Part shown: in pieces, positions 1 to 64,000 of the stretch
How the letters are laid out: the number at the start of each line of letters is the position of its first letter
How positions within the stretch are numbered: position 1 is the first letter of the stretch
Assembly: GCF_030384885.1 (NCBI RefSeq)
Contig: NZ_CP128613.1
Strand: one strand, 5' to 3'
DNA length: 64,000 nt
Source of the DNA: Escherichia coli
GTDB taxonomy: Bacteria; Pseudomonadota; Gammaproteobacteria; Enterobacterales; Enterobacteriaceae
Notes under the pieces: generated by a model
What the model was told of the DNA's origin: nothing
Databases searched by the model: none
The model's input: only the letters and a program-made list of their open reading frames with translations
Position numbers and translations under genes: made by a program

Positions 1-491
1 AAATGAGTTAAATGTTTGCGCAAGATTTAAGCGAAAGTGACCGCTGCTTTCTGGTCCTAATACCGTAACGAAAGGGTTTGCGGCAGTTTCCAGACAACCT
101 AATCCGGCTGCAATAATAAATAGGCCAATTAAAAATAAGGTGTAGTTCATTATTTCTGCGGCGGGCCAGAATAATGCAGCGCCGAAGGCATATAAAAACA
201 ATCCGGTAATAATCCCTGCTTTATAACTGAGTTTTTTCATCAATATCCCGGCAGGGATTGGGATAATGAAATAACCAAAGTAAAAGGCCGATTGGATCAG
301 ACCTGCCTGAAAGTTTGTCAGCGTAAAAGCCTGCTGAAATTGAGGCAATAAAATGTCGTTAAGGTTATTGGCTACCGCCCAAAGAAAAAACAGTGAGCAC
401 AGCAGCGCGAATGGAATAATGTAACTTCTGCTTTGCCCTGCATCTTTATCTACCGCACGGTAACTCTGCGTTTGTATTGATGTGTTTCCCA
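1..491 (-). CDS. fucP: L-fucose:H+ symporter, N-terminal part only (gene runs off the window start)
   Basis: Reverse complement of 480-491 reads ATGGGAAACACA (MGNT...); open minus-strand frame to position 1; divergent from fucAO as in the fuc regulon. Confidence 0.8.
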
Positions 492-1038
492 TAGCATCCT
501 CTTAGGTTCAGAAGCTTAAGCACGTAATCGGTTATGTTTTCAAAAGTGCAAAACCAGCGAGTTCGGGCTTCATATCAGTGAATATTTGCCTGTCTGAAAT
601 GAACTCATGGATTCATTTTCAAATAAAAAACGCTCTGTAATATGACGGCGGTCACACTTATTAGCTGGAAGGTGACTTTATGTGACTACCATCACTTTAA
701 TAATCGAAATTTCATGCCCGTTTCAGAAAATAAATCATAAAAAACACAAACCCGATGACCGTATTAATTGTTTGTGCCGAAAACGGGCATTTCTGGCGAG
801 GGGGAATGGAAAAATGACCGTTTTGATAAATATTTTTAAGAGCGGTCATTTTTAACGGGGTTATAAAAAGAGAACTTGCAGTTATTTACTGTGATTAGTT
901 GAGCCAGGTCACAAAATATAAGCTTGTGAATTTCTTTCCGGTTAATCAGGAAGAAGATGGTGGGTAATTAAACGGCTAATTCAATAGTGTGAAAGGAACA
1001 ACATTATTGTCCTGTTTTGAATCAGAGAGAGGTAGCTA
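492..1038. promoter_or_regulatory. Divergent fucP / fucAO intergenic control region
   Basis: About 550 bp AT-rich non-coding DNA between divergently oriented fucP and fucA starts; no individual sites mapped. Confidence 0.5.
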
Positions 1039-1686
1039 ATGGAACGAAATAAACTTGCTCGTCAGATTATTGACACTTGCCTGGAAATGACCCGCCTGGG
1101 ACTGAATCAGGGAACAGCGGGTAACGTCAGTGTACGTTATCAGGATGGGATGCTGATTACGCCTACGGGCATTCCGTATGAAAAACTGACGGAGTCGCAT
1201 ATTGTCTTTATTGATGGCAACGGTAAACATGAGGAAGGAAAGCTTCCCTCAAGCGAATGGCGTTTCCATATGGCGGCCTATCAAAGCAGACCGGATGCCA
1301 ACGCGGTTGTTCACAATCATGCCGTTCATTGCACGGCAGTTTCCATTCTTAACCGACCGATCCCTGCTATTCACTACATGATTGCGGCGGCTGGCGGTAA
1401 TTCTATTCCTTGCGCGCCTTATGCGACCTTTGGAACTCGCGAACTTTCTGAACATGTTGCGCTGGCTCTCAAAAACCGTAAGGCAACTTTGTTACAACAT
1501 CATGGGCTTATCGCTTGTGAGGTGAATCTGGAGAAAGCGTTATGGCTGGCGCATGAGGTTGAAGTGCTGTCGCAGCTTTACCTGACGACCCTGGCGATTA
1601 CGGACCCGGTGCCAGTGCTGAGCGATGAAGAGATTGCCGTAGTGCTGGAGAAATTCAAAACCTACGGGTTACGGATTGAAGAGTAA
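1039..1686 (+). CDS. fucA: L-fuculose-phosphate aldolase (class II aldolase)
   Basis: 215-aa ORF MERNKLARQIIDTCLEMTRLGL... recognised as FucA; followed 25 nt later by fucO. Confidence 0.92.
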   Translation: MERNKLARQIIDTCLEMTRLGLNQGTAGNVSVRYQDGMLITPTGIPYEKLTESHIVFIDGNGKHEEGKLPSSEWRFHMAAYQSRPDANAVVHNHAVHCTAVSILNRPIPAIHYMIAAAGGNSIPCAPYATFGTRELSEHVALALKNRKATLLQHHGLIACEVNLEKALWLAHEVEVLSQLYLTTLAITDPVPVLSDEEIAVVLEKFKTYGLRIEE

Positions 1687-1710
1687 TTTCGTAAAGCAAA
1701 AAGGAGCAGG

Positions 1711-2862
1711 ATGATGGCTAACAGAATGATACTGAACGAAACGGCATGGTTTGGTCGGGGAGCTGTTGGGGCCTTAACTGAGGAGGTGAAACGCCGTGGT
1801 TATCAGAAGGCACTGATCGTCACCGATAAAACGCTGGTGCAATGCGGCGTGGTGGCGAAAGTGACCGATAAGATGGATGCTGCAGGGCTGGCATGGGCGA
1901 TTTACGACGGCGTAGTGCCCAACCCGACAATTACTGTCGTCAAAGAAGGGCTTGGTGTATTCCAGAGTAGCGGTGCGGATTACCTGATCGCTATTGGTGG
2001 TGGTTCTCCACAGGACACGTGTAAAGCGATTGGCATTATCAACAACAACCCGGAATTCGCCGATGTGCGCAGTCTGGAAGGGCTTTCCCCGACCAATAAA
2101 CCCAGTGTACCGATTCTGGCAATCCCCACCACAGCAGGCACTGCGGCAGAAGTGACCATTAACTATGTGATCACTGACGAAGAAAAACGACGCAAGTTCG
2201 TTTGTGTTGATCCGCATGATATCCCGCAGGTGGCATTTATTGACGCTGACATGATGGATGGTATGCCGCCTGCGCTGAAAGCCGCGACGGGTGTCGATGC
2301 GCTCACTCATGCTATTGAGGGGTATATTACTCGTGGTGCGTGGGCGCTAACCGATGCGCTGCACATTAAAGCGATTGAAATTATTGCTGGGGCGCTACGA
2401 GGATCGGTTGCTGGTGATAAGGATGCCGGAGAAGAAATGGCGCTCGGGCAGTATGTTGCGGGTATGGGATTCTCGAATGTTGGGTTAGGGTTGGTGCATG
2501 GTATGGCGCATCCACTGGGCGCGTTTTACAACACGCCACACGGTGTTGCGAACGCCATCTTGTTACCGCATGTCATGCGTTATAACGCCGAATTTACTGG
2601 CGAGAAGTACCGCGATATTGCGCGTGTAATGGGCGTAAAAGTGGAAGGTTTGAGCCTGGAAGACGCGCGTAATGCCGCTGTTGAAGCGGTATTTGCTCTC
2701 AACCGTGATGTCGGTATTCCGCCACATTTGCGTGATGTTGGTGTACGCAAGGAAGACATTCCGGCACTGGCGCAGGCGGCTCTGGACGATGTTTGTACCG
2801 GTGGCAACCCGCGTGAAGCAACGCTTGAGGATATTGTAGCGCTTTACCATACCGCCTGGTAA
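1711..2862 (+). CDS. fucO: Lactaldehyde reductase / L-1,2-propanediol oxidoreductase (iron-containing alcohol dehydrogenase)
   Basis: 383-aa ORF (M)MANRMILNETAWFGRGAVGAL...; true start may be the second ATG at 1714; AGGAG upstream. Confidence 0.92.
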   Translation: MMANRMILNETAWFGRGAVGALTEEVKRRGYQKALIVTDKTLVQCGVVAKVTDKMDAAGLAWAIYDGVVPNPTITVVKEGLGVFQSSGADYLIAIGGGSPQDTCKAIGIINNNPEFADVRSLEGLSPTNKPSVPILAIPTTAGTAAEVTINYVITDEEKRRKFVCVDPHDIPQVAFIDADMMDGMPPALKAATGVDALTHAIEGYITRGAWALTDALHIKAIEIIAGALRGSVAGDKDAGEEMALGQYVAGMGFSNVGLGLVHGMAHPLGAFYNTPHGVANAILLPHVMRYNAEFTGEKYRDIARVMGVKVEGLSLEDARNAAVEAVFALNRDVGIPPHLRDVGVRKEDIPALAQAALDDVCTGGNPREATLEDIVALYHTAW

Positions 2863-2876
2863 TTGCGCTGATGTGA

Positions 2877-2911
2877 CGATGCCGGATGCGACGTTTGCGC
2901 CGTATCCGGCA
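2877..2911. repeat. REP-like palindromic unit
   Basis: gccggatgcgacg...cgtatccggc imperfect palindrome between convergent fucO and xni. Confidence 0.5.
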
Positions 2912-2916
2912 CGCCG

Positions 2917-3783
<867 letters not shown>

Positions 3784-5151
3784 TTAATCGCAGGCAACAA
3801 TCTTCATCGCCAGGCCACCACGAGAGGTTTCGCGGTACTTGGCATTCATATCTTTACCTGTTTCGTACATGGTTTCGATAACTTTATCGAGGCAGACACG
3901 TGGTTCGCTGGTACGGCGTAGCGCCATACGTGCAGCGTTCACCGCTTTTACTGCCGCAATGGCGTTACGCTCAATGCACGGTACCTGAACTTGTCCAGCA
4001 ACCGGGTCACAAGTCAGACCGAGGTTGTGTTCCATGGCGATTTCCGCCGCGATGCACACCTGCGCCGGGCTTGCGCCTAACAGTTCTGCCAGACCAGCTG
4101 CCGCCATAGAGCACGCCACGCCAACTTCACCCTGGCAACCCACTTCGGCACCAGAAATCGAGGCGTTCATCTTATAAAGAGAACCAATCGCGCTTGCTAC
4201 CAGCAGGTAACGAGCCAGTGAGTTAGCGTTCACTTCGCGGATAAACTTGTCGTAGTACGCCAGCACTGCCGGGATAATCCCGCACGCACCGTTAGTCGGC
4301 GCAGTCACCACGCGACCGCCCGCAGCGTTCTCTTCGTTCACTGCCAGCGCAAACATGTTGATCCAGTCAACAACGGCCATCGGATCAGTGGTGGTTTTAT
4401 CCTGGCTAACCAGCATCCGGCGCAGTGCCGCAGCGCGGCGTGGAACGCGCAGTTTGCCTGGCAAAACGCCTTCGGTGGCAATACCGCGCTCAATACCGCC
4501 ACGCATTACTTCCCAGACGTTCGCCAGGTGCTGTTCCAGTTCTTCTTTGCTGTGCAGCGCCAGTTCGTTTTTCATCATCAGACCAGAGAGTGACAGCCCG
4601 GTCTCCTGACAATGTTTTTGAAGATCGGCAGCGGAACTGTACGGATAAGGAACTTCAACCGGTGCGCTAACCTGCTGACCAAAATGTTCTTCATCAACGA
4701 TAAAGCCACCGCCGATAGAGTAGTAAGTCTGATTGTAAACGACTTTATCGCCCGCCAGTGCGGTAATGCGCATACCGTTTTCATGCAGAGAAAGGTTGTC
4801 GGCATGGAAGTTCATGCACTGATCAACCGGGAACTCCACTTCATGCTGACCATTTGCCAGCATCAGGCGACCATGAGTATTCACATCCTGAATAAAACCA
4901 GGGATGGAATCGATATCCACGGTATCCGGCAGGTTACCCGCCAGGCCCATAATAATGGCGATATCAGTGTGGTGGCCTTTACCAGTCAGAGAGAGCGAGC
5001 CGTACACGTCAACCACCACGCGGGTCACGTCTTTAAGCAGGTTACGGGCAATCAGATCGTCGGTAAATTGTTTACCCGCTTTCATTGGTCCAACGGTATG
5101 AGAACTGGAAGGGCCAATGCCGATTTTGAAAATATCGAATACGCTAATCAT
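3784..5151 (-). CDS. sdaB: L-serine dehydratase (Fe-S, single chain)
   Basis: 455-aa ORF MISVFDIFKIGIGPSSSHTVGPMKAGKQF...; immediately downstream of the serine transporter gene. Confidence 0.9.
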   Translation of the reverse strand: MISVFDIFKIGIGPSSSHTVGPMKAGKQFTDDLIARNLLKDVTRVVVDVYGSLSLTGKGHHTDIAIIMGLAGNLPDTVDIDSIPGFIQDVNTHGRLMLANGQHEVEFPVDQCMNFHADNLSLHENGMRITALAGDKVVYNQTYYSIGGGFIVDEEHFGQQVSAPVEVPYPYSSAADLQKHCQETGLSLSGLMMKNELALHSKEELEQHLANVWEVMRGGIERGIATEGVLPGKLRVPRRAAALRRMLVSQDKTTTDPMAVVDWINMFALAVNEENAAGGRVVTAPTNGACGIIPAVLAYYDKFIREVNANSLARYLLVASAIGSLYKMNASISGAEVGCQGEVGVACSMAAAGLAELLGASPAQVCIAAEIAMEHNLGLTCDPVAGQVQVPCIERNAIAAVKAVNAARMALRRTSEPRVCLDKVIETMYETGKDMNAKYRETSRGGLAMKIVACD

Positions 5152-5208
5152 AGGAAATACATCGCGTTAAAACGGAGGAAGCGCCGCCCGAAAGCGGCGC
5201 GAAAGAAC

Positions 5209-6498
5209 TTAGCTGAACAGGGAGTAGAAGATTGCGGAGATTGCAATCAGACCCATCACGACAACGAATACGTTGCTGATGTGACCGCTGTACTTACGCA
5301 TTGCCGGTACTTTCTGGATTGCGTACATCGGCATCAGGAACAGGATCATTGCGATGATTGGGCCGCCCAGGGTTTCAATCATACCCAGGATGCTCGGGTT
5401 CAGGGTGGCAACAATCCAGGTCGTTACCAGCATGAACAGCGCAGTGATACGGTTCAGCTTGTTGATTTCGATAGACTTACCTTTACCACGCAGAGATTTA
5501 ATCACCATACCGTTGAAGCCTTCACGTGCACCCAGGTAGTGGCCGAGGAAGGATTTGGTGATAGCGATAATCGCGATAATCGGAGCCATCCACGCGATAA
5601 CCGGTGCGTTAAAGTGGTTAGCCAGGTAAGACAGAATCGAGATGTTCTGCTCTTTAGCCGCAGCCAGGTCTGCCGGAGTCAGGCTCAGTACGCAGCTGAA
5701 TACGAAGAACATTACGGTCAGCACCATCATGATGTGTGCGAATGCCAGGATCTTCGAGCATTTCTGTTCTGCCATATCGCCGTACTCTTCACGCTTCGCA
5801 ACGGCGAAAGAAGAGATGATCGGAGAGTGGTTGAACGAGAACACCATGACCGGAATCGCCAGCCACAGGGTCATCCACAGACCGTTGCCGGTTGCCGATG
5901 CAGTGTCCAGAGACAGCGTTTCCAGTGCTGCGCCGTTCCACTGCGGGATCAGGTACAGAGCCAGCAGCATCAGTACACCAACAAACGGGAATACCAGAAT
6001 ACTCATCGCCTTCACGATCATCTGCTCACCGAAGCGAACAATGGTCATCATACCCACAATCAGGATCAGAGACAGAATCGCACGCGGCGGCGGCGTCATA
6101 CCCAGCTGGTGAGACATGAAGCTTTCAACCGTGTTGGTGATTGCCACACTGTAAACCAGCAGGATCGGGTAGATAGCAAAGAAGTAGAGCAGGGTAATCA
6201 GTTTACCTGCACCAATACCAAAGTGTTCTTCTACAACCTCGGTGATGTCTTCGCCTGGGTTTTTACCAGACAGTACGAAGCGAGTCAGGCCGCGGTGAGC
6301 AAAAAACGTCATCGGGAACGCAAGGATAGCCATGATGATCAGCGGGATCATACCGCCAACACCGGCGTTGATTGGCAGGAACAGCACGCCCGCGCCGATT
6401 GCCGTGCCGTAAAGGCCCAGCATCCACATGGTGTCTGTCTTGCGCCATGCACTACGTGAGTCTTTCGACACAATCGTGCTGGTTTGAGTCGTTTCCAT
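5209..6498 (-). CDS. sdaC: Serine:H+ symporter (HAAAP family)
   Basis: ORF (M)[31 protein letters not shown]...; polytopic membrane protein; start probably the second Met. Confidence 0.9.
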
Positions 6499-7054
6499 CA
6501 ATTTCTCCTGGAGGAATGCAAATAATTCAGCTTTTAGCCAGTTCAGCCCGGGAAGGTGCCTGACCGTAAAAATGAAATCTGTCTATCGGCGATGGCTTAA
6601 TCATTTTCCGCCGTAATAATTTGAGGGCGGAAAGATACACACAAGTTATGTATCTATCAGTGATCTTGATCTCAAATACAATAATCTACTTGGAAGATAG
6701 ATAATCTCAACGCTTTACTCTGTAAATCAAAAGTAAAAGAGAATTTAAGGGCAATATTTGCCCATTAAACGACATCTGACCTCTTCCGGGGCGCGCAATA
6801 TATGTAGGTTGAGCTGAAAAAATCAATACTTTTAGTGAATAATGGGGATAATTTATTTTTCATAGCGATAAAATGTGGTTTGTGAAAATAGGGAAACGTT
6901 TGCGTTGCAATATAAATTGTATGACATATTAACTGTGATGATATTTATCGCGTGAGGACGGTAAGAAACATTTATATAACAAATGAAATGAATTGATGAG
7001 TAAGTAACCAAAAACGAGAAAACCCGGCAACAAATGTCACCGGGGAAGGGGAGA

Positions 7055-8419
7055 TTACGTGCAGATTTCGTAGCAAGGGATGTACGCTGAGCCTGGCAAC
7101 TTCATACGATGCTGGGCAACAAAACCCTGTAGCAGGTCGTCCATACGACGCATAATCTCTTTATCGCCGTTGATTTTATAAGGACCAAACTCTTCAATGG
7201 CGCGAATACCGACTTCTTTTACGTTACCCGCCACAATACCGGAGAACGCACGACGTAGATCAGCGGCCAAAACTTCTACTGGCTGATCCGGGTACAGTTT
7301 CAGATTAGCCATGTTCTCGTGAGACGGCTCAAACGGCATTTGCAGATCGGGCGCAATGCGCATTGACCAGTTAAAGCTGTAGGCATCGCCCGTATCGCGA
7401 CGGTTTTCTTTCACCAGCGGCATCGATTTTTTCATCTGACGAGCGACTTCAGCGGCGTCATCAATGATGATGCGATAATGGCGTCGCGCGTTTTCTCCCA
7501 GCGTATGCACGACAAACTCGTCCAGTACGCGGAAGTAGTCTGCGCTCTCTTTCGGGCCGGTGAGGATCAATGGTAAAACCTGATCTTTGTTGGCCGGGTT
7601 CATTAAAATTCCCAGCAAATACAGCAACTCTTCTGCCGTACCCACACCGCCAGGGAAGATAATGATACCGTGAGCGATACGGACAAACGCTTCCAGACGT
7701 TTTTCGATATCTGGCATGATGATCAATTCGTTGACCAGCGGGTTAGGCGGTTCAGCGGCGATAATCGACGGCTCTGTCATACCAATAAAACGACTGTCTT
7801 TGTAACGCTGCTGTGCGTGTCCGACCGCAGCACCTTTCATCGGCGCTTCCATCGCTCCCGGACCACAGCCGGTGCAGATATTCAGCTCACGCAGGCCCAG
7901 CTGATTCCCGACGCGACGGGCATACAAATACTCGTTTTCGTTAATTGAGTGCCCGCCCCAGCAGACCACCATATTTGGCGCTTCACCGACATGCAGTGCG
8001 CGAGCGTTACGCAAGATGGAAAAGACCAGGTTAGTGATGTGGACGGAGTTGTCGAGATTCAGGTTGGGAAAACGAACGGTGTTATGGATTTGCCCGTAAA
8101 CGAAGAGAATGTCACGCAGAACCGCGAACAAGTTGGCCTGCAAAGCGCGGATAATACGCCCATCGACAAAAGCTTCTTCCGGGGGATTAATCAGTTCCAG
8201 CTTTACGCCGCGTTCACGGCGCAGGACGTTAATATCGAAATTTTCAAAACGAGACAGCAATTCTTTGCTGTTATCAGTCAAACTACCGGAGTTCAGTACG
8301 GCAAGTGAACAGTTGCGAAACAGTTGATAGAGGTCGCTGCTGGCGGTGCGTTTAAGCATATCCACTTCCAGCTGCGACAGCATATCCATGGAGCCAAGCG
8401 GGCTAATATGTGTAATCAA
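7055..8419 (-). CDS. ppnN: Nucleotide 5'-monophosphate nucleosidase PpnN (LOG family)
   Basis: 454-aa ORF with the PGGxGTxEE LOG-family motif ([11 protein letters not shown]); position between sdaC and queF. Confidence 0.85.
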
Positions 8420-8530
8420 GAAAAACTCCTTATGGGACGAATATCGTCATTCCCTTTGATTACAATAGCCCTGCCTGATGACCTTTCACAACCTTCTGCG
8501 TGAATCCAGCACGCAAAATTGAGAAAAAAT

Positions 8531-9379
8531 TTATTGCCGAACCAGTCTTGTGGTCGATGGGACAAAATCGCTGTTACTGCGCCACGGGTTAATGTCCAGA
8601 CCGCCACGACGGGTATAACGTGCGTAAACGCTCAATTTCTCTGGCTGGCAGAAGCGTAACAGGTCATTAAAGATGCGTTCCACGCACTGTTCATGGAACT
8701 CGTTGTGATGACGGAAAGAGACCAGGTAACGCAGCAGTTTTTCCCTGTCAATTTGGCGTCCGCGATACTGAATTTGGATCGAACCCCAATCTGGTTGATG
8801 GGTGATCAGGCAGTTTGATTTCAGCAGGTGGCTGACAAGCGTCTCTTCTACTACTTTTTCGCCACTGGTGGCATTCTCCAGATAGTCAGTAGTGAATTCA
8901 TAGTTATCGATAGTGATATCCTGGTTATCAATGCAAGTGCCATTGAAATGACCTATCGGTTGGCCTTCCAGTTCATCAAGACGATATAACGCCACGCTAA
9001 CATTACCCTGGGCGCAAGTGCTTAAGTCGCGCTCCAGCGTCTGACGCACCTCATCCCAGTTATTAAAACGCGTCTGGTTAAAACTGTTGAGATAGAGCTT
9101 AAAACTCTTCGACTCAATCAGATTTGCGCTGGTGTAATCAAGTTCAACATGACCGACGGCGACCTGCGGCAAACCTTTCGCATTCAGCCAGGAAAGTTCA
9201 TATAGCGTCCAGATATCCGTACCATGAAAAGGCAGGTTATCCGCTTTCAGACCCAGCGGATCGCGATTCAGACTACGCGGAACGCCTTGTAGCAGGCTGG
9301 CGTCATAGGTATCCCGGTAATCGGTTGATTTTCCAAGAGTCAGGCCCGCAAGTGCCTGATGGTTTGCATAAGAAGACAT
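8531..9379 (-). CDS. queF: NADPH-dependent 7-cyano-7-deazaguanine reductase
   Basis: 282-aa [38 protein letters not shown]... (two-domain QueF type). Confidence 0.9.
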
Positions 9380-9446
9380 GTTTCACCGTCATAAACCAGA
9401 TAAACTAAACGACAAGTGTATCTGGTTTAAGTGAAGAGAGAAATTA

Positions 9447-9992
9447 GTGGACGATTTGACCGCACAAGCCTTGAAAGATTTTACTGCACGCTACTGCGAT
9501 GCGTGGCATGAAGAGCATAAAAGCTGGCCGTTAAGTGAGGAACTGTACGGCGTTCCTTCACCGTGCATTATTTCAACCACCGAAGACGCTGTATACTGGC
9601 AACCCCAGCCGTTTACCGGTGAACAAAATGTAAACGCGGTTGAACGTGCTTTTGATATTGTGATACAACCCACGGTTCATACTTTTTACACGACCCAGTT
9701 TGCCGGGGATATGCACGCGCAGTTTGGCGATATCAAACTGACATTGCTGCAAACCTGGAGTGAAGACGACTTCCGTCGGGTGCAGGAAAATCTGATTGGT
9801 CATCTGGTGACTCAGAAAAGGCTAAAACTGCCGCCCACGCTATTTATCGCGACGCTGGAAGAAGAGTTAGAGGTCATCTCGGTGTGTAATCTCTCCGGTG
9901 AAGTGTGCAAAGAGACGCTGGGAACACGCAAACGGACGCATTTAGCCTCAAATCTTGCGGAATTCCTTAATCAACTTAAGCCTCTTCTGTAA
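9447..9992 (+). CDS. syd: SecY-interacting protein Syd
   Basis: 181-aa [38 protein letters not shown]...; GTG start at 9447. Confidence 0.88.
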
Positions 9993-10202
9993 TCCAAATA
10001 CCCCATCTTGTTGTGAGAGATCTCTTACAGACTCTGTAGGAGATCGCCAGGAAATAAGCGAATACTTAAAAAGATAAGAATCGTTATTTTCATTTAAAAT
10101 CAATATATTGCTTGTTAATTCTTAACTTTCATATGAAATTTTCCTTAAGGCATTGTCTGTAAGCGCCTTGTAAGACTTCGCGAAAAAGACGATTCTATCT
10201 TC

Positions 10203-10568
10203 GTCGACAGGGAGTCAGACAACGAAGTGAACATCAGGATGATGACACTTCTGAAGGACACACCAGGAGGGTGTTTCAGGGAAAGGCTTCTGGATGAAGC
10301 GAAGAGGATGACGCAGGACGCGTTAAAGGACACCTCCAGGATGGAGAATGAGAACCGGTCAGGATGATTCGGTGGGTCAGGAAGGCCAGGGACACTTCAG
10401 GATGAAGTATCACATCGGGGTGGTGTGAGCAGGAAGCAATAGTTCAGGATGAACGATTGGCCGCAAGGCCAGAGGAAAAGTTGTCAAGGATGAGCAGGGA
10501 GCAACAAAAGTAGCTGGAATGCTGCGAAACGAACCGGGAGCACTGTGAATACAGTGCTCCCTTTTTTT
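10203..10568 (+). ncRNA. csrB: CsrB small RNA (CsrA-sequestering)
   Basis: About 18 copies of CAGGA(U/A)G-type GGA motifs in roughly 360 nt, beginning GTCGACAGGGAGTCAGACAACG and ending in hairpin GGGAGCACTGTGAATACAGTGCTCCC plus T7; no credible ORF. Confidence 0.9.
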
Positions 10569-10613
10569 ATTCCTGCTATCCTTCGCGGCAGTTTTTCTTA
10601 TTGAGGTTGCTTT

Positions 10614-10943
10614 ATGACCACTCATGACCGCGTTCGTCTCCAGTTGCAGGCGCTTGAAGCGTTACTGCGTGAACATCAGCACTGGCGAAACGATGAACCC
10701 CAGCCGCATCAATTTAACAGTACCCAACCGTTCTTTATGGACACCATGGAACCACTGGAGTGGTTGCAGTGGGTGCTGATCCCGCGAATGCACGATTTGT
10801 TAGATAATAACCAGCCATTACCGGGCGCTTTTGCTGTTGCACCCTATTATGAAATGGCGCTGGCGACGGACCATCCGCAACGCGCGCTTATTCTGGCTGA
10901 GCTGGAAAAACTGGATGCTCTTTTTGCGGATGATGCGAGCTGA
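10614..10943 (+). CDS. yqcC: DUF446-family protein YqcC
   Basis: 109-aa ORF MTTHDRVRLQLQALEALLREHQHW...; stop overlaps truC start. Confidence 0.8.
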   Translation: MTTHDRVRLQLQALEALLREHQHWRNDEPQPHQFNSTQPFFMDTMEPLEWLQWVLIPRMHDLLDNNQPLPGAFAVAPYYEMALATDHPQRALILAELEKLDALFADDAS

Positions 10944-11725
10944 TGCTGGAAATAATCTACCAGGATGAATGGCTGGTTGCGGTAAATAAACCCTCCGGCT
11001 GGCTGGTTCACCGCAGCTGGCTGGATCGCGACGAGAAAGTGGTGGTTATGCAAACCGTGCGTGACCAGATTGGTCAGCATGTATTTACCGCGCATCGGCT
11101 GGATCGACCGACGTCCGGCGTATTGCTGATGGGACTATCCAGCGAGGCCGGACGGCTGCTGGCACAACAGTTTGAACAGCACCAAATCCAGAAACGTTAC
11201 CATGCGATTGTGCGCGGCTGGCTGATGGAAGAGGCTGTGCTGGATTATCCGCTGGTGGAAGAACTGGACAAAATCGCTGATAAATTCGCCCGCGAAGATA
11301 AAGGTCCACAGCCAGCGGTGACACATTATCGCGGTCTGGCGACCGTAGAAATGCCGGTAGCGACCGGACGTTACCCGACTACGCGCTACGGTCTGGTGGA
11401 ACTGGAGCCGAAAACAGGACGCAAGCATCAGCTCCGTCGCCATCTTGCCCACTTGCGCCATCCGATTATTGGCGACAGCAAACATGGTGATTTACGTCAG
11501 AATCGTAGCGGTGCTGAACATTTTGGCCTTCAGCGGTTAATGCTGCATGCCAGTCAGTTGTCATTGACACATCCATTTACTGGCGAGCCGCTGACTATTC
11601 ACGCGGGCCTGGACGACACCTGGATGCAGGCGTTATCACAATTTGGCTGGCGTGGTCTGCTTCCTGAAAATGAAAGGGTTGAGTTCAGCGCGCCATCGGG
11701 TCAGGATGGAGAGATAAGTTCCTAA
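10943..11725 (+). CDS. truC: tRNA pseudouridine(65) synthase
   Basis: 260-aa ORF with the RluA-family catalytic motif [12 protein letters not shown]. Confidence 0.88.
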
Positions 11726-11742
11726 TCCAGGGAGAAAACGGT

Positions 11743-12192
11743 ATGGCGGAAATTGGTATTTTTGTGGGCACCATGTACGGAAATTCACTGTTAGTGGCGG
11801 AAGAAGCGGAAGCAATTCTGACCGCGCAGGGCCACAAAGCAACGGTATTTGAAGATCCTGAATTAAGTGACTGGCTGCCCTATCAGGATAAGTTCGTTCT
11901 GGTGGTTACGTCCACGACCGGGCAGGGCGACCTTCCTGATAGCATTGTGCCACTTTTTCAGGGAATCAAAGATAGCCTGGGCTTCCAGCCTAATCTGCGT
12001 TATGGCGTAATTGCGCTCGGCGACAGTAGCTATGTGAATTTCTGCAACGGCGGCAAACAGTTCGATGCCTTGTTGCAGGAACAGAGTGCGCAGCGGATAG
12101 GGGAAATGCTGCTGATTGACGCCAGTGATAACCCGGAACCGGAAACGGAATCAAATCCGTGGGTCGAACAGTGGGGCACGCTGTTGTCCTGA
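11743..12192 (+). CDS. yqcA: Flavodoxin-like protein
   Basis: 149-aa [29 protein letters not shown]..., flavodoxin fold signature. Confidence 0.85.
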
Positions 12193-12245
12193 TACGTTCA
12201 GCGAGCGGTAAATGCCGTTTTAGCGGTGCTGAATCGAATCTTTTC

Positions 12246-12300
12246 AGGCAAATGCCAGTAAAAACTGCTTCATAGCGCGGATTTTTACTGGCGTTTGCCT
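12246..12300. other. Long near-perfect inverted repeat (19-bp arms, 17-nt spacer)
   Basis: aggcaaatgccagtaaaaa ...17 nt... tttttactggcgtttgcct; arms match at 18 of 19 positions; lies between yqcA and gudP. Confidence 0.6.
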
Positions 12301-12626
12301 GGAGTCAAGCGATCCATTTCATACTCTTCTTTATTTCTTCGTTTTAACCCTTCCTTTCTTGTTCTTGTTTTCATTTCCGTGAAGTGGATTCCACCGTCCA
12401 GGGCTAATGCCAAAATCGGGCCTCATTGAACGCATTAATGTTGTGTTGTTGCACGGTGAGCCGCTATGGCGCGCTTTTTATACTGTTATTGCCAGATATA
12501 AACACGCGCCGTATTCGGCGAACGACCTATAAAAACGGCAAAAAACACCCTACGTCACCTCTGATTTCCTGGCGATGTCGCAGTCCAGAGTGAGCGTGGC
12601 TAACGCGAATTTTCAGGAGTGCAACA

Positions 12627-13979
12627 ATGAGTTCTTTAAGTCAGGCTGCAAGCAGTGTGGAAAAACGCACGAATGCTCGTTACTGGATAGTGGTGATGTT
12701 GTTTATCGTCACATCCTTCAACTACGGCGACCGCGCTACGCTCTCTATCGCCGGTTCGGAAATGGCCAAAGATATCGGCCTTGATCCAGTGGGAATGGGT
12801 TATGTGTTCTCAGCTTTCTCATGGGCTTATGTTATCGGGCAGATCCCTGGTGGCTGGTTGCTGGACCGTTTTGGTTCAAAACGCGTCTACTTCTGGTCGA
12901 TCTTTATCTGGTCGATGTTTACCTTGCTGCAAGGCTTCGTCGATATTTTTAGTGGATTCGGCATTATCGTTGCCCTGTTTACGCTGCGCTTCCTAGTCGG
13001 GCTTGCTGAAGCGCCATCTTTCCCCGGTAACAGTCGCATTGTAGCGGCCTGGTTTCCGGCGCAGGAAAGGGGAACGGCGGTGTCTATTTTTAACTCCGCC
13101 CAATACTTCGCAACGGTGATCTTCGCGCCGATTATGGGCTGGCTGACTCATGAAGTGGGTTGGTCACATGTCTTCTTCTTCATGGGCGGTCTGGGCATTG
13201 TCATCAGCTTTATCTGGTTGAAAGTCATCCATGAGCCAAATCAACATCCGGGCGTAAATCAGAAAGAGCTGGAGTACATCGCCGCGGGTGGTGCGCTGAT
13301 CAATATGGATCAGCAAAACACCAAAGTTAAAGTACCGTTCAGCGTGAAGTGGGGGCAGATCAAACAGCTGCTCGGGTCACGGATGATGATCGGCGTTTAT
13401 ATCGGTCAGTACTGTATCAACGCCCTGACTTACTTCTTTATTACCTGGTTCCCGGTTTATCTGGTGCAGGCACGCGGGATGTCGATTCTGAAAGCGGGCT
13501 TTGTGGCTTCCGTTCCGGCGGTTTGCGGTTTTATCGGCGGTGTGCTGGGTGGGATTATTTCTGACTGGCTGATGCGCCGCACGGGATCGCTGAACATTGC
13601 GCGTAAAACACCGATCGTAATGGGCATGTTGCTGTCGATGGTGATGGTGTTCTGCAACTACGTCAACGTTGAGTGGATGATCATCGGCTTTATGGCGCTG
13701 GCCTTCTTCGGTAAGGGCATCGGGGCGCTGGGTTGGGCAGTAATGGCAGATACCGCCCCAAAAGAGATCAGCGGTCTTTCCGGTGGCCTGTTCAACATGT
13801 TCGGTAACATTTCTGGCATCGTCACGCCAATCGCAATTGGTTATATCGTTGGCACGACTGGCTCGTTTAATGGGGCGCTGATTTATGTTGGTGTTCATGC
13901 CTTAATCGCGGTACTGAGCTACCTGGTGCTGGTGGGCGATATCAAGCGTATCGAGTTGAAACCTGTTGCGGGGCAATAA
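12627..13979 (+). CDS. gudP: Glucarate/galactarate MFS transporter
   Basis: 450-aa polytopic [29 protein letters not shown]...; first gene of gudPXD. Confidence 0.88.
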
Positions 13980-13980
13980 G

Positions 13981-15321
13981 ATGGCGACACAATCCAGTCC
14001 TGTTATTACTGATATGAAAGTCATTCCGGTGGCCGGGCATGACAGCATGTTGCTTAATATTGGTGGTGCACATAACGCATATTTCACCCGCAATATTGTG
14101 GTACTCACCGATAACGCCGGGCATACCGGTATTGGTGAAGCGCCCGGCGGAGAGGTGATTTATCAGACACTGGTCGATGCTATTCCGATGGTGCTGGGCC
14201 AGGAGATCGCACGACTGAATAAAGTGGTTCAGCAGGTGCATAAAGGTAATCAGGCAGCCGATTTTGATACCTTCGGCAAAGGTGCCTGGACTTTTGAATT
14301 GCGCGTTAATGCCGTGGCGGCGCTGGAAGCCGCCTTGCTTGACCTGCTAGGTAAGGCGCTGAATGTTCCGGTCTGCGAACTGTTAGGGCCAGGCAAGCAA
14401 CGCGATGCTATTACTGTCCTCGGTTATCTGTTTTATATCGGTGATCGGACCAAAACCGATCTTCCTTATCTGGAAAATACGCCGGGCAACCATGAGTGGT
14501 ATCAATTGCGGCATCAGAAAGCGATGAACAGCGAAGCCGTTGTGCGTCTGGCGGAAGCCTCACAGGATCGCTACGGCTTTAAAGATTTCAAACTTAAGGG
14601 CGGAGTGTTACCTGGCGAGCAAGAAATCGACACTGTTCGTGCATTGAAGAAACGCTTCCCGGATGCGCGGATTACCGTTGATCCCAACGGTGCATGGCTG
14701 CTTGATGAAGCCATTTCTCTGTGCAAAGGGCTGAATGATGTTCTCACCTATGCGGAAGACCCGTGCGGCGCTGAGCAGGGTTTCTCCGGACGTGAAGTGA
14801 TGGCTGAGTTTCGGCGGGCGACCGGCTTGCCCGTCGCGACTAATATGATCGCCACCAACTGGCGCGAAATGGGCCATGCGGTGATGCTCAATGCGGTAGA
14901 TATTCCACTTGCCGATCCGCACTTCTGGACGCTTTCCGGTGCAGTCCGCGTGGCGCAGCTTTGCGACGACTGGGGGCTGACCTGGGGCTGCCATTCCAAT
15001 AACCACTTTGATATCTCTCTGGCGATGTTTACCCATGTGGGTGCGGCGGCACCGGGTAATCCTACCGCTATCGATACCCACTGGATTTGGCAGGAGGGAG
15101 ATTGTCGCCTGACCAAAAATCCGCTGGAGATTAAAAACGGAAAAATTGCCGTTCCTGATGCGCCCGGTCTGGGCGTGGAACTGGACTGGGAACAGGTACA
15201 AAAGGCACATGAGGCCTATAAACGTCTGCCTGGCGGTGCGCGTAACGACGCAGGCCCGATGCAGTACCTGATCCCCGGCTGGACTTTTGACCGTAAACGT
15301 CCCGTTTTCGGCCGTCATTGA
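13981..15321 (+). CDS. gudX: Glucarate dehydratase-related protein (enolase superfamily)
   Basis: ORF track starts 13966; ATG at 13981 gives [24 protein letters not shown]...; paralogous to the following gene. Confidence 0.88.
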
Positions 15322-15341
15322 TTTTGAAAAAGGACATAGAT

Positions 15342-16682
15342 ATGAGTTTTCAATTTACGACGCCTGTTGTTACTGAAATGCAGGTCATCCCGGTGGCGGG
15401 CCATGACAGTATGCTGATGAATCTGAGTGGTGCACACGCACCGTTCTTCACGCGTAATATTGTGATTATCAAAGATAATTCTGGTCACACTGGCGTAGGG
15501 GAAATTCCCGGCGGCGAGAAAATCCGTAAAACGCTGGAAGATGCAATTCCGCTGGTGGTGGGTAAAACGCTGGGTGAATACAAAAACGTTCTGACGCTGG
15601 TGCGTAATACATTTGCCGATCGTGATGCCGGCGGGCGCGGTTTGCAGACATTTGATTTGCGGACCACTATTCATGTGGTTACTGGGATAGAAGCGGCAAT
15701 GCTGGATCTGCTGGGGCAGCATCTGGGGGTTAACGTGGCATCGCTGCTGGGCGATGGTCAACAGCGTAGCGAAGTCGAAATGCTCGGTTATCTGTTCTTC
15801 GTCGGTAATCGCAAAGCCACACCGCTGCCGTATCAAAGCCAGCCGGATGACTCATGCGACTGGTATCGCCTGCGTCACGAAGAAGCGATGACGCCGGATG
15901 CGGTGGTGCGCCTGGCGGAAGCGGCATATGAAAAATATGGCTTCAACGATTTCAAACTGAAGGGCGGTGTACTGGCCGGAGAAGAAGAAGCCGAATCTAT
16001 TGTGGCACTGGCGCAACGCTTCCCGCAGGCGCGTATTACCCTCGATCCTAACGGTGCCTGGTCGCTGAACGAAGCGATTAAAATCGGTAAATACCTGAAA
16101 GGTTCGCTGGCTTATGCAGAAGATCCGTGTGGTGCGGAGCAAGGTTTCTCCGGGCGTGAAGTGATGGCAGAGTTCCGTCGCGCGACTGGCCTGCCGACCG
16201 CAACCAATATGATCGCCACTGACTGGCGGCAGATGGGCCATACGCTCTCGTTACAATCCGTTGATATCCCGCTGGCGGATCCGCATTTCTGGACGATGCA
16301 AGGTTCGGTACGTGTGGCGCAAATGTGCCATGAATTTGGCCTGACCTGGGGTTCACACTCTAACAACCACTTCGATATTTCCCTTGCGATGTTTACCCAT
16401 GTAGCCGCTGCTGCACCGGGTAAAATTACTGCTATTGATACGCACTGGATCTGGCAGGAAGGCAATCAGCGTCTGACCAAAGAACCGTTTGAGATCAAAG
16501 GCGGGCTGGTACAGGTGCCGCAAAAACCAGGATTGGGCGTAGAAATCGATATGGATCAGGTGATGAAAGCCCACGAGCTGTATCAGAAACACGGGCTTGG
16601 CGCGCGTGACGATGCAATGGGAATGCAGTATCTGATTCCTGGCTGGACGTTCGATAACAAGCGTCCGTGCATGGTGCGTTAA
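15342..16682 (+). CDS. gudD: Glucarate dehydratase
   Basis: ATG at 15342 gives [28 protein letters not shown]...; enolase-superfamily paralog of gudX. Confidence 0.9.
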
Positions 16683-16803
16683 GACAGAAAACCAAAACCG
16701 GCTCTGTCTGGAGCCGGGTTGAGTCTAATGCCAAACGCAAAATTGCCTGTTGCGCTACGTATCAGGCCTACATTATTTTTTTAATTCATTGAATTTAATT
16801 GGT

Positions 16804-16846
16804 GTTTATGCCGGATAAGGCGTTAACGCCGCATCCGGCATAAACA
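16804..16846. repeat. REP element (palindromic unit)
   Basis: gtttatgccggataaggcgttaacgccgcatccggcataaac, a near-perfect palindrome of the classic GCCGGATG...CATCCGGC type, between convergent gudD and barA. Confidence 0.7.
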
Positions 16847-16913
16847 CAGGCACCTTGTCACCAGTCTAAAACCAGCGTTATAAAAAGCCGATTGCTACTC
16901 GACAAGACGTCCA

Positions 16914-19670
16914 TTACCCGAGAATTTTGCTGGCTTCGCGCGCTACATTATCCATCTCGTCCAACAGTTCCAGCAGCTCCGGCTCCAAATCTTCTTCTTT
17001 AGTACCGCTACGTAGCTGTTGTTCGATCAGTTGGCAGAGATTCTTCATACGCGGCACACCGCTATAGCCGCAACTGCCATGCAGTTTATGAATCAAATCA
17101 ACCAGGCCTTCCGGGTTTTCTCCAACCAGTTGTTCCTCAACTTTGTTGCGAACTTCAGGCAGGAAATCGAGTAACATTTGCAGCATATCGCGCGCTAAAT
17201 CGGTTTTTCCTGCTGCCTGGCGTAGTGCCAGTTGCCAGTCGAGGGTCGCATTCGGGTTCACCACAATTTCATTGACTTCGGGGGTCACGACGCGAGAGGA
17301 AATACCGCTGCCAGGCTTGTAGCGCAACAGCAAATTATGCAATCGTTCTTCTTCAATCGGTTTCGCCAGATAATCGCTCATCCCTGCGCCAAGCAGCTTC
17401 TCTTTTTGCCCGGCCATTGCATGCGCCGTTACCGCGATAACCGGCGTTTGTTGCTGATGGGGGAGCTGGTGGATGAGTTCGCAGGCCCGAATACCGTCCA
17501 TGTCCGGCATTTGAATATCCATTAAGATCAAATCGAACGGCATCTGTTTCGCCCGTTCAACCGCCTGATGCCCGCTATCGCAAAGTTCCACATGTTGCAC
17601 CATATCTTCCAGTAACGCGCCGATAAGTTTCAGGTTAGCGGGGTTGTCATCAACCGCCATGACTGTCATTGCTAGCTTACTTTCATCGGTAACAGGCAAA
17701 AGCGTGTTTTGTTTGTGATGACAAAATTCCGTCAGGGCAGGGAACAGGCGCGTAGGTGTTAATGGTTTCAGCAGACACGCGCCGATACCATCTTGCTTGA
17801 GTTTTTCAGCGTTGACCTGTGCATGGCAAGGAAGTGCCAGCATCAGAAAATCGGTCATCGATACCGCTTTCGCTAATCGCTCATGTTGCATTGTTAGCGG
17901 CTCGCGGAAGGTCACCGCAATGCCTAATAACATCATGTCGTAATGCGCGGGAGGCAGCGCGGAGAACGTTGGGCTATAAACCACTTCCAGAGGCGTTTCA
18001 CTTAAAATATCCAGCGTGCATTGCGCTGCTGCGGAGTTTGGTTCGACATAGGCCAGGCGCTTGCCGGCGAGGCACTGGGTGGATGGCCCTTCGATAATAA
18101 TGTTCGGATTCAGATCGAGATTAATGTGGAACCAGAAAGTTGAACCGCGATTCGGCTGGCTATGGAACGAAATATCGCCGCCCATTTCATTAACCAGTTT
18201 CTGTGTGATCACCAGCCCCAGCCCGGTGCCACCATGACGGCGGGATATACTGGCATCAGCCTGTCGGAAGGCCTGGAATAAGCGCGATTGATCGCGTTCA
18301 GGAATACCAATGCCGGTATCCCGAATCTGCACTTCAATCTGCACTTTGGTATTACTCAGCGCACGTTTTTCTACCAGAATATCAATGTTGCCATTCTCGG
18401 TGAATTTAATTGCATTCCCCACCAGGTTAGTGATGATTTGCTGTAATCGCAGTGGGTCGCCAATTACGTTATCGGGCACGTCGCTCTTAATATTGAGCGT
18501 CAGTTCCAGCCCTTTATCGTGAGAAGAATGTGCCAGCAGGGTAACGACTTCATCCAGCGTGCTGCGTAGTGGGAATGGAATACTTTCCAGAATCAGCTTA
18601 CCTGCTTCCAGTTTCGAGAAGTCGAGAACATCATTAATAATTGCCAGCAAATTATTTGCCGAACGTTCAATCGTATTCAGGTGATCGCGCTGCGTTGGTG
18701 TTAATTCTGTTTTCAGCGTCAGGCGGGTAAAGCCAATAACGCCATTGAGCGGAGTTCGCAGCTCGTGGGACATATTTGCCAGAAACTCAGACTTAATCCG
18801 CGCCGCTTCCTGGGCACGTTTTTTCGCCAGATCCAACTCAACGTTCTGAATTTCCATCTGCTCCAGCGTTTCACGTAGATCGGACGTCGCCTGGTCGATA
18901 TTGTGCTGCATCTCTTCGTGATAAGCAGCCAGCGACATTGCCATCGAGTTGATACCGTTTTTCAGCATATCCAGCTCGCCGAGCATAAATCCTTCCACAC
19001 GGCTGTCGAGTTGCCCGCGACGGATGCGGTCGACGGTATTCACCATATTGCGAATCGGACCGGTTACATCGCGCATTAAGCGCCAGCCAAAAATAAGCGC
19101 AATACCGATACAAAACAGCATCATCACGCTGGAAATAAAGATCTCTTTATATTGCTGCAAGCGAACCGATTTAAGATCCAGCTCAAGCGCAATATATCCC
19201 AACATATTTTGACTATTTTTGGCATCGCTACTGGGCGATTCGTCGGGGGAATAACTCTCGGAAATAATTGGTGTGCGTAAGATCATAATATCACCGTCAC
19301 GTGTGACAGTGAGCTGGCGAGGAAACGGCACGTTGCTGCCGAGCTGCATTGATGAGGGATCAAGATGAAAATTGGAGGTGACAAAGAGTCGGTTATTTTC
19401 ATCATAAACCGAAATCGCGCGAACAATATCGGAATGGCGACGATGCAGTACGCTTATTAACTGACCGATAGATTCGCGATTTTGCAGGCTCATGCCATAT
19501 TCAGTAGAAACTGCAAGCGGCTCAATAATGCTGGCACCGGCATCTTCCAGTTGACGCTGCAAGTCGTTATAGCGATGCACGACGAAAAAGATACTCAGCA
19601 ATAAACCAATCAGGACGGTCGGTGCCAGGATCAGAATCATCATGCGTGCGCGCAGGCTGTAGTTGGTCAT
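16914..19670 (-). CDS. barA: Hybrid sensor histidine kinase BarA (partner of UvrY)
   Basis: 918-aa ORF with HAMP, HisKA (SHELRTPLN), HATPase, receiver and HPt regions. Confidence 0.92.
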
Positions 19671-19726
19671 GGAGTTCCGTTATGGGACAATTAAGGTCAC
19701 ACTGTTAAATTGAGAAAGTCTCGCCA

Positions 19727-21028
19727 ATGGCGCAATTCTACTCTGCAAAACGACGCACGACGACGCGTCAGATCATAACTGTTTCAGTCAACGACCTCGA
19801 CTCTTTTGGTCAGGGCGTGGCACGACATAACGGCAAAGCGTTATTTATTCCTGGATTATTGCCACAGGAAAACGCGGAAGTTACTGTTACTGAAGATAAA
19901 AAACAGTACGCCCGCGCTAAAGTCGTGCGCCGGTTAAGCGATAGCCCGGAACGCGAAACGCCACGCTGCCCTCATTTTGGCGTATGCGGTGGCTGTCAGC
20001 AACAACACGCCAGCGAGGATTTACAGCAGCGAAGCAAAAGTGCGGCACTCGCCCGATTAATGAAACACGAAGTCTCTGAAGTGATCGCCGATGTTCCCTG
20101 GGGCTATCGCCGTCGCGCGCGTTTAAGTTTGAACTACTTACCGAAAACACAGCAACTTCAGATGGGGTTTCGCAAAGCGGGCTCCAGTGACATTGTCGAC
20201 GTTAAACAATGCCCCATTTTAGTGCCCCAACTTGAAGCATTGCTGCCCAAAGTCAGGGCATGCCTGGGCAGCTTACAAGCTATGCGCCATCTTGGTCATG
20301 TTGAACTGGTACAGGCAACCAGCGGCACGCTGATGATTTTGCGCCATACCGCACCGCTAAGTTCGGCAGATCGCGAAAAACTGGAACGCTTTTCGCATTC
20401 TGAAGGCCTGGATCTGTATCTCGCCCCCGATAGTGAGATACTCGAAACCGTCTCTGGTGAGATGCCCTGGTATGACTCAAACGGGTTGCGCTTAACTTTT
20501 AGCCCGCGCGATTTTATTCAGGTCAATGCGGGTGTGAACCAAAAAATGGTAGCGCGTGCGTTGGAATGGCTGGATGTACAACCTGAAGATCGCGTACTGG
20601 ATCTGTTCTGCGGTATGGGCAACTTTACACTGCCATTGGCGACACAAGCTGCCAGTGTGGTGGGTGTAGAAGGCGTTCCGGCGCTGGTTGAAAAAGGCCA
20701 GCAGAATGCGCGTCTTAATAGCTTACACAATGTGACGTTTTATCACGAAAATCTTGAAGAAGATGTCACAAAGCAGCCGTGGGCGAAAAACGGCTTCGAT
20801 AAAGTGTTGCTGGACCCGGCGCGAGCAGGTGCCGCAGGTGTTATGCAGCAAATTATAAAACTGGAACCTATTCGTATAGTTTATGTATCCTGTAATCCTG
20901 CAACGCTGGCTCGGGATAGCGAAGCGTTATTAAAAGCAGGATATACCATTGCGCGACTGGCGATGCTGGATATGTTCCCACACACGGGACATCTGGAATC
21001 GATGGTACTTTTCTCGCGCGTTAAATAG
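19727..21028 (+). CDS. rlmD: 23S rRNA (uracil1939-C5)-methyltransferase
   Basis: 433-aa ORF with a Cys cluster ([11 protein letters not shown]) and SAM-dependent methyltransferase C-terminus. Confidence 0.9.
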
Positions 21029-21075
21029 TTACGATTTGCCGATTTCGGCAGGTCTGGTCCCTAAAGGAGAGGACG

Positions 21076-23310
21076 ATGGTTGCGGTAAGAAGTGCACATA
21101 TAAATAAGGCTGGTGAATTTGATCCGGAAAAATGGATCGCAAGTCTGGGAATTACCAGCCAGAAGTCGTGTGAGTGCTTAGCCGAAACCTGGGCGTATTG
21201 TCTGCAGCAGACGCAGGGGCATCCGGATGCCAGTCTGTTATTGTGGCGTGGTGTTGAGATGGTGGAGATCCTCTCGACATTAAGTATGGACATTGACACG
21301 CTGCGGGCGGCGCTGCTGTTCCCTCTGGCGGATGCCAACGTAGTTAGCGAAGATGTGCTGCGTGAGAGCGTCGGTAAGTCGGTCGTTAACCTTATTCACG
21401 GCGTGCGTGATATGGCGGCGATCCGCCAGCTGAAAGCGACGCATACCGATTCTGTTTCCTCCGAACAGGTCGATAACGTTCGCCGGATGTTATTGGCGAT
21501 GGTCGATGATTTCCGCTGCGTGGTCATCAAACTGGCAGAGCGTATTGCTCATCTGCGCGAAGTAAAAGACGCGCCGGAAGATGAACGCGTACTGGCGGCA
21601 AAAGAGTGCACCAATATCTACGCGCCGTTGGCGAACCGTCTTGGGATTGGGCAACTGAAATGGGAGCTGGAAGATTACTGCTTCCGTTATCTCCACCCGA
21701 CCGAATACAAACGCATCGCAAAACTGCTGCATGAACGCCGTCTCGACCGCGAACACTATATCGAAGAGTTTGTCGGTCATCTGCGCGCTGAGATGAAAGC
21801 TGAAGGCGTTAAAGCTGAAGTGTATGGTCGTCCGAAACACATCTACAGTATCTGGCGCAAAATGCAGAAAAAGAACCTCGCCTTCGATGAGCTGTTTGAT
21901 GTGCGTGCGGTACGTATTGTCGCCGAGCGTTTACAGGATTGTTATGCCGCACTGGGGATAGTGCACACTCACTATCGCCACCTGCCGGATGAGTTTGACG
22001 ATTACGTTGCTAACCCGAAACCAAACGGTTATCAGTCTATTCATACCGTGGTTCTGGGGCCGGGTGGCAAAACCGTTGAGATCCAAATCCGCACCAAACA
22101 GATGCATGAAGATGCAGAGTTGGGTGTTGCTGCGCACTGGAAATATAAAGAAGGCGCGGCAGCTGGCGGCGCACGTTCGGGACATGAAGACCGAATTGCC
22201 TGGCTGCGTAAACTGATTGCGTGGCAGGAAGAGATGGCTGATTCCGGCGAAATGCTCGACGAAGTACGCAGCCAGGTCTTTGACGACCGGGTGTATGTCT
22301 TTACGCCGAAAGGTGATGTCGTTGATTTGCCTGCGGGATCAACGCCGCTGGACTTCGCTTACCACATCCACAGTGATGTCGGACACCGCTGCATCGGGGC
22401 AAAAATAGGCGGGCGCATTGTGCCGTTCACCTACCAGTTGCAGATGGGCGACCAGATTGAAATTATCACCCAGAAACAGCCGAACCCCAGCCGTGACTGG
22501 TTAAACCCAAACCTCGGTTACGTCACAACCAGCCGTGGGCGTTCGAAAATTCACGCCTGGTTCCGTAAACAGGATCGTGACAAAAATATTCTGGCAGGGC
22601 GGCAAATCCTTGACGACGAGCTGGAACATCTGGGGATCAGCCTGAAAGAAGCAGAAAAACATCTGCTGCCGCGTTACAACTTCAATGATGTCGACGAGTT
22701 GTTAGCAGCGATTGGTGGCGGGGATATCCGTCTCAATCAGATGGTGAACTTCCTGCAATCGCAATTTAATAAGCCGAGTGCCGAAGAGCAGGATGCCGCC
22801 GCGCTGAAGCAACTTCAGCAAAAAAGCTATACGCCGCAAAACCGCAGTAAAGATAACGGTCGTGTGGTGGTAGAAGGTGTCGGCAACCTGATGCACCACA
22901 TCGCGCGTTGCTGCCAGCCGATTCCTGGAGATGAGATTGTCGGCTTCATTACCCAGGGGCGCGGTATTTCAGTACACCGCGCCGATTGCGAACAACTGGC
23001 GGAACTGCGCTCCCATGCGCCGGAACGCATTGTTGACGCTGTATGGGGCGAGAGTTACTCCGCCGGATATTCGCTGGTGGTTCGTGTTCTGGCTAATGAT
23101 CGTAGTGGGTTGTTACGTGATATCACGACCATTCTCGCCAACGAGAAGGTGAACGTGCTTGGCGTTGCCAGCCGTAGCGACACCAAACAGCAACTGGCAA
23201 CCATCGACATGACTATTGAGATTTACAACCTGCAAGTGCTGGGCCGCGTGCTGGGTAAACTCAACCAGGTGCCGGATGTTATCGACGCACGTCGGTTGCA
23301 TGGGAATTAA
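21076..23310 (+). CDS. relA: GTP pyrophosphokinase ((p)ppGpp synthetase I)
   Basis: 744-aa ORF MVAVRSAHINKAGEFDPEKWIASLG... ending ...DVIDARRLHGN. Confidence 0.95.
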   Translation: MVAVRSAHINKAGEFDPEKWIASLGITSQKSCECLAETWAYCLQQTQGHPDASLLLWRGVEMVEILSTLSMDIDTLRAALLFPLADANVVSEDVLRESVGKSVVNLIHGVRDMAAIRQLKATHTDSVSSEQVDNVRRMLLAMVDDFRCVVIKLAERIAHLREVKDAPEDERVLAAKECTNIYAPLANRLGIGQLKWELEDYCFRYLHPTEYKRIAKLLHERRLDREHYIEEFVGHLRAEMKAEGVKAEVYGRPKHIYSIWRKMQKKNLAFDELFDVRAVRIVAERLQDCYAALGIVHTHYRHLPDEFDDYVANPKPNGYQSIHTVVLGPGGKTVEIQIRTKQMHEDAELGVAAHWKYKEGAAAGGARSGHEDRIAWLRKLIAWQEEMADSGEMLDEVRSQVFDDRVYVFTPKGDVVDLPAGSTPLDFAYHIHSDVGHRCIGAKIGGRIVPFTYQLQMGDQIEIITQKQPNPSRDWLNPNLGYVTTSRGRSKIHAWFRKQDRDKNILAGRQILDDELEHLGISLKEAEKHLLPRYNFNDVDELLAAIGGGDIRLNQMVNFLQSQFNKPSAEEQDAAALKQLQQKSYTPQNRSKDNGRVVVEGVGNLMHHIARCCQPIPGDEIVGFITQGRGISVHRADCEQLAELRSHAPERIVDAVWGESYSAGYSLVVRVLANDRSGLLRDITTILANEKVNVLGVASRSDTKQQLATIDMTIEIYNLQVLGRVLGKLNQVPDVIDARRLHGN

Positions 23311-23404
23311 TCTGCATAGCTGGATATGGCATCAGCTGTATCCAGCGGTATCTTTTACTCGAAGGTATTACACCTGACAGACCCGCAATTTTCAGGACAT
23401 TCTA

Positions 23405-24196
23405 ATGAATCAAATCGATCGTTTGCTCACTATTATGCAGCGTCTTCGCGACCCGGAAAATGGCTGCCCGTGGGATAAAGAGCAGACATTCGCCACCATT
23501 GCACCTTACACTCTTGAAGAAACCTACGAAGTGCTGGACGCCATCGCCCGTGAAGACTTTGACGATCTGCGCGGTGAACTCGGCGATCTGTTGTTCCAGG
23601 TGGTGTTTTACGCGCAAATGGCTCAGGAAGAGGGGCGCTTTGATTTTAATGATATCTGCGCCGCGATTAGCGATAAGCTAGAACGTCGCCATCCACATGT
23701 TTTTGCAGGCAGTTCTGCCGAAAACAGTAATGAAGTGCTTGCCCGTTGGGAGCAAATCAAAACCGAAGAGCGCGCGCAGAAAGCGCAGCATTCGGCGCTG
23801 GACGATATTCCTCGTAGTTTACCGGCTTTAATGCGTGCGCAAAAAATCCAGAAACGTTGCGCCAACGTTGGCTTTGACTGGACGACACTCGGCCCGGTAG
23901 TCGATAAGGTCTACGAAGAGATCGACGAGGTGATGTACGAGGCGCGGCAGGCTGTTGTCGACCAGGCTAAACTGGAGGAGGAAATGGGTGACCTGCTGTT
24001 TGCCACGGTCAATCTGGCTCGCCATTTAGGGACAAAAGCGGAAATCGCATTGCAAAAAGCGAACGAAAAATTCGAGCGTCGTTTTCGCGAAGTGGAGCGT
24101 ATTGTTGCCGCGCGTGGACTGGAAATGACAGGTGTTGACCTCGAAACAATGGAAGAAGTCTGGCAACAGGTAAAACGGCAGGAAATTGATCTCTAA
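23405..24196 (+). CDS. mazG: Nucleoside triphosphate pyrophosphohydrolase MazG
   Basis: 263-aa ORF MNQIDRLLTIMQRLRDPENGCPWDKEQTF...; starts only 94 nt after the relA stop. Confidence 0.93.
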   Translation: MNQIDRLLTIMQRLRDPENGCPWDKEQTFATIAPYTLEETYEVLDAIAREDFDDLRGELGDLLFQVVFYAQMAQEEGRFDFNDICAAISDKLERRHPHVFAGSSAENSNEVLARWEQIKTEERAQKAQHSALDDIPRSLPALMRAQKIQKRCANVGFDWTTLGPVVDKVYEEIDEVMYEARQAVVDQAKLEEEMGDLLFATVNLARHLGTKAEIALQKANEKFERRFREVERIVAARGLEMTGVDLETMEEVWQQVKRQEIDL

Positions 24197-24408
24197 GGGA
24201 ATTACGCGGTCAAGCGCGATTTGTGTCATTTTTTAAATGACAAGCGCTTGATTTGCGTCAAAAACATTTACCCCAAAGGGGCTATTTTCTCACTCCTGAT
24301 TTCAATGGTGCGCTGGCGAAGAGGAGGGATAATGAAAGTTTGTGGCACAGGTCATGTTCGGGTATACTGCTTTCCCGTCCTGGTTATTCCATCGTCTTTT
24401 CAACCTAA

Positions 24409-26061
<1,653 letters not shown>

Positions 26062-26133
26062 GTAAAAAAGTTAGAACGGCAACGCGTACCCAGGGTACGC
26101 GTTGTTTGTCTGGAGTTTCAGTTTAACTAGTGA

Positions 26134-27447
<1,314 letters not shown>

Positions 27448-27465
27448 GTCTGACTTTATCTTATT

Positions 27466-27498
27466 TAAAAATGCCAGCCTTCGGGCTGGCATTTTTTA
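27466..27498 (+). terminator. Rho-independent terminator after eno (possibly bidirectional)
   Basis: aaaaatGCCAGCCttcgGGCTGGCattttttat: 7-bp GC-rich stem, 4-nt loop, T-run; the minus-strand TPM gene ends 9 nt downstream. Confidence 0.8.
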
Positions 27499-27506
27499 TG
27501 GTTGAG

Positions 27507-28412
27507 TTACCAGCGACCAGAAGCACCGCCACCGCCAGAAGAACCGCCACCTCCGCTAAATCCGCCGCCACTTGAGCCGCCACCGGAAGAGGATGAAGAA
27601 GAACCTTTTCTTGAAGCTCTTTCTTTACCGAGCGTCTTGTATTTGGCCCGTAGCTTTTTATTAACGATAAGCCAAAAGATAACCAGTGGTACGATCGCAA
27701 AAGGCGTTAACATACCGCAGGCAACGATTAAATTCGTCCATGGTCCTGGCTCGGCAACATAGAGGAATACCATCCCGTAAATTGCGGCAGTGAGAGTTAT
27801 CCAGGGTAAATTCGACGGATCGGTAAAAACAATAAAATATGAAAGCACTGCCAGCAATATAATTACAGCAAGCGAAAATGGGATAGGGGGATTGATACTG
27901 TAATAATTCCCCCTGCCTTCCGGTAATTCACCATTCATCAGAAGTGCGCCGATATTTTCGCTTGCCAGTGTTAACCCCCCCATCAGGTCATCACTTTTGA
28001 AAGCAGGGATTAATATATCACGGATAATCTTTGCCGCTTGCAGGTCGGTAACCACCCCTTCCAGCCCATAGCCGACTTCTATACGAACAGCATGATCTTC
28101 CCAGGCAACCAGAAGTAAAATGCCATCGTTTCGCTGCTTATCTCCCAGTTTCCAGCTATCAAAAACGCGTGTTGCATATTGTTCAATGGTATCGTCTCCG
28201 GTGGATGGCACTATTAATACGGCAACCTGTGCCCGTGTTTTTTGTGTAATATCCTGCAGCTGTTGTGTCAGTGATTGTTGTTCAGACATGCTTAAGGTAC
28301 CAGTAATATCGGTCACCTGTTGGCGCAGCTCCGGCACAGCAATTTGCTGGGCAAGCACAGGAAGGCACCATAAAGTGAGTAGAAAAAGGATTATACGCAT
28401 AACGATCACCAA
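27507..28412 (-). CDS. TPM-domain membrane protein (YgcG-like), paralog 3
   Basis: 301-aa ORF with signal peptide, TPM/DUF477-like region (DITGTLS...VAVLIVPSTGDDTIEQYATRVFDSWKLGDK), transmembrane segments and a Gly/Ser-rich tail ending GGGGASGRW; start overlaps the stop of the upstream paralog. Confidence 0.8.
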   Translation of the reverse strand: MVIVMRIILFLLTLWCLPVLAQQIAVPELRQQVTDITGTLSMSEQQSLTQQLQDITQKTRAQVAVLIVPSTGDDTIEQYATRVFDSWKLGDKQRNDGILLLVAWEDHAVRIEVGYGLEGVVTDLQAAKIIRDILIPAFKSDDLMGGLTLASENIGALLMNGELPEGRGNYYSINPPIPFSLAVIILLAVLSYFIVFTDPSNLPWITLTAAIYGMVFLYVAEPGPWTNLIVACGMLTPFAIVPLVIFWLIVNKKLRAKYKTLGKERASRKGSSSSSSGGGSSGGGFSGGGGSSGGGGASGRW

Positions 28413-29554
28413 CGGTCGGATGAACCGCCACCGCCAGAAGAACCGCCGCCACCGCGGAAAGAGTTTTTCGACGAAGAACGAGAATGAGCATTACGATTCC
28501 CCGTTTTCTTGTTGCTTTTATGCCCTGATCCCAGTTTAAGATTGCCAGTAAATTTGGCCACAATGATCAGCAGAACGATGCCAGCAATGGTTATTGGGCC
28601 GATAAAATGATCAATTAGCCCAATAATTGTTGAGATGAACGCAATATCTTTATTACTGGCGAATACCAGGCACCATCCCACAACAATTATCAGCAGCACG
28701 ACAAACAATGAATTTCGTCCTGATTCACGAACCTGCGGAGCCTTCTTTTGTTTTTTCACTTTAGCGTTTTTATTTTGGGGGGCCAGCATCATAGGAAATG
28801 CGCGGCATATATTAAAAACTACCGCGAGACGCTGCCAGCAGATTGCTGCGAAAAATAAACTAAAACAAACGACCGATACCCGTCGAATGATGACATCGTT
28901 CTGAAAGCAGAAAAACCAGACCATAGGGGTAATCATCGATATCATCCATATGCCAGGCCCTGGATGGGTGGTAAATCGCCAGAGGACAACGATGGCAACG
29001 ATCATCAGCAGTGTCCAGGCAAGACATGGCAGAGAGCGTTGCGGATTAGCAAACAGATGATTGGCTAAAGCATCCAAAGGGCTAAGATTCGCTTTTATAT
29101 AGGTAAACTGTGCGATGCCTTCAATTCCCTGCGTTAACCCGGAGAAGAGATTATTTTTTTTGAATTCCGGTTGCATATGGTAATGAACAATTTGCGCAGC
29201 TTGTTCCGGTGGCAGCATCTCTTCCAGTCCATGCCCAATCTTCATTGACGCCAGCCCTTCCGGCCAAACGACGAGAATTAAGATACCTTCGCCGTACCGC
29301 TTCTCTCCAACAGGTTTCCAGTGATATAACCCGTAGCTTTGCGAGGCTGCAAGTTTAATGTCTTTACCCCCAGTGGTCGGCGTTACCAACACGGCAACCT
29401 GAAAGTGGTTTTGCTGCTCGAGAGTCTGTAATTGTTGAGTTAAAGCAGTTTGTTCTTCTGTCGTTAATGTCCCGGTTAAGTCAGTTACTGAAGGCAATTG
29501 TTCAGCGAATGCCTGGAAACCACATAGCATCAGAAGTAAGAGAAAAATACGCAT
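28406..29554 (-). CDS. TPM-domain membrane protein, paralog 2 (polytopic, most divergent)
   Basis: 382-aa ORF with signal peptide MRIFLLLLMLCGFQAFA, TPM-like region, several hydrophobic segments, tail ...GGGGSSGGGGSSDRW. Confidence 0.75.
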   Translation of the reverse strand: MRIFLLLLMLCGFQAFAEQLPSVTDLTGTLTTEEQTALTQQLQTLEQQNHFQVAVLVTPTTGGKDIKLAASQSYGLYHWKPVGEKRYGEGILILVVWPEGLASMKIGHGLEEMLPPEQAAQIVHYHMQPEFKKNNLFSGLTQGIEGIAQFTYIKANLSPLDALANHLFANPQRSLPCLAWTLLMIVAIVVLWRFTTHPGPGIWMISMITPMVWFFCFQNDVIIRRVSVVCFSLFFAAICWQRLAVVFNICRAFPMMLAPQNKNAKVKKQKKAPQVRESGRNSLFVVLLIIVVGWCLVFASNKDIAFISTIIGLIDHFIGPITIAGIVLLIIVAKFTGNLKLGSGHKSNKKTGNRNAHSRSSSKNSFRGGGGSSGGGGSSDRW

Positions 29555-29568
29555 TTCAATTCCTTTTG

Positions 29569-30507
29569 TTACCAGCGCCCGGAGGCGCCACCGCCGCCAG
29601 ATGAACCGCCGCCGCCGCTGAAATTATCATTGTCAAAAGAGGATGAAGAGGAAGATGACGACGATGATGAAGAACGCCTGGAGGCCGAGTTACTTCTTTC
29701 GTAATGTGACGGTCGGTTGGCACTGCGCATCGAATCCCGAACCTTTTTGCCGAAGGGGGTAAAAGCGATGGCGACAGCCAGGAACGGTGTGGCGAAGCAG
29801 AGTAATGTTGCGAGTACTCCCCAGCTTCCGCCGAAACCTGCTATAGGTAAAACAAAGGCCAGTACAATAGCTGTGAAGCAAATTAGTCCCAGCGTTTTGA
29901 AATATCCTCTGGCGGAAATAAAGGTCAGTACTATTGCCCAGACTAACAAAGCCCACCAACCGTTAAAGGGCAAAGGGTGATCGGTCGGTGTTATCGTTGC
30001 TAAATTATTCCCCGTCAGACGATTATCAATATCGCTTATTCCCTTTTGCAAGCCGCCAGCCAGGTCGCCATTTTTAAATGCCGGAATAATACTGTTGCGA
30101 ATAATTTTCCCGGACTGCGCATCCGTAATAACGCCTTCCAGTCCGTAACCGATTTCAATACGCACGGCCTGATCCTGCCAGGCGACTAACAGTAGAATGC
30201 CATCATCGCGGTCTTTATCACCTGGTTTCCAGCTATCGAATACCCGCGTAGCGTACTGCTCGATGGTTTCATCGCCCGTTGTTTCAACCACTAACACGAC
30301 CAGTTGTGCGTGGCTTTTTTGCGTCAGCTCTTTAATCTGATTGGTCAACGTATTTACTTCATCGTTCGTCAATTTGCCGGTTAAGTCATTCACATACCTG
30401 GGTGATTCAGGCACTGGAATTTGTATGGCAAACACAGATGAACAAAAGAAAGCCATAAGGAAGATAAAATTTCGCACAGGACTTCCTCGCTTAATGAGCA
30501 TTAGCAT
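29569..30507 (-). CDS. TPM-domain membrane protein, paralog 1
   Basis: 312-aa ORF with TPM-like region (DLTGKLT...VVLVVETTGDETIEQYATRVFDSWKPGDK), Ser-rich tract, tail ...GGGGSSGGGGASGRW; start overlaps the lemA stop by 17 nt. Confidence 0.8.
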   Translation of the reverse strand: MLMLIKRGSPVRNFIFLMAFFCSSVFAIQIPVPESPRYVNDLTGKLTNDEVNTLTNQIKELTQKSHAQLVVLVVETTGDETIEQYATRVFDSWKPGDKDRDDGILLLVAWQDQAVRIEIGYGLEGVITDAQSGKIIRNSIIPAFKNGDLAGGLQKGISDIDNRLTGNNLATITPTDHPLPFNGWWALLVWAIVLTFISARGYFKTLGLICFTAIVLAFVLPIAGFGGSWGVLATLLCFATPFLAVAIAFTPFGKKVRDSMRSANRPSHYERSNSASRRSSSSSSSSSSSSFDNDNFSGGGGSSGGGGASGRW

Positions 30508-31093
30508 TCTGGCTAAAATCTATTGTTGGGGCTTTACTCACAGCGGCGACATCATCCGGCAAATAATTTTTCTTCGGTGTGTAATCCATGACTTTTGCGG
30601 TTAACACTGCGGGGAATTTGCGGATAGTGACATTATATTGTTCGATGGCTTTAATATATCTTCCTCGCGCAACGGCAATTCGATTTTCACTTCCTTCGAG
30701 CTGTACCATCAAATTTTGATAGAGTTCCTGGGCCTTTAACTCAGGGTAACGTTCACTAATTATCGTTAACTGACCGAGAGTGCGAGACACCTGCGCCTGA
30801 GCTTGTTGCCAGGTTTGTAATTTTTGTTCATCTCCCGGAGTTTGCTGAAGAGCGCTACTGGCGCGATTAGCCTGACTACGTGCCAATGTTACGGCTTCCA
30901 GTACCTCTTGTTCATGGCTGGAATAACCTTTAATACTGGCGACAAGATTAGGAATAAGATCGGCGCGACGTTGATATTGATTTAATACCTCAGACCAGGA
31001 AGCGTTAACCTGCTCATCATAGGTTTGAATATCGTTATATCCACAGCCTGATAAATTGAAAATAAATATAATTACGATGAATATTCTGAGCAT
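30491..31093 (-). CDS. lemA: LemA-family lipoprotein
   Basis: 200-aa ORF with lipoprotein signal/lipobox (IFNLSGCG) and LemA-like coiled region; first gene of a four-gene minus-strand operon. Confidence 0.8.
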   Translation of the reverse strand: MLRIFIVIIFIFNLSGCGYNDIQTYDEQVNASWSEVLNQYQRRADLIPNLVASIKGYSSHEQEVLEAVTLARSQANRASSALQQTPGDEQKLQTWQQAQAQVSRTLGQLTIISERYPELKAQELYQNLMVQLEGSENRIAVARGRYIKAIEQYNVTIRKFPAVLTAKVMDYTPKKNYLPDDVAAVSKAPTIDFSQNANAH

Positions 31094-31265
31094 GGTTAAA
31101 TCCCTTTTAATTAATTCCTTAAAACATAATACGCCACTTCATTTTATTCTTTATGATCTAATCCACTTTTTGCCTTAAACCTGCCTGTAACAGAATGTTA
31201 ATAAGACATGATTGTTGTGGCAGGATCTGCAATAATTAACAATTATCCACTTCACAGAGAATGCT

Positions 31266-31937
31266 ATGCAGTACCCGATTAACGAGATGTTCCAGACCCT
31301 GCAAGGTGAGGGTTACTTTACCGGCGTCCCCGCCATTTTTATTCGTTTACAGGGATGCCCGGTCGGCTGTGCCTGGTGCGACACCAAACACACCTGGGAA
31401 AAGCTTGAGGATCGGGAAGTCTCCCTTTTCAGCATTCTGGCGAAGACCAAAGAGAGTGATAAGTGGGGGGCGGCGAGCAGTGAAGATTTGCTGGCTGTCA
31501 TTGGTCGTCAGGGATACACCGCGCGGCATGTGGTGATTACGGGTGGTGAGCCTTGCATTCATGATTTGCTGCCACTGACTGACCTGCTCGAAAAGAACGG
31601 TTTTAGCTGCCAGATCGAAACCAGCGGTACTCATGAAGTACGCTGCACGCCGAATACCTGGGTTACCGTATCGCCAAAGCTGAACATGCGCGGCGGCTAT
31701 GAAGTGTTGTCACAGGCACTGGAACGAGCCAACGAAATCAAGCATCCAGTGGGACGCGTACGTGATATTGAAGCACTGGATGAACTACTGGCAACGCTGA
31801 CCGATGATAAACCACGAGTCATTGCACTGCAGCCAATTAGCCAGAAGGACGATGCCACACGTTTGTGCATTGAAACCTGTATTGCGCGTAACTGGCGTTT
31901 ATCGATGCAAACACATAAATATTTAAATATTGCCTGA
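31266..31937 (+). CDS. queE: 7-carboxy-7-deazaguanine synthase (radical SAM)
   Basis: 223-aa ORF MQYPINEMFQTLQGEGYFTGVPAIFIRLQGCPVGCAWCDTKHTW with radical-SAM Cys cluster. Confidence 0.9.
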   Translation: MQYPINEMFQTLQGEGYFTGVPAIFIRLQGCPVGCAWCDTKHTWEKLEDREVSLFSILAKTKESDKWGAASSEDLLAVIGRQGYTARHVVITGGEPCIHDLLPLTDLLEKNGFSCQIETSGTHEVRCTPNTWVTVSPKLNMRGGYEVLSQALERANEIKHPVGRVRDIEALDELLATLTDDKPRVIALQPISQKDDATRLCIETCIARNWRLSMQTHKYLNIA

Positions 31938-32275
31938 TTAAACATTTATAAGCGTTATAAATGGGTGGAACCTGTAAAGACTTCCACTCATTTATATTCT
32001 TTGTCGCCTCTGAAAAACCTCCATTTTGCTCATCCTGGACTAATCATTATCATTCTCTACAAATTCTATGGCGTTAATTTTTCGTTGGAGTGAAAATTAT
32101 TGCGGTAAAGTTTGGTAGATTTTAGTGGGTATAGAGTTATCTAAAATATTTACTTTTTTAATCAATGGATTAAGTGTTCTTTAACATAATGGATGTGTTG
32201 TTTGTGTGATCCTGTAAAGTTGGTAGATTGTGACTGGCTTAAAAAATCATTAATTAATAATAGGTTATGTTTAGA

Positions 32276-33219
32276 GAGTTCCCCGCGCCAGCGGGGATAA
32301 ACCGCAAAAACATGCCTCTAATCGCCTCATATCGCCGAGTTCCCCGCGCCAGCGGGGATAAACCGTGAATTCGCGGTCGTCGGTAGTTATTGTCACAGAG
32401 TTCCCCGCGCCAGCGGGGATAAACCGTTTATATCCCCGATACGCACGACGCGGACCGGGAGTTCCCCGCGCCAGCGGGGATAAACCGCCCCGCCCTCCTG
32501 CACCACGATCGCGCCCTCAGAGTTCCCCGCGCCAGCGGGGATAAACCGCCTTACGCCTGCAACCTCGTGCCACAGTTCATGAGTTCCCCGCGCCAGCGGG
32601 GATAAACCGGTTTTCAGTCCAGCGGCAGCTACGAGGAATCGGAGTTCCCCGCGCCAGCGGGGATAAACCGGATGGTTGAGGGTTATATGATGCCAGTTTA
32701 CGGAGTTCCCCGCGCCAGCGGGGATAAACCGGCAAAAACCGGGCAATCGCAAAAAGGCGTAATGAGTTCCCCGCGCCAGCGGGGATAAACCGACGCTGAT
32801 TATTCCGTACCAGTATTGTGAGGCGAGTTCCCCGCGCCAGCGGGGATAAACCGGATGACTCTGTGGCCTGGGTGGTTACCTGTCTGAGTTCCCCGCGCCA
32901 GCGGGGATAAACCGCCCTGCCCGTTTTGCGGGAGTTCCAATGTTGAGAGTTCCCCGCGCCAGCGGGGATAAACCGCATTATTTTTAGACGGTTGCGGGAT
33001 TGGATTAGAGTTCCCCGCGCCAGCGGGGATAAACCGCGGCCTGGTCGATATCTCGCTGCTAGCGTCAAGAGTTCCCCGCGCCAGCGGGGATAAACCGTAA
33101 GATGATCTCACGGAATTGAACGAACTACGGAGTTCCCCGCGCCAGCGGGGATAAACCGGACACAGAGCGCTGCTATAGCGCCTATGCCAAGAGTTCCCCG
33201 CACCAGCGGGAATAAACCA
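32276..33219 (+). CRISPR. Type I-E CRISPR array: 16 repeats, 15 spacers of 32 nt
   Basis: 29-bp repeat GAGTTCCCCGCGCCAGCGGGGATAAACCG at a strict 61-bp period, starting 32276, 32337, 32398 ... 33191; the last repeat is degenerate (gagttccccgcaccagcgggaataaacca); AT-rich leader upstream at about 31940-32275. Confidence 0.97.
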
Positions 33220-33690
33220 CCATATAACCCGTTATCTCTTTCTCAAGTTTTTATATTAGCAGTACTCGTATTAAGCAACATATCCACGTAACACCTCATG
33301 TTCAAAATAGCTCTCCATATATGAGAAGTTCACAATTATCGATACAAAAAATCAAATTTAATTAAAGTGTTAGTTGTATGATACTTAAATCATTAAGAAA
33401 TTATCATATATTATTTTTTTAATATTGAATTGATGTTTGTTAATTTTTTCTTTAGGATAATGGTTTGTTTTTTAAGCTTATTATTCATTGATTAAGTAAT
33501 AAATCTGGAAGTTTGTCTTTGTTTTGAGGCTAATGAGTGATTTTACATAATCGCCTCTATACGCTGTTGATGAATAGTTCTTATGAATAAAGATATCCAG
33601 TTCATACTTTAAGTGAAAATTGATAAAGTACGATTCGCATAGTCTTTTATTCTAAGGACATCGATTGTAGTTAATATTCCTTGTAAAAAC

Positions 33691-33763
33691 AGGGATAAAC
33701 CGGACTTGTTATAATTCTTGATGTTGTCGAACTTATGTTCCCCGCGCCAGCGGGGATAACCAT
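33691..33763 (+). CRISPR. Degenerate orphan mini-array (partial repeat, one spacer, degenerate repeat)
   Basis: cagggataaaccg + roughly 33-nt spacer + gttccccgcgccagcggggataacc; lies about 470 bp beyond the main array, after an AT-rich leader-like stretch. Confidence 0.7.
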
Positions 33764-33808
33764 TCAGGTATGTTCAGGCCGGGCATTTTCCCGCCCGGCC
33801 TTCCTCAC

Positions 33809-35287
33809 TTACGCATTCGACCAGCTCTGGATCGAATCTGCATTCCCCAACTCACCATGCATCACTTCATACGATTTTTTCAGGATCACATCAGTGTGTT
33901 TGGTTAGGTCTTTGAAAATGCCTTTATTCATCGCGTCGTAGCGTTTGGCATTGCTCTCAATCGGCATAAAGATATCTTTCACGCGAACCATTTTGTCGAC
34001 AGCCGTTGCGTAATCCGGGTATAGCCCCAGACCTACCGCCGTATTAATCGCTGCCCCCAGGCTTGCACAACCGTTAATGGCGTTACGTCGTGCCGGAAGG
34101 TTGAACACGTCGGCAAAAATTTGCATAAACAGATCGCTGTTCGAACCGCCGCCAGTAATGATCACATGTTTCGCAAAGTGATTCATTTCATGACACATAT
34201 TGTCGTAATTGTTCTTCAGCGTCAGCGCCACGCTTTCCAGTATCGAACGATATATCCATGCGTAATCCATGCTGGAATCAAAGCCGATCATAATCCCGCG
34301 TTTGTACGGTTCCCACGGATTGGTCAGCCAGTCCAGCACCGTCATCAGACCATTACAGCCAGGCGGCACACAAGAAGCTTTTTTGTTGAGCAAATCTTCC
34401 GGTGAAAGATCCTGTGCCCTGGCATCCTGAATTAACGACTCGCCTAACATGTCGCGAAGCCAGCTCACCGTCCACATGCCTTTGCGAATACCGTAACCTT
34501 CATACAGCAAGGTTTGCGGAATAGAAGACATAATCGGCCAGTACGCTACCGGATCTTTCGGCAGTACTTTGCCGTTCATCATCAACGCGATGTAAGTGCC
34601 AAGAGAAATTACCGCCGTTTCATCATCCAGTAACCCGGCTCCCAGTGCTTCTACCGGTTTATCACTGGTGGTACAAACAACTGGCAGCCCAGCCGGGAAA
34701 TGTGTCGCCAGCGCGGCTTGTGGTGTGATATGCCCAAGAACAGTGCCCGGCATTTGCACATCAAAAAGCATCTGTCGGGGAATATTAAACTTCTCCATTA
34801 CCGCGGTATCTTCGCTCCATGCCCAGGTCTTATAATCCACCGGCCACTGACCAAAATAGTTGGCGATATTGTCTTTAAACTCGCCGGTTAAACGGTGTGT
34901 CAGATAACCTGAAAAAGAGGTGGCATATGCCACATCAGGATTGGTGTGCTCGTAGGGACGTGTTACGCGTGCATCCTGCCAGCTAATCAACGGCGCAGCT
35001 GGCGTGCCATCGGCTTTCAATAACGCACGGCAGCAACGGATAGATCCCAGACCAATGCCGACAATATCTTCTTTATTCCCGGCAAACTGGCTCATCAAAT
35101 CGTGACCAGCAAAACATAATGATGCCCATAAATCATCGTCAGGATGTTCTGCGGTATCGGCATCTGGAGTGTGCATCGGTTGTAATAAGCCTTTGCCTTC
35201 GCAAACCACGTTACCTTCCAGATCGTACATCACCACTTTTGTGCTCTGACTTCCGCCATCAATCCCTATGATGTATTTTTTCGACAT
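33809..35287 (-). CDS. ygcE: FGGY-family carbohydrate kinase
   Basis: 492-aa ORF MSKKYIIGIDGGSQSTKVVMYDLEG... with FGGY N- and C-terminal signatures. Confidence 0.82.
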   Translation of the reverse strand: MSKKYIIGIDGGSQSTKVVMYDLEGNVVCEGKGLLQPMHTPDADTAEHPDDDLWASLCFAGHDLMSQFAGNKEDIVGIGLGSIRCCRALLKADGTPAAPLISWQDARVTRPYEHTNPDVAYATSFSGYLTHRLTGEFKDNIANYFGQWPVDYKTWAWSEDTAVMEKFNIPRQMLFDVQMPGTVLGHITPQAALATHFPAGLPVVCTTSDKPVEALGAGLLDDETAVISLGTYIALMMNGKVLPKDPVAYWPIMSSIPQTLLYEGYGIRKGMWTVSWLRDMLGESLIQDARAQDLSPEDLLNKKASCVPPGCNGLMTVLDWLTNPWEPYKRGIMIGFDSSMDYAWIYRSILESVALTLKNNYDNMCHEMNHFAKHVIITGGGSNSDLFMQIFADVFNLPARRNAINGCASLGAAINTAVGLGLYPDYATAVDKMVRVKDIFMPIESNAKRYDAMNKGIFKDLTKHTDVILKKSYEVMHGELGNADSIQSWSNA

Positions 35288-35313
35288 GATTTTTCTCCTG
35301 TAATTTTCCTGGC

Positions 35314-36591
35314 TTACTTGCTGCTAGCCATTGCGGGGGTGCTATCAGCAGTACGAATTTTTTGGAACAGCAAAAAGGTAAAGACGATCACCATGCCAAG
35401 CGCCGCCATGCCCATCAGCCACATATTGCGGTAGGCTTCTGCAGCGGGCAGGGTGTCTTGCCAGTAGCCGATAATTGGGTAAACGAAGACATCCGGCAGA
35501 AATCCAATCACCGAACAAATACCTACCGTGGTGCCCATAATGTAAGACGGTGTTCTCGCTTCGCCAGGGCAGGCCCAGTACAGCCCGCGTGAGGCGTAAC
35601 AGGTGAATCCCAGAAGTAAAATCAGACCAATCCCCATCGCGACCGATTGCGGGTTAGAGTTCGTGATGAGCAGGGCAGTTAACGCCAGCAGGCCGAGTAC
35701 GGAAAGTATTTGAATCACGCGGGTAGGGGATTTCACTTTGCTGTAGGTGGTGATAATGCCACCAAGTGGGCCGCACAGTGCGCGGAAGATTTTGTTGATC
35801 ACAATCCCCATGTAGCTCGCCGCCACCAGCGACATGCCGTACATTTCGGTCAGATAGTTGGTGGAGTAACTCAGAATGGCGTAGATGGTGAAGACGCCAA
35901 AAATCACCATGCTGCAGTACCATGTGGTGCTGATGCGCAAAACGGCCAGGATGTCGCTAAGCTGGAATGACTGTTTTTCTTCGTTATTGGCATTGCGCAG
36001 GTTGTTGTTATCGCTAACAAAAAACCAGCACAGAATCCCCAATAAAATGTAGACCACACTATAGATGATAATGACCGTTTTCAGGCTGGCGCTGTCATCC
36101 GGTGCAAAGCGAGAAAAGACCCACATGGTAAACACCGCCAGCGACATTACACCGACGCCGCGCAGCCCTTCCATCCAGCCCATAATTTTCCCCTGCTCGC
36201 TATGATCGCCAAGCAACGATGCGGCTTTAATCGACACCGACCACAGCATTAAAATCGTCGTTATCGCAAAGGCGACCTGAATACAGAGCATTACCCACAG
36301 CGGTGGATACGTTGCCATTAACAGACCCAGCAATCCGGTAATGATCATCGCGGAAGTAATCATTTTGCGATGCGAAAATTTATCGGCAATAACGCCGCTG
36401 GGGGCATAAAGAATAATAGCCGCAATACCAAAGGTACTCATTATTAAACCTATCTCGGTATTGCTGAATCCCATAAATTTAGCCATGGGAATTTGATAAA
36501 TATAACGTAAATAAGCCAGATCAAAACTAACGCCGCCACTAAAACTAATTATCGCGAGGGTTATCCAACGGCGATATGAGTTGTGTTGCAT
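35314..36591 (-). CDS. yqcE: MFS transporter
   Basis: 425-aa polytopic ORF; co-directional and 26 nt upstream of ygcE. Confidence 0.75.
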   Translation of the reverse strand: MQHNSYRRWITLAIISFSGGVSFDLAYLRYIYQIPMAKFMGFSNTEIGLIMSTFGIAAIILYAPSGVIADKFSHRKMITSAMIITGLLGLLMATYPPLWVMLCIQVAFAITTILMLWSVSIKAASLLGDHSEQGKIMGWMEGLRGVGVMSLAVFTMWVFSRFAPDDSASLKTVIIIYSVVYILLGILCWFFVSDNNNLRNANNEEKQSFQLSDILAVLRISTTWYCSMVIFGVFTIYAILSYSTNYLTEMYGMSLVAASYMGIVINKIFRALCGPLGGIITTYSKVKSPTRVIQILSVLGLLALTALLITNSNPQSVAMGIGLILLLGFTCYASRGLYWACPGEARTPSYIMGTTVGICSVIGFLPDVFVYPIIGYWQDTLPAAEAYRNMWLMGMAALGMVIVFTFLLFQKIRTADSTPAMASSK

Positions 36592-36615
36592 ATCGTATTC
36601 CCATTTGTAATAGAC

Positions 36616-36663
36616 AAAAAAAAGAGAAAAGTAAGCCGCCCTTTCAGGTGGATTACTTTTCTC
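36616..36663 (-). terminator. Intrinsic-terminator-like hairpin in the yqcE 5' leader (attenuator candidate)
   Basis: Minus strand reads GAGAAAAGTAA-18 nt loop-TTACTTTTCTC followed by TTTTTTTT; perfect 11-bp stem; ends about 25 nt before the yqcE start codon. Confidence 0.6.
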
Positions 36664-36769
36664 AGGTCTCTAGTAATTGCAATAAGAAATAACATGGAAA
36701 GCAGGGGTGTTGTGTGAGAGTAGTCACGCTTCTGCTTTTTAAAATTATTTGACAATTCGAATATCACAC

Positions 36770-36785
36770 TGTGATTACGATCACA
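36770..36785. promoter_or_regulatory. CRP-binding site (perfect TGTGA-N6-TCACA core)
   Basis: TGTGATTACGATCACA read directly from the sequence; sits in the divergent yqcE / ygcW control region. Confidence 0.75.
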
Positions 36786-36836
36786 TTAGCGCTTATGCCC
36801 TTATGCTAAAAATTATCTCCAGTTACCAGAGATAAT

Positions 36837-36885
36837 GAGAAAGGTAACTTCCCTCTCGCGGGGGAAGTTACCTTTCTTTTTTTTT
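36837..36885 (+). terminator. Intrinsic-terminator-like hairpin in the ygcW 5' leader (attenuator candidate)
   Basis: GAGAAAGGTAACTTCCC-loop-GGGAAGTTACCTTTC followed by T9; ends about 25 nt before the ygcW ATG. Confidence 0.65.
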
Positions 36886-36909
36886 GCCTTACGGAAATTG
36901 GAGCTAACT

Positions 36910-37695
36910 ATGTCAATCGAATCTCTCAATGCGTTCTCAATGGATTTTTTCTCCCTGAAAGGTAAAACCGCAATTGTTACTGGTGGGAATAGCGGTTTAG
37001 GCCAGGCATTTGCCATGGCACTGGCAAAAGCAGGCGCAAATATCTTTATTCCTAGTTTCGTTAAAGATAATGGCGAAACAAAGGAAATGATTGAAAAACA
37101 GGGGGTTGAGGTGGGCTTCATGCAGGTGGATATCACCGCAGAAGGCGCGCCGCAGAAGATAATTGCCGCCTGTTGTGAACGTTTCGGCACCGTCGATATT
37201 CTGGTTAACAATGCCGGTATATGTAAGCTGAATAAGGTGCTGGATTTCGGTCGTGCCGACTGGGACCCGATGATTGACGTGAACCTGACCGCCGCATTCG
37301 AGTTAAGCTACGAAGCGGCAAAAATTATGATCCCGCAGAAAAGCGGTAAAATCATTAATATCTGTTCACTGTTTTCTTACTTAGGTGGTCAATGGTCTCC
37401 TGCTTATTCTGCCACTAAACACGCCCTTGCCGGATTTACCAAAGCCTATTGCGATGAATTAGGTCAATATAATATTCAGGTAAATGGTATTGCCCCAGGA
37501 TATTACGCTACCGATATCACCCTGGCGACACGCAGTAATCCAGAAACCAATCAGCGCGTTCTTGATCATATTCCAGCAAACCGTTGGGGCGATACTCAGG
37601 ATTTAATGGGCGCAGCCATATTTCTCGCAAGTCCGGCATCGAATTATGTCAACGGGCATTTATTAGTGGTTGATGGCGGTTATTTAGTGCGCTAA
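36910..37695 (+). CDS. ygcW: Short-chain dehydrogenase/reductase
   Basis: ORF track starts 36835; ATG at 36910 gives MSIESLNAFSMDFFSLKGKTAIVTGGNSGLGQAFA (TGxxxGxG Rossmann motif). Confidence 0.82.
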   Translation: MSIESLNAFSMDFFSLKGKTAIVTGGNSGLGQAFAMALAKAGANIFIPSFVKDNGETKEMIEKQGVEVGFMQVDITAEGAPQKIIAACCERFGTVDILVNNAGICKLNKVLDFGRADWDPMIDVNLTAAFELSYEAAKIMIPQKSGKIINICSLFSYLGGQWSPAYSATKHALAGFTKAYCDELGQYNIQVNGIAPGYYATDITLATRSNPETNQRVLDHIPANRWGDTQDLMGAAIFLASPASNYVNGHLLVVDGGYLVR

Positions 37696-37764
37696 TCCAT
37701 AACGGTGGTTTCTGATTTCTTTTATTAATGACTATTCCATTTTTATTATCAGGAAGGAATTACT

Positions 37765-39219
37765 ATGTCTTTATCTCGCGCAGCGATTGTCGACCAGCTA
37801 AAGGAAATTGTTGGTGCAGATCGCGTAATTACCGATGAAACGGTATTGAAGAAAAACAGTATTGATCGTTTTCGTAAATTTCCGGATATTCATGGTATTT
37901 ATACTTTGCCTATTCCGGCAGCGGTCGTAAAACTCGGTTCCACTGAGCAAGTGTCCCGTGTGCTGAATTTTATGAATGCACACAAAATTAACGGCGTACC
38001 ACGTACCGGTGCTTCCGCTACCGAAGGCGGGCTGGAAACCGTTGTGGAAAACTCGGTGGTGCTTGATGGCTCTGCAATGAATCAAATCATTAATATTGAT
38101 ATAGAGAATATGCAGGCGACGGCGCAATGTGGCGTTCCGCTGGAAGTGCTGGAAAACGCGTTGCGTGAAAAAGGTTACACCACGGGGCACTCTCCGCAGT
38201 CAAAACCGTTGGCGCAGATGGGTGGACTGGTGGCGACCCGTAGTATTGGGCAGTTCTCCACACTCTACGGCGCAATCGAGGATATGGTCGTTGGCCTGGA
38301 AGCAGTACTGGCTGATGGCACCGTGACACGCATTAAAAACGTGCCACGACGCGCGGCGGGTCCGGACATTCGTCACATCATCATCGGCAACGAAGGCGCA
38401 TTGTGCTATATCACTGAAGTCACTGTGAAAATCTTTAAATTCACCCCGGAAAACAACCTCTTCTACGGCTATATCCTGGAAGACATGAAAACCGGCTTCA
38501 ACATCCTGCGTGAAATCATGGTGGAAGGATATCGTCCGTCGATCGCTCGTTTGTATGACGCTGAAGATGGCACCCAACACTTCACCCATTTTGCCGACGG
38601 AAAATGCGTGCTGATCTTTATGGCTGAAGGTAACCCTCGCATTGCGAAGGCGACGGGCGAAGGGATTGCTGAAATCGTGGCACGTTACCCGCAATGCCAG
38701 CGCGTGGACAGCAAGCTGATCGAAACCTGGTTTAACAACCTGAACTGGGGACCGGATAAAGTGGCTGCCGAACGTGTGCAGATCCTCAAAACCGGCAACA
38801 TGGGCTTTACCACCGAAGTGTCCGGCTGCTGGAGTTGCATACACGAAATCTACGAAAGCGTTATTAACCGTATTCGTACCGAGTTCGCGCACGCCGACGA
38901 CATCACCATGCTGGGCGGTCACTCCTCTCATAGCTATCAGAACGGCACCAACATGTACTTCGTCTACGACTACAACGTCGTTGACTGTAAGCCGGAAGAG
39001 GAAATCGACAAATACCACAATCCGCTCAACAAAATCATCTGCGAAGAAACCATTCGCCTCGGCGGTTCGATGGTACACCATCACGGTATCGGTAAACATC
39101 GTGTTCACTGGAGCAAACTGGAACACGGCAGCGCGTGGACATTGCTGGAAGGGCTGAAAAAACAGTTCGATCCTAACGGTATTATGAATACGGGTACTAT
39201 CTATCCGATTGAAAAATAA
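37765..39219 (+). CDS. ygcU: FAD-linked oxidase (FAD-binding PCMH type, GlcD / alkyl-DHAP-synthase-like)
   Basis: 484-aa ORF with an N-terminal FAD-binding domain pattern. Confidence 0.8.
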   Translation: MSLSRAAIVDQLKEIVGADRVITDETVLKKNSIDRFRKFPDIHGIYTLPIPAAVVKLGSTEQVSRVLNFMNAHKINGVPRTGASATEGGLETVVENSVVLDGSAMNQIINIDIENMQATAQCGVPLEVLENALREKGYTTGHSPQSKPLAQMGGLVATRSIGQFSTLYGAIEDMVVGLEAVLADGTVTRIKNVPRRAAGPDIRHIIIGNEGALCYITEVTVKIFKFTPENNLFYGYILEDMKTGFNILREIMVEGYRPSIARLYDAEDGTQHFTHFADGKCVLIFMAEGNPRIAKATGEGIAEIVARYPQCQRVDSKLIETWFNNLNWGPDKVAAERVQILKTGNMGFTTEVSGCWSCIHEIYESVINRIRTEFAHADDITMLGGHSSHSYQNGTNMYFVYDYNVVDCKPEEEIDKYHNPLNKIICEETIRLGGSMVHHHGIGKHRVHWSKLEHGSAWTLLEGLKKQFDPNGIMNTGTIYPIEK

Positions 39220-39312
39220 TGTGTCAGGCAGCGTTTCGCGATGACGGGGCGTTGTCTTTTCGGCTTCTCAACCGGGAAGCCGTTCTTATTACCGGACAAT
39301 GAAGGGGTAAAG

Positions 39313-40650
39313 ATGAACACTTCACCGGTGCGAATGGATGATTTACCGCTTAACCGTTTTCACTGTCGAATTGCTGCGCTGACTTTCGGCGCACACCTGA
39401 CCGACGGTTATGTTCTCGGCGTCATTGGTTACGCCATAATTCAGCTTACTCCAGCCATGCAACTGACGCCGTTTATGGCGGGAATGATCGGCGGCTCGGC
39501 GCTACTTGGCCTGTTTATCGGCAGCCTGGTTTTGGGCTGGATCTCCGACCATATCGGGCGGCAAAAAATCTTCACCTTCAGCTTTATGCTGATTACGCTC
39601 GCCTCGTTCCTGCAATTTTTTGCCACCACGCCAGAGCATCTTATTGGACTACGCATTTTGATCGGCATTGGTCTGGGAGGCGACTATTCAGTAGGTCACA
39701 CCTTGCTGGCTGAATTTTCCCCGCGCCGCCATCGCGGTATTTTGCTAGGCGCTTTCAGCGTGGTGTGGACCGTAGGTTATGTGTTGGCAAGTCTTGCCGG
39801 ACATCACTTTATTAGCGAAAGCCCCGAAGCCTGGCGATGGTTACTTGCATCGGCGGCATTTCCTGCCCTGTTGATTACGTTGTTACGTTGGGGAACGCCA
39901 GAATCGCCACGCTGGCTACTGCGCCAGGGGCGTTTTGCAGAAGCTCACGCTATCGTGCATCGCTATTTTGGTCCCCATGTTTTACTGGGCGATGAAGTGG
40001 CAACGGCGACCCATAAACACATCAAAACCTTGTTCTCTTCGCGCTACTGGCGGCGCACGGCGTTTAACAGCGTCTTCTTTGTCTGCCTCGTAATCCCATG
40101 GTTTGTGATTTATACCTGGCTGCCAACTATCGCCCAAACTATTGGACTGGAAGATGCGCTGACTGCCAGCCTGATGCTTAATGCGTTGTTAATTGTGGGC
40201 GCGCTGCTGGGATTATTTCTGACGCACCTGCTGGCACATCGCAAATTTTTGCTGGGAAGTTTTTTGCTGCTGGCGGCAACGCTGGTAGTGATGGCCTGTT
40301 TGCCTTCTGGCAGTTCATTAACGCTGCTGCTTTTTGTTCTCTTCAGCACCACCATTTCGGCAGTCAGTAATCTGGTGGGCATTTTGCCTGCGGAAAGTTT
40401 TCCTACTGACATTCGCTCGCTGGGTGTCGGTTTTGCCACTGCCATGAGTCGGTTGGGGGCGGCGGTAAGTACTGGCCTGCTGCCGTGGGTGCTGGCGCAG
40501 TGGGGAATGCAAGTCACCTTATTGCTCCTGGCGGCAGTGTTGTTGGTTGGTTTTGTTGTGACCTGGCTATGGGCACCAGAAACCAAAGCACTCCCGCTGG
40601 TGGCGGCGGGAAATGTAGGAGGTACTAATGAACATTCTGTTAGCATTTAA
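39313..40650 (+). CDS. ygcS: MFS sugar-type transporter
   Basis: ORF track starts 39241; ATG at 39313 preceded by GAAGGGG gives MNTSPVRMDDLPLNRFH...; polytopic. Confidence 0.78.
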   Translation: MNTSPVRMDDLPLNRFHCRIAALTFGAHLTDGYVLGVIGYAIIQLTPAMQLTPFMAGMIGGSALLGLFIGSLVLGWISDHIGRQKIFTFSFMLITLASFLQFFATTPEHLIGLRILIGIGLGGDYSVGHTLLAEFSPRRHRGILLGAFSVVWTVGYVLASLAGHHFISESPEAWRWLLASAAFPALLITLLRWGTPESPRWLLRQGRFAEAHAIVHRYFGPHVLLGDEVATATHKHIKTLFSSRYWRRTAFNSVFFVCLVIPWFVIYTWLPTIAQTIGLEDALTASLMLNALLIVGALLGLFLTHLLAHRKFLLGSFLLLAATLVVMACLPSGSSLTLLLFVLFSTTISAVSNLVGILPAESFPTDIRSLGVGFATAMSRLGAAVSTGLLPWVLAQWGMQVTLLLLAAVLLVGFVVTWLWAPETKALPLVAAGNVGGTNEHSVSI

Positions 40651-41407
40651 AGCCGAACCGGATGCCGGAATGCTGGCGGAAAAAGAGTGGCAGGCAGCGG
40701 CTCAGGGTAATAGCGGACCGGATGTTTCGCTTCTGCGAAGTTTACTCGGTGCTGATGAACAGGCTGCCGCCGCGCTGCTGTTGGCGCAGAGAAAAAACGG
40801 TACGTCGATGTCTTTAACCGCGTTGAGCATGGGGGATGAACGGGCGTTGCACTGGCTGCGCTATCTCATGGCTCTTGGGTTTGAGGAAGCTGTATTGCTG
40901 GAGACGGCGGCAGATCTGCGCTTTGCGCCGGAATTTGTCGCTCGCCATATTGCCGAATGGCAGCGCCAGAATCCGCTGGATCTGATCATTACTGGCTGCC
41001 AGAGCAGCGAAGGGCAGAACGGGCAAACGCCATTTTTGCTGGCGGAAATGCTGACCTGGCCCTGTTTTACCCAGGTGGAGCGTTTTACTCTCGACGCACC
41101 GTTTATCTCGCTCGAACAGCGTACTGAACATGGATTACGCTGTTGTCGGGTTCGCTTGCCTGCGGTGATTGCCGTGCGCCAGTGTGGCGAGGTGGCCTTG
41201 CCAGTACCGGGAATGCGCCAGCGAATGGCTGCGGGGAAAGCTGAAATTATCCGCAAAACTGTTACTGCTGAATCGTCAGCGATGCAGTGCCGGCAACTGG
41301 AAAGGCCAGAGCAACGACGCGGTGCAACGCTTCTTGATGGGCAAACGGTAGCAGAAAAAGCGCAAAAGCTATGGCAGGACTATTTACGCCAAAGGATGCA
41401 GCCATGA
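40628..41407 (+). CDS. ygcR: Electron-transfer flavoprotein beta-subunit-like (FixA-like)
   Basis: 259-aa ORF; paired with the following ETF-alpha-like gene; overlaps the end of ygcS. Confidence 0.75.
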   Translation: MNILLAFKAEPDAGMLAEKEWQAAAQGNSGPDVSLLRSLLGADEQAAAALLLAQRKNGTSMSLTALSMGDERALHWLRYLMALGFEEAVLLETAADLRFAPEFVARHIAEWQRQNPLDLIITGCQSSEGQNGQTPFLLAEMLTWPCFTQVERFTLDAPFISLEQRTEHGLRCCRVRLPAVIAVRQCGEVALPVPGMRQRMAAGKAEIIRKTVTAESSAMQCRQLERPEQRRGATLLDGQTVAEKAQKLWQDYLRQRMQP

Positions 41408-42264
41408 ATATCGCCATTGTGACAATAAATCAGGAACATGCCGCAATAGCGGGCTGGCTGGCGGAGCAGGATTTCAGCGGCAGCACATTAACGCACTGGC
41501 AAATCGAGCCGCAGCCGATGGTCGCGGAACAGGTGCTGGATGCGCTGGTAGAACAGTGGCAGCGAACGCCTGCGGACGTTGTTCTCTTTCCGCCGGGAAC
41601 GTTTGGCGATGAACTGGCTACCCGCCTGTCCTGGCGTTTACATGGTGCCAGTATATGCCAGGTGACTTCATTAAATATTCCAACCGGAAGCGTACGCAAA
41701 TCCCACTGGGGAAATGCGCTAACGGCGACGCTGCAAACAGAAAAACGCCCGCTATGCCTTTCCCTTGCCCGCCAGGCGGGAGCAGTGAAAAATGCCACGT
41801 TGCCCTCTGGTATGCAGCAACTGAACATTGTCCCCGGCGCGCTTCCCGACTGGCTGGTTAGCACAGAGGATCTGAAAAATGTTACCCACGACCCATTAGC
41901 TGAGGCCAGACGGGTGCTGGTGGTGGGGCAGGGCGGAGAGGCAGATAACCAGGAAATCGCTATGCTGGCAGAAAAGCTGGGAGCCGAAGCGGGCTACAGT
42001 CGGGCGCGAGTAATGAACGGTGGCGTTGATGCCGAAAAAGTGATTGGTATTTCCGGACATCTGCTGGCACCTGAGGTGTGTATTGTTGTTGGCGCTTCCG
42101 GCGCAGCAGCGTTAATGGCGGGCGTCCGCAATAGCAAGTTTGTGGTGGCGATTAATCATGACGCCAGCGCGGCGGTATTTTCACAGGCAGATGTTGGCGT
42201 GGTTGATGACTGGAAAGCGGTGCTGGAGGCACTGGTGACAACCATTCACGCAGATTGCCAATAA
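41404..42264 (+). CDS. ygcQ: Electron-transfer flavoprotein alpha-subunit-like (FixB-like)
   Basis: ATG at 41404 gives MNIAIVTINQEHAAIAGW...; C-terminal FAD-binding ETF-alpha pattern. Confidence 0.75.
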   Translation: MNIAIVTINQEHAAIAGWLAEQDFSGSTLTHWQIEPQPMVAEQVLDALVEQWQRTPADVVLFPPGTFGDELATRLSWRLHGASICQVTSLNIPTGSVRKSHWGNALTATLQTEKRPLCLSLARQAGAVKNATLPSGMQQLNIVPGALPDWLVSTEDLKNVTHDPLAEARRVLVVGQGGEADNQEIAMLAEKLGAEAGYSRARVMNGGVDAEKVIGISGHLLAPEVCIVVGASGAAALMAGVRNSKFVVAINHDASAAVFSQADVGVVDDWKAVLEALVTTIHADCQ

Positions 42265-42269
42265 CGTGC

Positions 42270-42380
42270 TGCCGGATGATCCTGTCTACGGTTCTGGGCT
42301 GGGGACTGTAGGCCTGATAAGACGCGTCAAGCGTCGTATCAGGCGCTGAATGCCGGATTAGGCATGTGGCCTACAAATCA
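42270..42380. repeat. BIME / REP cluster
   Basis: ctgtaggcctgataagacgcgtcaagcgtcgtatcaggcgctgaatgccggattaggcatgtggcctacaa; several palindromic units between convergent ygcQ and ygcP. Confidence 0.75.
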
Positions 42381-42409
42381 CACAAATTCAATTCGTTACG
42401 ATTATCTCG

Positions 42410-42985
42410 TCAAAGCAATTTTTTCGCTAACGTCCAGACCCCGGTATTCGTGGTAGAAAGCGCCACTACACCGGCGTTAATCGCATTACGCGCATCTTCT
42501 TCATCGCACACCAGCCCGCCAGCAATCAGCGGCTGGTGGATTTTCTCCGTTACCCAGCCCAGCACTTTAGGCATACAGCCTGGCAGAATTTCAATACAAT
42601 CAGGATTCGATTGCGCAACCTGCTTATCAATGTTGTGAAAAGAAATCGAGTCGACAATAAACAAGCGATGAATACAGAAAAAGCCTTCCGCTCTCGCCGC
42701 TTTTAGCATTGACGCTTTGGTACTGATAATGCCGTCCGCCTCGGTCACCAGTTTCAGAAACTGAATTACTACTTCTTTATTTGACGCGCCTTCCAGCAAA
42801 TCGACATGAATAAAAGCATATTTTCCGGCGTTCTTAATCTTTTTGACGATATGACTGATGGTGCAAATATTGCCGTATAACACGGAAATAAACTGGCATT
42901 CAGAATCGATTGCCAACTGCAGGCTGGCATTATCTTTAACGGCAGCAATCACCGGATTCTGGCGGAGCAGGTGTAAGAGGGGCAT
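42410..42985 (-). CDS. ygcP: GlpP-family (glycerol-3-phosphate-responsive) antiterminator-like protein
   Basis: 191-aa ORF MPLLHLLRQNPVIAAVKDNASLQLAIDSECQFISVLYGNI... matches the GlpP / G3P_antiterm family. Confidence 0.72.
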   Translation of the reverse strand: MPLLHLLRQNPVIAAVKDNASLQLAIDSECQFISVLYGNICTISHIVKKIKNAGKYAFIHVDLLEGASNKEVVIQFLKLVTEADGIISTKASMLKAARAEGFFCIHRLFIVDSISFHNIDKQVAQSNPDCIEILPGCMPKVLGWVTEKIHQPLIAGGLVCDEEDARNAINAGVVALSTTNTGVWTLAKKLL

Positions 42986-43001
42986 AAATTATCCTTATTA
43001 T

Positions 43002-43262
43002 TTATCCAAAGCGGTAGGTGATGCCGAATCCGGAAGGCGGATAGCGCCACTGTTGTAGGTTTTTTTCATCACACAGTAAACGGCAGGTGCCACACTCCAG
43101 GCAGCCGCGATAATCAACGCGTAAGTCGCCTTCCGGCGTGAGCGAAAAAAGACCAGCCGGACAAGCGTTAATCAACCGTTCTGCCGTCTGGCGCTCAACG
43201 GAGTCTGCCGGAACAATATGTGGCGCATCAGCAGCGCGCCAGAGATTACGGGCTACAGACAT
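43002..43262 (-). CDS. ygcO: Ferredoxin-like protein (FixX-like)
   Basis: ORF track gives a 98-aa frame; probable start is the internal Met (MSVARNLWR...); Cys motif CLECGTCRLLC. Confidence 0.7.
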   Translation of the reverse strand: MSVARNLWRAADAPHIVPADSVERQTAERLINACPAGLFSLTPEGDLRVDYRGCLECGTCRLLCDEKNLQQWRYPPSGFGITYRFG

Positions 43263-44524
43263 CGAATACTCCTGACAACATCGCCCGCCAGATGCCACAG
43301 GCCATGACGACGTAAATGACGCCAGAGCAACTGGCGCAGCGGCGGAACAGGTTTATCACCTTGATCCCATAAATCACGGGAAATATCCTGCATTAACGCA
43401 GGCCACTTACGGTACCAGCCCGGGCGTTGCAAAAGCGCCGGAACATGCTGATAACGCTGTAGAACATCCCACAACATGCTGTGCTCTACATTGTGATGAT
43501 AAAGCGGAAACAGATTTTGCGGCTCGCGGTGCTGACAGGCGCTTATCAGCGTGTGTGCCGCCGCCTGCGCGCCAGTCAGCGCCATATCCATGCCGCGCAC
43601 GGAAATTCCGGTATTGACGCAACTGCGCAACGTATCGCCCACCAGCAGCCAGCCGTTACCGCCATATTGCACCGGCATACTGTGCAGCCCACCTTCCGGC
43701 ACCAGATGCGCGCCATACTCCAGTGATTCCGTGTTTTTGATAAGCGGGCGCACTGCCGGATGCGTTTTAAAGCGAGCCAGCAGCTCGCTTGCCGGAACAC
43801 GACTTTGCGTAAGTGAAGAGAGCGGGCAAACAATCCCTAACGAGAGCGTTTGTTGATTAGTATAAAGAAATGCGCCGCCGGGTAAGTCATCACAGATTTC
43901 GCCGCTGAATAACAACGCTGCGCCTTCGTTATTCTCCAGATGAAAACGTTCTTCAATAGCGGATGTTTCCAGTGACAGAACTTCTTTAATCCCCAACGCC
44001 ATCACTTCGCCAGCAGGACGAGTCACTAACCCGTGACGCTCAGACAGGACGCTGTTGGCACCTTCTGCCAGCACCACATAACGGGCGCGGAGAATATCGT
44101 CACCACAAATAACGCCGCAAACTCTGCCTTTTTCTTCATACAGTGCATCCACCGTCGTACCGGGGATGCATTCGACACCTTCTTTTTCGGCTTCGGCAAC
44201 CAGCCACGGATCGAATCGCGCACGTAATACACTCCAGGATTCACCGTCGGGCTGTAAGCTGGAAAACGTCGTTGCGCCATCGGGCGTTAACAGAGAAAGG
44301 CTTTCGTGAGTGATGCGTCGTTCAAGGGGCGCGGTCAGGTGAAATTGAGGGAGGAGTTCCGCAAGTGCATGGGTATATAACCGCCCGCCGGAAAGATTTT
44401 TGCTGCCGGGAATTTCAGCGCGTTCCAGTAACAAAACGGATAAACCCGCTCGCGCGCAGCGTAACGCGCAAGCAGTGCCTGCAATACCGGCACCAATAAT
44501 AATAATGTCGCAGTCGTCTTCCAT
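43253..44524 (-). CDS. ygcN: FAD-dependent oxidoreductase (FixC-like, ETF-quinone oxidoreductase type)
   Basis: ORF track gives 433 aa; probable start MEDDCDIIIIGAGIAGTACA (dinucleotide-binding GxGxxG). Confidence 0.78.
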   Translation of the reverse strand: MEDDCDIIIIGAGIAGTACALRCARAGLSVLLLERAEIPGSKNLSGGRLYTHALAELLPQFHLTAPLERRITHESLSLLTPDGATTFSSLQPDGESWSVLRARFDPWLVAEAEKEGVECIPGTTVDALYEEKGRVCGVICGDDILRARYVVLAEGANSVLSERHGLVTRPAGEVMALGIKEVLSLETSAIEERFHLENNEGAALLFSGEICDDLPGGAFLYTNQQTLSLGIVCPLSSLTQSRVPASELLARFKTHPAVRPLIKNTESLEYGAHLVPEGGLHSMPVQYGGNGWLLVGDTLRSCVNTGISVRGMDMALTGAQAAAHTLISACQHREPQNLFPLYHHNVEHSMLWDVLQRYQHVPALLQRPGWYRKWPALMQDISRDLWDQGDKPVPPLRQLLWRHLRRHGLWHLAGDVVRSIRCL

Positions 44525-44601
44525 GTCATGCCCCAGATATCCAGAACACAACACCCTAACATAGCGTTACTTAAGGGAAATTGACCGCCGACACACTCTT
44601 A

Positions 44602-44967
44602 TCATTCGCCGCGATAGATACAACCTGCGGTGCAGGTTTCTTTTACCATCACCGCACTTAACAGCGGCACAACGGGTTTAACCTGATCCCAAATCCATTT
44701 TGCTAAAACTTCGCTGGTTGGGTTTTCCAGACCTGGAATATCATTGAGATAATGGTGATCGAGGCGCTCATAAGTTGGCTTAAACGCTGCTTTCAGTTCA
44801 GCGAAATCGATAATCCAGCCCGTATGCGGATCGACTTCCCCGGTAATTTCCAGTCGCACCATAAAGGAATGCCCGTGCAGGCGACCACATTTATGCCCTT
44901 CCGGGACGTGTGGTAAGCGGTGAGCGGCTTCGAAGGTGAAATCTTTAAATAACGTGGTGGACATCAT
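44602..44967 (-). CDS. queD: 6-carboxy-5,6,7,8-tetrahydropterin synthase
   Basis: ORF track gives a 149-aa frame; product begins at the internal [34 protein letters not shown] (121 aa). Confidence 0.88.
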
Positions 44968-45282
44968 AATTTCTCTACAGGACGATAAAACCGCCGTAGA
45001 GTACCGGAAAGGCTGTTTTTTCGCATTATCTAAAACGACTTTGTTGCGCAAAATCGCTGATTTATCTTAATGATTGGATAAATTCATTTGTTTTTCATTG
45101 GGTTGAGTAATCTATTTTGTTGTTAAAGACTATTGCTAAAACAGGTTAGTCGATTTGGTTATTAGTTATCGCTATCCCGTCTTTAATCCACACCGTTCAT
45201 CCCGTTAACCTTACCTTCTCTTCTGTTTTATGGGCGCTGACAGGGCGCAGAAACAGCTTTGCTTACTGGAACATAACGACGC

Positions 45283-47082
45283 ATGACGACACAGGTCCCA
45301 CCTTCCGCGTTGCTTCCGTTGAACCCGGAGCAACTGGCACGCCTTCAGGCGGCCACGACCGATTTAACTCCCACCCAGCTTGCCTGGGTTTCTGGCTATT
45401 TCTGGGGCGTGCTCAACCAGCAGCCTGCTGCGCTTACAGCGACGCCAGCGCCCGCCGCAGAAATGCCGGGTATAACTATTATCTCCGCTTCGCAAACCGG
45501 CAATGCGCGCCGGGTTGCTGAAACATTACGCGATGATTTATTAGCGGCAAAACTGAACGTTAAGCTGGTGAACGCGGGCGACTATAAATTCAAACAAATC
45601 GCCAGCGAAAAACTGCTCATCGTGGTGACGTCAACGCAAGGTGAAGGGGAACCGCCGGAAGAGGCCGTCGCGCTGCATAAGTTCCTGTTCTCCAAAAAAG
45701 CGCCGAAGCTGGAAAACACCGCGTTTGCCGTGTTTAGTCTCGGCGATAGCTCTTATGAATTTTTCTGCCAGTCCGGGAAAGATTTCGATAGCAAGCTGGC
45801 GGAACTGGGCGGTGAACGCCTGCTCGACCGTGTCGATGCCGACGTTGAATACCAGGCTGCTGCCAGCGAGTGGCGCGCCCGCGTGGTCGATGTTCTTAAA
45901 TCGCGCGCGCCTGTCGCAGCACCTTCACAATCCGTCGCTACTGGCGCGGTAAATGAAATCCACACCAGCCCGTACAGCAAAGACGCGCCGCTGGTGGCGA
46001 GCCTTTCGGTTAACCAGAAAATTACCGGGCGTAACTCTGAAAAAGACGTTCGCCATATCGAAATTGACTTAGGTGACTCTGGCCTGCGTTATCAGCCGGG
46101 TGACGCGCTGGGCGTCTGGTATCAGAACGATCCGGCACTGGTGAAAGAACTTGTCGAACTGCTGTGGCTGAAAGGTGATGAACCTGTCACCGTTGAGGGC
46201 AAAACCCTGCCGCTGAATGAGGCGCTACAGTGGCATTTTGAACTCACCGTCAACACCGCCAACATCGTTGAGAACTACGCCACGCTAACCCGCAGTGAAA
46301 CGCTGCTGCCGCTGGTGGGCGATAAATCGAAGTTACAGCATTACGCCGCGACGACGCCGATTGTCGACATGGTGCGTTTTTCTCCGGCACAGCTTGACGC
46401 TGAAGCCCTGATTAACTTGCTGCGCCCGCTGACGCCGCGCCTGTACTCCATCGCCTCCTCGCAGGCGGAAGTCGAGAACGAAGTACACGTCACCGTTGGC
46501 GTGGTGCGTTATGACGTGGAAGGCCGCGCCCGTGCTGGCGGTGCCTCCAGCTTCCTTGCGGACCGTGTGGAAGAAGAGGGCGAAGTCCGCGTATTTATCG
46601 AACATAACGACAACTTCCGCCTACCAGCCAACCCGGAAACGCCGGTGATTATGATTGGCCCGGGCACCGGCATCGCACCGTTCCGCGCCTTTATGCAGCA
46701 ACGTGCTGCTGACGAAGCGCCGGGTAAAAACTGGCTGTTCTTCGGCAACCCACACTTTACGGAAGATTTCCTCTACCAGGTGGAGTGGCAGCGCTACGTC
46801 AAAGAGGGCGTGCTGACACGTATCGATCTCGCCTGGTCGCGCGATCAAAAAGAAAAAATTTACGTACAAGACAAACTGCGCGAACAGGGCGCAGAGCTGT
46901 GGCGCTGGATCAATGACGGTGCCCACATTTATGTCTGCGGCGACGCTAATCGCATGGCGAAAGACGTTGAACAGGCACTTCTGGAAGTGATTGCCGAATT
47001 TGGTGGCATGGACACCGAAGCGGCGGATGAATTTTTAAGTGAGCTGCGCGTAGAGCGCCGTTATCAGCGAGATGTCTACTAA
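45283..47082 (+). CDS. cysJ: Sulfite reductase [NADPH] flavoprotein alpha subunit
   Basis: 599-aa ORF with flavodoxin-like N-terminus and FAD/NADPH reductase C-terminus. Confidence 0.95.
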
Positions 47083-48794
47083 TGAACGAAAAACATCCAG
47101 GGCCTTTAGTGGTCGAAGGAAAACTGACAGACGCCGAGCGCATGAAGCTTGAGAGCAACTACCTGCGCGGGACCATTGCGGAAGATTTAAACGACGGTCT
47201 GACCGGCGGCTTTAAGGGCGACAACTTCCTGCTGATCCGTTTCCACGGTATGTATCAGCAGGATGACCGCGATATCCGCGCCGAACGTGCTGAACAGAAG
47301 CTGGAACCGCGTCATGCGATGCTGCTGCGCTGCCGTCTGCCGGGTGGGGTGATCACCACTAAACAGTGGCAGGCAATTGATAAATTCGCCGGTGAAAACA
47401 CCATTTATGGCAGCATTCGCCTGACCAACCGCCAGACGTTCCAGTTCCACGGCATTCTGAAAAAGAACGTCAAACCGGTGCACCAGATGCTGCATTCGGT
47501 CGGTCTTGATGCGCTGGCGACCGCCAACGACATGAACCGTAATGTACTCTGCACCTCGAACCCATTTGAATCTCAGTTGCACGCGGAAGCGTATGAGTGG
47601 GCGAAGAAAATCTCTGAACATCTGCTGCCGCGTACCCGCGCCTACGCGGAGATCTGGCTCGATCAGGAGAAAGTCGCCACCACCGATGAAGAACCCATCC
47701 TCGGTCAGACCTACCTGCCGCGTAAATTCAAAACCACGGTAGTGATCCCGCCGCAGAACGATATCGATCTGCACGCCAACGACATGAACTTTGTGGCGAT
47801 CGCGGAAAACGGCAAGCTGGTGGGCTTCAACCTGCTGGTGGGCGGTGGGCTTTCTATCGAACACGGCAACAAGAAAACCTACGCCCGCACGGCGAGCGAG
47901 TTTGGCTATCTGCCACTGGAGCATACGCTGGCGGTGGCGGAAGCGGTCGTTACCACTCAGCGTGACTGGGGTAATCGTACTGACCGTAAAAACGCCAAAA
48001 CCAAATACACGCTGGAGCGCGTGGGTGTTGAGACGTTTAAAGCAGAAGTGGAACGTCGCGCGGGGATCAAATTTGAGCCGATCCGTCCTTATGAATTTAC
48101 CGGACGCGGCGATCGTATCGGCTGGGTAAAAGGGATCGATGACAAATGGCACCTGACGCTGTTTATCGAAAATGGCCGAATTCTTGATTATCCGGGGCGT
48201 CCGCTGAAAACCGGCCTGCTGGAGATCGCGAAGATCCACAAAGGTGATTTCCGCATTACGGCGAACCAGAATCTGATCATCGCCGGTGTACCGGAAAGCG
48301 AGAAAGCGAAGATTGAGAAGATCGCCAAAGAGAGCGGATTGATGAATGCCGTCACGCCGCAGCGCGAAAACTCAATGGCCTGCGTGTCATTCCCGACTTG
48401 CCCGTTGGCGATGGCGGAAGCGGAGCGTTTCCTGCCGTCGTTTATCGATAACATCGATAATTTAATGGCGAAACATGGTGTCAGCGATGAGCACATCGTG
48501 ATGCGTGTAACAGGCTGCCCGAACGGTTGTGGTCGCGCGATGCTGGCGGAAGTGGGCCTGGTGGGTAAAGCGCCGGGTCGCTACAACCTGCATCTTGGCG
48601 GCAACCGCATGGGAACGCGTATCCCACGGATGTATAAAGAAAACATCACCGAGCCGGAAATCCTGGCGACGCTTGATGAACTGATAGGGCGCTGGGCGAA
48701 AGAGCGTGAAGCGGGTGAAGGCTTCGGTGACTTTACGGTGCGTGCGGGCATCATTCGCCCGGTGCTCGATCCGGCGCGTGATTTGTGGGATTAA
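47082..48794 (+). CDS. cysI: Sulfite reductase [NADPH] hemoprotein beta subunit
   Basis: 570-aa [33 protein letters not shown]...; start overlaps the cysJ stop. Confidence 0.95.
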
Positions 48795-48795
48795 C

Positions 48796-48850
48796 CATCA
48801 GTCCAGTCTTGTAGGCCTGATAAGACGCGTAAGCGTCGCATCAGGCAAGG
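48796..48850. repeat. REP element
   Basis: tgtaggcctgataagacgcgtaagcgtcgcatcaggcaaggc between cysI and cysH. Confidence 0.7.
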
Positions 48851-48867
48851 CAAACAGTGAGGAATCT

Positions 48868-49602
48868 ATGTCCAAACTCGATCTAAATGCCCTGAACGAA
48901 CTGCCGAAGGTAGATCGCATTCTGGCGCTGGCGGAAACTAACGCCGAGCTTGAAAAACTGGATGCTGAAGGCCGCGTTGCCTGGGCGCTGGAAAATCTGC
49001 CCGGTGAATATGTGCTTTCTTCCAGTTTCGGCATTCAGGCGGCGGTGAGCCTGCATCTGGTTAATCAGATTCGCCCGGATATCCCGGTGATCCTGACCGA
49101 TACGGGTTATCTGTTCCCGGAAACCTACCGCTTTATTGACGAGTTAACGGACAAACTCAAGCTCAACCTGAAAGTGTACCGCGCTACCGAAAGCGCCGCC
49201 TGGCAGGAAGCACGCTACGGCAAACTGTGGGAGCAGGGCGTTGAAGGCATTGAAAAGTACAACGATATCAACAAAGTCGAACCGATGAACCGGGCGCTGA
49301 AAGAACTGAACGCACAAACGTGGTTTGCTGGCCTGCGCCGTGAACAATCCGGCAGCCGCGCTAATTTACCGGTGTTGGCAATTCAACGTGGTGTATTTAA
49401 AGTGCTGCCGATTATCGACTGGGATAACCGAACTATTTATCAGTATCTGCAAAAACATGGCCTGAAATATCACCCATTATGGGACGAAGGATATTTATCG
49501 GTTGGTGATACACATACAACCCGTAAATGGGAACCCGGTATGGCGGAAGAAGAAACGCGTTTCTTTGGCTTAAAAAGGGAATGTGGGCTGCACGAAGGGT
49601 AA
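48868..49602 (+). CDS. cysH: Phosphoadenosine phosphosulfate (PAPS) reductase
   Basis: ORF track starts 48706; ATG at 48868 gives [25 protein letters not shown]... (244 aa). Confidence 0.93.
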
Positions 49603-49865
49603 ATATTGTCGGATAAAATAAACGCCTCTGTCAGAAATGATGGGGGTGTTTTTATTTTGCGAGCAGCATTCCGGCATTTAAACGTGAATATAGCAGGGGA
49701 AATCAACAGTTATAGAATGGCGTCGGGTGCTTGAGGCTGTCTGGCGTTAAGCATTCGCGAGGTTCCAGATGGACAAAAGCCCCAGGCGATATATCTATCA
49801 ACCTGAGGCTCGCGTTCGAACGTAGCAATTCGGATGTTAGTCTCTTCTTTGCAGGGAGGCAAGAC

Positions 49866-50018
49866 ATGCTGACAAAATATGCCCTTGTGGCAATCATCGT
49901 ACTGTGTTGTACAGTACTGGGATTCACGCTGATGGTAGGCGACTCGTTGTGTGAGTTGAGTATCAGAGAACGTGGTATGGAGTTTAAGGCAGTTCTCGCT
50001 TACGAATCGAAGAAGTAG
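49866..50018 (+). CDS. hokX: Hok/Gef-family type I toxin (small membrane peptide)
   Basis: ATG at 49866 after GGGAGG gives [50 protein letters not shown] (50 aa); Hok-type TM helix plus the LCE...AYE motif; symbol by position only. Confidence 0.75.
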
Positions 50019-50256
50019 CCACCACGCGGGGGTAAAACCCCGCGTATTGAATTGTGATGGTTTGGTCTCCTGCACCCTTTTTTTCATTTATATTGTTTTT
50101 GTGAATATTATGCCTGTGTTTATTATTTATATATATCACAGATGAAAATCATTGAATTATTCATAATGTGAATATTTTATTGAACGATATATATCACAGA
50201 TAATTTTTAATATATGCGTAAATATCCTTTAAGTTTTACTGAAGGATAAAAACATT

Positions 50257-51690
50257 GTGACTTTCTTTGATTTCTGGGGAAAAACCCGACGTGGCGAGAA
50301 AGAGGGTGGCGACGATTATCACCTTCTTTGCTGGCATTCGCTGGATGTAGCCGCGATAGGCTATTTAATGGTCAAAAACAACTGTTTCGGGCTGGCTGAC
50401 TATTTTCGTCAATTAGGTTTCGCTGACACGGATCAGGCAGCACAATTTTTCGCCTGGTTGTTGTGCTGGCACGATACTGGAAAATTTGCCCGCTCATTTC
50501 AGCAACTTTACCTGCACCCACAACTCAAGGTTCCGGAAGGCGCAAGAAAGAATTACGAAAAGATCTCTCATTCAACGCTGGGTTACTGGTTGTGGCATCA
50601 TTATTTAATTGAATGTGAAGAGTTGCTTCCTTCATCTTCACTCTCTTTGCGCAAACTTAAACGAGTAATAGATATGTGGATGCCCGTGACGACCGGGCAT
50701 CATGGTCGGCCTCCTGACCGTATCGATGAACTGGACAACTTTCTGCCTGAAGACAAAGCTGCCGCACGGGATTTTCTCCTTGAAATCAAGGTACTGTTTC
50801 CGCTCATCGAGATCCCTACATTCTGGGATGATGACGAGGGCGTTGAACTTATAAAACATTTTTCCTGGTATATCTCTGCAACCGTCGTACTCGCAGACTG
50901 GACGGGATCGTCAACGCGGTTTTTTCCACGCGTTGCACAGGCAATGGATATTAAAGATTACTGGCAGAAGGCTTTAGTTCAGGCTCAAAACGCATTAACC
51001 GTCTTTCCCCCAAAAGCAGAAAGCGCGCCTTTCACTGGAATTAATACGCTGTTTCCTTTTATTGAGAACCCAACACCGTTACAGCAAAAGGTGTTGGATC
51101 TGGATATCAGCCAGCCAGGACCACAGTTGTTTATTCTGGAAGATGTGACTGGCGCAGGTAAAACAGAAGCGGCGCTTATCCTGGCGCACAGGTTGATGTC
51201 TGCGGGGAAAGCACAGGGTTTGTTTTTTGGTTTGCCAACAATGGCAACGGCCAATGCCATGTACGATAGGCTGGTAAAAACCTGGCTTGCTTTCTATTCG
51301 CCACAATCCCGCCCCAGCCTGGTGCTGGCACACAGCGCTCGTTCGCTAATGGATCGCTTTAACGCATCGCTGTGGTCTGGTGATTTTGTGGGGTCAGAAG
51401 AACCGGATGAACAAGCGTTCAGTCAGGGATGTGCGGCCTGGTTTGCTGACAGTAACAAGAAGGCGTTGCTGGCTGAAATTGGCGTCGGCACGCTGGATCA
51501 GGCGATGATGGCGGTGATGCCGTTCAAACATAATAATCTGCGGCTTCTGGGGCTGAGTAACAAAATCCTGCTAGCCGATGAGATCCACGCCTGTGACGCT
51601 TATATGTCGTGCATTCTTGAAGGGCTGATCGAGCGGCAGGCGCGTGGCGGAAACAGCGTTATTTTGCTTTCTGCTACGTTGCCGGGGTAG
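50257..51690 (+). pseudogene. cas3: cas3 (type I-E), 5' fragment: HD nuclease plus helicase motifs I-III, premature stop
   Basis: 477-aa ORF with Walker A (VTGAGKTEAA), DExH (LLADEIHACD) and SAT motifs, stopping right after SATLPG; full Cas3 is roughly 890 aa. The start codon is non-ATG (likely GTG); my own count places it at 50258, one nucleotide off the track. Confidence 0.85.
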
Positions 51691-51746
51691 GGATACGGCG
51701 TGATGACACCGAATGCTTAAACGCGTTTAATCGCCACTATTCACTG

Positions 51747-52304
51747 GTGGTTTGCGCCAGCCGTAACCCGCGCTGGGCACGGGATTATCACACGGTCCAG
51801 ATGCCAAAAGAGGTGCGTAAAGCGCGTTATTTCAGCCGTCGCGAAGAGTTGAGCGCCCCTGATCTTCTAAGCGCGATTATCTCCCGGCGCGACTACTACA
51901 CCGATGCCTGGTGGATGGTGGCCGTGGCAACAACAGCTGATGCGCCTTACAGCCTCGAACAGTTGCAGGAAGGTTTACGCCATCCGGTTTTTCCGCTTTA
52001 TCTGGGGCGAAAAAGCCATCCGCTGGCATTACCCCTTGCGCCGTTACTGCTTGAAGGTAACGCGTCTGATGCCTTACGTAACGCATACCAACAGTATCAG
52101 GATCGTTTCCACGAACTGAAAGTCTCACTCCCGAAACTTCAGGATGAATGCTGGTGGGAAGGGGAGCACGATGGCCTGGTCTCGAGCAAAATATTACGCC
52201 GCCGGGATGTTCCTTTAAATCGTCAGCAGTGGCTGTTTGGGGAACGCACCGTCAATCAGGGGCCGTGGCTCAGCAAGGAGGAACCATGTACCTCTCAAGA
52301 ATAA
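51747..52304 (+). pseudogene. casD: casD (cas5e) 3' remnant
   Basis: Frame contains RDYHTV ... PLYLGRKSHPLALPL, matching the C-terminal two-thirds of Cas5e as I recall it; no N-terminal region; its 3' end overlaps the casE start as in intact operons. Confidence 0.65.
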
Positions 52305-52932
52305 CCTTACATACCGGCCAGCTTTCGCCTGCGCAGTTACTGCATCTGGTGGATCGCGGTGAATATGTGATGCATCAGTGGCTGTGGGATCTTTTTCCTG
52401 GCGGCAAAGAAAGGCAATTTCTTTATCGTCGGGAAGAACTCCAGGGCGCGTTTCGCTTTTTTGTCCTGTCGCAGGAACGCCCGGCGGAAAGTGAAATGTT
52501 CACCATCGAATGCCGGTCATTTGCGCCGGAGCTGCGTACCGGACAATCCCTTTGTTTCAACCTGCGGGCGAATCCAACAGTCTGTAAAGCGGGTAAGCGC
52601 CACGATCTGCTGATGGAGGCGAAACGGCAGGTGAGGGGGCAGGCGGAAGGAAGTGATGTCTGGTTGCATCAACAACAGGCGGCGCTGGGCTGGCTGGCTG
52701 CGCAGGGAGAGAGAAGTGGTTTTACACTGCTGGATACCTCGGTCGATGCCTACCGACAACAGCAACTGCGGCGGGAAAATGCCCGGCAACTGATCCAGTT
52801 CAGTAGCGTGGATTATACGGGGATGCTGACGGTCACCGAGCCAGGGTTATTTCTGCAACGTCTCTGCCTGGGGTATGGCAAAAGCCGGGCGTTCGGCTGT
52901 GGTCTGATGTTAATCAAACCCGGAGCAGAGGC

Positions 52933-52936
<4 letters not shown>
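52286..52936 (+). CDS. casE: CRISPR pre-crRNA endoribonuclease Cas6e (CasE)
   Basis: ATG at about 52286 after AAGGAGG gives MYLSRITLHTGQLSPAQLLHLVDRG...GCGLMLIKP. Confidence 0.85.
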
Positions 52937-54146
<1,210 letters not shown>

Positions 54147-54240
54147 GTTACCCGTTCTTTAAAAATAAGGAAATGTTTGAATTTAGTTGGTAGATTGTTG
54201 ATGTGGAATAAAATTGTTTAAAAACAGATACGTATGCTTA

Positions 54241-54574
54241 GTGTGTTCCCCGCGCCAGCGGGGATAAACCGAATACCCAGCGCTATTTCGAGCGCGAGAG
54301 AGTGTGTTCCCCGCGCCAGCGGGGATAAACCGGAAATTTCGGAAATTAAATCCGCTCGCGATCGGTGTTCCCCGCGCCAGCGGGGATAAACCCCATGGCA
54401 GGAAGAGCGGATGATTTAGGGGTAAGTGTTCCCCGCGCCAGCGGGGATAAACCGAAGCCGGATCACATTTTCTTAGCGGAGCTGACGTGTTCCCCGCGCC
54501 AGCGGGGATAAACCGCTCTCGGTTCTGGGGTACTGTTACCCATAACTGAGCTCCCCCGCGTCAGCGGGGGAACT
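54241..54574 (+). CRISPR. Type I-E CRISPR array beside cas2: 6 repeats, 5 spacers of 32 nt
   Basis: GTGTTCCCCGCGCCAGCGGGGATAAACCG at a 61-bp period, starting 54241, 54302, 54363, 54424, 54485; terminal degenerate repeat at 54546 (gagctcccccgcgtcagcgggggaactcc); AT-rich leader 54147-54240. Confidence 0.95.
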
Positions 54575-54597
54575 CCCAACTCCCATTTTCAAACGCC

Positions 54598-55635
54598 TCA
54601 TGACGCCTTCGCCAGTTCCTTCACCAGCGGTAGCATTATCCGCATAACGTCACGGCAGCGACGTTCTATTCTTCCAGGAAGCGCCTTATCAATATGCTGT
54701 TGATTATCAAGCCTTACATCATGCCAGCTATTTCCCGCCGGGAAGGCCGGTGTTTTTGCGCGTTGCTGATAACCATCCTTATTTCCAAGATTCCAGTTGG
54801 TCGCCTCCACCGAAAGTACCGCAATACCGGCTTTGTCGAAAACTTCTGCATCGTTACAACACCCAGTGCCTTTCGGATAGTTTTTATTCAAACCTGGATT
54901 TGTTGTCGCTGCAATCCCATGATTACGCGCAATTGCCAGCGCTCGATCACGGGTTAATTTCCTGACAGCCTCTGGTGTATTTACACCACTATTAAAATAC
55001 AATTTATCGCCAACAATTAAGTTATCGAGATTAATCACCAGCAGCGTATTTTTCTTTTCAGTATCGCTCATGCGCTTGAGTAAATTCTCAGCGCCTAATT
55101 TCCCTTCTTCTTCTCCACTGGTTGCCACAAAACGAATACCATACTCGGTAGGCGTATTTTTCAGACGTTCAGCCAGTTCCAGCATGACACCTAAACCTGC
55201 GGCGTTATCATCCATTCCTTGTAACGTCAGCCCGCCGAGATTGGCATCGGCGTCGGCATCGCTCAGTGGAGCGTACGTATCAAGATGCGCCATAATGATG
55301 ATCTGCTGCGGCGCTTTGCCTTCATGAGCGGCAATCACCGTACTTCCCGTCACGTTGTGCCAGTTTTTGCGGTTATCGCGGGCGGTGTAAATATATCGGC
55401 TATTAAATGTCCGAATATCACTGCGATAACCCATCTGTTGAAACTGTTGGCGAATATAATCGGCAGATAACATTTCTGCAGGAGTTCCGGTCATGCGTCC
55501 CGGAAAGAAAGTAGCAATATGTCGTGCCTGTGTATTAGCAAAATCACCAGGTTTAGGTGACGAGGCGTGTACGGGGAGAATAAAGCATACGCCGAGCGCC
55601 AGGGCAGCGGTACGGTGGCGCAATGCGGAAAACAT
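54598..55635 (-). CDS. iap: Alkaline phosphatase isozyme conversion aminopeptidase (M28 family)
   Basis: 345-aa ORF MFSALRHRTAALALGVCFILPVHASSPKPGDF... with signal peptide. Confidence 0.88.
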   Translation of the reverse strand: MFSALRHRTAALALGVCFILPVHASSPKPGDFANTQARHIATFFPGRMTGTPAEMLSADYIRQQFQQMGYRSDIRTFNSRYIYTARDNRKNWHNVTGSTVIAAHEGKAPQQIIIMAHLDTYAPLSDADADANLGGLTLQGMDDNAAGLGVMLELAERLKNTPTEYGIRFVATSGEEEGKLGAENLLKRMSDTEKKNTLLVINLDNLIVGDKLYFNSGVNTPEAVRKLTRDRALAIARNHGIAATTNPGLNKNYPKGTGCCNDAEVFDKAGIAVLSVEATNWNLGNKDGYQQRAKTPAFPAGNSWHDVRLDNQQHIDKALPGRIERRCRDVMRIMLPLVKELAKAS

Positions 55636-55887
55636 AGTGAGTCCTTAAATACCATGCAAATTTTTTTACCGCCATAGTATGAAACTGCCGCTGCGCTAAA
55701 ACAATTTCAAATCTTCCTAAACGCCCGAAATCCGGTGCCTTAAGCACTTTTTGATATTAGCTTTGCCAAATCGTTATTCCGTTAAGGAACTACTCATTCT
55801 AATTGGTAATTTCATTCGTTCTCTTACGCTCCCTATAGTCGAAACATCTGATGGCAAGAAAAATAGCGGTATTGCAAAGGAACGGTT

Positions 55888-56796
55888 ATGGATCAAAAAC
55901 GACTTACTCACCTGCGGCAACTGGAGGCGGAAAGCATCCACATTATTCGCGAGGTGGCGGCAGAATTCTCAAATCCGGTGATGCTCTACTCTATCGGTAA
56001 AGATTCCAGCGTCATGCTGCATCTGGCGCGCAAGGCGTTTTATCCGGGTACGCTGCCTTTCCCTCTGCTGCATGTTGATACTGGCTGGAAATTCCGCGAG
56101 ATGTATGAGTTTCGTGATCGTACGGCTAAAGCCTATGGCTGCGAGTTGCTGGTGCATAAAAACCCGGAAGGCGTGGCGATGGGGATTAATCCATTCGTAC
56201 ACGGCAGCGCAAAACATACCGATATTATGAAAACCGAAGGTTTGAAGCAGGCGTTGAACAAGTACGGTTTTGATGCCGCCTTCGGTGGCGCACGTCGTGA
56301 CGAAGAGAAATCCCGCGCTAAGGAGCGAATCTACTCTTTCCGTGACCGCTTCCATCGCTGGGACCCGAAAAATCAGCGCCCGGAGCTGTGGCACAACTAC
56401 AACGGGCAAATTAACAAAGGCGAAAGTATCCGCGTTTTCCCGCTCTCTAACTGGACCGAGCAGGATATCTGGCAATACATCTGGCTGGAAAATATCGACA
56501 TTGTCCCGCTGTATCTCGCTGCTGAACGTCCGGTTCTGGAACGCGACGGTATGTTGATGATGATTGATGACAACCGTATCGACCTGCAACCGGGCGAAGT
56601 GATTAAAAAACGGATGGTGCGTTTCCGTACGCTGGGCTGCTGGCCGCTGACCGGCGCGGTGGAGTCAAATGCGCAAACACTGCCGGAAATCATCGAAGAG
56701 ATGCTGGTTTCCACCACCAGTGAACGTCAGGGGCGCGTGATTGACCGCGACCAGGCAGGTTCTATGGAGCTGAAAAAACGTCAGGGGTATTTTTAA
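55888..56796 (+). CDS. cysD: Sulfate adenylyltransferase subunit 2
   Basis: 302-aa [30 protein letters not shown]... (PAPS-reductase-like fold). Confidence 0.95.
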
Positions 56797-56797
56797 G

Positions 56798-58225
56798 ATG
56801 AACACTGCACTTGCACAACAAATTGCCAATGAAGGCGGCGTTGAAGCCTGGATGATTGCGCAACAACATAAAAGTCTGCTGCGTTTTCTGACCTGTGGTA
56901 GCGTCGATGACGGCAAAAGTACCCTGATTGGTCGCCTGCTGCACGATACCCGCCAAATCTACGAAGATCAGCTCTCATCGCTGCATAACGACAGTAAGCG
57001 TCACGGCACCCAGGGCGAAAAGCTGGATCTGGCACTGCTGGTGGACGGCCTGCAAGCTGAGCGTGAACAGGGCATCACCATTGATGTGGCTTACCGCTAT
57101 TTCTCCACTGAGAAGCGTAAATTTATAATCGCCGATACCCCTGGGCACGAGCAGTACACCCGCAATATGGCGACTGGCGCATCGACATGCGAACTGGCGA
57201 TCTTACTGATCGATGCCCGTAAAGGCGTGCTCGATCAAACGCGTCGTCACAGTTTTATCTCCACACTGTTGGGGATCAAACATCTGATCGTGGCGATCAA
57301 CAAAATGGATCTGGTGGATTACAGCGAAGAGACGTTCACCCGCATTCGTGAAGATTATCTGACCTTTGCCGAGCAGCTGCCGGGTAATCTGGATATTCGC
57401 TTTGTGCCGCTCTCCGCGCTGGAAGGCGACAACGTGGCTTCGCAAAGTGAAAGCATGTCGTGGTACAGCGGTCCGACACTGCTCGAAGTGCTGGAAACCG
57501 TGGAAATCCAGCGAGTGGTGGATGCTCAGCCAATGCGCTTTCCGGTGCAGTACGTTAACCGCCCGAATCTCGATTTTCGTGGCTACGCCGGAACGCTGGC
57601 ATCCGGTCGCGTGGAAGTCGGGCAACGTGTCAAAGTGCTGCCCTCTGGTGTGGAATCAAACGTCGCGCGGATCGTGACCTTTGATGGCGATCGCGAAGAA
57701 GCCTTTGCCGGAGAAGCGATCACCCTGGTGCTGACGGATGAGATCGACATCAGCCGTGGCGATCTGCTGCTGGCGGCAGACGAAGCGTTACCGGCTGTGC
57801 AGAGCGCGTCGGTGGATGTGGTATGGATGGCGGAACAGCCGCTTTCCCCAGGCCAGAGTTACGACATCAAAATTGCCGGTAAGAAGACGCGTGCTCGTGT
57901 TGATGGCATTCGTTATCAGGTTGATATTAATAACCTTACTCAACGCGAAGTTGAAAATCTGCCGCTGAACGGCATCGGCCTGGTGGATCTCACTTTTGAC
58001 GAGCCACTGGTGTTAGATCGTTATCAGCAAAACCCGGTTACTGGTGGTCTGATTTTTATCGATCGCCTGAGCAATGTGACCGTGGGTGCCGGTATGGTGC
58101 ACGAGCCAGTTAGCCAGGCTACTGCTGCGCCATCTGAATTCAGTGCATTCGAACTGGAATTGAATGCCCTGGTTCGCCGCCATTTCCCGCACTGGGGTGC
58201 GCGCGATTTACTGGGAGATAAATAA
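56798..58225 (+). CDS. cysN: Sulfate adenylyltransferase subunit 1 (GTPase)
   Basis: 475-aa ORF with GTP-binding motifs ([18 protein letters not shown]). Confidence 0.95.
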
Positions 58226-58830
58226 TGGCGCTGCATGACGAAAACGTCGTCTGGCATAGCCACCCAGTAACTCCGCAACAACGCGAACAGCACCACGGTC
58301 ATCGTGGTGTTGTGCTGTGGTTTACCGGCCTCTCTGGTTCCGGTAAATCAACCGTCGCGGGGGCGCTGGAGGAGGCGTTACATAACCTTGGTGTCAGTAC
58401 GTATTTGCTGGATGGCGACAACGTCCGCCACGGCTTATGCAGCGATCTCGGTTTTAGCGATGCCGATCGTAAAGAGAATATCCGTCGCGTCGGTGAAGTG
58501 GCGAATTTAATGGTTGAAGCTGGACTGGTGGTGCTGACCGCTTTTATCTCGCCACACCGCGCCGAACGCCAGATGGTTCGCGAACGCGTAGGAGAAGGGC
58601 GTTTTATCGAAGTGTTTGTCGATACGCCGCTGGCGATTTGCGAGGCCCGCGATCCAAAAGGCTTATATAAGAAAGCACGTGCCGGTGAACTGCGTAACTT
58701 TACGGGAATAGATTCCGTTTACGAAGCACCTGAATCGGCAGAAATTCATCTCAATGGTGAACAATTAGTAACAAATTTGGTACAGCAATTATTAGATCTG
58801 TTGAGACAGAACGATATTATCAGATCCTGA
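58225..58830 (+). CDS. cysC: Adenylyl-sulfate (APS) kinase
   Basis: 201-aa ORF with P-loop GLSGSGKST; start overlaps the cysN stop. Confidence 0.95.
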
Positions 58831-58879
58831 GACACCACCGGGTTTCCATGCCCGGTCCGTCAAAGTTACAGGATCAAAT

Positions 58880-59203
58880 ATGCGTAATAGCCATAACATT
58901 ACACTAACAAATAACGACAGCCTTACTGAGGATGAAGAAACCACATGGTCACTGCCAGGTGCTGTGGTTGGTTTTGTCTCCTGGTTATTTGCGCTGGCGA
59001 TGCCGATGTTGATTTATGGCTCTAACACGCTGTTCTTCTTTATCTACACCTGGCCTTTCTTTCTGGCACTGATGCCTGTCGCGGTGGTGGTGGGGATTGC
59101 GCTGCATTCATTGATGGACGGAAAGCTACGCTACAGTATTGTTTTCACCCTGGTGACAGTCGGCATTATGTTTGGCGCACTGTTTATGTGGCTACTGGGC
59201 TAA
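58880..59203 (+). CDS. ygbE: Small inner-membrane protein YgbE
   Basis: 107-aa hydrophobic ORF MRNSHNITLTNNDSLTEDEETTWSLPGAVVGF... Confidence 0.75.
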   Translation: MRNSHNITLTNNDSLTEDEETTWSLPGAVVGFVSWLFALAMPMLIYGSNTLFFFIYTWPFFLALMPVAVVVGIALHSLMDGKLRYSIVFTLVTVGIMFGALFMWLLG

Positions 59204-59396
59204 TTTGTACTTTCCCGTCTCCTCTGTTCATAATTCAAACCGTAACGAATAATGAGATTATGTTCTGCACGCCCTGGGTATACGTAACAATGGACAAATG
59301 TGGTACATTTGCCCGCGTTGTCGCGGTATCCCCAACAGAGGATGTAGAGTCGTCTTCGGATGCATGGGATGAAGATGCCGTTTTTCAGGGGGCAGG

Positions 59397-59708
59397 ATGG
59401 GTAAACTAACGCTGCTGTTGCTGGCTATTCTGGTCTGGCTACAGTATTCGCTGTGGTTCGGTAAGAACGGTATACATGACTATACCCGCGTCAATGATGA
59501 TGTGGCGGCACAGCAAGCTACAAACGCGAAACTTAAAGCGCGAAACGATCAACTTTTTGCCGAAATTGACGATCTCAATGGCGGCCAGGAGGCGCTCGAA
59601 GAGCGTGCGCGTAATGAACTTAGCATGACCAGGCCGGGCGAAACTTTTTATCGTCTGGTGCCTGACGCGTCGAAGCGCGCACAGTCTGCGGGGCAAAACA
59701 CTCGATAA
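59397..59708 (+). CDS. ftsB: Cell division protein FtsB
   Basis: 103-aa [32 protein letters not shown]..., TM segment plus coiled coil. Confidence 0.9.
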
Positions 59709-59726
59709 ATCAGCCCGGGAATTAAC

Positions 59727-60437
59727 ATGGCAACCACTCATTTGGATGTTTGCGCCGTGGTTCCGGCGGCCGGATTTGGCCGTCGAATGCAAACGGAATG
59801 TCCTAAGCAATATCTTTCAATCGGTAATCAAACCATTCTTGAACACTCGGTGCATGCGCTGCTGGCGCATCCCCGGGTGAAGCATGTCGTCATTGCCATA
59901 AGTCCTGGCGATAGCCGTTTTGCACAACTTCCTCTGGCGAATCATCCGCAAATCACCGTTGTAGATGGCGGTGATGAGCGTGCCGATTCGGTACTGGCAG
60001 GTCTGAAAGCCGCTGGCGATGCGCAGTGGGTATTGGTGCATGACGCCGCTCGTCCTTGTCTGCATCAGGATGACCTCGCGCGATTGTTGGCGTTGAGCGA
60101 AACCAGCCGCACGGGGGGGATCCTCGCCGCACCAGTGCGCGATACGATGAAACGTGCCGAACCGGGCAAAAATGCCATTGCTCATACCGTTGATCGCAAC
60201 GGCTTATGGCACGCGCTGACGCCGCAATTTTTCCCTCGTGAGCTGTTACATGACTGCCTGACGCGCGCTTTAAATGAAGGTGCGACTATTACCGACGAAG
60301 CCTCGGCGCTGGAATATTGCGGATTTCATCCGCAGTTGGTCGAAGGCCGCGCGGATAACATTAAAGTCACGCGCCCGGAAGATTTGGCACTGGCCGAGTT
60401 TTACCTCACCCGAACCATCCATCAGGAGAATACATAA
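59727..60437 (+). CDS. ispD: 2-C-methyl-D-erythritol 4-phosphate cytidylyltransferase
   Basis: 236-aa [33 protein letters not shown]... Confidence 0.93.
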
Positions 60438-60916
60438 TGCGAATTGGACACGGTTTTGACGTACACGCCTTTGGCGGTGAAGGCCCAATTATCATTGGTG
60501 GCGTACGCATTCCTTACGAAAAAGGATTGCTGGCGCATTCTGATGGCGACGTGGCGCTCCATGCGTTGACCGATGCATTGCTTGGCGCGGCGGCGCTGGG
60601 GGATATCGGCAAACTGTTCCCGGATACCGATCCGGCATTTAAAGGTGCCGATAGCCGCGAGCTGCTACGCGAAGCCTGGCGTCGTATTCAGGCGAAGGGT
60701 TATACCCTTGGCAACGTCGATGTCACTATCATCGCTCAGGCACCGAAGATGTTGCCGCACATTCCACAAATGCGCGTGTTTATTGCCGAAGATCTCGGCT
60801 GCCATATGGATGATGTTAACGTGAAAGCCACTACTACGGAAAAACTGGGATTTACCGGACGTGGGGAAGGGATTGCCTGTGAAGCGGTGGCGCTACTCAT
60901 TAAGGCAACAAAATGA
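60437..60916 (+). CDS. ispF: 2-C-methyl-D-erythritol 2,4-cyclodiphosphate synthase
   Basis: 159-aa [42 protein letters not shown]... Confidence 0.95.
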
Positions 60917-61942
60917 TTGAGTTTGATAATCTCACTTACCTCCACGGTAAACCGCAAGGTACCGGGCTGCTGAAAGCCAATCCGGAAGACTTTGTGGTGG
61001 TGGAAGATTTGGGCTTTGAGCCTGATGGTGAAGGTGAGCATATTCTGGTTAGAATCCTCAAAAACGGCTGTAATACCCGTTTTGTGGCGGATGCACTGGC
61101 GAAATTCCTGAAAATTCATGCCCGTGAAGTCAGCTTCGCTGGGCAAAAAGATAAACATGCTGTTACGGAACAGTGGTTTTGTGCACGAGTGCCAGGTAAA
61201 GAGATGCCGGATCTCAGTGCTTTTCAACTGGAAGGTTGTCAGGTGCTGGAGTATGCGCGACACAAGCGTAAGTTACGTTTAGGCGCGCTGAAAGGTAACG
61301 CCTTTACCCTGGTTCTGCGCGAAGTGAGCAATCGCGATGACGTTGAACAACGTCTGATCGATATTTGCGTAAAAGGTGTACCGAACTACTTCGGTGCCCA
61401 ACGTTTTGGGATTGGCGGTAGCAACTTGCAGGGCGCGCTGCGCTGGGCGCAAACCAATACTTCGGTGCGCGATCGCAATAAACGGAGTTTTTGGTTGTCG
61501 GCAGCCCGCAGTGCGTTGTTTAATCAGATTGTTGCTGAGCGCCTCAAAAAAGCAGACGTTAATCAAGTTGTTGACGGCGATGCGCTACAATTAGCCGGAC
61601 GTGGTAGCTGGTTTGTTGCAACCACCGAAGAACTGGCGGAATTACAGCGTCGCGTCAACGATAAAGAGCTAATGATAACCGCCGCATTGCCGGGCAGTGG
61701 CGAATGGGGAACTCAGCGTGAAGCGCTGGCATTCGAACAAGCAGCTGTCGCCGCAGAAACTGAATTACAAGCCTTACTGGTGCGCGAAAAAGTTGAAGCC
61801 GCGCGCAGAGCGATGCTGCTGTATCCGCAACAATTAAGCTGGAACTGGTGGGATGACGTCACCGTAGAAATCCGTTTCTGGCTTCCGGCGGGAAGTTTTG
61901 CAACCAGCGTTGTCAGGGAACTTATCAACACAACAGGTGATT

Positions 61943-61962
<20 letters not shown>
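60913..61962 (+). CDS. truD: tRNA pseudouridine(13) synthase
   Basis: 349-aa [48 protein letters not shown]... Confidence 0.92.
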
Positions 61963-63324
<1,362 letters not shown>

Positions 63325-63463
63325 AACGTGAGGAAATACCTGGATTTTTCCTGGTTATTTTGCCGCAGGTCAGCGTATCGTGAACATCTTTTCCAGTGTT
63401 CAGTATGGTGCCTTGCACGGTAATTATGTCACTGGTTATTAACCAATTTTTCCTGGGGGATAA

Positions 63464-64000
63464 ATGAGCGCGGGAAGCCCAAAATTCACCGTTCGCCGCA
63501 TTGCGGCTTTGTCACTGGTTTCGCTATGGCTGGCAGGCTGTTCTGACACTTCAAATCCACCGGCACCGGTCAGCTCCGTTAATGGCAATGCGTCTGCAAA
63601 CACCAATTCTGGTATGTTGATTACGCCGCCGCCGAAAATGGGTACGACGTCTACAACGCAGCAACCGCAAATTCAGCCGGTACAGCAGCCACAAATTCAA
63701 TCTGCACAACAACCGCAAATCCAGCCGGTGCAGCCAGTTGCTCAGCCGCCGGTACAGATGGAAAACGGACGCATCGTCTACAACCGTCAGTATGGGAACA
63801 TTCCGAAAGGCAGTTATAGCGGCAGTACATACACCGTGAAAAAAGGCGACACACTTTTCTATATCGCCTGGATTACTGGCAATGATTTCCGTGACCTTGC
63901 TCAGCGCAACAATATTCAGGCGCCATACGCGCTGAATGTAGGTCAGACCTTACAGGTGGGTAATGCTTCCGGTACGCCAATCACTGGCGGAAATGCCATT
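63464..64000 (+). CDS. nlpD: Murein hydrolase activator lipoprotein NlpD, N-terminal part (gene runs off the window end)
   Basis: ATG at 63464 gives [35 protein letters not shown]... with a Q/P-rich repeat region; frame open to the window end. Confidence 0.85.

Follow-up and report, generated by a model that had tools for sequence, protein, structure and literature searches.

In the intergenic region between yqcA and the glucarate operon gudPXD of Escherichia coli lies an inverted repeat that encodes a very stable RNA hairpin marking the 3′ terminus of yqcA mRNA. Elements of this kind are ordinary: it is a transcript-end stem-loop descended from a classical terminator, and neither a site for a regulator nor a novel RNA gene. 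More specifically, the hairpin is probably the protective 3′-end stem-loop of a yqcA transcript terminated by Rho, remodelled from an intrinsic terminator. The element is unannotated in E. coli, and the hairpin, its covariation and its terminator ancestry were previously undescribed; the 3′ end itself is already present in published supplementary tables.

The hairpin and its genomic setting

The window, which is the whole 64-kb stretch of DNA analysed, is E. coli chromosome. The genes csrB, yqcC, truC, yqcA, gudP and gudX are all encoded on its plus strand, and the two that flank the hairpin, yqcA and gudP, are co-directional rather than convergent. The relevant features are as follows.

10212–10571, plus strand: csrB (Rfam, 381 bits)
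11743–12192, plus strand: coding sequence of yqcA, a flavodoxin (open reading frame; RefSeq annotation under the BLAST matches)
12242–12264, plus strand: left (5′) strand of the extended stem, comprising the 19-nt arm 12246–12264 and four basal pairs
12246–12264, plus strand: left arm of the inverted repeat, AGGCAAATGCCAGTAAAAA (read from the sequence)
12265–12281, plus strand: apical region (spacer) of 17 nt, comprising the decayed terminator core and one bulged A
12282–12300, plus strand: right arm of the inverted repeat, TTTTTACTGGCGTTTGCCT (read from the sequence)
12282–12304, plus strand: right (3′) strand of the extended stem, opening with the ancestral terminator T-tract TTTTT at 12282–12286
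12627–13979, plus strand: gudP, first gene of gudPXD (open reading frame; RefSeq annotation under the BLAST matches)

The repeat occupies 12246–12300, with two 19-nt arms that are complementary at 18 of 19 positions and a 17-nt spacer, exactly as a first-pass annotation of the sequence had placed it. The gene names given there were also right, the region matching yqcA and gudP of E. coli, and its distances of ~50 nt from the yqcA stop codon and ~330 nt to gudP are close to those measured: the stop codon ends at 12192, 53 nt before the hairpin, and the gudP ATG at 12627 is 326 nt downstream of it. The corresponding coordinates in E. coli K-12 (NC_000913.3) are 2,922,427–2,922,481 on the minus strand, where no feature is annotated.

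The hairpin was found by word-11 BLAST in 5425 of 5426 complete E. coli genomes, at one place per genome and with no feature annotated under the matches, and the 75-nt query was identical in 4320 of the 5425. No second copy occurs in the 64-kb window, including by a covariance model search. Literature searches on yqcA together with gudP or small RNAs, and on CdaR binding sites, returned nothing that concerns this intergenic region.

When folded, the stem reaches 23 pairs (12242–12264 with 12282–12304), above which sits an inner stem of 4 bp (12265–12268 with 12277–12280), for a total of 23 + 4 predicted pairs and one bulge. The inner stem is the E. coli version of the core, CUGC/GCGG, with 4 bp, an 8-nt loop and a folding energy of −3.9 kcal/mol. 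An A5 and a T5 run flank this core symmetrically, and the T-tract at 12282–12286 is now paired to the A-tract at 12260–12264 inside the long stem. The one odd pair of the arms, T12253/G12293, is a U·G wobble in plus-strand RNA and a C·A mismatch in minus-strand RNA. As plus-strand RNA, the 55-nt hairpin has a predicted energy of −34.2 kcal/mol (z = −8.0; none of 200 shuffles was as good), compared with −27.6 kcal/mol for the minus strand, where the core is weaker and the arms carry the C·A mismatch. The hairpin ranks first among the inverted repeats of the window; for 19-nt arms with at most one mismatch and a spacer of up to 60 nt, the chance expectation is 8e-4 per window or 0.06 per 4.6-Mb genome.

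Two small open reading frames that touch this region were considered and rejected. The frame and peptide of a minus-strand ORF at 12285–12413 (42 aa, ending in the right arm) are unconserved outside Escherichia. A plus-strand mini-ORF starting from the ATG in GGCAAATGCC lacks a Shine-Dalgarno sequence and is variable in length, and its ATG is missing in C. koseri and Raoultella. A candidate minus-strand promoter, TTGACT-16-AAAAAT, would direct transcription through the hairpin, with a CRP-like half-site centred 41.5 bp upstream of its inferred start; its −35 element is conserved, but its −10 element is not (TAAAAA or AAAACC in other genera).

Terminator ancestry and remodelling in Escherichia

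The region was compared across 80 Enterobacteriaceae loci, fetched with YqcA as the query. The order yqcA-gudP is kept in most of them, with an intergenic region of 278–515 nt. A homologous 60-nt module is present in 26 of the 80 loci and aligns almost gap-free with the window, giving 27 sequences in total. Carriers include Escherichia, the C. koseri, C. amalonaticus and C. sedlakii groups, Salmonella, Silvania, Superficieibacter, Kosakonia, Phytobacter and Raoultella. The 54 remaining loci gave no hit to the covariance model; the module has been lost altogether in many genera. In Enterobacter and the C. freundii group, for instance, gudP and its proximal promoter boxes are kept and the module is absent; REP-like sequences occupy the intergenic region in its place.

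The stem pairing of the module is kept by compensatory changes. In the alignment, 69% of the cells pair, as opposed to 31–48% with slid partners. Pair 14–46, for example, is C-G in nine sequences, A-U in seven and U-A in three, and five of the six pairs of the inner helix have changes on both sides. Compensatory double changes are seen even within Citrobacter, where A-T, T-A and C-G occur at one pair. Such retention of pairing fits base pairing rather than protein recognition. The 27 homologues also contain more G·U than A·C cells (85 vs 36), and a T-run follows the core on the plus strand in most genera; the selected molecule is therefore most likely plus-strand RNA. The covariance model score is 68 bits on the plus strand and 39 bits on the minus strand. 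Within Escherichia alone, the wobble counts (4 vs 2) are too small to be informative.

Outside Escherichia, the centre of the module is shaped like a terminator, with an A-tract, a GC-containing core stem of 5–7 bp and a T-tract, e.g., AAAAGCCTTTCATTTGAAAGGGTTTTT. The Citrobacter core reads CCTTTC-ATTT-GAAAGG. The position after a gene and the order of A-tract, stem and T-tract are those of A-tract intrinsic terminators, including bidirectional ones, and the homologues of Citrobacter, Superficieibacter and Raoultella look like canonical members of that class. A scan with a terminator consensus called the core in one Citrobacter locus (L008) on both strands and in one Superficieibacter locus (L055) on the plus strand, and called nothing at the hairpin in E. 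coli. Similarly, a canonical stem (GC-rich, ~5–14 bp, with a short loop) is present in L008 and L055 and absent in E. coli, where the GC core is cut to 4 bp and the T-tract is sequestered in the stem.

In Escherichia, the core has decayed to these 4 bp (−3.9 kcal/mol) and the right flank of the module has gone from TTTTCATAGG to TTTGCCTGGA. Of the four differences that separate the right arm from that of Citrobacter, three add pairing with the left box. Pairing at the stem base (TTTGCCTG) is confined to Escherichia; other genera have TTTTCAT or TTTTCAC. The 60-nt module folds at −25 to −39 kcal/mol in Escherichia vs −7 to −27 kcal/mol elsewhere. Judged by these alignments, the hairpin is a remodelled intrinsic terminator, in which decay of the core was combined with three right-arm substitutions that lengthened the pairing of A-tract and T-tract. 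Templated quasipalindrome correction could have been the source of the stem extension, in one step.

Divergence within the genus was counted between the window and five other Escherichia lineages, with the following results.

Stem arms: 10/230 differences (4%)
Loop: 30/85 differences (35%), the fastest-evolving part
Fourfold-degenerate sites of yqcA and gudP: 16–31%, about 22%

A slow stem with a free loop is the signature of a selected hairpin and argues against a neutral relic.

The yqcA 3′ end, Rho and the sequence beyond the hairpin

A 3′ terminus of yqcA is recorded on the minus strand of MG1655 by the TRS study (PMC10687069), with a peak at 2,922,416–2,922,425 and a dominant position of 2,922,418; other data sets have dominant positions of 2,922,417 and 2,922,420. 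The terminus is annotated there as “Distant primary” of yqcA, with 118 nt of 3′UTR and no U run longer than 3. When checked on the row of the thrL attenuator, the sequence windows of that table span −50 to +1 nt and −10 to +20 nt around the terminus; so read, they differ from the table legend and agree with the coordinate conversion. The end lies 3–6 nt beyond the extended stem and 21–28 nt beyond the internal U5 run. The transcript that ends here is probably truC-yqcA. The first-pass annotation had been prepared to give up the element if it were not conserved in other strains and neither transcript 3′ ends nor protein binding mapped to it; as it turns out, conservation was observed and the hairpin has a transcript 3′ end mapped to it (PMC10687069). 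No 3′ end at the hairpin appears, under any of three conditions, in the curated Term-seq list of Adams et al. 2021 (PMC7815308), an absence that carries little weight because yqcA is weakly expressed.

Adams et al. also report a Rho termination region here, with a Rho score of 3.98 (p = 9e-8; PMC7815308). Reads upstream and downstream numbered 114/23 in untreated cells and 112/90 with bicyclomycin, so that the downstream/upstream ratio rises from 0.20 to 0.80, with 800-nt windows, a coarse position and low counts (PMC7815308). The best position is 300 nt past the hairpin, and windows of 800 nt cannot tell which transcripts are affected. The signal could come from transcripts that start at the gudP promoter, with Rho acting on these and not on yqcA read-through. 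The features beyond and around the hairpin are listed here.

12229–12237, plus strand: CTGAATCGA, the 5′ part of the yqcA 3′UTR box CTGAATCGWGTTAGC (cross-genus alignments)
12304–12326, plus strand: conserved boxes GTCAAGCGA and TTTCAYAC, directly 3′ of the hairpin (alignments; also in the module-less loci L030, L040, L062 and L066)
12307–12310, plus strand: steady-state 3′ end of yqcA mRNA in MG1655 (PMC10687069, converted via the K-12 annotation)
12313–12385, plus strand: candidate Rho-loading (rut) tract, pyrimidine-rich, G-poor and predicted to be unpaired (composition, folding)
12479–12484, plus strand: predicted −10 element TATACT of the gudP promoter, with GTGAGC 17 nt upstream (inferred from sequence, not a mapped start)
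12609, plus strand: best-scoring position of the Rho termination region (MG1655 2,922,118, minus strand; Adams et al. 2021, PMC7815308, Supplementary file 2)

The stretch 12300–12390 holds the most pyrimidine-rich 78 nt of the window on either strand (77%; fraction 2e-5). In 78-nt segments over the tract, G falls to 9% and the excess of C over G reaches +0.17, and YC dimers number 17–18 per 80 nt, placing the tract in the top 1.5–2.6%. Every genus has more C than G in the homologous spacer (means of 33% vs 13%). Within Escherichia, the tract shows 8/245 differences. On composition, then, 12313–12385 may be a rut site; it is more T-rich (58%) than C-rich (26%), and is therefore a moderate rut candidate only.

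A mechanism can be proposed from these elements. RNA polymerase would pass the hairpin, since the 4-bp core and U5 would amount at best to a weak intrinsic terminator; a weak contribution of intrinsic termination at the internal U5 is possible. Rho would load on the unstructured, pyrimidine-rich, G-poor tract at ~12313–12385 and release the transcript before or within the gudP leader, so that gudPXD would not be expressed from the upstream operon. Exonucleases working in the 3′-to-5′ direction would trim the RNA back and stall a few nucleotides from the 23-bp stem, yielding a sharp 3′ end at 12307–12310 and a protected yqcA message. Exonuclease trimming would, in such a scheme, set the yqcA 3′ end, and the hairpin would stabilise the yqcA mRNA.

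The nearest known counterparts are the transcripts of Dar and Sorek (2018, PMC6061677), in which Rho-dependent termination is accompanied by a stable stem-loop that lacks a U tail, by a precisely placed 3′ end shortly after it and by an excess of C over G beyond. The yqcA hairpin resembles these loops in its stable stem with no U-rich sequence following, in its sharp 3′ end a few nucleotides further on, in the G-poor, C-over-G and predicted-unpaired sequence right after it (with the caveat that T at 58% exceeds C at 26%) and, at the coarse resolution of the 800-nt windows, in the bicyclomycin-sensitive read-through reported for the region. It differs in the exceptional length of its stem (23 bp, capped by 4 bp; −34 kcal/mol), in its internal A5/U5 pairing, which betrays an origin as an intrinsic terminator, and in the mainly T-rich nature of the tract that follows, and the Rho dependence of this particular 3′ end is putative. 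A likeness also exists to the REP/BIME class of 3′ mRNA stabilisers, as both are intergenic palindromic hairpins located 3′ of a gene and able to block 3′ exonucleases. Unlike REP/BIME, however, the yqcA hairpin is single-copy and its sequence is unrelated to REP; found only once in each of 5425 E. coli genomes, it does not behave as a dispersed repeat of the REP/BIME, ERIC or BoxC kind.

The sequence around the hairpin is itself conserved in an orderly manner. Box CTGAATCGWGTTAGC, just upstream, hardly varies among Citrobacter, Salmonella, Kosakonia, Silvania and Superficieibacter; Escherichia retains no more than its first 9 nt. Box GTCAAGCGA, just downstream, is able to form a GTC-AAGC-GAC mini-hairpin, and both it and TTTCAYAC may be sites that belong, at the DNA level, to the region upstream of gudP. 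The predicted gudP promoter has homologues in L008 and L055, where a consensus scan found GTGAGA-17-TATACT. In 30 loci, TCAAGCGA and CGTGAA lie 73 or 74 nt apart despite variable intervening sequence, and such an exact length suggests a DNA-level constraint on the spacer, instead of or besides a rut function. The larger unit from CTGAATCG to CCGTGAAGT contains six invariant boxes and measures 162–164 nt in Escherichia, Citrobacter, Kosakonia, Silvania and Superficieibacter (154 nt in Salmonella). Several TTCAC/GTGAA boxes flank the hairpin, two distal ones being degenerate in E. coli. RNAalifold on the 164-nt unit returned three invariant mini-hairpins only, with no covariation. The constant spacing suggests that the hairpin is embedded in some phased DNA-level architecture 5′ of gudP, or else in an undescribed RNA function; it is nonetheless improbable that yqcA and the gudP core promoter are separated by an undescribed regulatory unit of ~164 nt to which the hairpin belongs.

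Alternative readings

Of the three readings offered by the first-pass annotation, a terminator or insulator comes closest to the truth. Its kernel, i.e., descent from a terminator and a yqcA 3′ end just past the hairpin, holds, and its canonical or bidirectional form does not hold in E. coli. A Rho-independent, possibly bidirectional, terminator or insulator that still works, with the hairpin itself releasing RNA polymerase that arrives from yqcA and perhaps also from the other side, is unlikely. In its favour are the canonical-looking terminators from which the hairpin descends, among them the L008 core called on both strands, the symmetry of the A5 and T5 runs about the core and the yqcA 3′ end that adjoins the hairpin. 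The E. coli core, however, has only 4 bp with an 8-nt loop and was not called by the terminator scan; its U5 is buried in the stem, with the 3′ end 21–28 nt past it and outside any U-tract, and no U-tract follows the full stem. The flanking genes share a strand, and nothing is known there that would need termination on the opposite one. Moreover, inhibition of Rho lifts downstream coverage from 20% to 80% of upstream, so that the blocking of read-through into gudP would need Rho rather than be Rho-independent (PMC7815308, coarse 800-nt windows). It is also improbable that the hairpin is functionless in E. coli, as a decaying terminator whose palindrome was perfected by templated (strand-switch) mutation and then tolerated. 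The three right-arm differences that create pairs would be expected from quasipalindrome correction and from selection alike, and when reverse-complemented the L003 loop is similar to that of lineages L002 and L005 (13/17 positions, vs 10/17 directly; 10 of 2000 shuffles were as good), an inversion that would fit recombination between the arms. Loss of the module in many genera would suit a relic as well. Yet within Escherichia the arms have diverged by only ~4%, against ~22% at fourfold sites and 35% in the loop, the hairpin is present in all but one of the 5426 E. coli genomes (4320 of them identical over 75 nt), and a transcript end maps to it.

The remaining readings concern RNA and DNA-binding functions. 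The first-pass suggestion of a small structured RNA is not supported, and a 3′ module of a regulatory RNA (3′UTR-derived or independent, with the CUGAAUCG box as its seed) or an RNase III site in the 23–27-bp duplex is quite improbable. RNase III cuts near-perfect double-stranded RNA of ~20 bp or more, a length that the 23 + 4 predicted pairs would satisfy, and a 3′UTR box conserved across genera sits just upstream of the hairpin. Read starts are two to three times denser in the yqcA 3′UTR than in the coding sequence, but yqcA is not flagged as an outlier for 3′UTR transcripts in any of the three libraries (PMC10687069). In addition, no conserved sigma-70 promoter occurs between the yqcA stop and the box, the mapped end lacks a U-tail for Hfq, the box is half-degenerate in E. 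coli, and the literature searches found no mention of such an RNA. Rfam 15 gave no match in E. coli or five other genera: in E. coli 9000–14000, only CsrB reaches the gathering score, the matches overlapping the hairpin being chance-level eukaryotic and viral families (E = 5.9 and 8.4), and in the five other genera only CsrB appears at E ≤ 1. Least probable is a DNA operator, in which the arms would be bound by the dimeric glucarate/galactarate regulator (CdaR) or another protein. The location upstream of gudP, the recurrence of GGC-N4-GCC at 12207, 12247, 12290 and 12402 and the rigid spacing (162–164 nt overall, 73/74 nt to the CGTGAA box), which suggests phased protein sites nearby, speak for it. 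The idea fails because the arms covary, the gar region has no copy of the motif and genera without the module keep the gudP promoter boxes. That is, compensatory double changes in the arms, even within Citrobacter, are what a fixed protein-DNA code would forbid; the E. coli gar control region (garP-garD), searched for the GGCAAATGCC motif and for shared words, has only a chance-level 8-mer in common; and Enterobacter and the C. freundii group have gudP with its proximal boxes and no module. Furthermore, 19-nt arms with their centres 36 bp apart do not resemble known dimer operators, and the hairpin is ~218 bp upstream of the predicted gudP −10.

For E. coli, a protective stem-loop on a Rho-terminated yqcA transcript would give a concrete annotation to a universally conserved 55-nt element, namely the 3′ boundary of the yqcA transcript, and would make the hairpin a shield that separates the inducible glucarate operon from a housekeeping operon. 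In practice the gain is modest: it concerns operon and terminator annotation and serves as a reminder for terminator predictors, which miss this element. If the larger ~164-nt unit were real, it could be a conditional Rho-dependent attenuator or insulator, through which truC-yqcA read-through feeds gudPXD under some condition, or alternatively a phased nucleoprotein assembly for the sugar-diacid regulator, with the hairpin active in it as DNA or RNA. The hairpin also offers a tidy evolutionary example: in a single genus, what was a classical intrinsic terminator seems to have become a long U-less stem-loop that works with Rho.

Spacing and recurring boxes in the yqcA–gudP intergenic unit

The intergenic unit that runs from CTGAATCG to CCGTGAAGT (window 12229-12390) and includes the hairpin is 162–164 nt long in nearly all genera that possess it; the Salmonella unit measures 154 nt. 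The homologous stretch was delimited in ten of the Enterobacteriaceae loci retrieved with YqcA as the query (L007, L008, L018, L021, L023, L046, L047, L055, L056, and L063). Within it, 30 loci keep TCAAGCGA and CGTGAA 73 or 74 nt apart, with variable sequence in between. Because this spacing is rigid, the alignments suggest phased protein sites or some other constraint on length.

Two kinds of short box recur in this region. TTCAC/GTGAA-type boxes occur at 12294-12300, 12317-12324, and 12377-12395, and read TTTTCAC, TTTCACAC, and CCGTGAAG...TTCCAC. E. coli carries the two distal boxes in degenerate form (TTTGCCT and TTTCATAC), and the word TTTCATTT is common to the proximal box and the E. coli garP–garD region. 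Boxes of this type are possible half-sites of a single regulator. The second kind, GG(C/T)(A/T)AATGCC, is present in the intergenic region as three direct copies (12207-12217, 12247-12257, and 12402-12412). Across genera this box reduces to GGC-N4-GCC with a free center, and it is able to form a 3-bp mini-hairpin.

The hairpin, its loop, and neighboring features

The 17-nt hairpin loops of two Escherichia loci, L002 (3487-3546) and L005 (3503-3562), resemble the reverse complement of other Escherichia loops, such as those of L003 (3502-3561) and the window (12265-12281). They match at 13 of 17 positions as the reverse complement versus 10 of 17 directly in the comparison with L003, and 10 of 2000 shuffles did as well. 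On this comparison, the loop may have been flipped through recombination between the hairpin arms.

Outside Escherichia, an additional GC-rich hairpin, CCCTCCCCCTACCGGGAGGG, directly follows the yqcA stop codon, lying in the first 30 nt after the gene (L006–L008, L018, L021–L023, L055–L057, L065, and L069). Where it is present, the terminator-like module (the 60-nt homologue of the hairpin) is the second structure of the 3′ region. E. coli has no such GC-rich first hairpin after the yqcA stop.

Other strong inverted repeats of the window are as follows.

810-853, a 22-nt palindrome
16802-16847, a REP-like 23-nt palindrome
36838-36877, a 16-nt repeat whose perfectly matching arms lie 8 nt apart (AGAAAGGTAACTTCCC/GGGAAGTTACCTTTCT)

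On the minus strand, a promoter-like site (TTGACT-16-AAAAAT, 12281-12308) is directed through the hairpin toward yqcA. Its TTGAC corresponds to the invariant GTCAAG box read on the minus strand, and its -10 is not conserved. A CRP-like half-site, AGCGA-N6-TCATA, with TCACA in place of TCATA in other genera, is located ~41.5 bp upstream of the inferred minus-strand start. The same strand carries an ORF (12285-12413), rich in basic residues, that begins at TTG (42 aa) or at an internal ATG (29 aa) and ends inside the right arm of the hairpin. The 42-aa ORF is probably not a gene, since neither its frame nor its peptide is conserved outside Escherichia.

The pyrimidine tract and the gudP leader

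Positions 12300-12390 hold the richest 78-nt pyrimidine stretch (77%) on either strand of the window. Escherichia lineages hardly differ over the greater part of this stretch (12327-12375): 8 differences in 245, compared with ~22% at fourfold-degenerate sites. A 12-bp long-range pairing is predicted between 12311-12322 (GAUCCAUUUCAU) and 12379-12390 (GUGAAGUGGAUU), and would close off a pyrimidine loop of 58 unpaired nucleotides; in the DNA, too, these boxes make up an inverted repeat. In L088, the locus of the clinical E. coli strain EC6563 (NZ_CP095856.1), gudPXD has been lost and the hairpin kept; the match ends inside the pyrimidine tract (breakpoint at window 12349), with barA directly after it.

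The presumed gudP leader contains a small GC hairpin, CGCCGTATTCGGCG, at 12507-12520. The published Rho termination region scores best at 12609 (Adams et al. 2021, PMC7815308). Since this is 18 nt before the gudP ATG, gudP may have Rho-dependent leader control of its own.

Follow-up and report, generated by a model that had tools for sequence, protein, structure and literature searches.

The relA–mazG spacer without mazEF in an Escherichia coli chromosome is a common natural allele, probably of ancestral type

The absence of mazEF between relA and mazG in the window (the whole 64,000-nucleotide stretch of Escherichia coli DNA that was analyzed) is a common polymorphism, and the locus carries an ordinary natural allele of the species. 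The interval between the two genes is read here as an ancestral-type intercistronic spacer of 94 nt that would consist of one decayed REP-type palindrome, a T-rich tail, and a conserved mazG leader with its ribosome-binding site. The comparisons reported below make it highly probable that this spacer allele is of ancestral type and never held mazEF. The mazEF pair of K-12 would be the derived state, in which a 697-nt promoter–mazE–mazF cassette stands in place of a 60-nt REP segment. The filled and empty forms appear to coexist as E. coli alleles, which lineages probably exchange through homologous recombination in the genes on either side, relA and mazG.

The PGAP annotation was taken from NZ_CP027579.1, the chromosome of E. 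coli 2013C-4282 (human stool, USA), which is a 100% match to the window. The junction has the following features.

21076-23310, + strand: relA, GTP diphosphokinase (NCBIfam NF008124, 1677.7 bits, positions 1-744 of 744; PGAP)
23311-23370, + strand: private portion of the 'empty' spacer allele, 60 nt absent from K-12 (three-way alignment)
23319-23346, + strand: decayed REP-like hairpin with a 12-bp stem, G-U pairs counted, and the 4-nt loop ATCA (MFE fold)
23347-23356, + strand: T-rich tail GGTATCTTTT after the hairpin, a putative weak intrinsic-terminator or attenuator tail (consensus scan)
23371-23404, + strand: mazG leader, CACCTGACAGACCCGCAATTTTCAGGACA..., common to the empty, mazEF-bearing, and E. 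albertii alleles (alignments)
23405-24196, + strand: mazG, nucleoside triphosphate pyrophosphohydrolase (TIGR00444, 416.8 bits; NF007113, 368.5 bits; PGAP)

The relA product has 744 aa, the NF008124 match spans the whole equivalog (1-744/744), and the TAA stop codon occupies 23308-23310. The mazG product has 263 aa, and its Shine-Dalgarno AGGA (23394-23397) lies 7 nt ahead of the ATG within a leader that is conserved across all allele types. The spacer is therefore the 94 nt from 23311 to 23404, and PGAP annotates no gene within it in NZ_CP027579.1. The sequence-only reading had placed the relA stop at 23310 and the mazG start at 23405, separated by 94 nt that contain an inverted repeat with a 12-nt gap and no ORF. 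The ORF list, the NCBIfam models, and PGAP confirm both the coordinates and the content; the repeat is present as GCTGGATA (23319-23326) and TATCCAGC (23339-23346), and neither the ORF list nor tblastn reveals a MazE/MazF-like ORF in the spacer.

The K-12 MazE and MazF proteins were used as tblastn queries (E ≤ 1e-3) and gave no match anywhere in the 64-kb window. Just two ORFs of at least 30 aa reach into the spacer (23216-23377 and 23326-23478), and both overlap the flanking relA and mazG genes out of frame. An ORF for a MazF/PemK-fold toxin was not found in the window, and the 94-nt spacer fits no such ORF; the window likewise has no match for MazE, the antitoxin (AbrB/SpoVT fold) whose overlapping upstream ORF has an autoregulated promoter in such modules. 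The K-12 relA–mazE intergenic sequence has no counterpart after the window's relA stop in the alignment. Distant-mode blastn was used for a search of E. coli chromosomes and detected no mazEF-like DNA off the relA–mazG locus; this result rests on global place counts, 5428 places in 5425 genomes, which did not change when mazEF was added to the query. DNA of chpSB, the second MazF-family module of K-12, is absent from the NZ_CP027579.1 chromosome at megablast sensitivity. A chimeric query joining a window anchor to K-12 chpSB found one place in NZ_CP027579.1, the anchor only, and two places in K-12 strains; the search covers chromosomal DNA at this sensitivity, and divergent homologues and plasmids are outside its reach. 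The chromosome is thus without mazEF and, at the DNA level, also without the paralogous chpSB.

Of 5426 complete E. coli genomes, 4419 contain the mazEF DNA of K-12, in every case on the chromosome. A 64-nt core of the spacer was used as the query for the hairpin-bearing empty form, which is found in 1006 of the 5426. Together the two counts make up the 5425 genomes that possess a relA–mazG junction, so the filled and empty forms behave as alternative alleles of one site, split approximately 81% with mazEF and 19% without. Carriers of the empty allele include, by strain name, O25b:H4-ST131, Nissle 1917, ATCC 25922, and 'clone D i14'; the avian ExPEC strain BEN2908 carries mazEF. The spacer of the window is 90-95% identical to the allele of the 1006 genomes, the differences being a small number of substitutions and an indel of 1 nt, and strain 2017-02-2CC has exactly the window's spacer allele. 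Copies of mazEF are up to ~5% divergent from K-12 (900 genomes fall in the 95-99% band) and the divergence among empty alleles keeps pace with that of their flanks; both alleles are therefore old. The possibility that mazEF was collapsed in the assembly or missed in the annotation is negligible, given the same architecture in 1006 independent complete genomes, a negative six-frame tblastn, and a contiguous sequence with a 100% match to the GenBank record.

A three-way alignment of the window, the empty-site E. coli strain C4, and K-12 was used for comparison of the two alleles. Homology between the window and K-12 ends within ~3 nt of the relA stop and restarts at CACCTGACAG (23371), which lies 34 nt ahead of the mazG start codon. 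Over this stretch the 60 nt of the window stand against 697 nt of K-12, made up of the mazE promoter region, the mazE and mazF genes, and the sequence after mazF. No significant similarity was detected between the 60 private bases and the 697 bases of K-12 (a score equalled by 45 of 300 shuffles). As the segments are unrelated, the alleles differ by replacement and not by simple insertion or deletion, and the window spacer consequently cannot be the residue of mazEF excision from a K-12-type locus. A kinship of the hairpin to an inverted repeat inside mazF (AGCTGGACATCGTCCAGCTGT) was considered and treated as chance (45 of 300 shuffles).

The K-12 gene order relA–mazE–mazF–mazG, given in the sequence-only reading, is correct, as seen in strain J53. 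That reading had also left two histories side by side, that the locus either never acquired mazEF or cleanly lost it. The first survives for the allele itself; the second, deletion, falls on the 60 private bases that are unlike the 697 of K-12. Alignment of the junction with K-12 exposes neither a mazE-upstream nor a mazF-downstream scar, and in their place is the layout of a REP-type empty site. For the 94 nt to be leftover mazE-upstream and mazF-downstream sequence after a clean excision of mazEF is very improbable. The last 34 nt before mazG are common with K-12 and MAFFT aligns about 25 more bases loosely, but 60 of the 94 nt have no K-12 counterpart, the 3' portion aligns globally no better than shuffles (333 of 500), the mazE promoter palindromes have left no trace after the window's relA stop, and the true remnant-bearing spacer of E. 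albertii looks quite different. The loose ~25-nt MAFFT alignment of empty and K-12 alleles 5' of CACCTGACAG was rejected as homology on the same shuffle score.

The reading of the spacer as an ancestral-type allele draws on the wider family. One genome per species was scanned with MazG, which yielded 80 Enterobacterales loci (E. fergusonii is not among them). At 79 of the 80 loci, mazG follows closely on the relA 3' end, with a gap that is mostly 43-170 nt, and no MazE/MazF match occurs at any of the 80. Adjacency of relA and mazG without mazEF is thus the general condition in the survey. The Citrobacter and Klebsiella spacers contain REPs (GTAGGCCGGATAAGGCG...) that start 5-7 nt past the relA stop, and the layout of these genera recurs in the window: the relA stop, a short run of bases, a palindrome of REP type, and the mazG leader. 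An 'ancestral empty' state for the genus Escherichia is a matter of parsimony, not proof.

The E. albertii type strain NBRC 107761 (L006) has a relA–mazG spacer of 270 nt (L006 2737-3000) with a different composition. Its first ~35 nt are homologous to the K-12 sequence right after the relA stop, which is the relA–mazE intergenic region, and its end consists of mazF 3' coding sequence (16 of 17 bases) followed by post-mazF sequence. Two REPs, a BIME-like pair, sit between these K-12-type remnants, and no MazE/MazF coding capacity is left in the spacer. By these sequence signs, the E. albertii spacer is identified as a genuine mazEF decay scar, and the window spacer is free of such remnants. 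The scar places mazEF at this site once outside E. coli, so the insertion is either old or was transferred.

The flanking genes were compared with K-12 and other strains. Mismatches to K-12 across the relA 3' end and mazG are patchy, 0-18 per 200 nt, which is typical of recombination mosaics. The window mazG is ~95% identical to those of K-12 and C4, and the adjacent pyrG is ~98-99% identical. Strain 2017-02-2CC combines a spacer identical to that of the window, a MazG protein (WP_001071648.1) identical to that of K-12, and local divergent patches. Comparison of 22900-23100 and 23405-23900 with locus L089 and K-12 reveals divergence patches of up to 17 mismatches per 200 nt beside near-identical stretches. 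These patterns indicate a recombination mosaic at the relA 3' end and mazG. The mosaic flanks and the combination found in 2017-02-2CC make allelic exchange at the site plausible.

Such an exchange could have had a direction in the window strain. A mazEF-bearing ancestor may have received, by homologous recombination in relA and mazG, an allele of the empty type whose donor was a different E. coli or Escherichia lineage, and the recipient lineage, not the allele, would then have lost mazEF. The patchy mismatches, the 2017-02-2CC combination, the difference in identity between mazG and pyrG, and the occurrence by name of the empty allele in ST131, Nissle 1917, and ATCC 25922 alongside mazEF in BEN2908 all speak for this history; vertical inheritance of the empty allele, however, fits the data equally well, and the replacement is considered possible but rather unlikely. 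An origin from a cryptic Escherichia clade, suspected from a 1.1-kb junction whose identity to most E. coli does not exceed 90-95%, was dropped because the divergence is patchy (pyrG ~98-99%, relA bins of 0-18 mismatches per 200 nt) and 2017-02-2CC is a near-identical relative.

The hairpin of the ancestral-type spacer begins 8 nt past the relA stop codon. The inverted repeat together with G-U pairs forms a 12-bp stem and a 4-nt loop (23319-23346), and GGTATCTTTT comes next. A 106-nt region containing the hairpin has an MFE of -29.7 kcal/mol, and only 1 of 200 dinucleotide shuffles folds as well (z = -3.05). Pairing of the stem is complete (100%) across six distinct empty alleles, among which five pairs vary and one of them varies on both sides (U-A to C-G). 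This compensatory change would be only suggestive of a conserved fold, as there are six sequences and 89 of 500 shuffles do as well. The tail GGTATCTTTT is constant in the six alleles except at position 23348. A second, G-U-rich stem is predicted at 23347-23369, and an Rfam scan of 23200-23500 at E ≤ 1 matched no family.

The hairpin resembles a degenerate REP. It agrees at 24 of 28 positions with a bona fide REP that the window carries at 16810-16839 (1 of 300 shuffles) and at 25 of 28 with an E. albertii REP (2 of 300 shuffles), and its placement is REP-like, extragenic and just past the relA stop. The consensus type is GCCGGATAAGGCG...CGCCGCATCCGGC, an imperfect palindrome of ~30-35 nt, and a REP-core search that allows up to 2 mismatches misses the hairpin. 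The window has 9 REP-core matches versus 1.7 expected. The flanking GTAG/CTAC tetranucleotide of a REP is the site recognized by REP-associated RAYT transposases. The window hairpin lacks this flank, with ATAG on its 5' side, and the corresponding sequence is GTAG in L004, an Escherichia lineage that is ~92% identical in the flanks. The ATAG is consistent with a decayed, immobile REP copy. L004 has an orthologous single REP that is much closer to the consensus, GTAGCCGGATACGG...CCGTATCCGG, and this REP, GTAGCCGGATACGGTGTCAGCCGTATCCGGTG, occupies the exact position of the window's TAGCTGGATATGGCATCAGCTGTATCCAGC.

A terminator consensus scan also flags the hairpin (12 pairs, 6 of them G-C, loop of 4, tail GGTATCTTTT). 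The U-tract that follows is short, with 4 consecutive T, and GGTATC lies between the stem and the tract; a weak terminator would be expected from a U-tract that is short and offset in this way. A scan of 22900-23800 for sigma-70-like consensus promoters, the only sites it covers, found none. The lack of such a promoter and the conserved leader with its AGGA suggest that mazG is read through from relA, and the two genes most likely form a bicistronic unit in the window strain. The hairpin may act as a partial or weak terminator, or as a barrier to 3'-exonucleases that stabilizes the mRNA, and in either role it could set the relA:mazG expression ratio. For other REPs, a copy located less than 15 nt past a stop codon is reported to reduce the output of the preceding gene (Liang, Rudd and Deutscher 2015).

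The absence of mazEF had been coupled with a 'decayed cas operon' in the proposal that the strain shed two stress or defense modules. The CRISPR-Cas features annotated in the window are as follows.

32276-33219: CRISPR array in the queE–ygcE interval, ~944 bp
50211-52911: cas3, frameshifted (PGAP annotation)
53009-58773: casA to cas2 (PGAP annotation)
58870-59141: CRISPR array after cas2, ~272 bp

PGAP annotates casA, casB, cas7e, cas5e, cas6e, cas1e, and cas2e of the type I-E operon as intact, and cas3 alone is frameshifted. With this single annotated lesion, the description of the operon as decayed seems overstated. The shedding of two modules cannot be upheld, as the empty relA–mazG site is found in 1006 of 5426 genomes and the cas operon is complete but for cas3. 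One cas lesion and an ancestral-type relA–mazG site thus form no pattern of module shedding. Other genes annotated in the window include a type I toxin gene of the Hok/Gef family (49866-50018, between cysH and cas3) and several TPM-domain and LemA family genes clustered downstream of eno (27507-31093). The TPM-domain gene at 29806-30477 is annotated as a truncated pseudogene, and the same pseudogene is found in 2017-02-2CC.

Other genes occupy the relA–mazG interval elsewhere in the order. Superficieibacter sp. 1612_C1 (L019, 2060-3000) has a parDE pair between relA and mazG (ParD, PF03693; ParE, PF05016), which agrees with the parDE reported in the literature at the same site in Salmonella. 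Buttiauxella agrestis ATCC 33320 (L043, 1341-2928) has a cassette of Hcp (PF05638), DUF4225 (PF13988), and a small membrane protein between the two genes; the Hcp-DUF4225 cassette resembles an orphan type VI effector/immunity island. In Superficieibacter electus (L017, 2566-2904), the site of the Buttiauxella cassette is occupied by a small membrane ORF that appears to be related.

The relA–mazG spacer seems to be a recurrent site for toxin cassettes, in which cassettes and REPs swap for one another. The presence of mazEF in the exact place of the REP segment, and of REPs that refill the decayed mazEF of E. albertii, could point to a REP/RAYT-linked or hairpin-targeted mechanism. The stronger reading, a REP-marked landing site at which small toxin modules repeatedly displace the resident REP, with toxin-antitoxin (TA) integration and turnover that are REP/RAYT-linked or hairpin-targeted, is speculative and judged improbable. 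The mechanism by which TA modules integrate into chromosomes is said in the field to be unknown, and the landing-site reading, if true, would supply one for their integration and turnover.

The spacer found here returns to a simpler conclusion, that a mazEF-less relA–mazG locus is already known and ordinary. Strains without mazEF and with an undisturbed relA–mazG operon, UTI89 and 'many strains', were described by Fraikin, Goormaghtigh & Van Melderen (2020, PMC7167474), who cite Pandey & Gerdes (2005) and Fiedoruk et al. (2015) for this arrangement. Ramisetty et al. (PMC5120126) likewise regard these TA modules as insertions between core genes that arrived by horizontal transfer. The present analysis adds the 81% and 19% figures, the recognition that the empty allele is of REP type, and the scar in E. 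albertii. It also corrects the interpretation of the locus: the absence of mazEF after relA is an ancestral-type condition that is widespread in Enterobacterales and a common E. coli allele, and is not a strain-specific decay of stress or defense modules. The relA–mazEFG operon of K-12 would be a historical accident of insertion and not a functional unit, a point that has been made in the TA literature and that bears on the long dispute over the tie of mazEF to the stringent response. The three allele types, REP-type empty, mazEF-filled, and the E. albertii scar, may serve to illustrate, on a small scale, how TA modules come and go and how alleles are exchanged.

Four known arrangements can be set beside the window. 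The mazEF-less relA–mazG operon described in PMC7167474 has the same genes in the same order with no TA module between them, and nothing essential differs. A 2009 case that PMC7167474 summarizes is similar in that a TA cassette and REPs occupy one short intergenic site between core genes and are polymorphic within a species; it concerns another TA family at another locus, and the likeness is drawn from a one-sentence description in that source. E. albertii NBRC 107761 is like the window in having no mazE or mazF between relA and mazG, and unlike it in keeping mazE-upstream and mazF 3'/downstream remnants around two REPs. The relA–mazE–mazF–mazG operon of K-12 shares the flanking genes and the homologous last 34 nt of the mazG leader, but at the position of the window's 60-nt REP-like segment it carries 697 nt with a promoter region, mazE, and mazF.

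Follow-up and report, generated by a model that had tools for sequence, protein, structure and literature searches.

The 87-nt spacer between pyrG and eno in Escherichia coli holds a perfect palindrome, and the question that it raises is whether the repeat acts as DNA or as folded RNA and, if as RNA, whether it ends, protects or primes for processing the message that runs through it. The eno product, enolase, is a glycolytic enzyme and also a component of the degradosome. The locus lies in a 64,000-nt stretch of an E. coli genome, hereafter the window. A preliminary description, made from the sequence alone, gave the length of the gap correctly, as the ends of the two coding sequences confirm (Table 1). 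A 311-nt query spanning the spacer matched 5425 of 5426 complete E. coli genomes, at one place in each and with pyrG and eno as the annotated genes; in E. coli 2013C-4282 the match to the window was 100%. Escherichia albertii NBRC 107761 has exactly this spacer; that of K-12 MG1655 differs from it at two positions, 26076 (A; G in K-12) and 26092 (A; T in K-12), which fall in a predicted internal loop and in the hairpin loop, respectively, and are thus both unpaired. Window positions 26050–26150 correspond to 2,907,940–2,908,040 on the minus strand of K-12. In the river isolate E. coli SB0258h1, 8 nt (TAAGTAAA) are duplicated in tandem at the pyrG stop codon (positions 311–318 of its extracted locus, L002), outside the hairpin.

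Table 1. Features of the pyrG–eno locus. Positions are those of the window, except for the apex insertions, which are numbered within each extracted locus; negative numbers are counted from the eno start codon.
Feature	Position	Strand	Basis and remarks
pyrG (CTP synthase) coding sequence, stop codon included	24424–26061	+	Open reading frame list; RefSeq annotation of the identical DNA in E. coli 2013C-4282
pyrG–eno spacer, 87 nt	26062–26148	+	5′ leader of eno on all transcripts that start in or before pyrG
5′ end −77 (former enoP6), reported as RNase III-dependent	26072	+	Olvera 2009 (PMC2759082) and Lee 2019 (PMC6872547); position converted to the window
Extended hairpin, predicted	26072–26112	+	Minimum free energy folds; lower stem 26072–26075/26109–26112 beyond a 2 × 2 internal loop
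Folded RNA hairpin, 13 bp	26078–26106	+	11 Watson–Crick pairs plus G26078–U26106 and G26079–U26105; loop CAG at 26091–26093; about −19.7 kcal/mol
Perfect palindrome	26080–26104	+	Central base 26092, A here and T in K-12
Leader segment TTTGTCTGGAGTTTCAGTTTAAC	26105–26127	+	Directly 3′ of the hairpin; invariant, with Y allowed at one position, in 45 of 80 species
5′ end −27 (former enoP4-P5), reported as RNase III-dependent; accumulates on rng deletion	26122	+	PMC2759082 and PMC6872547; position converted to the window
Start of the 18-nt leader that remains after the main RNase G-dependent cleavage	26131	+	Clarke 2014 (PMC4191395); window position inferred
eno Shine–Dalgarno sequence GAGGAA	26137–26142	+	Sequence; invariant in the alignment
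eno (enolase) coding sequence	26149–27447	+	Open reading frame list and RefSeq annotation
Apex insertions in loci L022, L036, L039, L042, L043, L045, L048, L050, L063 and L071	about 1000–1200 in each locus		pyrG–eno spacers

A repeat search between 26000 and 26200 returned this palindrome as the sole inverted repeat, with 12-nt arms, CAACGCGTACCC at 26080–26091 and GGGTACGCGTTG at 26093–26104, that are 100% complementary. The preliminary description had placed a perfect repeat with arms of 10–11 bp at 26083–26106. The perfect pairing stands, but the position was shifted by 2–3 nt, the string AACGCGTACCC-A-GGGTACGCGTT occupying 26081–26103, and the arms are longer than was given. Likewise, the repeat is centred in the gap only approximately, as its central base sits 13 nt to the pyrG side of the gap midpoint. 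The palindrome 25-mer is unique in the window even when up to three mismatches are allowed. Three places in the 64-kb window have perfect arms of 12 nt or more separated by no more than 8 nt, against a mean of 0.05 in first-order Markov simulations; these are the pyrG–eno palindrome, the eno terminator at 27467–27496 and a repeat at 36838–36877.

When folded as RNA, the 87-nt spacer has a minimum free energy of −27.9 kcal/mol (z = −3.24 against dinucleotide shuffles). The top pair of the palindrome is unable to close as RNA, which yields the CAG loop of a 13-bp hairpin whose 5′ base lies about 17 nt past the pyrG stop. The pairs of the lower stem in the extended fold are kept by about 70–85% of species, with zero compensatory changes, and are retained within Enterobacteriaceae only. 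At the DNA level the palindrome most likely mirrors an RNA hairpin in the eno intercistronic leader, of which it encodes the upper stem.

The other repeats of the window can be described alongside. The one at 27467–27496, AAAAATGCCAGCC-TTCG-GGCTGGCATTTTT, lies 20 nt past the eno stop, consists of perfectly complementary 13-nt arms with A5 and T5 flanks, and from its sequence has the shape of a bidirectional intrinsic terminator. At 36838–36885, perfect 16-nt arms (AGAAAGGTAACTTCCC and GGGAAGTTACCTTTCT) enclose an 8-nt loop and are followed by T9; this element is intergenic, about 30 nt before an ATG at 36911, and has the appearance of a very strong terminator or else of a leader element. A further perfect inverted repeat with 11-nt arms, GGGAGCACTGT-GAAT-ACAGTGCTCCC, is present at 10536–10561.

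A scan for the Eno N-terminus with one genome per species gave 80 loci from Enterobacteriaceae, Erwiniaceae, Pectobacteriaceae, Yersiniaceae, Hafniaceae, Budviciaceae, Morganellaceae and four Vibrio species; pyrG was directly upstream in 79 of them, and the spacers were extracted. Nearly all of these spacers contain a hairpin whose 3′ end lies about 40 nt upstream of the ATG, the stem being 10–17 bp long in most genera, and the fold of the spacer had a z score below −2 in 94% of cases. In the alignment used for covariation analysis, which comprised 37 species, RNAalifold predicted the basal nine pairs of the hairpin, with compensatory double changes in six of the nine. The cells of this basal helix were paired in 95.7% of cases, as compared with 18–61% in slid controls, and 47 cells with double changes were counted, as compared with 14.9 ± 2.9 in column shuffles, none of 500 of which reached 47. 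The covariation in these 37 species supports the basal 9–11 pairs. These results show that the hairpin exists, far beyond chance expectation, and that it has been kept by compensatory evolution.

The sequence of the stem itself differs among genera. The 5′ arm reads CAACGCGTACC in Escherichia and Enterobacter, CAATGCACCC in Klebsiella and Citrobacter, CGGTGCACC in Salmonella, CAGCGCCCC in Kluyvera, CAACGCGCGGTC in Serratia, AACCTCTTGAA in Erwinia persicina, GTAAGTGGCGG in Photorhabdus, and GGATAGC or GGGTAAC in Vibrio. While this stem covaries, the adjoining 23 nt past the hairpin (TTTGTCTGGAGTTTYAGTTTAAC) are unchanged in 45 of the 80 species, across many genera, and the Shine–Dalgarno region is invariant throughout the alignment. 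Covarying stems beside an invariant flank indicate an element that acts as a folded strand and argue against a protein operator with sequence-conserved half-sites. The constancy of the 23 nt points to sequence-specific contacts, which may be nuclease sites, ribosome or S1 binding, or others; the invariant leader would thus be the place to seek sequence-specific nuclease and ribosome contacts.

Published work on the same spacer in E. coli supplies the RNA ends. The primary eno starts of Olvera et al. 2009 (PMC2759082) lie at −212, −731, −760 and −903, all inside pyrG, or transcription comes from the pyrG promoter. In Lee et al. 2019 (PMC6872547), four rnc-dependent 5′ ends are described in the spacer, sites 1 and 3 being the former enoP6 and enoP4, and a "large hairpin" is placed upstream of the Shine–Dalgarno sequence. 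The same study reports that the segment from −87 to +60 suffices for the response of an eno-cat fusion to RNase III as well as RNase G, and that a model hairpin RNA was cut in vitro by RNase III and only afterwards by RNase G near the Shine–Dalgarno sequence. Romero et al. 2014 described a pair of RNase III sites as priming the eno message so that RNase G inactivates it, and Clarke et al. 2014 (PMC4191395) reported that cleavage at the main RNase G-dependent site, at −18, leaves a 5′ leader of 18 nt, and also mentioned an RNase E-dependent site in the spacer. The function being published (Lee 2019, Olvera 2009, Romero 2014, Clarke 2014), the element and its general role are already known, and the present work adds no new mechanism. 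The view of the preliminary description that the repeat is a processing or stability hairpin of the co-transcribed pyrG-eno message rather than a terminator is supported on two counts: the RNase III-dependent 5′ ends reported in PMC6872547 and PMC2759082 flank the hairpin on either side, and the hairpin recurs in the corresponding place across Enterobacterales and in Vibrio, its stem carrying compensatory changes.

We consider it probable that the hairpin supplies the structure on which a two-step pathway operates, with RNase III acting before RNase G, and we infer that the palindromic stem itself is the duplex recognised by RNase III. According to this account, every eno transcript would carry the hairpin and be read through it. 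RNase III-dependent cleavage at or around the hairpin would trim the long primary transcript to shorter eno mRNAs that begin at −77 and −27, and these shortened species, presumably 5′-monophosphorylated, would for that reason be open to RNase G, which a 5′ monophosphate stimulates and whose cut at −18 would then inactivate the message. Removal of the hairpin has in addition been proposed to open the ribosome-binding site and so to improve translation. The net effect would be that enolase is tuned post-transcriptionally and independently of PyrG, and the leader hairpin belongs to the published pathway through which the two nucleases adjust the enolase level, for example under anaerobiosis.

The geometry of the mapped ends fits simple cleavage of the stem imperfectly. 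In the predicted folds, −77 pairs with −37 and not near −27, so that the published ends do not form a 2-nt-staggered pair across the hairpin, the classical mark of RNase III being paired cuts that leave a 2-nt 3′ overhang. Both ends, at 26071/26072 and 26121/26122, fall between an AG and a following UU, in A/U-rich surroundings that are predicted to be single-stranded, a context which we take to resemble RNase E/G sites rather than cuts within a helix. Furthermore, the 13-bp upper stem, the 2 × 2 internal loop and the 4-bp lower stem together amount to about 19–20 bp-equivalents, which is at the low end for RNase III substrates, and the lower stem is weakly supported by the comparison.

A different function, in which the hairpin stabilises the 3′ end of pyrG mRNA, is unlikely but plausible. 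The stable stem (−19.7 kcal/mol), 17 nt past the pyrG stop, is suitably placed, and from the 5′ end at −27 one expects an upstream fragment that stops shortly past the hairpin; such a role is moreover compatible with the processing account, with which it could coexist, and falls within the wording of the preliminary description. However, the end at −77 implies that the hairpin is also severed from pyrG, and stabilisation of pyrG leaves the RNase III response of the spacer-only eno-cat fusion unexplained. No 3′ end is recorded in the spacer in the Term-seq tables of Adams 2021 consulted here, which is weak evidence, the eno terminator being absent there too.

We regard as improbable the view that the hairpin is a leaky intrinsic terminator, or attenuator, that releases a fraction of polymerases after pyrG and so sets the pyrG:eno ratio, with processing as a secondary matter. 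In its shape the element comes close to one: a GC-rich stem core, CGCGUACC/GGUACGCG, is followed by the U-rich UUGUUUGUCU, the loop falls within the 3–8 nt of an intrinsic terminator, and the equivalent hairpin of Vibrio is followed by UUUUAGUUUUGA, a classical tail. An intrinsic terminator would have a nearly unbroken U tract, with about 6 or more U in 8, directly 3′ of the stem; here the tail counts 6 U in 8 (UUGUUUGU) if the stem is taken to end at G26101, but only 3 if the whole 13-bp stem is counted. The earlier statement that no U-tract follows is accordingly correct in that there is no run of more than three U, but it passed over the fact that the 3′ arm continues into an interrupted U-rich stretch with 7 U in 10 (26102–26111). 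Against termination, the first U residues pair with upstream A and G, and in Morganellaceae the hairpin is kept with a tail that is not U-rich (CCUGAAAUGUAAC). Since the reported primary eno starts are without exception upstream of the hairpin, read-through is obligatory for the abundant enolase to be made, which argues against efficient termination. The Adams 2021 Term-seq tables consulted here list no 3′ end at 29079xx or 29080xx, a weak point, as the eno terminator is absent there as well. A scan for consensus promoters and terminators also found no site in the spacer; its silence on terminators is uninformative because it missed the eno terminator at 27467–27496, where A–T or G–T pairs absorb the T tract.

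It seems quite improbable that the true RNase III substrate is a sense–antisense duplex over the spacer and that the hairpin is incidental to cleavage. Lee et al. 2019 (PMC6872547) offer the grounds for this idea: the in vitro RNase III cuts on the hairpin RNA differ from the ends found in vivo and a cis-antisense RNA is invoked, in vivo product 1 arises in vitro only with antisense RNA added, and disruption of the chromosomal spacer abolishes regulation, which a fragment expressing the antisense RNA restores. In the same study, however, the endogenous antisense RNA is reported as undetectable on northern blots. Antisense pairing does not need a palindrome, and if the hairpin were incidental, compensatory changes would not be expected to maintain it in several Enterobacterales families and in Vibrio as well. 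The strong covariation speaks against the hairpin being incidental to an antisense mechanism, and its reach across Enterobacterales and as far as Vibrio, next to 23 nt that hardly vary, supports the hairpin itself, not an antisense duplex alone, as functional.

Very doubtful is a larger arrangement in which the processing hairpin would be part of an undescribed, order-wide leader architecture, its stem enclosed by a helix between the last six codons of pyrG and the eno leader. The pyrG tail at 26041–26056 (−108 to −93) is predicted to be able to pair with the invariant leader at 26106–26121 (−43 to −28), enclosing the hairpin. Among the 37 species this helix is 95% paired, with one-sided changes only and many G–U pairs, and RNAalifold does not predict it in the same 37-species alignment. 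It also appears to be dispensable for RNase III responsiveness, to judge from the −87 to +60 fusion in Lee 2019 (PMC6872547). If such a helix did form, whether the composite duplex arises would depend on the ribosomes that terminate on pyrG, and PyrG translation would in this way be coupled to the processing of the eno leader.

Scarcely credible is a DNA-level element bound by a dimeric protein, whether as an operator or as the −35 region of a promoter within the spacer (enoP4-P5). The perfect dyad of the repeat would suit an operator, and in Olvera 2009 (PMC2759082) the listed promoter sequence, GCGTACCCTGGGTACGCGTTG...CAGT, covers the palindrome and a 105-bp fusion gave chloramphenicol resistance. 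The half-sites, however, vary between genera with pairing kept, which is the signature of a folded strand; the consensus scan found no sigma-70-like site in the spacer; and the −27 end is reported to be lost without RNase III and has been catalogued as a processing site. The stem sequences thus differ by genus with complementarity retained, in place of the conserved half-sites sought for an operator. A dispersed repeat of the REP, BIME or ERIC type was ruled out by the single copy per genome in 5425 of 5426 E. coli genomes and by the uniqueness of the 25-mer in the window. In an Rfam scan of the spacer, the best overlapping match was nrdJ RNA on the minus strand, at 17.2 bits and E = 3 against a gathering score of 40.3.

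The apex of the hairpin has a history of its own in part of the order. In about ten species, from Tenebrionibacter, Siccibacter, Mangrovibacter, Erwinia, Pantoea, Limnobaculum and Budvicia, the basal stem is retained and an insertion of 90–130 nt at the apex gives a long imperfect hairpin. The insertion of Erwinia sp. 198, inside the hairpin, contains a presumptive ERIC-core-like sequence, AGTAAGTGACTGGGG, as judged against the ERIC primer sequences, and this insertion matches one to four unannotated places in each E. coli genome. The insertions of Siccibacter and Mangrovibacter and the remaining ones outside Erwinia sp. 198 are lineage-specific, and an Rfam scan of the ten insertion-bearing loci found no family that matches the inserts. 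The apex of the hairpin is a site that was expanded independently several times, and it may be a tolerated or preferred landing site for ERIC-like or other palindromic insertions in at least five lineages.

Several known systems resemble the pyrG–eno hairpin. REP/BIME and ERIC elements are likewise transcribed intercistronic palindromes able to modulate mRNA stability, whereas the pyrG–eno palindrome of E. coli is single-copy and vertically inherited at one locus. With Rho-independent terminators it shares a GC-rich stem, a 3-nt loop and a U-rich 3′ flank, and its Vibrio homologue looks canonical; it differs from them in its interrupted U tract, in the obligatory read-through and in being kept in lineages without a U tract. 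The closest system is the pyrG–eno RNase III/RNase G region of E. coli K-12 itself (Ow et al. 2003; Jourdan & McDowall 2008; Lee et al. 2019), which is the same locus with the same spacer, hairpin and leader; the window shows no functional difference from it, only two unpaired bases (26076 and 26092) having changed. The rpsO–pnp hairpin and the adhE 5′ leader provide the nearest parallels at other loci. The pnp hairpin is longer, at about two helical turns, and serves to autoregulate PNPase, whereas the pyrG–eno stem is short (13 + 4 bp), and the published pyrG–eno ends lie at the flanks of the hairpin and are not clearly staggered within the stem. In both, as at pyrG–eno, RNase III cleaves a stem-loop in a leader or between cistrons and creates a new 5′ end, which alters translation and exposes the downstream message to further decay, and in adhE, too, RNase G is the next enzyme to act, leaving an 18-nt leader.

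Follow-up and report, generated by a model that had tools for sequence, protein, structure and literature searches.

The eno-queE interval of Escherichia coli raises the question of what a LemA-family lipoprotein gene followed by three TPM-domain genes may be doing at a position where K-12 carries the small gene yqcG and ygcG. A check of the open reading frames in the 64-kb window (the whole stretch of DNA analysed, 64,000 nucleotides) revealed four intact minus-strand genes between eno and queE:

30491..31093, minus strand: lemA, 200-aa LemA-family lipoprotein with signal peptide, lipobox LSGC, Cys17 and a four-helix-bundle domain
29569..30477, minus strand: TPM1, 302-aa YgcG-type protein, GTG start (the longest ORF, 29569-30507, starts at ATG 30507)
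28406..29554, minus strand: TPM2, 382-aa divergent paralog
27507..28400, minus strand: TPM3, 297-aa YgcG-type protein, ATG 28400 (PGAP start GTG 28409; the longest ORF starts at TTG 28412)

The preliminary description of this DNA had placed four such minus-strand ORFs here, LemA and three TPM paralogs, and both the ORFs and the Pfam matches bear it out. TPM3 is the positional equivalent of K-12 ygcG. The probable start of TPM1 is GTG 30477, which is preceded by the Shine-Dalgarno sequence GAGGAA, coincides with the PGAP start and is an ATG in O157. With this start lemA and TPM1 are separated by a 13-nt spacer, and the 17-nt overlap described earlier (30491-30507) belongs to the longest TPM1 ORF only. 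The other overlap described (28406-28412) holds for some TPM3 starts, the TPM2/TPM3 junction being either a 4-nt GTGA overlap (PGAP start 28409) or a 5-nt spacer (ATG 28400). The TPM1 ORF is uninterrupted here, yet PGAP calls it a pseudogene, and RefSeq labels the genes of the cluster merely "LemA family" and "TPM domain-containing".

One tightly packed operon appears to be the natural reading of the short spacers (13 nt, 14 nt between TPM1 and TPM2, and -4/+5 nt) and of the single strong hairpin terminator 3' of TPM3, in line with the single unit proposed previously. This terminator was overlooked by the promoter/terminator scan and confirmed by folding:

27467..27496, both strands: bidirectional intrinsic terminator common to eno (plus strand) and the lemA operon (minus strand)

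Its 13-bp hairpin has a dG of -20.3 kcal/mol (z=-6.4 relative to shuffled sequences), and T-runs adjoin it on either strand. Inside the cluster, matches resembling promoters or terminators showed no excess over shuffled sequence (promoter-like, 6 vs 6.6), and an Rfam scan of 26000-34500 gave no match reaching the gathering score. With regard to base composition, the segment of paralog 2 is indeed AT-richer than the flanks, as had been judged by eye, but so is the whole cluster, and the extreme is lemA (42.3% GC) rather than TPM2 (46.0%), with TPM1 at 48.7%, TPM3 at 47.1% and eno, pyrG and queE at 51-52%. GC3 is also low across the cluster, in lemA especially.

The lemA product matches Pfam LemA (PF04011, E=2.1e-48) over model positions 1-149 of 149, and its residues 22-178 match the LemA four-helix bundle of PDB 2ETD (phmmer, E=7.4e-33). 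It carries a signal peptide and the lipobox LSGC|G, and LSGC|GYN is kept in essentially all of its 80 nearest proteobacterial relatives. Its sequence firmly predicts a lipid-anchored periplasmic four-helix-bundle protein. According to the usual lipoprotein sorting rule, Gly at position +2 directs a lipoprotein to the outer membrane; the +2 residue of LemA is Gly, so the protein would be expected there, away from the TPM proteins of the inner membrane. MamQ and TM0961 (PDB 2ETD) have the LemA four-helix-bundle domain in common with the lemA product, which differs from them in being lipobox-anchored and in lacking a magnetosome context.

All three paralogs match the Pfam TPM domain (PF04536) far beyond chance, with E=1.4e-39 for TPM1, 2.2e-22 for TPM2 and 2.4e-38 for TPM3. 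Their topology was predicted from hydropathy and charge and follows the positive-inside rule. TPM1 and TPM3 each comprise a signal peptide, a TPM domain (periplasmic in TPM1), three predicted TM helices and a tail ending GGGGASGRW, which in TPM1 is cytoplasmic and Ser/Gly-rich. TPM2 has a signal peptide, a TPM domain, five predicted TM helices, a Lys-rich cytoplasmic loop and a tail ending GGGGSSDRW. A YgcG-type layout of signal peptide, TPM domain, TM segments and a cytoplasmic, Ser/Gly-rich C-terminal tail closing with GGGG(A/S)S(G/D)RW is therefore common to all three, and the tail columns are 96-100% conserved across 69 YgcG-type members from outside Escherichia. The paralogs can be assigned with assurance, on predicted features, to inner-membrane YgcG-type proteins whose signal peptide is cleavable and whose alpha/beta TPM domain lies in the periplasm. 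The signal peptide noted before as shared was thus found on each of them, and paralog 2 proved, as suggested, both more divergent and more polytopic, being ~34% identical to TPM1 or TPM3 over its N-terminal part only, chiefly the TPM domain. Paralogs 1 and 3, on the other hand, are not the close copies they were taken for, because they are 46% identical over their full length.

TPM2 differs from the family at 22 of the 46 conserved TPM columns, and many of the polar residues (R, D, E) of the conserved core are missing from it. All three paralogs keep the Asp that is conserved in the N-terminal metal-site loop. Its AF2 model gave a TPM domain with pLDDT 76-91, except for one loop (block 81-90, mean 57), and five low-confidence helices. 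In Foldseek the best match of the model was 5ANP (TM-score on the target 0.80-0.83), and the TPM domain retrieved 5ANP, 2KW7, 7TBR and 3PVH with probability 1.00, so that the model points to an alpha/beta TPM fold. The matches include BA41, TLP18.3, Psb32 and the TPM-fold subunit of the mycobacterial CIII2CIV2 supercomplex, while the membrane domain, in which the model is of low confidence, had no credible match. For TPM3, phmmer retrieved PDB 7TBR (E=1.5e-22) and BA41 5ANP (E=3.9e-20). Full-length TPM2 homologs were seen solely in Escherichia, and TPM2 is a fast-evolving paralog with an altered TPM core.

Of 5426 complete E. coli genomes, 1102 share the four-gene layout, among them O157:H7 strains of the EDL933 type, and E. 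albertii has it as well; the complete module thus occurs in about a fifth to a quarter of E. coli strains. The K-12 layout, yqcG and ygcG with no LemA, is found in 72% of E. coli genomes, and at least four haplotypes segregate at the slot. In O157, TPM1 carries a nonsense codon, and in some strains there are IS insertions at the locus, which is an IS/MGE insertion hotspot. Partial versions, with lemA and one or two paralogs, occupy the same queE-eno slot in Entomohabitans and Klebsiella spallanzanii. The arrangement had been regarded as an expansion or a strain-specific insertion; a lineage-specific expansion of paralogs agrees with our data, but strain specificity does not, given the distribution above. 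An annotation with known function in reference strains had been named in advance as evidence against the proposal; the arrangement is present and annotated there, the annotation carrying no known function.

As stated in the preliminary description, K-12 has a single ygcG beside eno. The K-12 yqcG-ygcG pair (b2778 region) shares with the cluster the eno-queE slot, the divergent control region, the Gly-rich tail and the terminator. YgcG of K-12 is a paralog that groups in the clade of TPM1, TPM2 and TPM3 but shares only 37-42% identity with TPM1 and TPM3; yqcG is a 46-aa ORF with the lemA 5' UTR and the first 12 lemA codons. Since yqcG keeps these, we read the K-12 state as derived: the four-gene cluster is probably the fuller, older state of the Escherichia slot and the K-12 pair a collapsed derivative, which reverses the direction of change assumed before. 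The alignment of the 3' half of yqcG with the 3' end of lemA scored no better than the best shuffle, so an internal lemA deletion is no more than a possible origin of that half. The three paralogs fall in one clade of the tree, and their sequences strongly indicate duplication inside the Escherichia/Entomohabitans lineage. Their Gly-rich 3' ends form direct repeats:

27489..27560, 28388-28459 and 29551-29622, no strand assigned: tail-coding direct repeats, three copies

The copies are 67-75% identical (repeat search, family D1) and are likely substrates for unequal recombination. In a haplotype without TPM2 the junction falls inside these repeats, and homology to K-12 stops at 27588, within the tail-coding part.

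In other Proteobacteria, a YgcG-type gene comes directly after lemA in 64 of the 69 related loci, and 55 loci have a small soluble TPM gene. The canonical cluster, which we take to be the COG1704/COG1512 pair, resembles the present one in its LSGC|GYN lipoprotein LemA followed by a same-strand TPM gene, and in the signal peptide, TM helices and GGGGASGxW C-terminus of the TPM protein. However, where the canonical cluster has a single YgcG-type gene, Escherichia has two or three paralogs (three in tandem here) and no ~170-aa soluble TPM gene, and TPM2 differs from canonical YgcG-type proteins by two extra TM helices and its altered TPM core. The view that LemA/TPM pairs are widespread and functionally unassigned is upheld by the recurrence of the pairing across the Proteobacteria surveyed, and the literature on the YgcG family explicitly states that it has no assigned function. 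Proteins related to LemA and YgcG-type TPM occur in other phyla too.

Upstream of lemA lies the region from which the operon would be expressed:

31094..31265, no strand assigned: divergent queE/lemA control region and lemA 5' UTR, 172 nt, AT-rich (32% GC)

Alignment with the K-12 yqcG upstream region showed identity to K-12 over the ~95 nt nearest queE. A motif scan placed a PhoP-box-like sequence, TGTTACAGGCAGGTTTA, within them at 31176-31192 (2 mismatches), while CpxR, sigma-E and RcsB motifs gave weak matches only. The K-12 counterpart is bound by PhoP-P (PMC4974570) and by sigma-S RNA polymerase (PMC4447067). PhoP/sigma-S regulation of lemA may be carried over by inference from K-12, where the downstream gene differs.

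Taken together, the best reading, to which we assign a probability of roughly 0.45, is that of a set of envelope accessory or assembly factors encoded by an intact single-operon envelope module. The TPM domains, perhaps binding a divalent metal, would work as accessory, assembly or repair factors and attach from the periplasmic side to protein complexes of the inner membrane. LemA would provide a scaffold at the membrane, and the paralogs would be specialised or hetero-oligomeric subunits, TPM2 being a neofunctionalised one in which a large part of the ancestral TPM core is gone. The divergent queE control region would drive expression and, as in K-12, respond to PhoP, sigma-S and envelope stress. 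In the literature, TPM proteins figure as factors that assemble or repair membrane complexes, and LemA-like domains as scaffolds or remodellers associated with membranes. Psb32/TLP18.3, which acts in PSII assembly and repair, and the mycobacterial CIII2CIV2 subunit present, as here, a membrane-attached TPM fold on the extracytoplasmic (lumenal or periplasmic) side. However, E. coli has no photosystem, and TPM1 and TPM3 reached 32.7 and 34.3 bits against a cut-off of 160 for the NCBIfam Psb32/TLP18.3 equivalog (NF047379), which TPM2 did not match. LemA likewise reached 91.2 bits against 250 for the MamQ equivalog (NF040966). Membership of both equivalogs was rejected on these sub-threshold matches, and because the scores are far below the cut-offs the analogy with Psb32 and MamQ rests on fold and domain family only. 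The module is dispensable in many settings, because 72% of E. coli have no LemA and O157 TPM1 has its nonsense codon. No functional study was found in the literature for ygcG or yqcG, "LemA" and "TPM domain" co-occurring incidentally only, and a search with guessed O157 locus tags returned no paper on this operon.

Phosphatase or ATPase/ADPase activity has also been reported for TPM proteins, which counts against an assembly-factor reading. In a fairly unlikely alternative the TPM domains would be metal-dependent, ATPase/ADPase-like phosphatases or nucleotidases, acting on periplasmic nucleotides or phospho-compounds that differ between paralogs. The retained metal-site Asp favours it, as does BA41 of Bizionia argentinensis (5ANP), the closest solved homolog with reported biochemistry, which has the same architecture of N-terminal hydrophobic leader, TPM domain, TM segment and Gly-rich tail (GGGGASGGW). 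BA41, for which ATPase/ADPase activity has been reported, belongs to a different phylum and has one TM segment in the alignment. Against this alternative, the reported TPM activities are low, recent structural papers favour assembly factors, TPM2 has lost its polar core residues while still under purifying selection, and LemA and the conserved cytoplasmic tail are left without a role. A bolder proposal, which we consider decidedly unlikely, is that LemA-YgcG may be a trans-envelope membrane-maintenance system, the periplasm-facing counterpart of PspA-YdjH (TPM). Its conserved cytoplasmic GGGGASGxW tail would dock or signal, in canonical systems to the small soluble TPM; Escherichia would have swapped this partner for extra membrane paralogs, which unequal recombination between the tail-coding repeats would reshuffle and which would persist as a balanced polymorphism.

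The locus could also be the decaying remainder of an island that was acquired horizontally long ago, is now disappearing and is no longer important to the cell. Its low GC and GC3, the collapse in most genomes, the O157 nonsense codon, the IS insertions and a dN/dS of 0.5-0.8 in the membrane part of TPM2 would fit, but all four ORFs are intact in this genome, the hallmark tail and lipobox are preserved, and dN/dS across E. coli and E. albertii alleles is 0.03-0.27 for the four genes despite dS up to 0.8 (lemA 0.03-0.10, TPM1 0.17-0.23, TPM3 0.11-0.21, TPM domain of TPM2 0.13-0.16). By these ratios all four genes are evidently under purifying selection, i.e. functional, and we hold such decay to be very unlikely. 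Highly improbable, finally, is a variable envelope barrier or immunity cassette whose polymorphic paralogs influence how phage DNA, colicins or contact-dependent toxins enter the cell. It would account for the deep allelic divergence (dS 0.17-0.28 in the cassette against 0.06-0.07 in pyrG and eno and 0.14 in queE) and for the adjoining CRISPR arrays, and the segregating haplotypes and insertion hotspot are in its favour. One such array lies in the window:

32276-33219: CRISPR array, separated from the lemA start by 1.18 kb that contain queE

Type I-E arrays lie next to the cluster in both E. coli and K. spallanzanii, but not on the same side. The distance of about 1.2 kb pointed out earlier is correct, but the proximity has no demonstrated meaning, because the array adjoins queE in cluster-less K-12 too and there is no PADLOC match. 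None of the four proteins matched a PADLOC-DB 2.0 profile at E<=0.1, and a known anti-phage defence system was rejected on this ground. Furthermore, the periplasmic domains have dN/dS values under 0.3 and show no sign of diversifying selection, and the lemA-ygcG pair is conserved on proteobacterial chromosomes in unrelated surroundings.

The cluster is an already annotated, segregating haplotype and not a new kind of system. Our analysis supplies an evolutionary origin for YqcG, the small stress protein of K-12. If the trans-envelope proposal were true, the loss of LemA from K-12 would account for the module having gone unnoticed in functional genomics centred on K-12. As E. coli, the most tractable of bacteria, carries the complete module and K-12 only a remnant, the function of LemA/TPM is directly testable in non-K-12 E. 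coli.

The window covers the E. coli chromosome from fucP to cysH, and strain 2013C-4282 matches it at 100% identity over the whole query. As proposed in the preliminary description, four minus-strand ORFs were called between eno and queE, and their annotation as one LemA and three TPM proteins (TPM1 to TPM3, in order downstream of lemA) was correct, with Pfam LemA and TPM matches between E=2.1e-48 and E=2.2e-22.

Genes of the cluster, its flanks and the neighbouring array
26149-27447, plus strand, eno, flank of the cluster
27507-28400 (longest ORF to 28412), minus strand, TPM3 (Pfam TPM, E=2.4e-38)
28406-29554, minus strand, TPM2 (Pfam TPM, E=2.2e-22)
29569-30477 (longest ORF to 30507), minus strand, TPM1 (Pfam TPM, E=1.4e-39)
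30491-31093, minus strand, lemA (Pfam LemA, E=2.1e-48)
31266-31937, plus strand, queE, other flank of the cluster
32276-33219, type I-E CRISPR array between queE and ygcE, about 15 spacers as estimated from its length, period 61 nt

The anatomy of the cluster, as read from its junctions, is that of one operon. The lemA stop is followed by GCGAGGAAGTCCT and then by GTG 30477, an arrangement with a good Shine-Dalgarno sequence and a 13-nt spacer; this GTG is the TPM1 start chosen by PGAP, and the same codon is ATG in O157. The 17-nt lemA/TPM1 overlap described earlier holds for the longest ORF, but not for the GTG 30477 start. TPM1 and TPM2 are separated by 14 nt containing AAGGAA, while TPM2 and TPM3 meet at GTGA (PGAP start 28409) or across a 5-nt spacer before ATG 28400. 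In a motif scan, the cluster gave no more promoter- and terminator-like matches than shuffled sequence did. A 13-bp hairpin (27467-27496; dG -20.3, z -6.4) lies downstream of TPM3 and faces eno as well. No experimental work on the putative lemA-TPM1-TPM2-TPM3 operon was found in the literature.

The N-terminus of LemA reads MLRIFIVIIFIFNLSGC followed by GYND, a lipobox whose LSGC-GYN junction recurs in essentially all 80 nearest relatives, and the protein matches the solved LemA protein 2ETD (E=7.4e-33). All three TPM proteins open with a signal peptide of the AxA type, followed by an acidic TPM domain, by hydrophobic helices that number three in TPM1 and TPM3 and five in TPM2, and by a basic, Ser/Gly-rich tail ending in GGGG(A/S)S(G/D)RW. 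From this charge distribution, the TPM domains are predicted to be periplasmic and the tails cytoplasmic. For TPM2, AF2 models the TPM domain mostly with confidence (pLDDT 76-91 except one loop), adding five helices at low confidence and a tail without order; the Foldseek matches of this model were BA41 (5ANP), PG0361, 7TBR, TLP18.3, BA42 and Psb32, as well as cg2496, LMTP1 and a subunit of the mycobacterial CIII2CIV2 supercomplex. TPM1 and TPM3 are 46% identical over their whole length, whereas TPM2 shares about 34% identity with either, chiefly in the TPM domain; compared with TPM1 and TPM3, K-12 YgcG reaches 37-42% identity. Of 46 well-conserved TPM columns, defined on 69 non-Escherichia YgcG-type proteins, TPM2 differs at 22, TPM1 at 11, K-12 YgcG at 10 and TPM3 at 5, and the TPM2 changes hit conserved Arg, Asp and Glu positions among others. 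The YgcG-type tail columns are 96-100% conserved throughout the family.

In the 80 genomes that encode the closest LemA relatives, the downstream sequence was long enough at 69 loci, and at 64 of these lemA is followed directly by a YgcG-type gene whose product has the GGGGASGxW tail. In addition, 55 of the surveyed lemA loci encode a TPM protein of about 170 aa, devoid of hydrophobic segments and presumably cytoplasmic, with a conserved NELPDxP at the C-terminus. It is the third and last gene of the canonical modules (loci L015-L084; e.g., L060 8532-9056), whereas the Escherichia cluster lacks it. No further conserved neighbour was detected among the 69 loci. More than one YgcG-type gene was found only in E. 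coli, E. albertii and Entomohabitans, and neighbour-joining on the TPM domain groups all three window paralogs, K-12 YgcG and both Entomohabitans copies in one clade, adjoining Buttiauxella and Erwinia, with a long TPM2 branch. The expansion noted in the preliminary description was thus right, but it is lineage-level and not strain-level, and the four-gene arrangement is best described as a lineage-specific variant of a widespread lemA-TPM module.

Among 5426 complete E. coli genomes counted by BLAST, lemA was present in 1451-1454, TPM2 in 1102-1104, the four-gene interval at >=80% coverage in 1102, and the K-12-type yqcG-ygcG segment in 3929. The layout, which also occurs in E. albertii, is therefore no strain-specific insertion, as had been suggested. 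It is found in O157:H7, where RefSeq names a 'LemA family protein' and three copies of a 'TPM domain-containing protein'; the arrangement is thus present and named in reference strains, but the module is functionally unassigned, and papers that touch on YgcG-family genes give them no function. Further haplotypes comprise lemA-TPM1 followed by a 121-aa hypothetical protein, and lemA-TPM1-TPM3-YgcG-like (L005). In the latter, the junction left without TPM2 falls within Gly-tail-coding repeats, which in the window occupy the 3' end of each paralog (27489-27560, 28388-28459, 29551-29622). Copy number may plausibly have come to vary through unequal recombination between these repeats; the coincidence of the joints with the repeats, from which we infer recombination, is a new point. 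IS4 or IS1 is inserted in or beside the locus in several E. coli genomes (matches H3, H14 and H55), and a preprint names ygcG among replicated mobile-element insertion hotspots.

The K-12 state was also traced. Starting from eno, K-12 and the window are homologous through the last ~80 nt of TPM3/ygcG, up to 27588, and again from 31059 within lemA codon 12; on the queE side, ~95 nt of the control region are identical. Comparing window 31059-31130 with K-12 yqcG (L004 3994-4134) places the yqcG start ATG in the lemA 5' UTR, where in the window TTT TAA follows directly, and YqcG residues 14-23 (KTFTKIIFIF) are the in-frame counterpart of LemA residues 3-12 (RIFIVIIFIF). Based on these observations, yqcG, whose 46-aa product NCBI names a cell envelope stress response protein, looks like a lemA relic. 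An alignment of its 3' half with the lemA 3' end, as an internal deletion would give, was suggestive only, and no paper stating this descent was found. Outside E. coli, Entomohabitans carries queE-lemA-TPM-TPM-eno, and Klebsiella spallanzanii (L086 4537-8200) carries queE, lemA (78% identical), a TPM1-like gene, a TPM2-like gene without the TPM domain, and then eno. The comparison indicates an old queE-eno slot and a derived state in K-12. That K-12 would keep only a relic of the cluster, with yqcG coming from lemA, is a new point. In K. spallanzanii, cluster and eno are separated by a type I-E CRISPR array, whereas the E. coli array is on the other flank of the cluster.

As for other features of the window, ORFs through the CRISPR array (e.g., 32393-33111) were rejected as genes, being translated repeats, and no cas genes are annotated in positions 1-50000. 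A very AT-rich stretch (GC 0.28) follows the array at about 33250-33750. The relA-mazG gap measures only 94 nt (23311-23404); K-12 carries the mazEF toxin-antitoxin genes there, and the window strain seems to be without them. A Hok/Gef family gene is annotated directly after cysH (49866-50000), where K-12 has iap and the CRISPR-cas locus.

In the identical RefSeq record, TPM1 is flagged by PGAP as a pseudogene (29806-30477, 'missing C-terminus'). This looks like an annotation artefact, since the ORF (29569-30477) runs for 302 codons without interruption and ends in the hallmark tail; the flag may stem from the O157 protein, which is truncated to 224 aa. In O157:H7 strain 7386WT (L002 around 5400) a single TTA-to-TGA nonsense change affects codon 225, and the truncation looks recent because the reading frame 3' of the stop is otherwise kept. 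The dN/dS values (lemA 0.03-0.10, TPM1 0.17-0.23, TPM3 0.11-0.21, TPM2 0.26-0.27 overall) indicate that all four genes are functional. In TPM2 the value is 0.13-0.16 for the TPM domain and 0.5-0.8 for the membrane part, and the unusual domain is itself under constraint; a remodelled yet constrained paralog is a new point. Window and O157 alleles differ by a dS of 0.17-0.28 in the cassette, compared with 0.06-0.07 in pyrG and eno and 0.14 in queE, and the cassette has a nucleotide identity of about 90-95% where the flanks have 97-100%, which argues that the cassette alleles predate the backbone around them. All four genes are below the flanks in GC and GC3, with the minimum in lemA (42.3% and 36.8%).

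Regarding function, we give a probability of about 0.45 to the TPM proteins acting as a set of periplasm-facing accessory or assembly factors, for which LemA would serve as scaffold. This reading draws on several relatives: the lumenal proteins Psb32, TLP18.3 and LMTP1 are photosystem II assembly or repair factors, some of which bind metal; the TPM protein CcoZ is required for cbb3 oxidase activity; a TPM-fold subunit is present in the mycobacterial supercomplex matched by Foldseek; a chaperone-like role has been put forward in connection with the pairing of TPM proteins and PspA in Firmicutes; and the literature describes LemA-like domains as scaffolds or remodellers associated with membranes. 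Furthermore, the K-12 control region homologous to the lemA upstream region is bound by PhoP-P (PMC4974570) and by sigma-S RNA polymerase (PMC4447067). BA41, which shares the architecture and tail of the TPM paralogs and also informs the accessory-factor reading, has reported ATPase/ADPase activity; an enzyme set is unlikely in our judgement. A decaying remnant is improbable and a variable barrier or defence cassette very improbable, the latter being weakened by a null PADLOC scan, the low dN/dS and the presence of the CRISPR array at the same place in K-12, a position that also leaves the earlier CRISPR link unsupported. Finally, two laboratory-evolution studies, independent of each other, saw residue 253 of a Cupriavidus necator YgcG-family protein switch between G and W, one on halotolerance and the other on divalent metals/glycerol, and this change may provide a phenotype handle for the YgcG family.

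Follow-up and report, generated by a model that had tools for sequence, protein, structure and literature searches.

A conserved glycine-rich C-terminal end-piece on the YgcG-type TPM membrane proteins of an Escherichia coli LemA-TPM operon

Among the described proteins that resemble those considered here, BA41 of Bizionia argentinensis (PDB 5ANP) has the same fold as TPM1, one of the three E. coli proteins analysed below (AF2 model of TPM1 against 5anp_A, TM 0.91, rmsd 1.8 over 145 residues). It also has the same architecture as the E. coli proteins, and its deposited 277-aa sequence ends with ...GGGGFGGGGASGGW. The authors of BA41 reportedly refer to its tail as a 'C-terminal cytoplasmic low complexity region'. 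BA41 differs from TPM1, TPM2, and TPM3 in having one TM helix, against three or five, and its operon contains a stand-alone cytoplasmic TPM protein (BA42), whereas E. coli is without one. 5ANP was considered as a crystal precedent for docking of the tail and was discarded, since only the TPM domain (145 residues) is resolved. In E. coli K-12, YgcG (b2778) resembles TPM1 through its position adjoining eno, an identical 17-residue end-piece, and an overall identity of 50%, whereas the K-12 locus departs from the one described here in that it has a single copy, no LemA, a small gene (yqcG) upstream, and a diverged TM region. In Psb32/TLP18.3 and the bacterial homologs labelled 'Psb32-like', as in the proteins described here, a membrane anchor comes after the TPM domain, but Psb32 itself is without a C-terminal extension; two scores of the E. 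coli proteins against the Psb32 equivalog (NCBIfam NF047379), 34.3 and 32.7 bits, lie far below its cut-off of 160. [quoted passage not shown] The primer sequences imply that YdjH ends with ...SRGSF, that is, with a terminal Phe and, unlike TPM1, TPM2, and TPM3, without the exact motif, while its operon contains PspA and an SPFH protein and no LemA. The C-terminal tail of YgcG-type TPM proteins has been remarked on before: the literature on TPM/LemA, YgcG, and BA41/BA42 yielded passing mentions and no study of the tail motif.

The DNA analysed here, a stretch of 64,000 nucleotides referred to as the window, is from E. coli and contains, between eno and queE, a minus-strand operon coding for LemA and for three TPM-domain membrane proteins of the YgcG family. 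The first gene of the operon (30491..31093, minus strand) codes for a LemA family protein with the lipobox LSGC (PF04011, E=1.7e-48). It is adjoined by TPM3 (29569..30507, minus strand), a YgcG-type paralog of 312 aa when counted from the first start (PF04536, E=1.2e-39), then by TPM2 (28406..29554, minus strand), a divergent 382-aa paralog in which about five TM helices are predicted (PF04536, E=1.6e-22), whose stop overlaps the start of TPM1 (27507..28412, minus strand), a YgcG-type TPM membrane protein of 301 aa with a TTG start (PF04536, E=1.9e-38). All three are above the Pfam cut-off of 22.1 bits for PF04536 (TPM_phosphatase). PGAP places the starts of TPM1 and TPM3 at 28409 and 30477, respectively, and labels TPM3 as a pseudogene 'missing C-terminus', yet its ORF is intact. 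Downstream, a GC-rich hairpin with A-run and T-run flanks (GCCAGCC-TTCG-GGCTGGC, 27470..27496) lies between the convergent eno and TPM1; read from the sequence and absent from the consensus-scan list, it is likely a bidirectional terminator. On the plus strand, the Pro/Glu-rich ORF at 27502..27762, which a preliminary description of this DNA had listed as an artefact, is indeed present as a reverse-complement reading of Gly/Ser codons, and it is considered spurious because it lies wholly within TPM1, whose frame has a significant Pfam domain. None of the PADLOC anti-phage defence models was matched by the four operon proteins.

The ORFs of the three TPM proteins were all recovered with exactly the termini first quoted for them. 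In TPM1, the end-piece FSGGGGSSGGGGASGRW and the stop codon occupy 27507..27560 (minus strand), as delimited by the ORF, the motif scan, and the family logo, and are preceded by a variable Ser/Gly spacer, SSSSSSGGGSSGGG, and a K/R-rich juxtamembrane stretch, NKKLRAKYKTLGKERASRKG (both in 27561..27662, minus strand; 10 K/R vs 1 D/E). The ORF and the motif scan delimit the same end-piece, FSGGGGSSGGGGASGRW, with its stop codon in TPM3 (29569..29622, minus strand), where the spacer (29623..29680, minus strand) is made of a poly-Ser run followed by FDNDN. Whereas these two proteins fit the tail consensus exactly, TPM2 ends with the relaxed variant FRGGGGSSGGGGSSDRW (28406..28459 with the stop codon, minus strand), which has S at position -4 and D at -2, so that its terminus reads SSDRW. 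A back-translated pattern, GGGGxxGGGGA[S]GxW followed by a stop, has two matches in the window, against none expected from 100 shuffles.

The preliminary description had suggested that homologs be compared to see whether such a terminus is family-wide, and had supposed that the tails would be low-complexity drift if no conserved C-terminal motif were found. With a tail-less query of 270 aa, 22,298 matches were obtained, and 146 new proteins were examined among the best 150; 114 of these 146 end with [F/W/Y]-S-GGGG-x-[S/F]-GGGG-A-S-G-x-W, the others being mostly fragments or apparently frameshifted. The terminus is thus family-wide, and the supposition of drift is clearly refuted. When residues were tabulated for 109 homologs, all terminated by W, G was found at -7 to -5 in every sequence, A at -4 in 99, S at -3 in 108, and G at -2 in 97, while the penultimate residue varies (R in 43, S in 36, G in 16). 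At the level of sequence, the conserved unit is therefore GGGGASG-x-W rather than 'RW', and the dipeptide first described as aromatic-basic is in fact basic then aromatic, with W alone conserved. In an alignment of 74 sequences, G289, G296, and W301 are invariant, like TPM core residues, which indicates that the end-piece is conserved to the same degree as the TPM core. A protein search with the domain only gave proteins of at most 251 aa, mostly fragments, and was excluded from these statistics.

Besides, a scan of genomes with a DNA pattern identified at least 120 motif loci in more than ten phyla, including Proteobacteria, Bacteroidota, Verrucomicrobiota, Chlorobi, Nitrospirae, Acidobacteria, Myxococcota, and Gracilibacteria. 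The motif is directly followed by a true stop codon in 122 of 122 matches, and by TGG in none, and a TPM domain is present on 91 of the 93 complete motif-bearing ORFs. Two candidate carriers without a TPM domain were looked at individually: L071 was rejected as a frameshifted TPM gene, while in L118, a metagenome contig, the reading frame of a dnaJ J-domain and G/F region located after hrcA-grpE-dnaK runs on into a TPM tail, which probably reflects either an assembly chimera or recombination through GGN repeats. In other bacteria, LemA adjoins the tail-bearing TPM gene upstream in 53 of 61 loci, as it does in the window, and 56 of 67 loci have an adjacent second TPM gene, coding for a protein with no signal peptide and an NELPD-like end. 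Neither the 64-kb window nor the E. albertii locus contains this second TPM gene; most genomes have a single tail-bearing copy, and E. coli has three in place of the second TPM gene. When tail positions -10 and -1 were examined for covariation, the only signal was a mild D-D enrichment that is inseparable from phylogeny. Searches with the bare tail gave no match in Pfam, nor among PDB sequences, in the latter case probably through low-complexity filtering.

Comparison of the paralogs points in the same direction. TPM1, TPM3, and the K-12 YgcG have identical 17-residue ends in spite of an overall identity of 44-50%, while the DNA coding for these ends differs at 7-10 of 54 nt, all synonymous (10 of 54 between TPM1 and TPM3). 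Since only synonymous differences separate identical ends, they reflect strong purifying selection on the end-piece peptide and not recent gene conversion. The DNA tracts coding for the tails, first described as near-identical, turn out to be less so, with 67-75% identity over 72 nt and 78-87% when only the last 54 nt are compared. Exact shared runs reach at most 24 nt between TPM1 and TPM2 and 11-13 nt in the other pairs. The proposed comparison of tail lengths, made across nine E. coli strains, revealed that the spacer varies in length, whereas the end-piece is never altered: O157:H7 and PKF11 have a GGGS indel in the TPM1 spacer, the Ser run of TPM3 ranges from 8 to 12, and all indels seen are multiples of 3 that keep the end-piece in frame. 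TPM2 appears less constrained, since its terminus is SSDRW, SSVRW, or SSGRW depending on the strain, and in E. albertii its final Trp codon is TAG, by which the Trp is lost. In the light of this relaxed end and of the E. albertii loss, at least one paralog, TPM2, may dispense with the motif.

Regarding topology, hydropathy, charge, and the AF2 model predict that TPM1 has a signal peptide, that its TPM domain is periplasmic, and that three TM helices precede a cytoplasmic tail. Predicted TM counts of 1, 3, or 5 predominate among family proteins and the segment after the last TM helix has 9-10 K/R, in keeping with a tail predicted to be cytoplasmic after a K/R-rich juxtamembrane stretch. TPM1, TPM2, and TPM3 are predicted to be helical proteins of the inner membrane; they have no barrel, and their termini do not qualify as an outer-membrane beta-barrel C-terminal signal. 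In the AF2 model of TPM1, pLDDT is above 90 across the TPM domain, an alpha/beta sandwich with a central four-stranded sheet for which Foldseek retrieved 5ANP, 7TBR, 2KW7, 3PVH, and 4OA3 (TMt 0.74-0.91), and below 50 at residues 259-284, which correspond to the spacer. The last 10 residues have a pLDDT of 87-97, with a beta-strand at 292-300 that the model places on TPM1's own TPM beta-sheet, the pairing partner being deduced from the DSSP string. This modelled docking may be an artefact, because the TPM sheet is predicted to be periplasmic and thereby across the membrane from the tail. Docking on the co-encoded cytoplasmic TPM protein was also considered, and was weakened by an AF2 run on this stand-alone protein fused to a 45-residue piece of the tail from the neighbouring protein, which remained undocked with a tail pLDDT of 42-52 (one run, 34-sequence alignment).

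Taken together, these data lead us to favour, with about an even chance of being right, a reading in which the tails are a family-typical cytoplasmic C-terminal extension of YgcG-type TPM proteins, made of a flexible leash with a docking peptide at its end. Such proteins would begin with a signal peptide and a TPM domain located in the periplasm, cross the membrane with an odd number of TM helices, and continue through a K/R-rich juxtamembrane stretch and a variable Ser/Gly spacer to the 17-residue end-piece, whose consensus, [F/W/Y]-S-G-G-G-G-x-[S/F]-G-G-G-G-A-S-G-x-W-COOH, appears almost invariant. The spacer would serve as the leash and the end-piece as a tethered peptide ligand, its glycines permitting tight backbone packing as an added beta-strand, while the terminal Trp and the carboxylate would anchor it on a folded partner on the cytoplasmic side; the tail would thereby be the cytoplasmic contact point of a periplasmic LemA-TPM module. 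A functional analogy might be found in the tail of SSB, in which a Gly-rich disordered linker carries a short conserved tip that binds partner proteins through its last aromatic residue and its carboxylate. The two tails share a Gly-rich linker and a conserved tip, but neither their sequences nor their contexts are related, and the tip of SSB is acidic whereas the YgcG-type tip is neutral and Gly-rich. More tentatively, and with the balance of probability against it, GGGGASGxW-COOH could be a dedicated docking strand, that is, a new short linear motif coupling periplasmic LemA/TPM to a cytoplasmic partner. In most bacteria this partner would be the second TPM protein of the operon, which has no signal peptide, and in E. 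coli it would be another protein. As to the sorting or recognition tag initially suggested, a recognition tag on a flexible linker is the part that agrees best with these observations, whereas a role in sorting does not fit a cytoplasmic tail that matches no model and is confined to one family.

Other explanations have to be weighed against the flexible leash with its docking peptide. The tail could be a proteolytic or quality-control handle, providing FtsH, ClpXP, or Lon with an initiation site or a degron and thereby setting turnover. FtsH is known to require some 20 residues of free tail in the cytoplasm before it can begin to degrade a membrane protein, and several bacterial degrons are defined by C-terminal residues; the tail, modelled as cytoplasmic, disordered, and longer than 40 residues, would be compatible with this role. 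However, invariant glycines at fixed positions are unexpected for a simple handle, unfoldases grip Gly-rich tracts poorly, and we know of no degron that resembles GGGGASGxW, so that we regard this explanation as unlikely. Self-assembly, in which the Gly-rich ends would pack into an intermolecular beta-sheet or a bundle of the polyglycine type and hold homo- or hetero-oligomers under the membrane, is in our opinion also unlikely. Tight backbone packing would agree with the strict periodicity of the glycines (x-S-GGGG twice) and with the fact that side chains are not tolerated, the same end is found on three paralogs, and YdjH interacts with itself in two-hybrid assays, but the occurrence of only one tail-bearing copy in most genomes speaks against it.

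It is rather improbable that the tails act at the DNA level, through GGN/TCN tracts in which recombination or slippage would produce adaptive changes in copy number or length, as at contingency loci. In favour of such a role are the in-frame spacer indels, the exact 24-nt run common to TPM1 and TPM2, the structural polymorphism of the eno-queE interval in E. coli, and the in-frame dnaJ fusion of the metagenome contig. Nevertheless, the variants of the nine strains keep the frame and spare the end-piece, contrary to the frame-shifting expected of contingency loci, the many synonymous differences between paralog tails indicate that these have not been homogenised, and the alternative forms of the locus are gene replacements rather than tail-to-tail deletions. 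The earlier proposal of recombination or slippage therefore retains weak support from the length variants of the spacer, whereas the terminal 17 residues are fixed and no tail-to-tail recombinant was found among the sampled structural variants of the locus.

The two weakest explanations can be treated briefly. LPXTG, PEP-CTERM, and GlyGly-CTERM resemble the YgcG tail in having a short conserved motif near the C-terminus, but in these systems the motif precedes a TM helix and a basic cluster, occurs on many cargo families, and is served by a dedicated enzyme, whereas the YgcG-type tail has the order TM helix, basic cluster, spacer, and motif, in one family and with no associated enzyme. That the tail serves for sorting, secretion, or anchoring and is recognised by an export machine or an enzyme of the sortase type is accordingly very improbable in spite of a conserved, Gly-rich, C-terminal motif with an aromatic last residue, given the predicted cytoplasmic location, the absence of a TM helix or basic cluster after the motif, the absence of any match to NCBIfam or Pfam sorting-signal models, the uniformity of the cargo, and an operon in which only LemA and TPM genes, and no processing enzyme, are conserved. 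Equally remote is a non-specific low-complexity spacer arisen by drift or slippage with no sequence-specific role, for which the upstream Ser/Gly part, variable in length and composition across strains and species, and the short tandem repeats (18-nt x1.9 at 27517-27551 inside TPM1, 12-nt x2.7 in the Ser run of TPM3 at 29642-29673) might plead, but which is contradicted for the end-piece by 17 last residues kept across phyla with A, S, and W positions invariant, by a motif that is always terminal, and by paralog differences that are synonymous only.

LemA-TPM operons are found in more than ten bacterial phyla and have no assigned function. No part of the E. coli TPM proteins other than the tail is predicted to face the cytoplasm, and the 17-residue end-piece of this tail, conserved like the catalytic-looking core of the domain, offers a small and defined experimental handle. 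The tail also accounts for the spurious antisense Pro-rich ORFs and for the 'missing C-terminus' pseudogene calls met in annotation. If GGGGASGxW-COOH is indeed a docking strand, the strand addition to the TPM sheet seen in the AF2 model would represent a real binding mode placed in the wrong compartment, and a widespread envelope system would have in this tail its port across the membrane, for output or for input.

The window is E. coli DNA, and the region of interest, 100% identical to strain 2013C-4282, carries a four-gene operon on the minus strand, lying between the plus-strand genes eno (26149-27447) and queE (31266-31937). This operon consists of LemA (30491-31093; Pfam PF04011, E=1.7e-48; lipobox LSGC) and of three genes with the TPM domain PF04536, namely TPM3 (29569-30507; 312 aa, E=1.2e-39), TPM2 (28406-29554; 382 aa, E=1.6e-22), and TPM1 (27507-28412; 301 aa, E=1.9e-38). 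Translation of the ORFs returned the three C-terminal ends exactly as they had been given in the preliminary description, and the antisense proline-rich ORF at 27502-27762 is likewise present, and spurious, since it is the complement of Gly/Ser codons within a gene having a significant domain. The stop of TPM2 overlaps the start of TPM1 at 28406-28412 (TTG at 28412 or the PGAP start at 28409), which suggests translational coupling inside the operon. Between the convergent eno and TPM1, a hairpin GCCAGCC-TTCG-GGCTGGC (27470-27496), preceded by an A-run and followed by a T-run, is likely a bidirectional terminator; it is absent from the output of the consensus terminator scan. Just downstream of queE, a CRISPR array (32459-32609; 61-nt period; repeat GAGTTCCCCGCGCCAGCGGGGATAAACCG) is labelled as such in the matching RefSeq record too, and several "ORFs" at 32365-32752 are the translated array. 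Finally, TPM3 carries a pseudogene flag in RefSeq/PGAP ("incomplete; missing C-terminus"), with about 224 codons annotated, both in the window and in the comparison loci L003, L125, L127, L128, and L129. In all of these the ORF runs uninterrupted through ...GASGRW, and the flag is probably an annotation artefact arising from the low-complexity tail or from a truncated reference protein.

The conservation of the terminus was evaluated by searching 1.84 billion cluster representatives with TPM1 devoid of its tail (270 aa), so that hits were not retrieved through the tail itself. This search gave 22,298 hits at E≤1e-3; the top 150 included 146 new proteins, of which 114 end with the motif. The others are mostly shorter than 240 aa or end in Arg-/Cys-rich or adaptor-derived "LSLIHI" stretches, and we infer that they are fragments and frameshifts. 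In the 109 sequences ending in W (position 0, W in 109), glycine occupies positions -14 to -11 (98, 96, 108, and 108 sequences), -8 (96), -7, -6, and -5 (109 each), and -2 (97), while alanine is found at -4 (99) and serine at -3 (108) and -15 (72). Position -16 is mostly aromatic (F 64, W 8, Y 7), -9 is S (61) or F (46), -10 is variable, and so is -1 (R 43, S 36, G 16). In a 74-sequence alignment, G289, G296, and W301 of the tail are invariant, and only eight positions of the TPM domain are equally so. These counts and invariant positions show a specific, family-wide terminus, contrary to the refuting case of homologs without a conserved C-terminal motif, and at the same time redefine it: the conserved unit is GGGGASG-x-W rather than RW, and the dipeptide described as aromatic-basic has the reverse order, basic and then aromatic.

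Regarding topology, TPM1, TPM2, and TPM3 each begin with a signal-peptide-like segment; after the TPM domain, TPM1 and TPM3 have three hydrophobic helices, and TPM2 has about five. A crude hydropathy count over 202 homologs mostly gives one or three helices after the domain, many of the two-helix calls looking like three when inspected. The segment past the last helix contains 9-10 Lys/Arg against 1-4 acidic residues, so that the positive-inside rule predicts a cytoplasmic tail and a periplasmic TPM domain. The paper on BA41, a TPM membrane protein of Bizionia argentinensis, reportedly describes the tail as a low-complexity region in the cytoplasm.

An AlphaFold2 (AF2) model of TPM1, run with 74 homologs (mean pLDDT 80.8), gives a pLDDT below 50 for residues 259-284 of the spacer, the variable Ser/Gly stretch preceding the last 17 residues (hereafter the end-piece). 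The last ten residues (292-301; 27510-27539) reach 87-97, with a beta-strand at 292-300. As the remaining strands (33-35, 62-68, 97-103, and 108-114) all belong to the TPM sheet, the tail strand can only be paired, in this model, with the TPM sheet of the same protein. The docking is not copied from the BA41 crystal structure 5ANP, whose deposited sequence ends GGGGFGGGGASGGW, since only 145 residues are resolved there. If the predicted topology is right, docking in cis is impossible, the tail and the TPM domain being on opposite sides of the membrane, and the modelled contact may be an artefact.

Among the matches listed in the motif scan of other genomes, the tail-bearing TPM gene has LemA immediately upstream in 53 of the 61 loci having enough flank. 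A second TPM gene, whose product has neither signal peptide nor Gly tail, adjoins it in 56 of 67. These second proteins are soluble (34) or have an internal two-helix hydrophobic insert (22), both kinds being TPM by Pfam, and 55 of the 56 have an NELPD-like C-terminal motif (NELPD-x-P-x-V-L type). The resulting three-gene module of LemA, tail-bearing periplasmic TPM, and second TPM recurs across phyla among L005-L124 (for example, L023 1103-3148, L034 5786-7790, and L017 2554-4732). The second gene is absent in E. coli and E. albertii, which have three tail-bearing paralogs instead. When the second TPM protein of the Nitrosomonas locus L023 was fused to a 45-residue stretch of the neighbouring protein's tail and folded with 34 sequences constructed in a similar way, the tail did not dock on this cytoplasmic protein (tail pLDDT 42-52), and a short strand was formed by the small protein's own C-terminal PVVL. 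In B. subtilis, the membrane protein YdjH anchors the cytosolic YdjI and PspA to the membrane, and the reverse primers for ydjH and ydjG imply the ends ...SRGSF and ...MGGGF (PMC8581546); both membrane proteins associated with PspA and YdjI would then also have a Gly-rich end closed by an aromatic residue. The mechanism that we consider most likely, with our confidence evenly divided for and against, is that of a flexible leash with a terminal docking peptide. Its rivals would make of the tail a handle for proteolysis, an element of self-assembly, or a mere spacer.

A further rival, the sorting tag put forward in the preliminary description, bears on the distribution of the motif. When a single genome of each species was scanned for the DNA pattern GGGGxxGGGGA[S]GxW plus TRR, which allows TGG too, at least 120 loci were found. 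The matches listed include Alpha-, Beta-, Gamma-, and Deltaproteobacteria, Bacteroidota, Verrucomicrobiota, Lentisphaeria, Ignavibacteria, Chlorobi, Nitrospirae, Nitrospinota, Acidobacteria, Myxococcota, and Gracilibacteria. The codon after the motif is TGA, TAA, or TAG in all 122 matches listed, and TGG in 0. A TPM domain is present in 91 of the 93 listed motif ORFs not cut by the end of a locus. The sorting hypothesis fits poorly with this confinement to one protein family, whereas sorting signals mark many cargoes. Two candidate non-TPM carriers were rejected: L071 is a frameshifted TPM gene, and in L118 the reading frame of a dnaJ J-domain and G/F region continues into a TPM tail. The L118 ORF (519-980, minus strand; 153 aa, ending GGGGASGKW), with hrcA-grpE-dnaK on one side and a stand-alone TPM gene on the other, is probably an assembly chimera or a product of recombination through GGN repeats.

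Another rival considers the tail DNA as a device for variation, the tracts having been described as near-identical substrates for recombination or slippage. They are in fact only similar, with 67-75% identity over 72 nt and 78-87% over the terminal 54 nt; TPM1 and TPM2 share an exact run of at most 24 nt, and the remaining pairs one of 11-13 nt. A back-translated pattern of motif plus stop has 2 matches in the window against 0 in 100 shuffles. TPM1, TPM3, and the K-12 YgcG are 44-50% identical overall and identical in their last 17 residues, and the 7-10 differences between their 54-nt end-pieces are all synonymous. Judging from these sequences, the sameness of these end-pieces reflects selection, not homogenisation. 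Across nine E. coli genomes and E. albertii, the expected length variation is borne out for the spacer only, the end-piece of TPM1, YgcG, and TPM3 being constant: the spacer of TPM1 has a GGGS insertion in O157:H7 and PKF11 (305 versus 301 aa), the Ser run of the TPM3 spacer goes from 8 to 12 among strains, and the length changes match short tandem DNA repeats at 27517-27551 and 29642-29673. In E. albertii the last Trp codon of TPM2 is lost (TAG in …GGC CGT TAG TGA, L063 4975-4983; protein ending ...GGGGASGR), and in E. coli strains its position -2 is D, V, or G (SSDRW, SSVRW, or SSGRW); taken jointly, these changes suggest that the constraint on this tail is relaxed. In O157:H7, whose TPM2 has the SSVRW ending, a premature stop ahead of the last TM helix cuts TPM3 (L004 3901-4605) down to 234 aa, and its tail is gone.

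The eno-queE interval (27400-31300; L001, L002, L127, and L128) is itself polymorphic in E. coli, the four-gene form being found at ≥80% coverage in only 1,102 of 5,426 complete genomes. Alternative forms comprise LemA with a TPM3 pseudogene and an unrelated 120-aa membrane protein, ygcG with yqcG in K-12, and mosaic TPM1/ygcG alleles in two dog isolates. No tail-to-tail deletion occurs among the alternative forms examined, at variance with the proposed recombination between tails.

The literature searched yielded neither an account of this exact invariant end-piece nor a function for it. The existence of TPM tails is already on record, so that they count as an ordinary trait of the family, not as a discovery. 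Taken as a whole, these tails are a family-wide, selected, predicted-cytoplasmic C-terminal motif of the YgcG-type TPM proteins, in which, according to the leash mechanism, the spacer would be the flexible leash and the end-piece the docking peptide at its tip.

Follow-up and report, generated by a model that had tools for sequence, protein, structure and literature searches.

The CRISPR-II array of an Escherichia cryptic clade I strain with an apparently very recent 4.6-kb deletion in its type I-E cas operon

The array at positions 32276-33219 of the 64,000-nucleotide stretch of DNA analysed here (the window) is the type I-E CRISPR-II array of E. coli, also designated CRISPR2.3, and is not the array that adjoins the cas genes. 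It is very probably a standard CRISPR-II array of a once-complete type I-E system that underwent a 4.6-kb deletion very recently, and the array would be intact for lack of time. Both the kind of locus and its state are already known, and the supposed puzzle of an intact array dissolves. The lineage is that of strain 2013C-4282, a stx1 STEC lineage of Escherichia cryptic clade I; 2013C-4282 itself has been reported as cryptic clade I with stx1 (Okuno et al., PMC10100065).

The array and its chromosomal setting

The array contains 15 exact copies of the 29-nt repeat GAGTTCCCCGCGCCAGCGGGGATAAACCG, placed from 32276 to 33130 with a strict 61-bp period, and a 16th, leader-distal copy at 33191-33219 that carries three mismatches to the same sequence. 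The repeats enclose 15 spacers of exactly 32 nt each, the first of which (s1) is caaaaacatgcctctaatcgcctcatatcgcc. No match to the repeat occurred in 100 shuffles of the window. The repeat has a palindromic core and folds to a 7-bp hairpin (-15.1 kcal/mol, z = -3.6), and the RefSeq CRISPR feature in the near-identical strain 2013C-4282 has the same coordinates as the array. An earlier note, made from the letters of this DNA, had called a 15-spacer type I-E array free of decay, with a strict period, uniform spacers and degeneracy confined to the leader-distal repeat; each of these points was borne out, and the s1 sequence that it gave matches ours. A search of the array region with Rfam at the gathering threshold returned no family. 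A simple scan for sigma-70 promoters and terminators picked up no site in the leader and nowhere exceeded the shuffle expectation; it is uninformative either way. The features that surround the array are listed below.

31266-31937, + strand: queE (ygcF), whose position upstream defines the locus as CRISPR-II (NCBIfam TIGR04322, 368 bits; RefSeq annotation)
31938-32275, + strand: CRISPR2.3 leader, AT-rich (alignment with K-12 and Z0117EC0005)
32276-33219, + strand: CRISPR2.3 (CRISPR-II) array, with 15 spacers (32 nt) between 16 repeats (29 nt) (RefSeq CRISPR feature)
33220-33691, no strand: AT-rich 0.5-kb stretch between CRISPR2.3 and CRISPR2.2, the same in K-12 and Z0117EC0005
33692-33763, + strand: CRISPR2.2 remnant, with a partial repeat (33692-33702), a 32-nt spacer (33703-33734) and a repeat (33735-33763)
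33809-35287, - strand: ygcE, coding for an FGGY-family kinase, which bounds CRISPR-II downstream (profile match; RefSeq annotation)

The array was identified as CRISPR-II because it is flanked by queE and ygcE, has the K-12 leader, is accompanied by the CRISPR2.2 remnant, and coexists with a second array beside cas2 and iap, an arrangement that agrees with the published layout, in which CRISPR2.3 is followed by 0.5 kb and then by CRISPR2.2 (PMC3903273; PMC10910852). The last 97 nt of the leader (32179-32275), which adjoin the first repeat, are identical to the K-12 CRISPR-II leader, and an alignment of the 338-nt leader and first repeat with K-12 and Z0117EC0005 had a mean column identity of 98% over 368 columns. 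The description of the leader as intact was thus upheld by the 97 nt next to repeat 1. Leader 2.3 is reported to be similar in all E. coli strains, including those without cas-E genes (Almendros et al. 2014, PMC3903273). The CRISPR2.2 remnant, with a conserved spacer shared by about 4,000 E. coli genomes, had been missed by the earlier note. The framing of that note, which set the array against the damage to the cas operon, was not supported in this respect: the array that adjoins cas is another one (54243-54576), also missed, and about 17-21 kb separate CRISPR-II from the cas genes (cas3 start at 50257, cas2 end at 54146).

Comparison with CRISPR-II of K-12 showed the same chromosomal locus between ygcE and ygcF (queE), the same 32-nt spacers and 61-bp period, and the same AT-rich 0.5 kb followed by a CRISPR2.2 remnant. 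The repeats agree at 28 of 29 positions and differ at position 2 (GAG in the window, GTG in K-12). The window has 15 spacers and K-12 has six; s8 is K-12 spacer 1, whereas the rest differ, and the terminal repeat carries three mismatches in the window as against one in K-12. Unlike the window, K-12 has a complete cas operon.

Several other features of the region were recorded. Upstream of queE (27507-31093), genes of the LemA family and with TPM domains, of which one carries the annotation of a partial pseudogene, take the place that ygcG and yqcG have in K-12; Z0117EC0005 has the same LemA/TPM arrangement. In this lineage relA directly precedes mazG with a 94-bp gap (21076-24196), and the mazEF toxin-antitoxin pair, which lies between the two genes on the K-12 map, is absent. 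A 24-bp tandem repeat at 63659-63734 (3.2 copies, 69% matches) lies inside nlpD and is probably a repetitive linker of the protein.

The cas locus and the 4,628-bp deletion

Over 64 kb, the window differs from 2013C-4282 (NZ_CP027579.1) by 10 substitutions and a single 4,628-bp gap. The features of the cas region are as follows.

49866-50018, + strand: hok/gef-family toxin gene, between cysH and cas3 (RefSeq annotation)
50257-51690, + strand: cas3, cut short after 474 of its 885 aa (HD nuclease and the beginning of the helicase), with 3 new codons and a stop beyond the junction
51680-51681, no strand: junction of the deletion, at which 4,628 bp of the 2013C-4282 sequence are missing, with 2-bp microhomology (TG) and no IS element
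51801-52304, + strand: C-terminal fragment of casD (cas5e), matching only positions 70-228 of the 230 of profile TIGR01868 (gene call)
52286-52936, + strand: casE (cas6e), intact (TIGR01907, 277 bits, full profile; DNA identical to 2013C-4282)
52933-53856, + strand: cas1e, intact (TIGR03638, 380 bits, above cut-off)
53853-54146, + strand: cas2e, intact (TIGR01873, 132 bits, above cut-off)
54243-54576, + strand: CRISPR-I (CRISPR2.1) array, cas-adjacent, with 5 spacers, GTG-type repeats and a degenerate terminal repeat (54548-54576)
54598-55635, - strand: iap, flank of CRISPR-I (NF007568, 704 bits)

The cas3 reading frame that begins with GTG at 50257 ends after 477 codons, compared to a full length of 885 aa in the sister strain, and its score against the Cas3 profile NF007248 (261, with profile positions 6-481 of 878 covered) falls below the cut-off of 569. 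The deleted segment comprised Cas3 residues 475-885 (about 408 C-terminal aa), the cas3-casA intergenic region, casA, casB, casC and the start of casD. The loss of the C-terminal half of cas3, which the earlier note had claimed, was confirmed by the stop at 477 of 885 aa. Its claim that Cascade had been lost held for casA, casB and casC, which are absent, and for casD, of which a fragment is left, but casE, cas1 and cas2 remain and the whole system is not gone. With cse1, cse2 and cas7 absent, cas5 truncated and Cas3 short of full length, interference is genetically abolished. The adaptation module is complete, in that cas1 and cas2 are intact and both leaders are identical to those of the sister strain with intact cas genes. 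CRISPR-II is also not an orphan array without cas genes, as casE, cas1 and cas2 lie 19-21 kb away. The presence of the hok/gef gene fits the cas-E1 arrangement; hok/sok has been found in every arrangement but cas-E2 (PMC3903273).

In the PGAP annotation, cas3 is flagged as "frameshifted" in 2013C-4282 (22212-24912 of the retrieved locus) and in EC42405 (1534-4234 of the retrieved locus). The flag looks like a start-site issue (start region in the window, 50214-50260): the 885-aa Cas3 reading frame of 2013C-4282 is uninterrupted from the GTG and aligned from profile position 6. The idea that interference was already dead before the deletion was rejected as unsupported on these grounds, and because hundreds of assemblies have a gene call for the 885-aa frame.

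Loss of cas-E genes is frequent in E. coli and has occurred by recurrent deletion (PMC3903273), and the persistence of an array without cas-E is a state already described in this species (PMC3903273). In the cas-E-less strains of Almendros et al. (2014, PMC3903273), as in the window, an array and the conserved leader 2.3 are still present although the interference module is not. Unlike in those strains, the loss in the window is partial, with casE, cas1, cas2 and the CRISPR-I leader and array kept; the deletion is a clean one with 2-bp microhomology, whereas IS-mediated recombination has been described for the major arrangements (PMC3903273), and it is far more recent. Internal deletions are found in other isolates too. 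[quoted passage not shown] The junctions differ, and these are independent events; the TUM12355 deletion therefore indicates that loss of Cascade genes by internal deletion is recurrent. Strains of the BL21 type (B strains) also have an array and leader 2.3 without cas-E genes.

The deletion is carried by other public sequences. The 477-aa Cas3 specific to the junction was called on 8 public contigs (a 362-kb contig of GCA_036346665.1, Logan ERR12948940 and SRR34489103, among others), and the three of them that were retrieved showed 100% identity with the window. That the gap is an artefact of assembly or sequencing, in a strain whose system is in fact complete, would agree with the full operon in 2013C-4282, the closest complete genome, and with the absence of the 51680/51681 junction from all 5,426 complete E. 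coli genomes. The 8 contigs, however, come from independent sources, and the junction contains only the 2 bp of microhomology and no repeats that could collapse. The artefact was rejected because the same junction recurs on these contigs, and we regard it as extremely unlikely.

The deletion is rare and very recent. The intact 885-aa Cas3 was indexed in 458 blocks of public assemblies, as against the 8 contigs with the truncated form. Across 16 kb of junction flank GCA_025956185.1 shows no mismatch to the window, yet it possesses the whole operon; in 2013C-4282, which also has the complete operon, the two arrays, their leaders and casE-cas1-cas2 do not differ from the window at a single base. 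The recency of the deletion is deduced from these two genomes, the clone-mate without a single difference and the relative with identical arrays. The CRISPR-II array is also identical throughout in GCA_038513185.1. The array would show no decay because no time has elapsed since the deletion, and its condition is consequently not evidence that it is being kept. The contrast between an intact array and a decayed cas operon, which the earlier note took to be meaningful, holds no information when the deletion is so young.

The same comparison bears on the proposal that the array has been under active selection after the loss of interference, through another crRNA function or effector or through use of casE-cas1-cas2. 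Such selection would account for the intact state of casE, cas1, cas2, both leaders and both arrays, and Dion et al. argue that an inert system would make the long arrays of E. coli difficult to account for (PMC10910852). A clone-mate with zero SNPs over 16 kb and a full operon leaves no time for selection to have acted, however, so that intactness is uninformative, and the window contains no further effector genes. We consider this proposal very unlikely, and retain the reading of a standard array that has simply had no time to decay.

Ancestry and sources of the spacers

The earlier note had proposed that the spacers could be used for strain typing and that their order be compared with that of other strains. 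When this comparison was made, the two oldest spacers at the trailer end, s14 and s15, and the degenerate last repeat were found in about 10 other genomes, e.g. Z0117EC0005, whose leader-side spacers are different. Such sharing is the usual pattern of polarised growth, as expected. Among complete E. coli genomes, 2013C-4282 is the only one with spacers s1-s7 and s10-s13 as such, which makes the array a specific lineage marker; its use for typing was thereby supported, the spacer set being specific to the clade I STEC lineage. In Z0117EC0005 the leader-proximal repeat of CRISPR-II (2167-2195 of the retrieved locus) is also degenerate (GAGTTCCCCACGTCAGCGGGGATAAACCT), which might impair integration of new spacers there.

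Four spacers recur in whole or in part in other arrays. Spacer s8 is the leader-proximal spacer of K-12 CRISPR-II and is found in roughly 870 genomes, s9 is the leader-proximal spacer of the otherwise unrelated array of PEC1011, and a variant of s6 with three mismatches is found in CRISPR-I of SE11. A spacer in the type I-F array of Rb-50 (tRNA-Ser/infA; about 1795-1830 of the retrieved locus) has 29 nt in common with s5, in the same orientation, so that the source of s5 would have been sampled independently by another CRISPR type in a different strain. In these four cases the same protospacers were captured more than once or arrays exchanged spacers.

The search of phage and plasmid databases that the earlier note had recommended was carried out with all 15 spacers against 50,697 phage and 72,556 plasmid records (E<=10). 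Only 21-31-nt matches at chance level were obtained (to phages or plasmids of Microbacterium, Streptomyces, Pseudomonas and similar hosts), and no sequenced phage or plasmid was accepted as a source. Protospacers were identified elsewhere for 6 of the 15 spacers (s3, s6, s7, s8, s9 and s12). Among complete E. coli genomes, five of these matched one ~44-kb prophage that adjoins ttcA in STEC384 and STEC379, which is also matched by the newest spacer of CRISPR-I, and s12 matched a P2-like contig of IMG/VR. The matches are listed below.

s3: 1 mismatch, PAM AAG, terL of the STEC384/379 prophage
s6: 2 mismatches, PAM AAG, portal gene of the STEC384/379 prophage
s7: 4 mismatches, PAM AAG, start of gam of the STEC384/379 prophage
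s8: 3 mismatches, PAM AAA (AAG if the register is moved by 1 nt), baseplate hub gene of the STEC384/379 prophage
s9: 1 mismatch, PAM AAA, baseplate plug-like gene of the STEC384/379 prophage
s12: 2 mismatches, PAM ATG, P2 GpU-family tail gene of a P2-like IMG/VR contig
newest CRISPR-I spacer (s1 of that array): 1 mismatch, PAM ATG, recE of the STEC384/379 prophage

The chance expectation for the matches to the STEC384 prophage is 3e-7. The six spacers of both arrays that fall on it have the PAMs AAG (three), ATG (one) and AAA (two), and the probability of at least three AAG among six is 1.3e-5; the six CRISPR-II spacers with protospacers give the same tally (AAG three times, ATG once and AAA twice). 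From these matches the CRISPR-II spacers appear to be real immune memory, and the sources of the 6 spacers are all temperate phages. The exposure history that the earlier note had hoped to read from the spacers can therefore be inferred for 6 of 15. No source was found for s1, s2, s4, s5, s10, s11, s13, s14 and s15 in the phage, plasmid, E. coli genome and IMG/VR searches; for s1, s2, s10, s11, s13, s14 and s15 the IMG/VR scans were of exact 24-28-mers, which allow zero mismatches and give weak negatives.

The STEC384/379 prophage combines early genes of lambdoid type with a tail module of myovirus type, and was found in 2 of 5,426 complete genomes; it is absent from the clade I lineage of the window. 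Its TerL is at most ~70% identical to that of any sequenced phage, the nearest being Klebsiella temperate phages and Pectobacterium ZF40. That four consecutive spacers (s6-s9) and s3 derive from one prophage family is consistent with a burst of adaptation, which was possibly primed. On the STEC384 prophage one strand holds five of the 6 protospacers, a bias that is not significant (two-sided binomial p ~0.2, our own estimate), and strand bias was dropped as evidence of priming.

Two further matches were noted in other arrays. The oldest CRISPR-I spacer (54516-54547) matches ~110-kb phage-like plasmids with four mismatches and an AAG PAM, e.g. pM160133_p3 (4000-4031 of the retrieved locus), which has genes for a phage methyltransferase, RNase HI and an exonuclease; there are 229 matching places on E. 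coli plasmids. Spacer 4 of K-12 CRISPR-II (1686-1717 of the retrieved locus) matches the STEC384 prophage at 32 of 32 positions (16380-16411 of the retrieved locus), and the match is flanked by ATC, not by a PAM of the AAG type.

The earlier note had drawn attention to any spacer that might match the host chromosome. No such spacer was found: neither array had an off-array match of ~22 nt or more in 2013C-4282, the closest complete genome, searched as the sister of the strains with the deletion, and no off-array match was present within the window at <=8 mismatches. The spacer record is similar to that of Dion et al. (2024, PMC10910852), where protospacers were likewise in temperate phages and prophages of other E. 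coli and not in isolated virulent phages, and where self-targeting of resident prophages was likewise absent. That study sequenced CRISPR1, and the same pattern is seen here in CRISPR-II of a clade I strain.

These results also speak to whether the deletion was selected because interference had become harmful, e.g. through autoimmunity against a new prophage or the chromosome. The targeting of temperate phages or phage-plasmids by 6 of 15 CRISPR-II spacers and at least two CRISPR-I spacers would be in line with such a cost, as would the independent cas3-cas5e deletion in TUM12355 and the frequent loss of cas-E in E. coli (PMC3903273). The lack of off-array matches in the sister genome and in the window argues against it, as does the rarity of the targeted prophage and its absence from the lineage, and we hold it to be highly improbable.

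Origin, remaining activities and use of the locus

According to the preferred reading, that of a once-complete type I-E system with a very recent deletion, the array would have been built while the system was complete, with Cas1-Cas2 adding spacers at the leader end, mostly from temperate phages and with AAG or ATG PAMs. A 4.6-kb deletion by way of the 2-bp microhomology would then have fused codon 474 of cas3 to the middle of casD. The cas3-casA intergenic region in K-12 holds the H-NS-silenced casA promoter. In the window casD'-casE-cas1-cas2 lies directly behind the truncated cas3 reading frame, and because the intergenic region is gone, casE-cas1-cas2 may now be driven from the cas3 promoter. 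Transcription from the leader, processing by CasE and adaptation by Cas1-Cas2 possibly remain, and the array itself would now be a neutral relic and lineage marker. A stronger version, in which this is a natural locus able to adapt but not to interfere, with crRNA processing and with self spacers acquired without autoimmunity, so that the arrays act as a passive recorder, is in our judgement very improbable.

The value of a standard CRISPR-II array with a young deletion nearby lies mainly in strain typing: the array marks the clade I STEC lineage, and the 51680/51681 junction marks a sub-clone. The locus also offers a clean natural case of a very young deletion of Cascade and cas3, and the clone-mate with the intact operon completes an isogenic pair. 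Comparison of its two members, of which one has Cascade and full-length Cas3 and the other lacks them, could address the role of the array and casE-cas1-cas2 in the absence of interference. The spacers add one more case in which the type I-E memories of E. coli appear to be directed mostly against temperate phages of which databases contain few examples.
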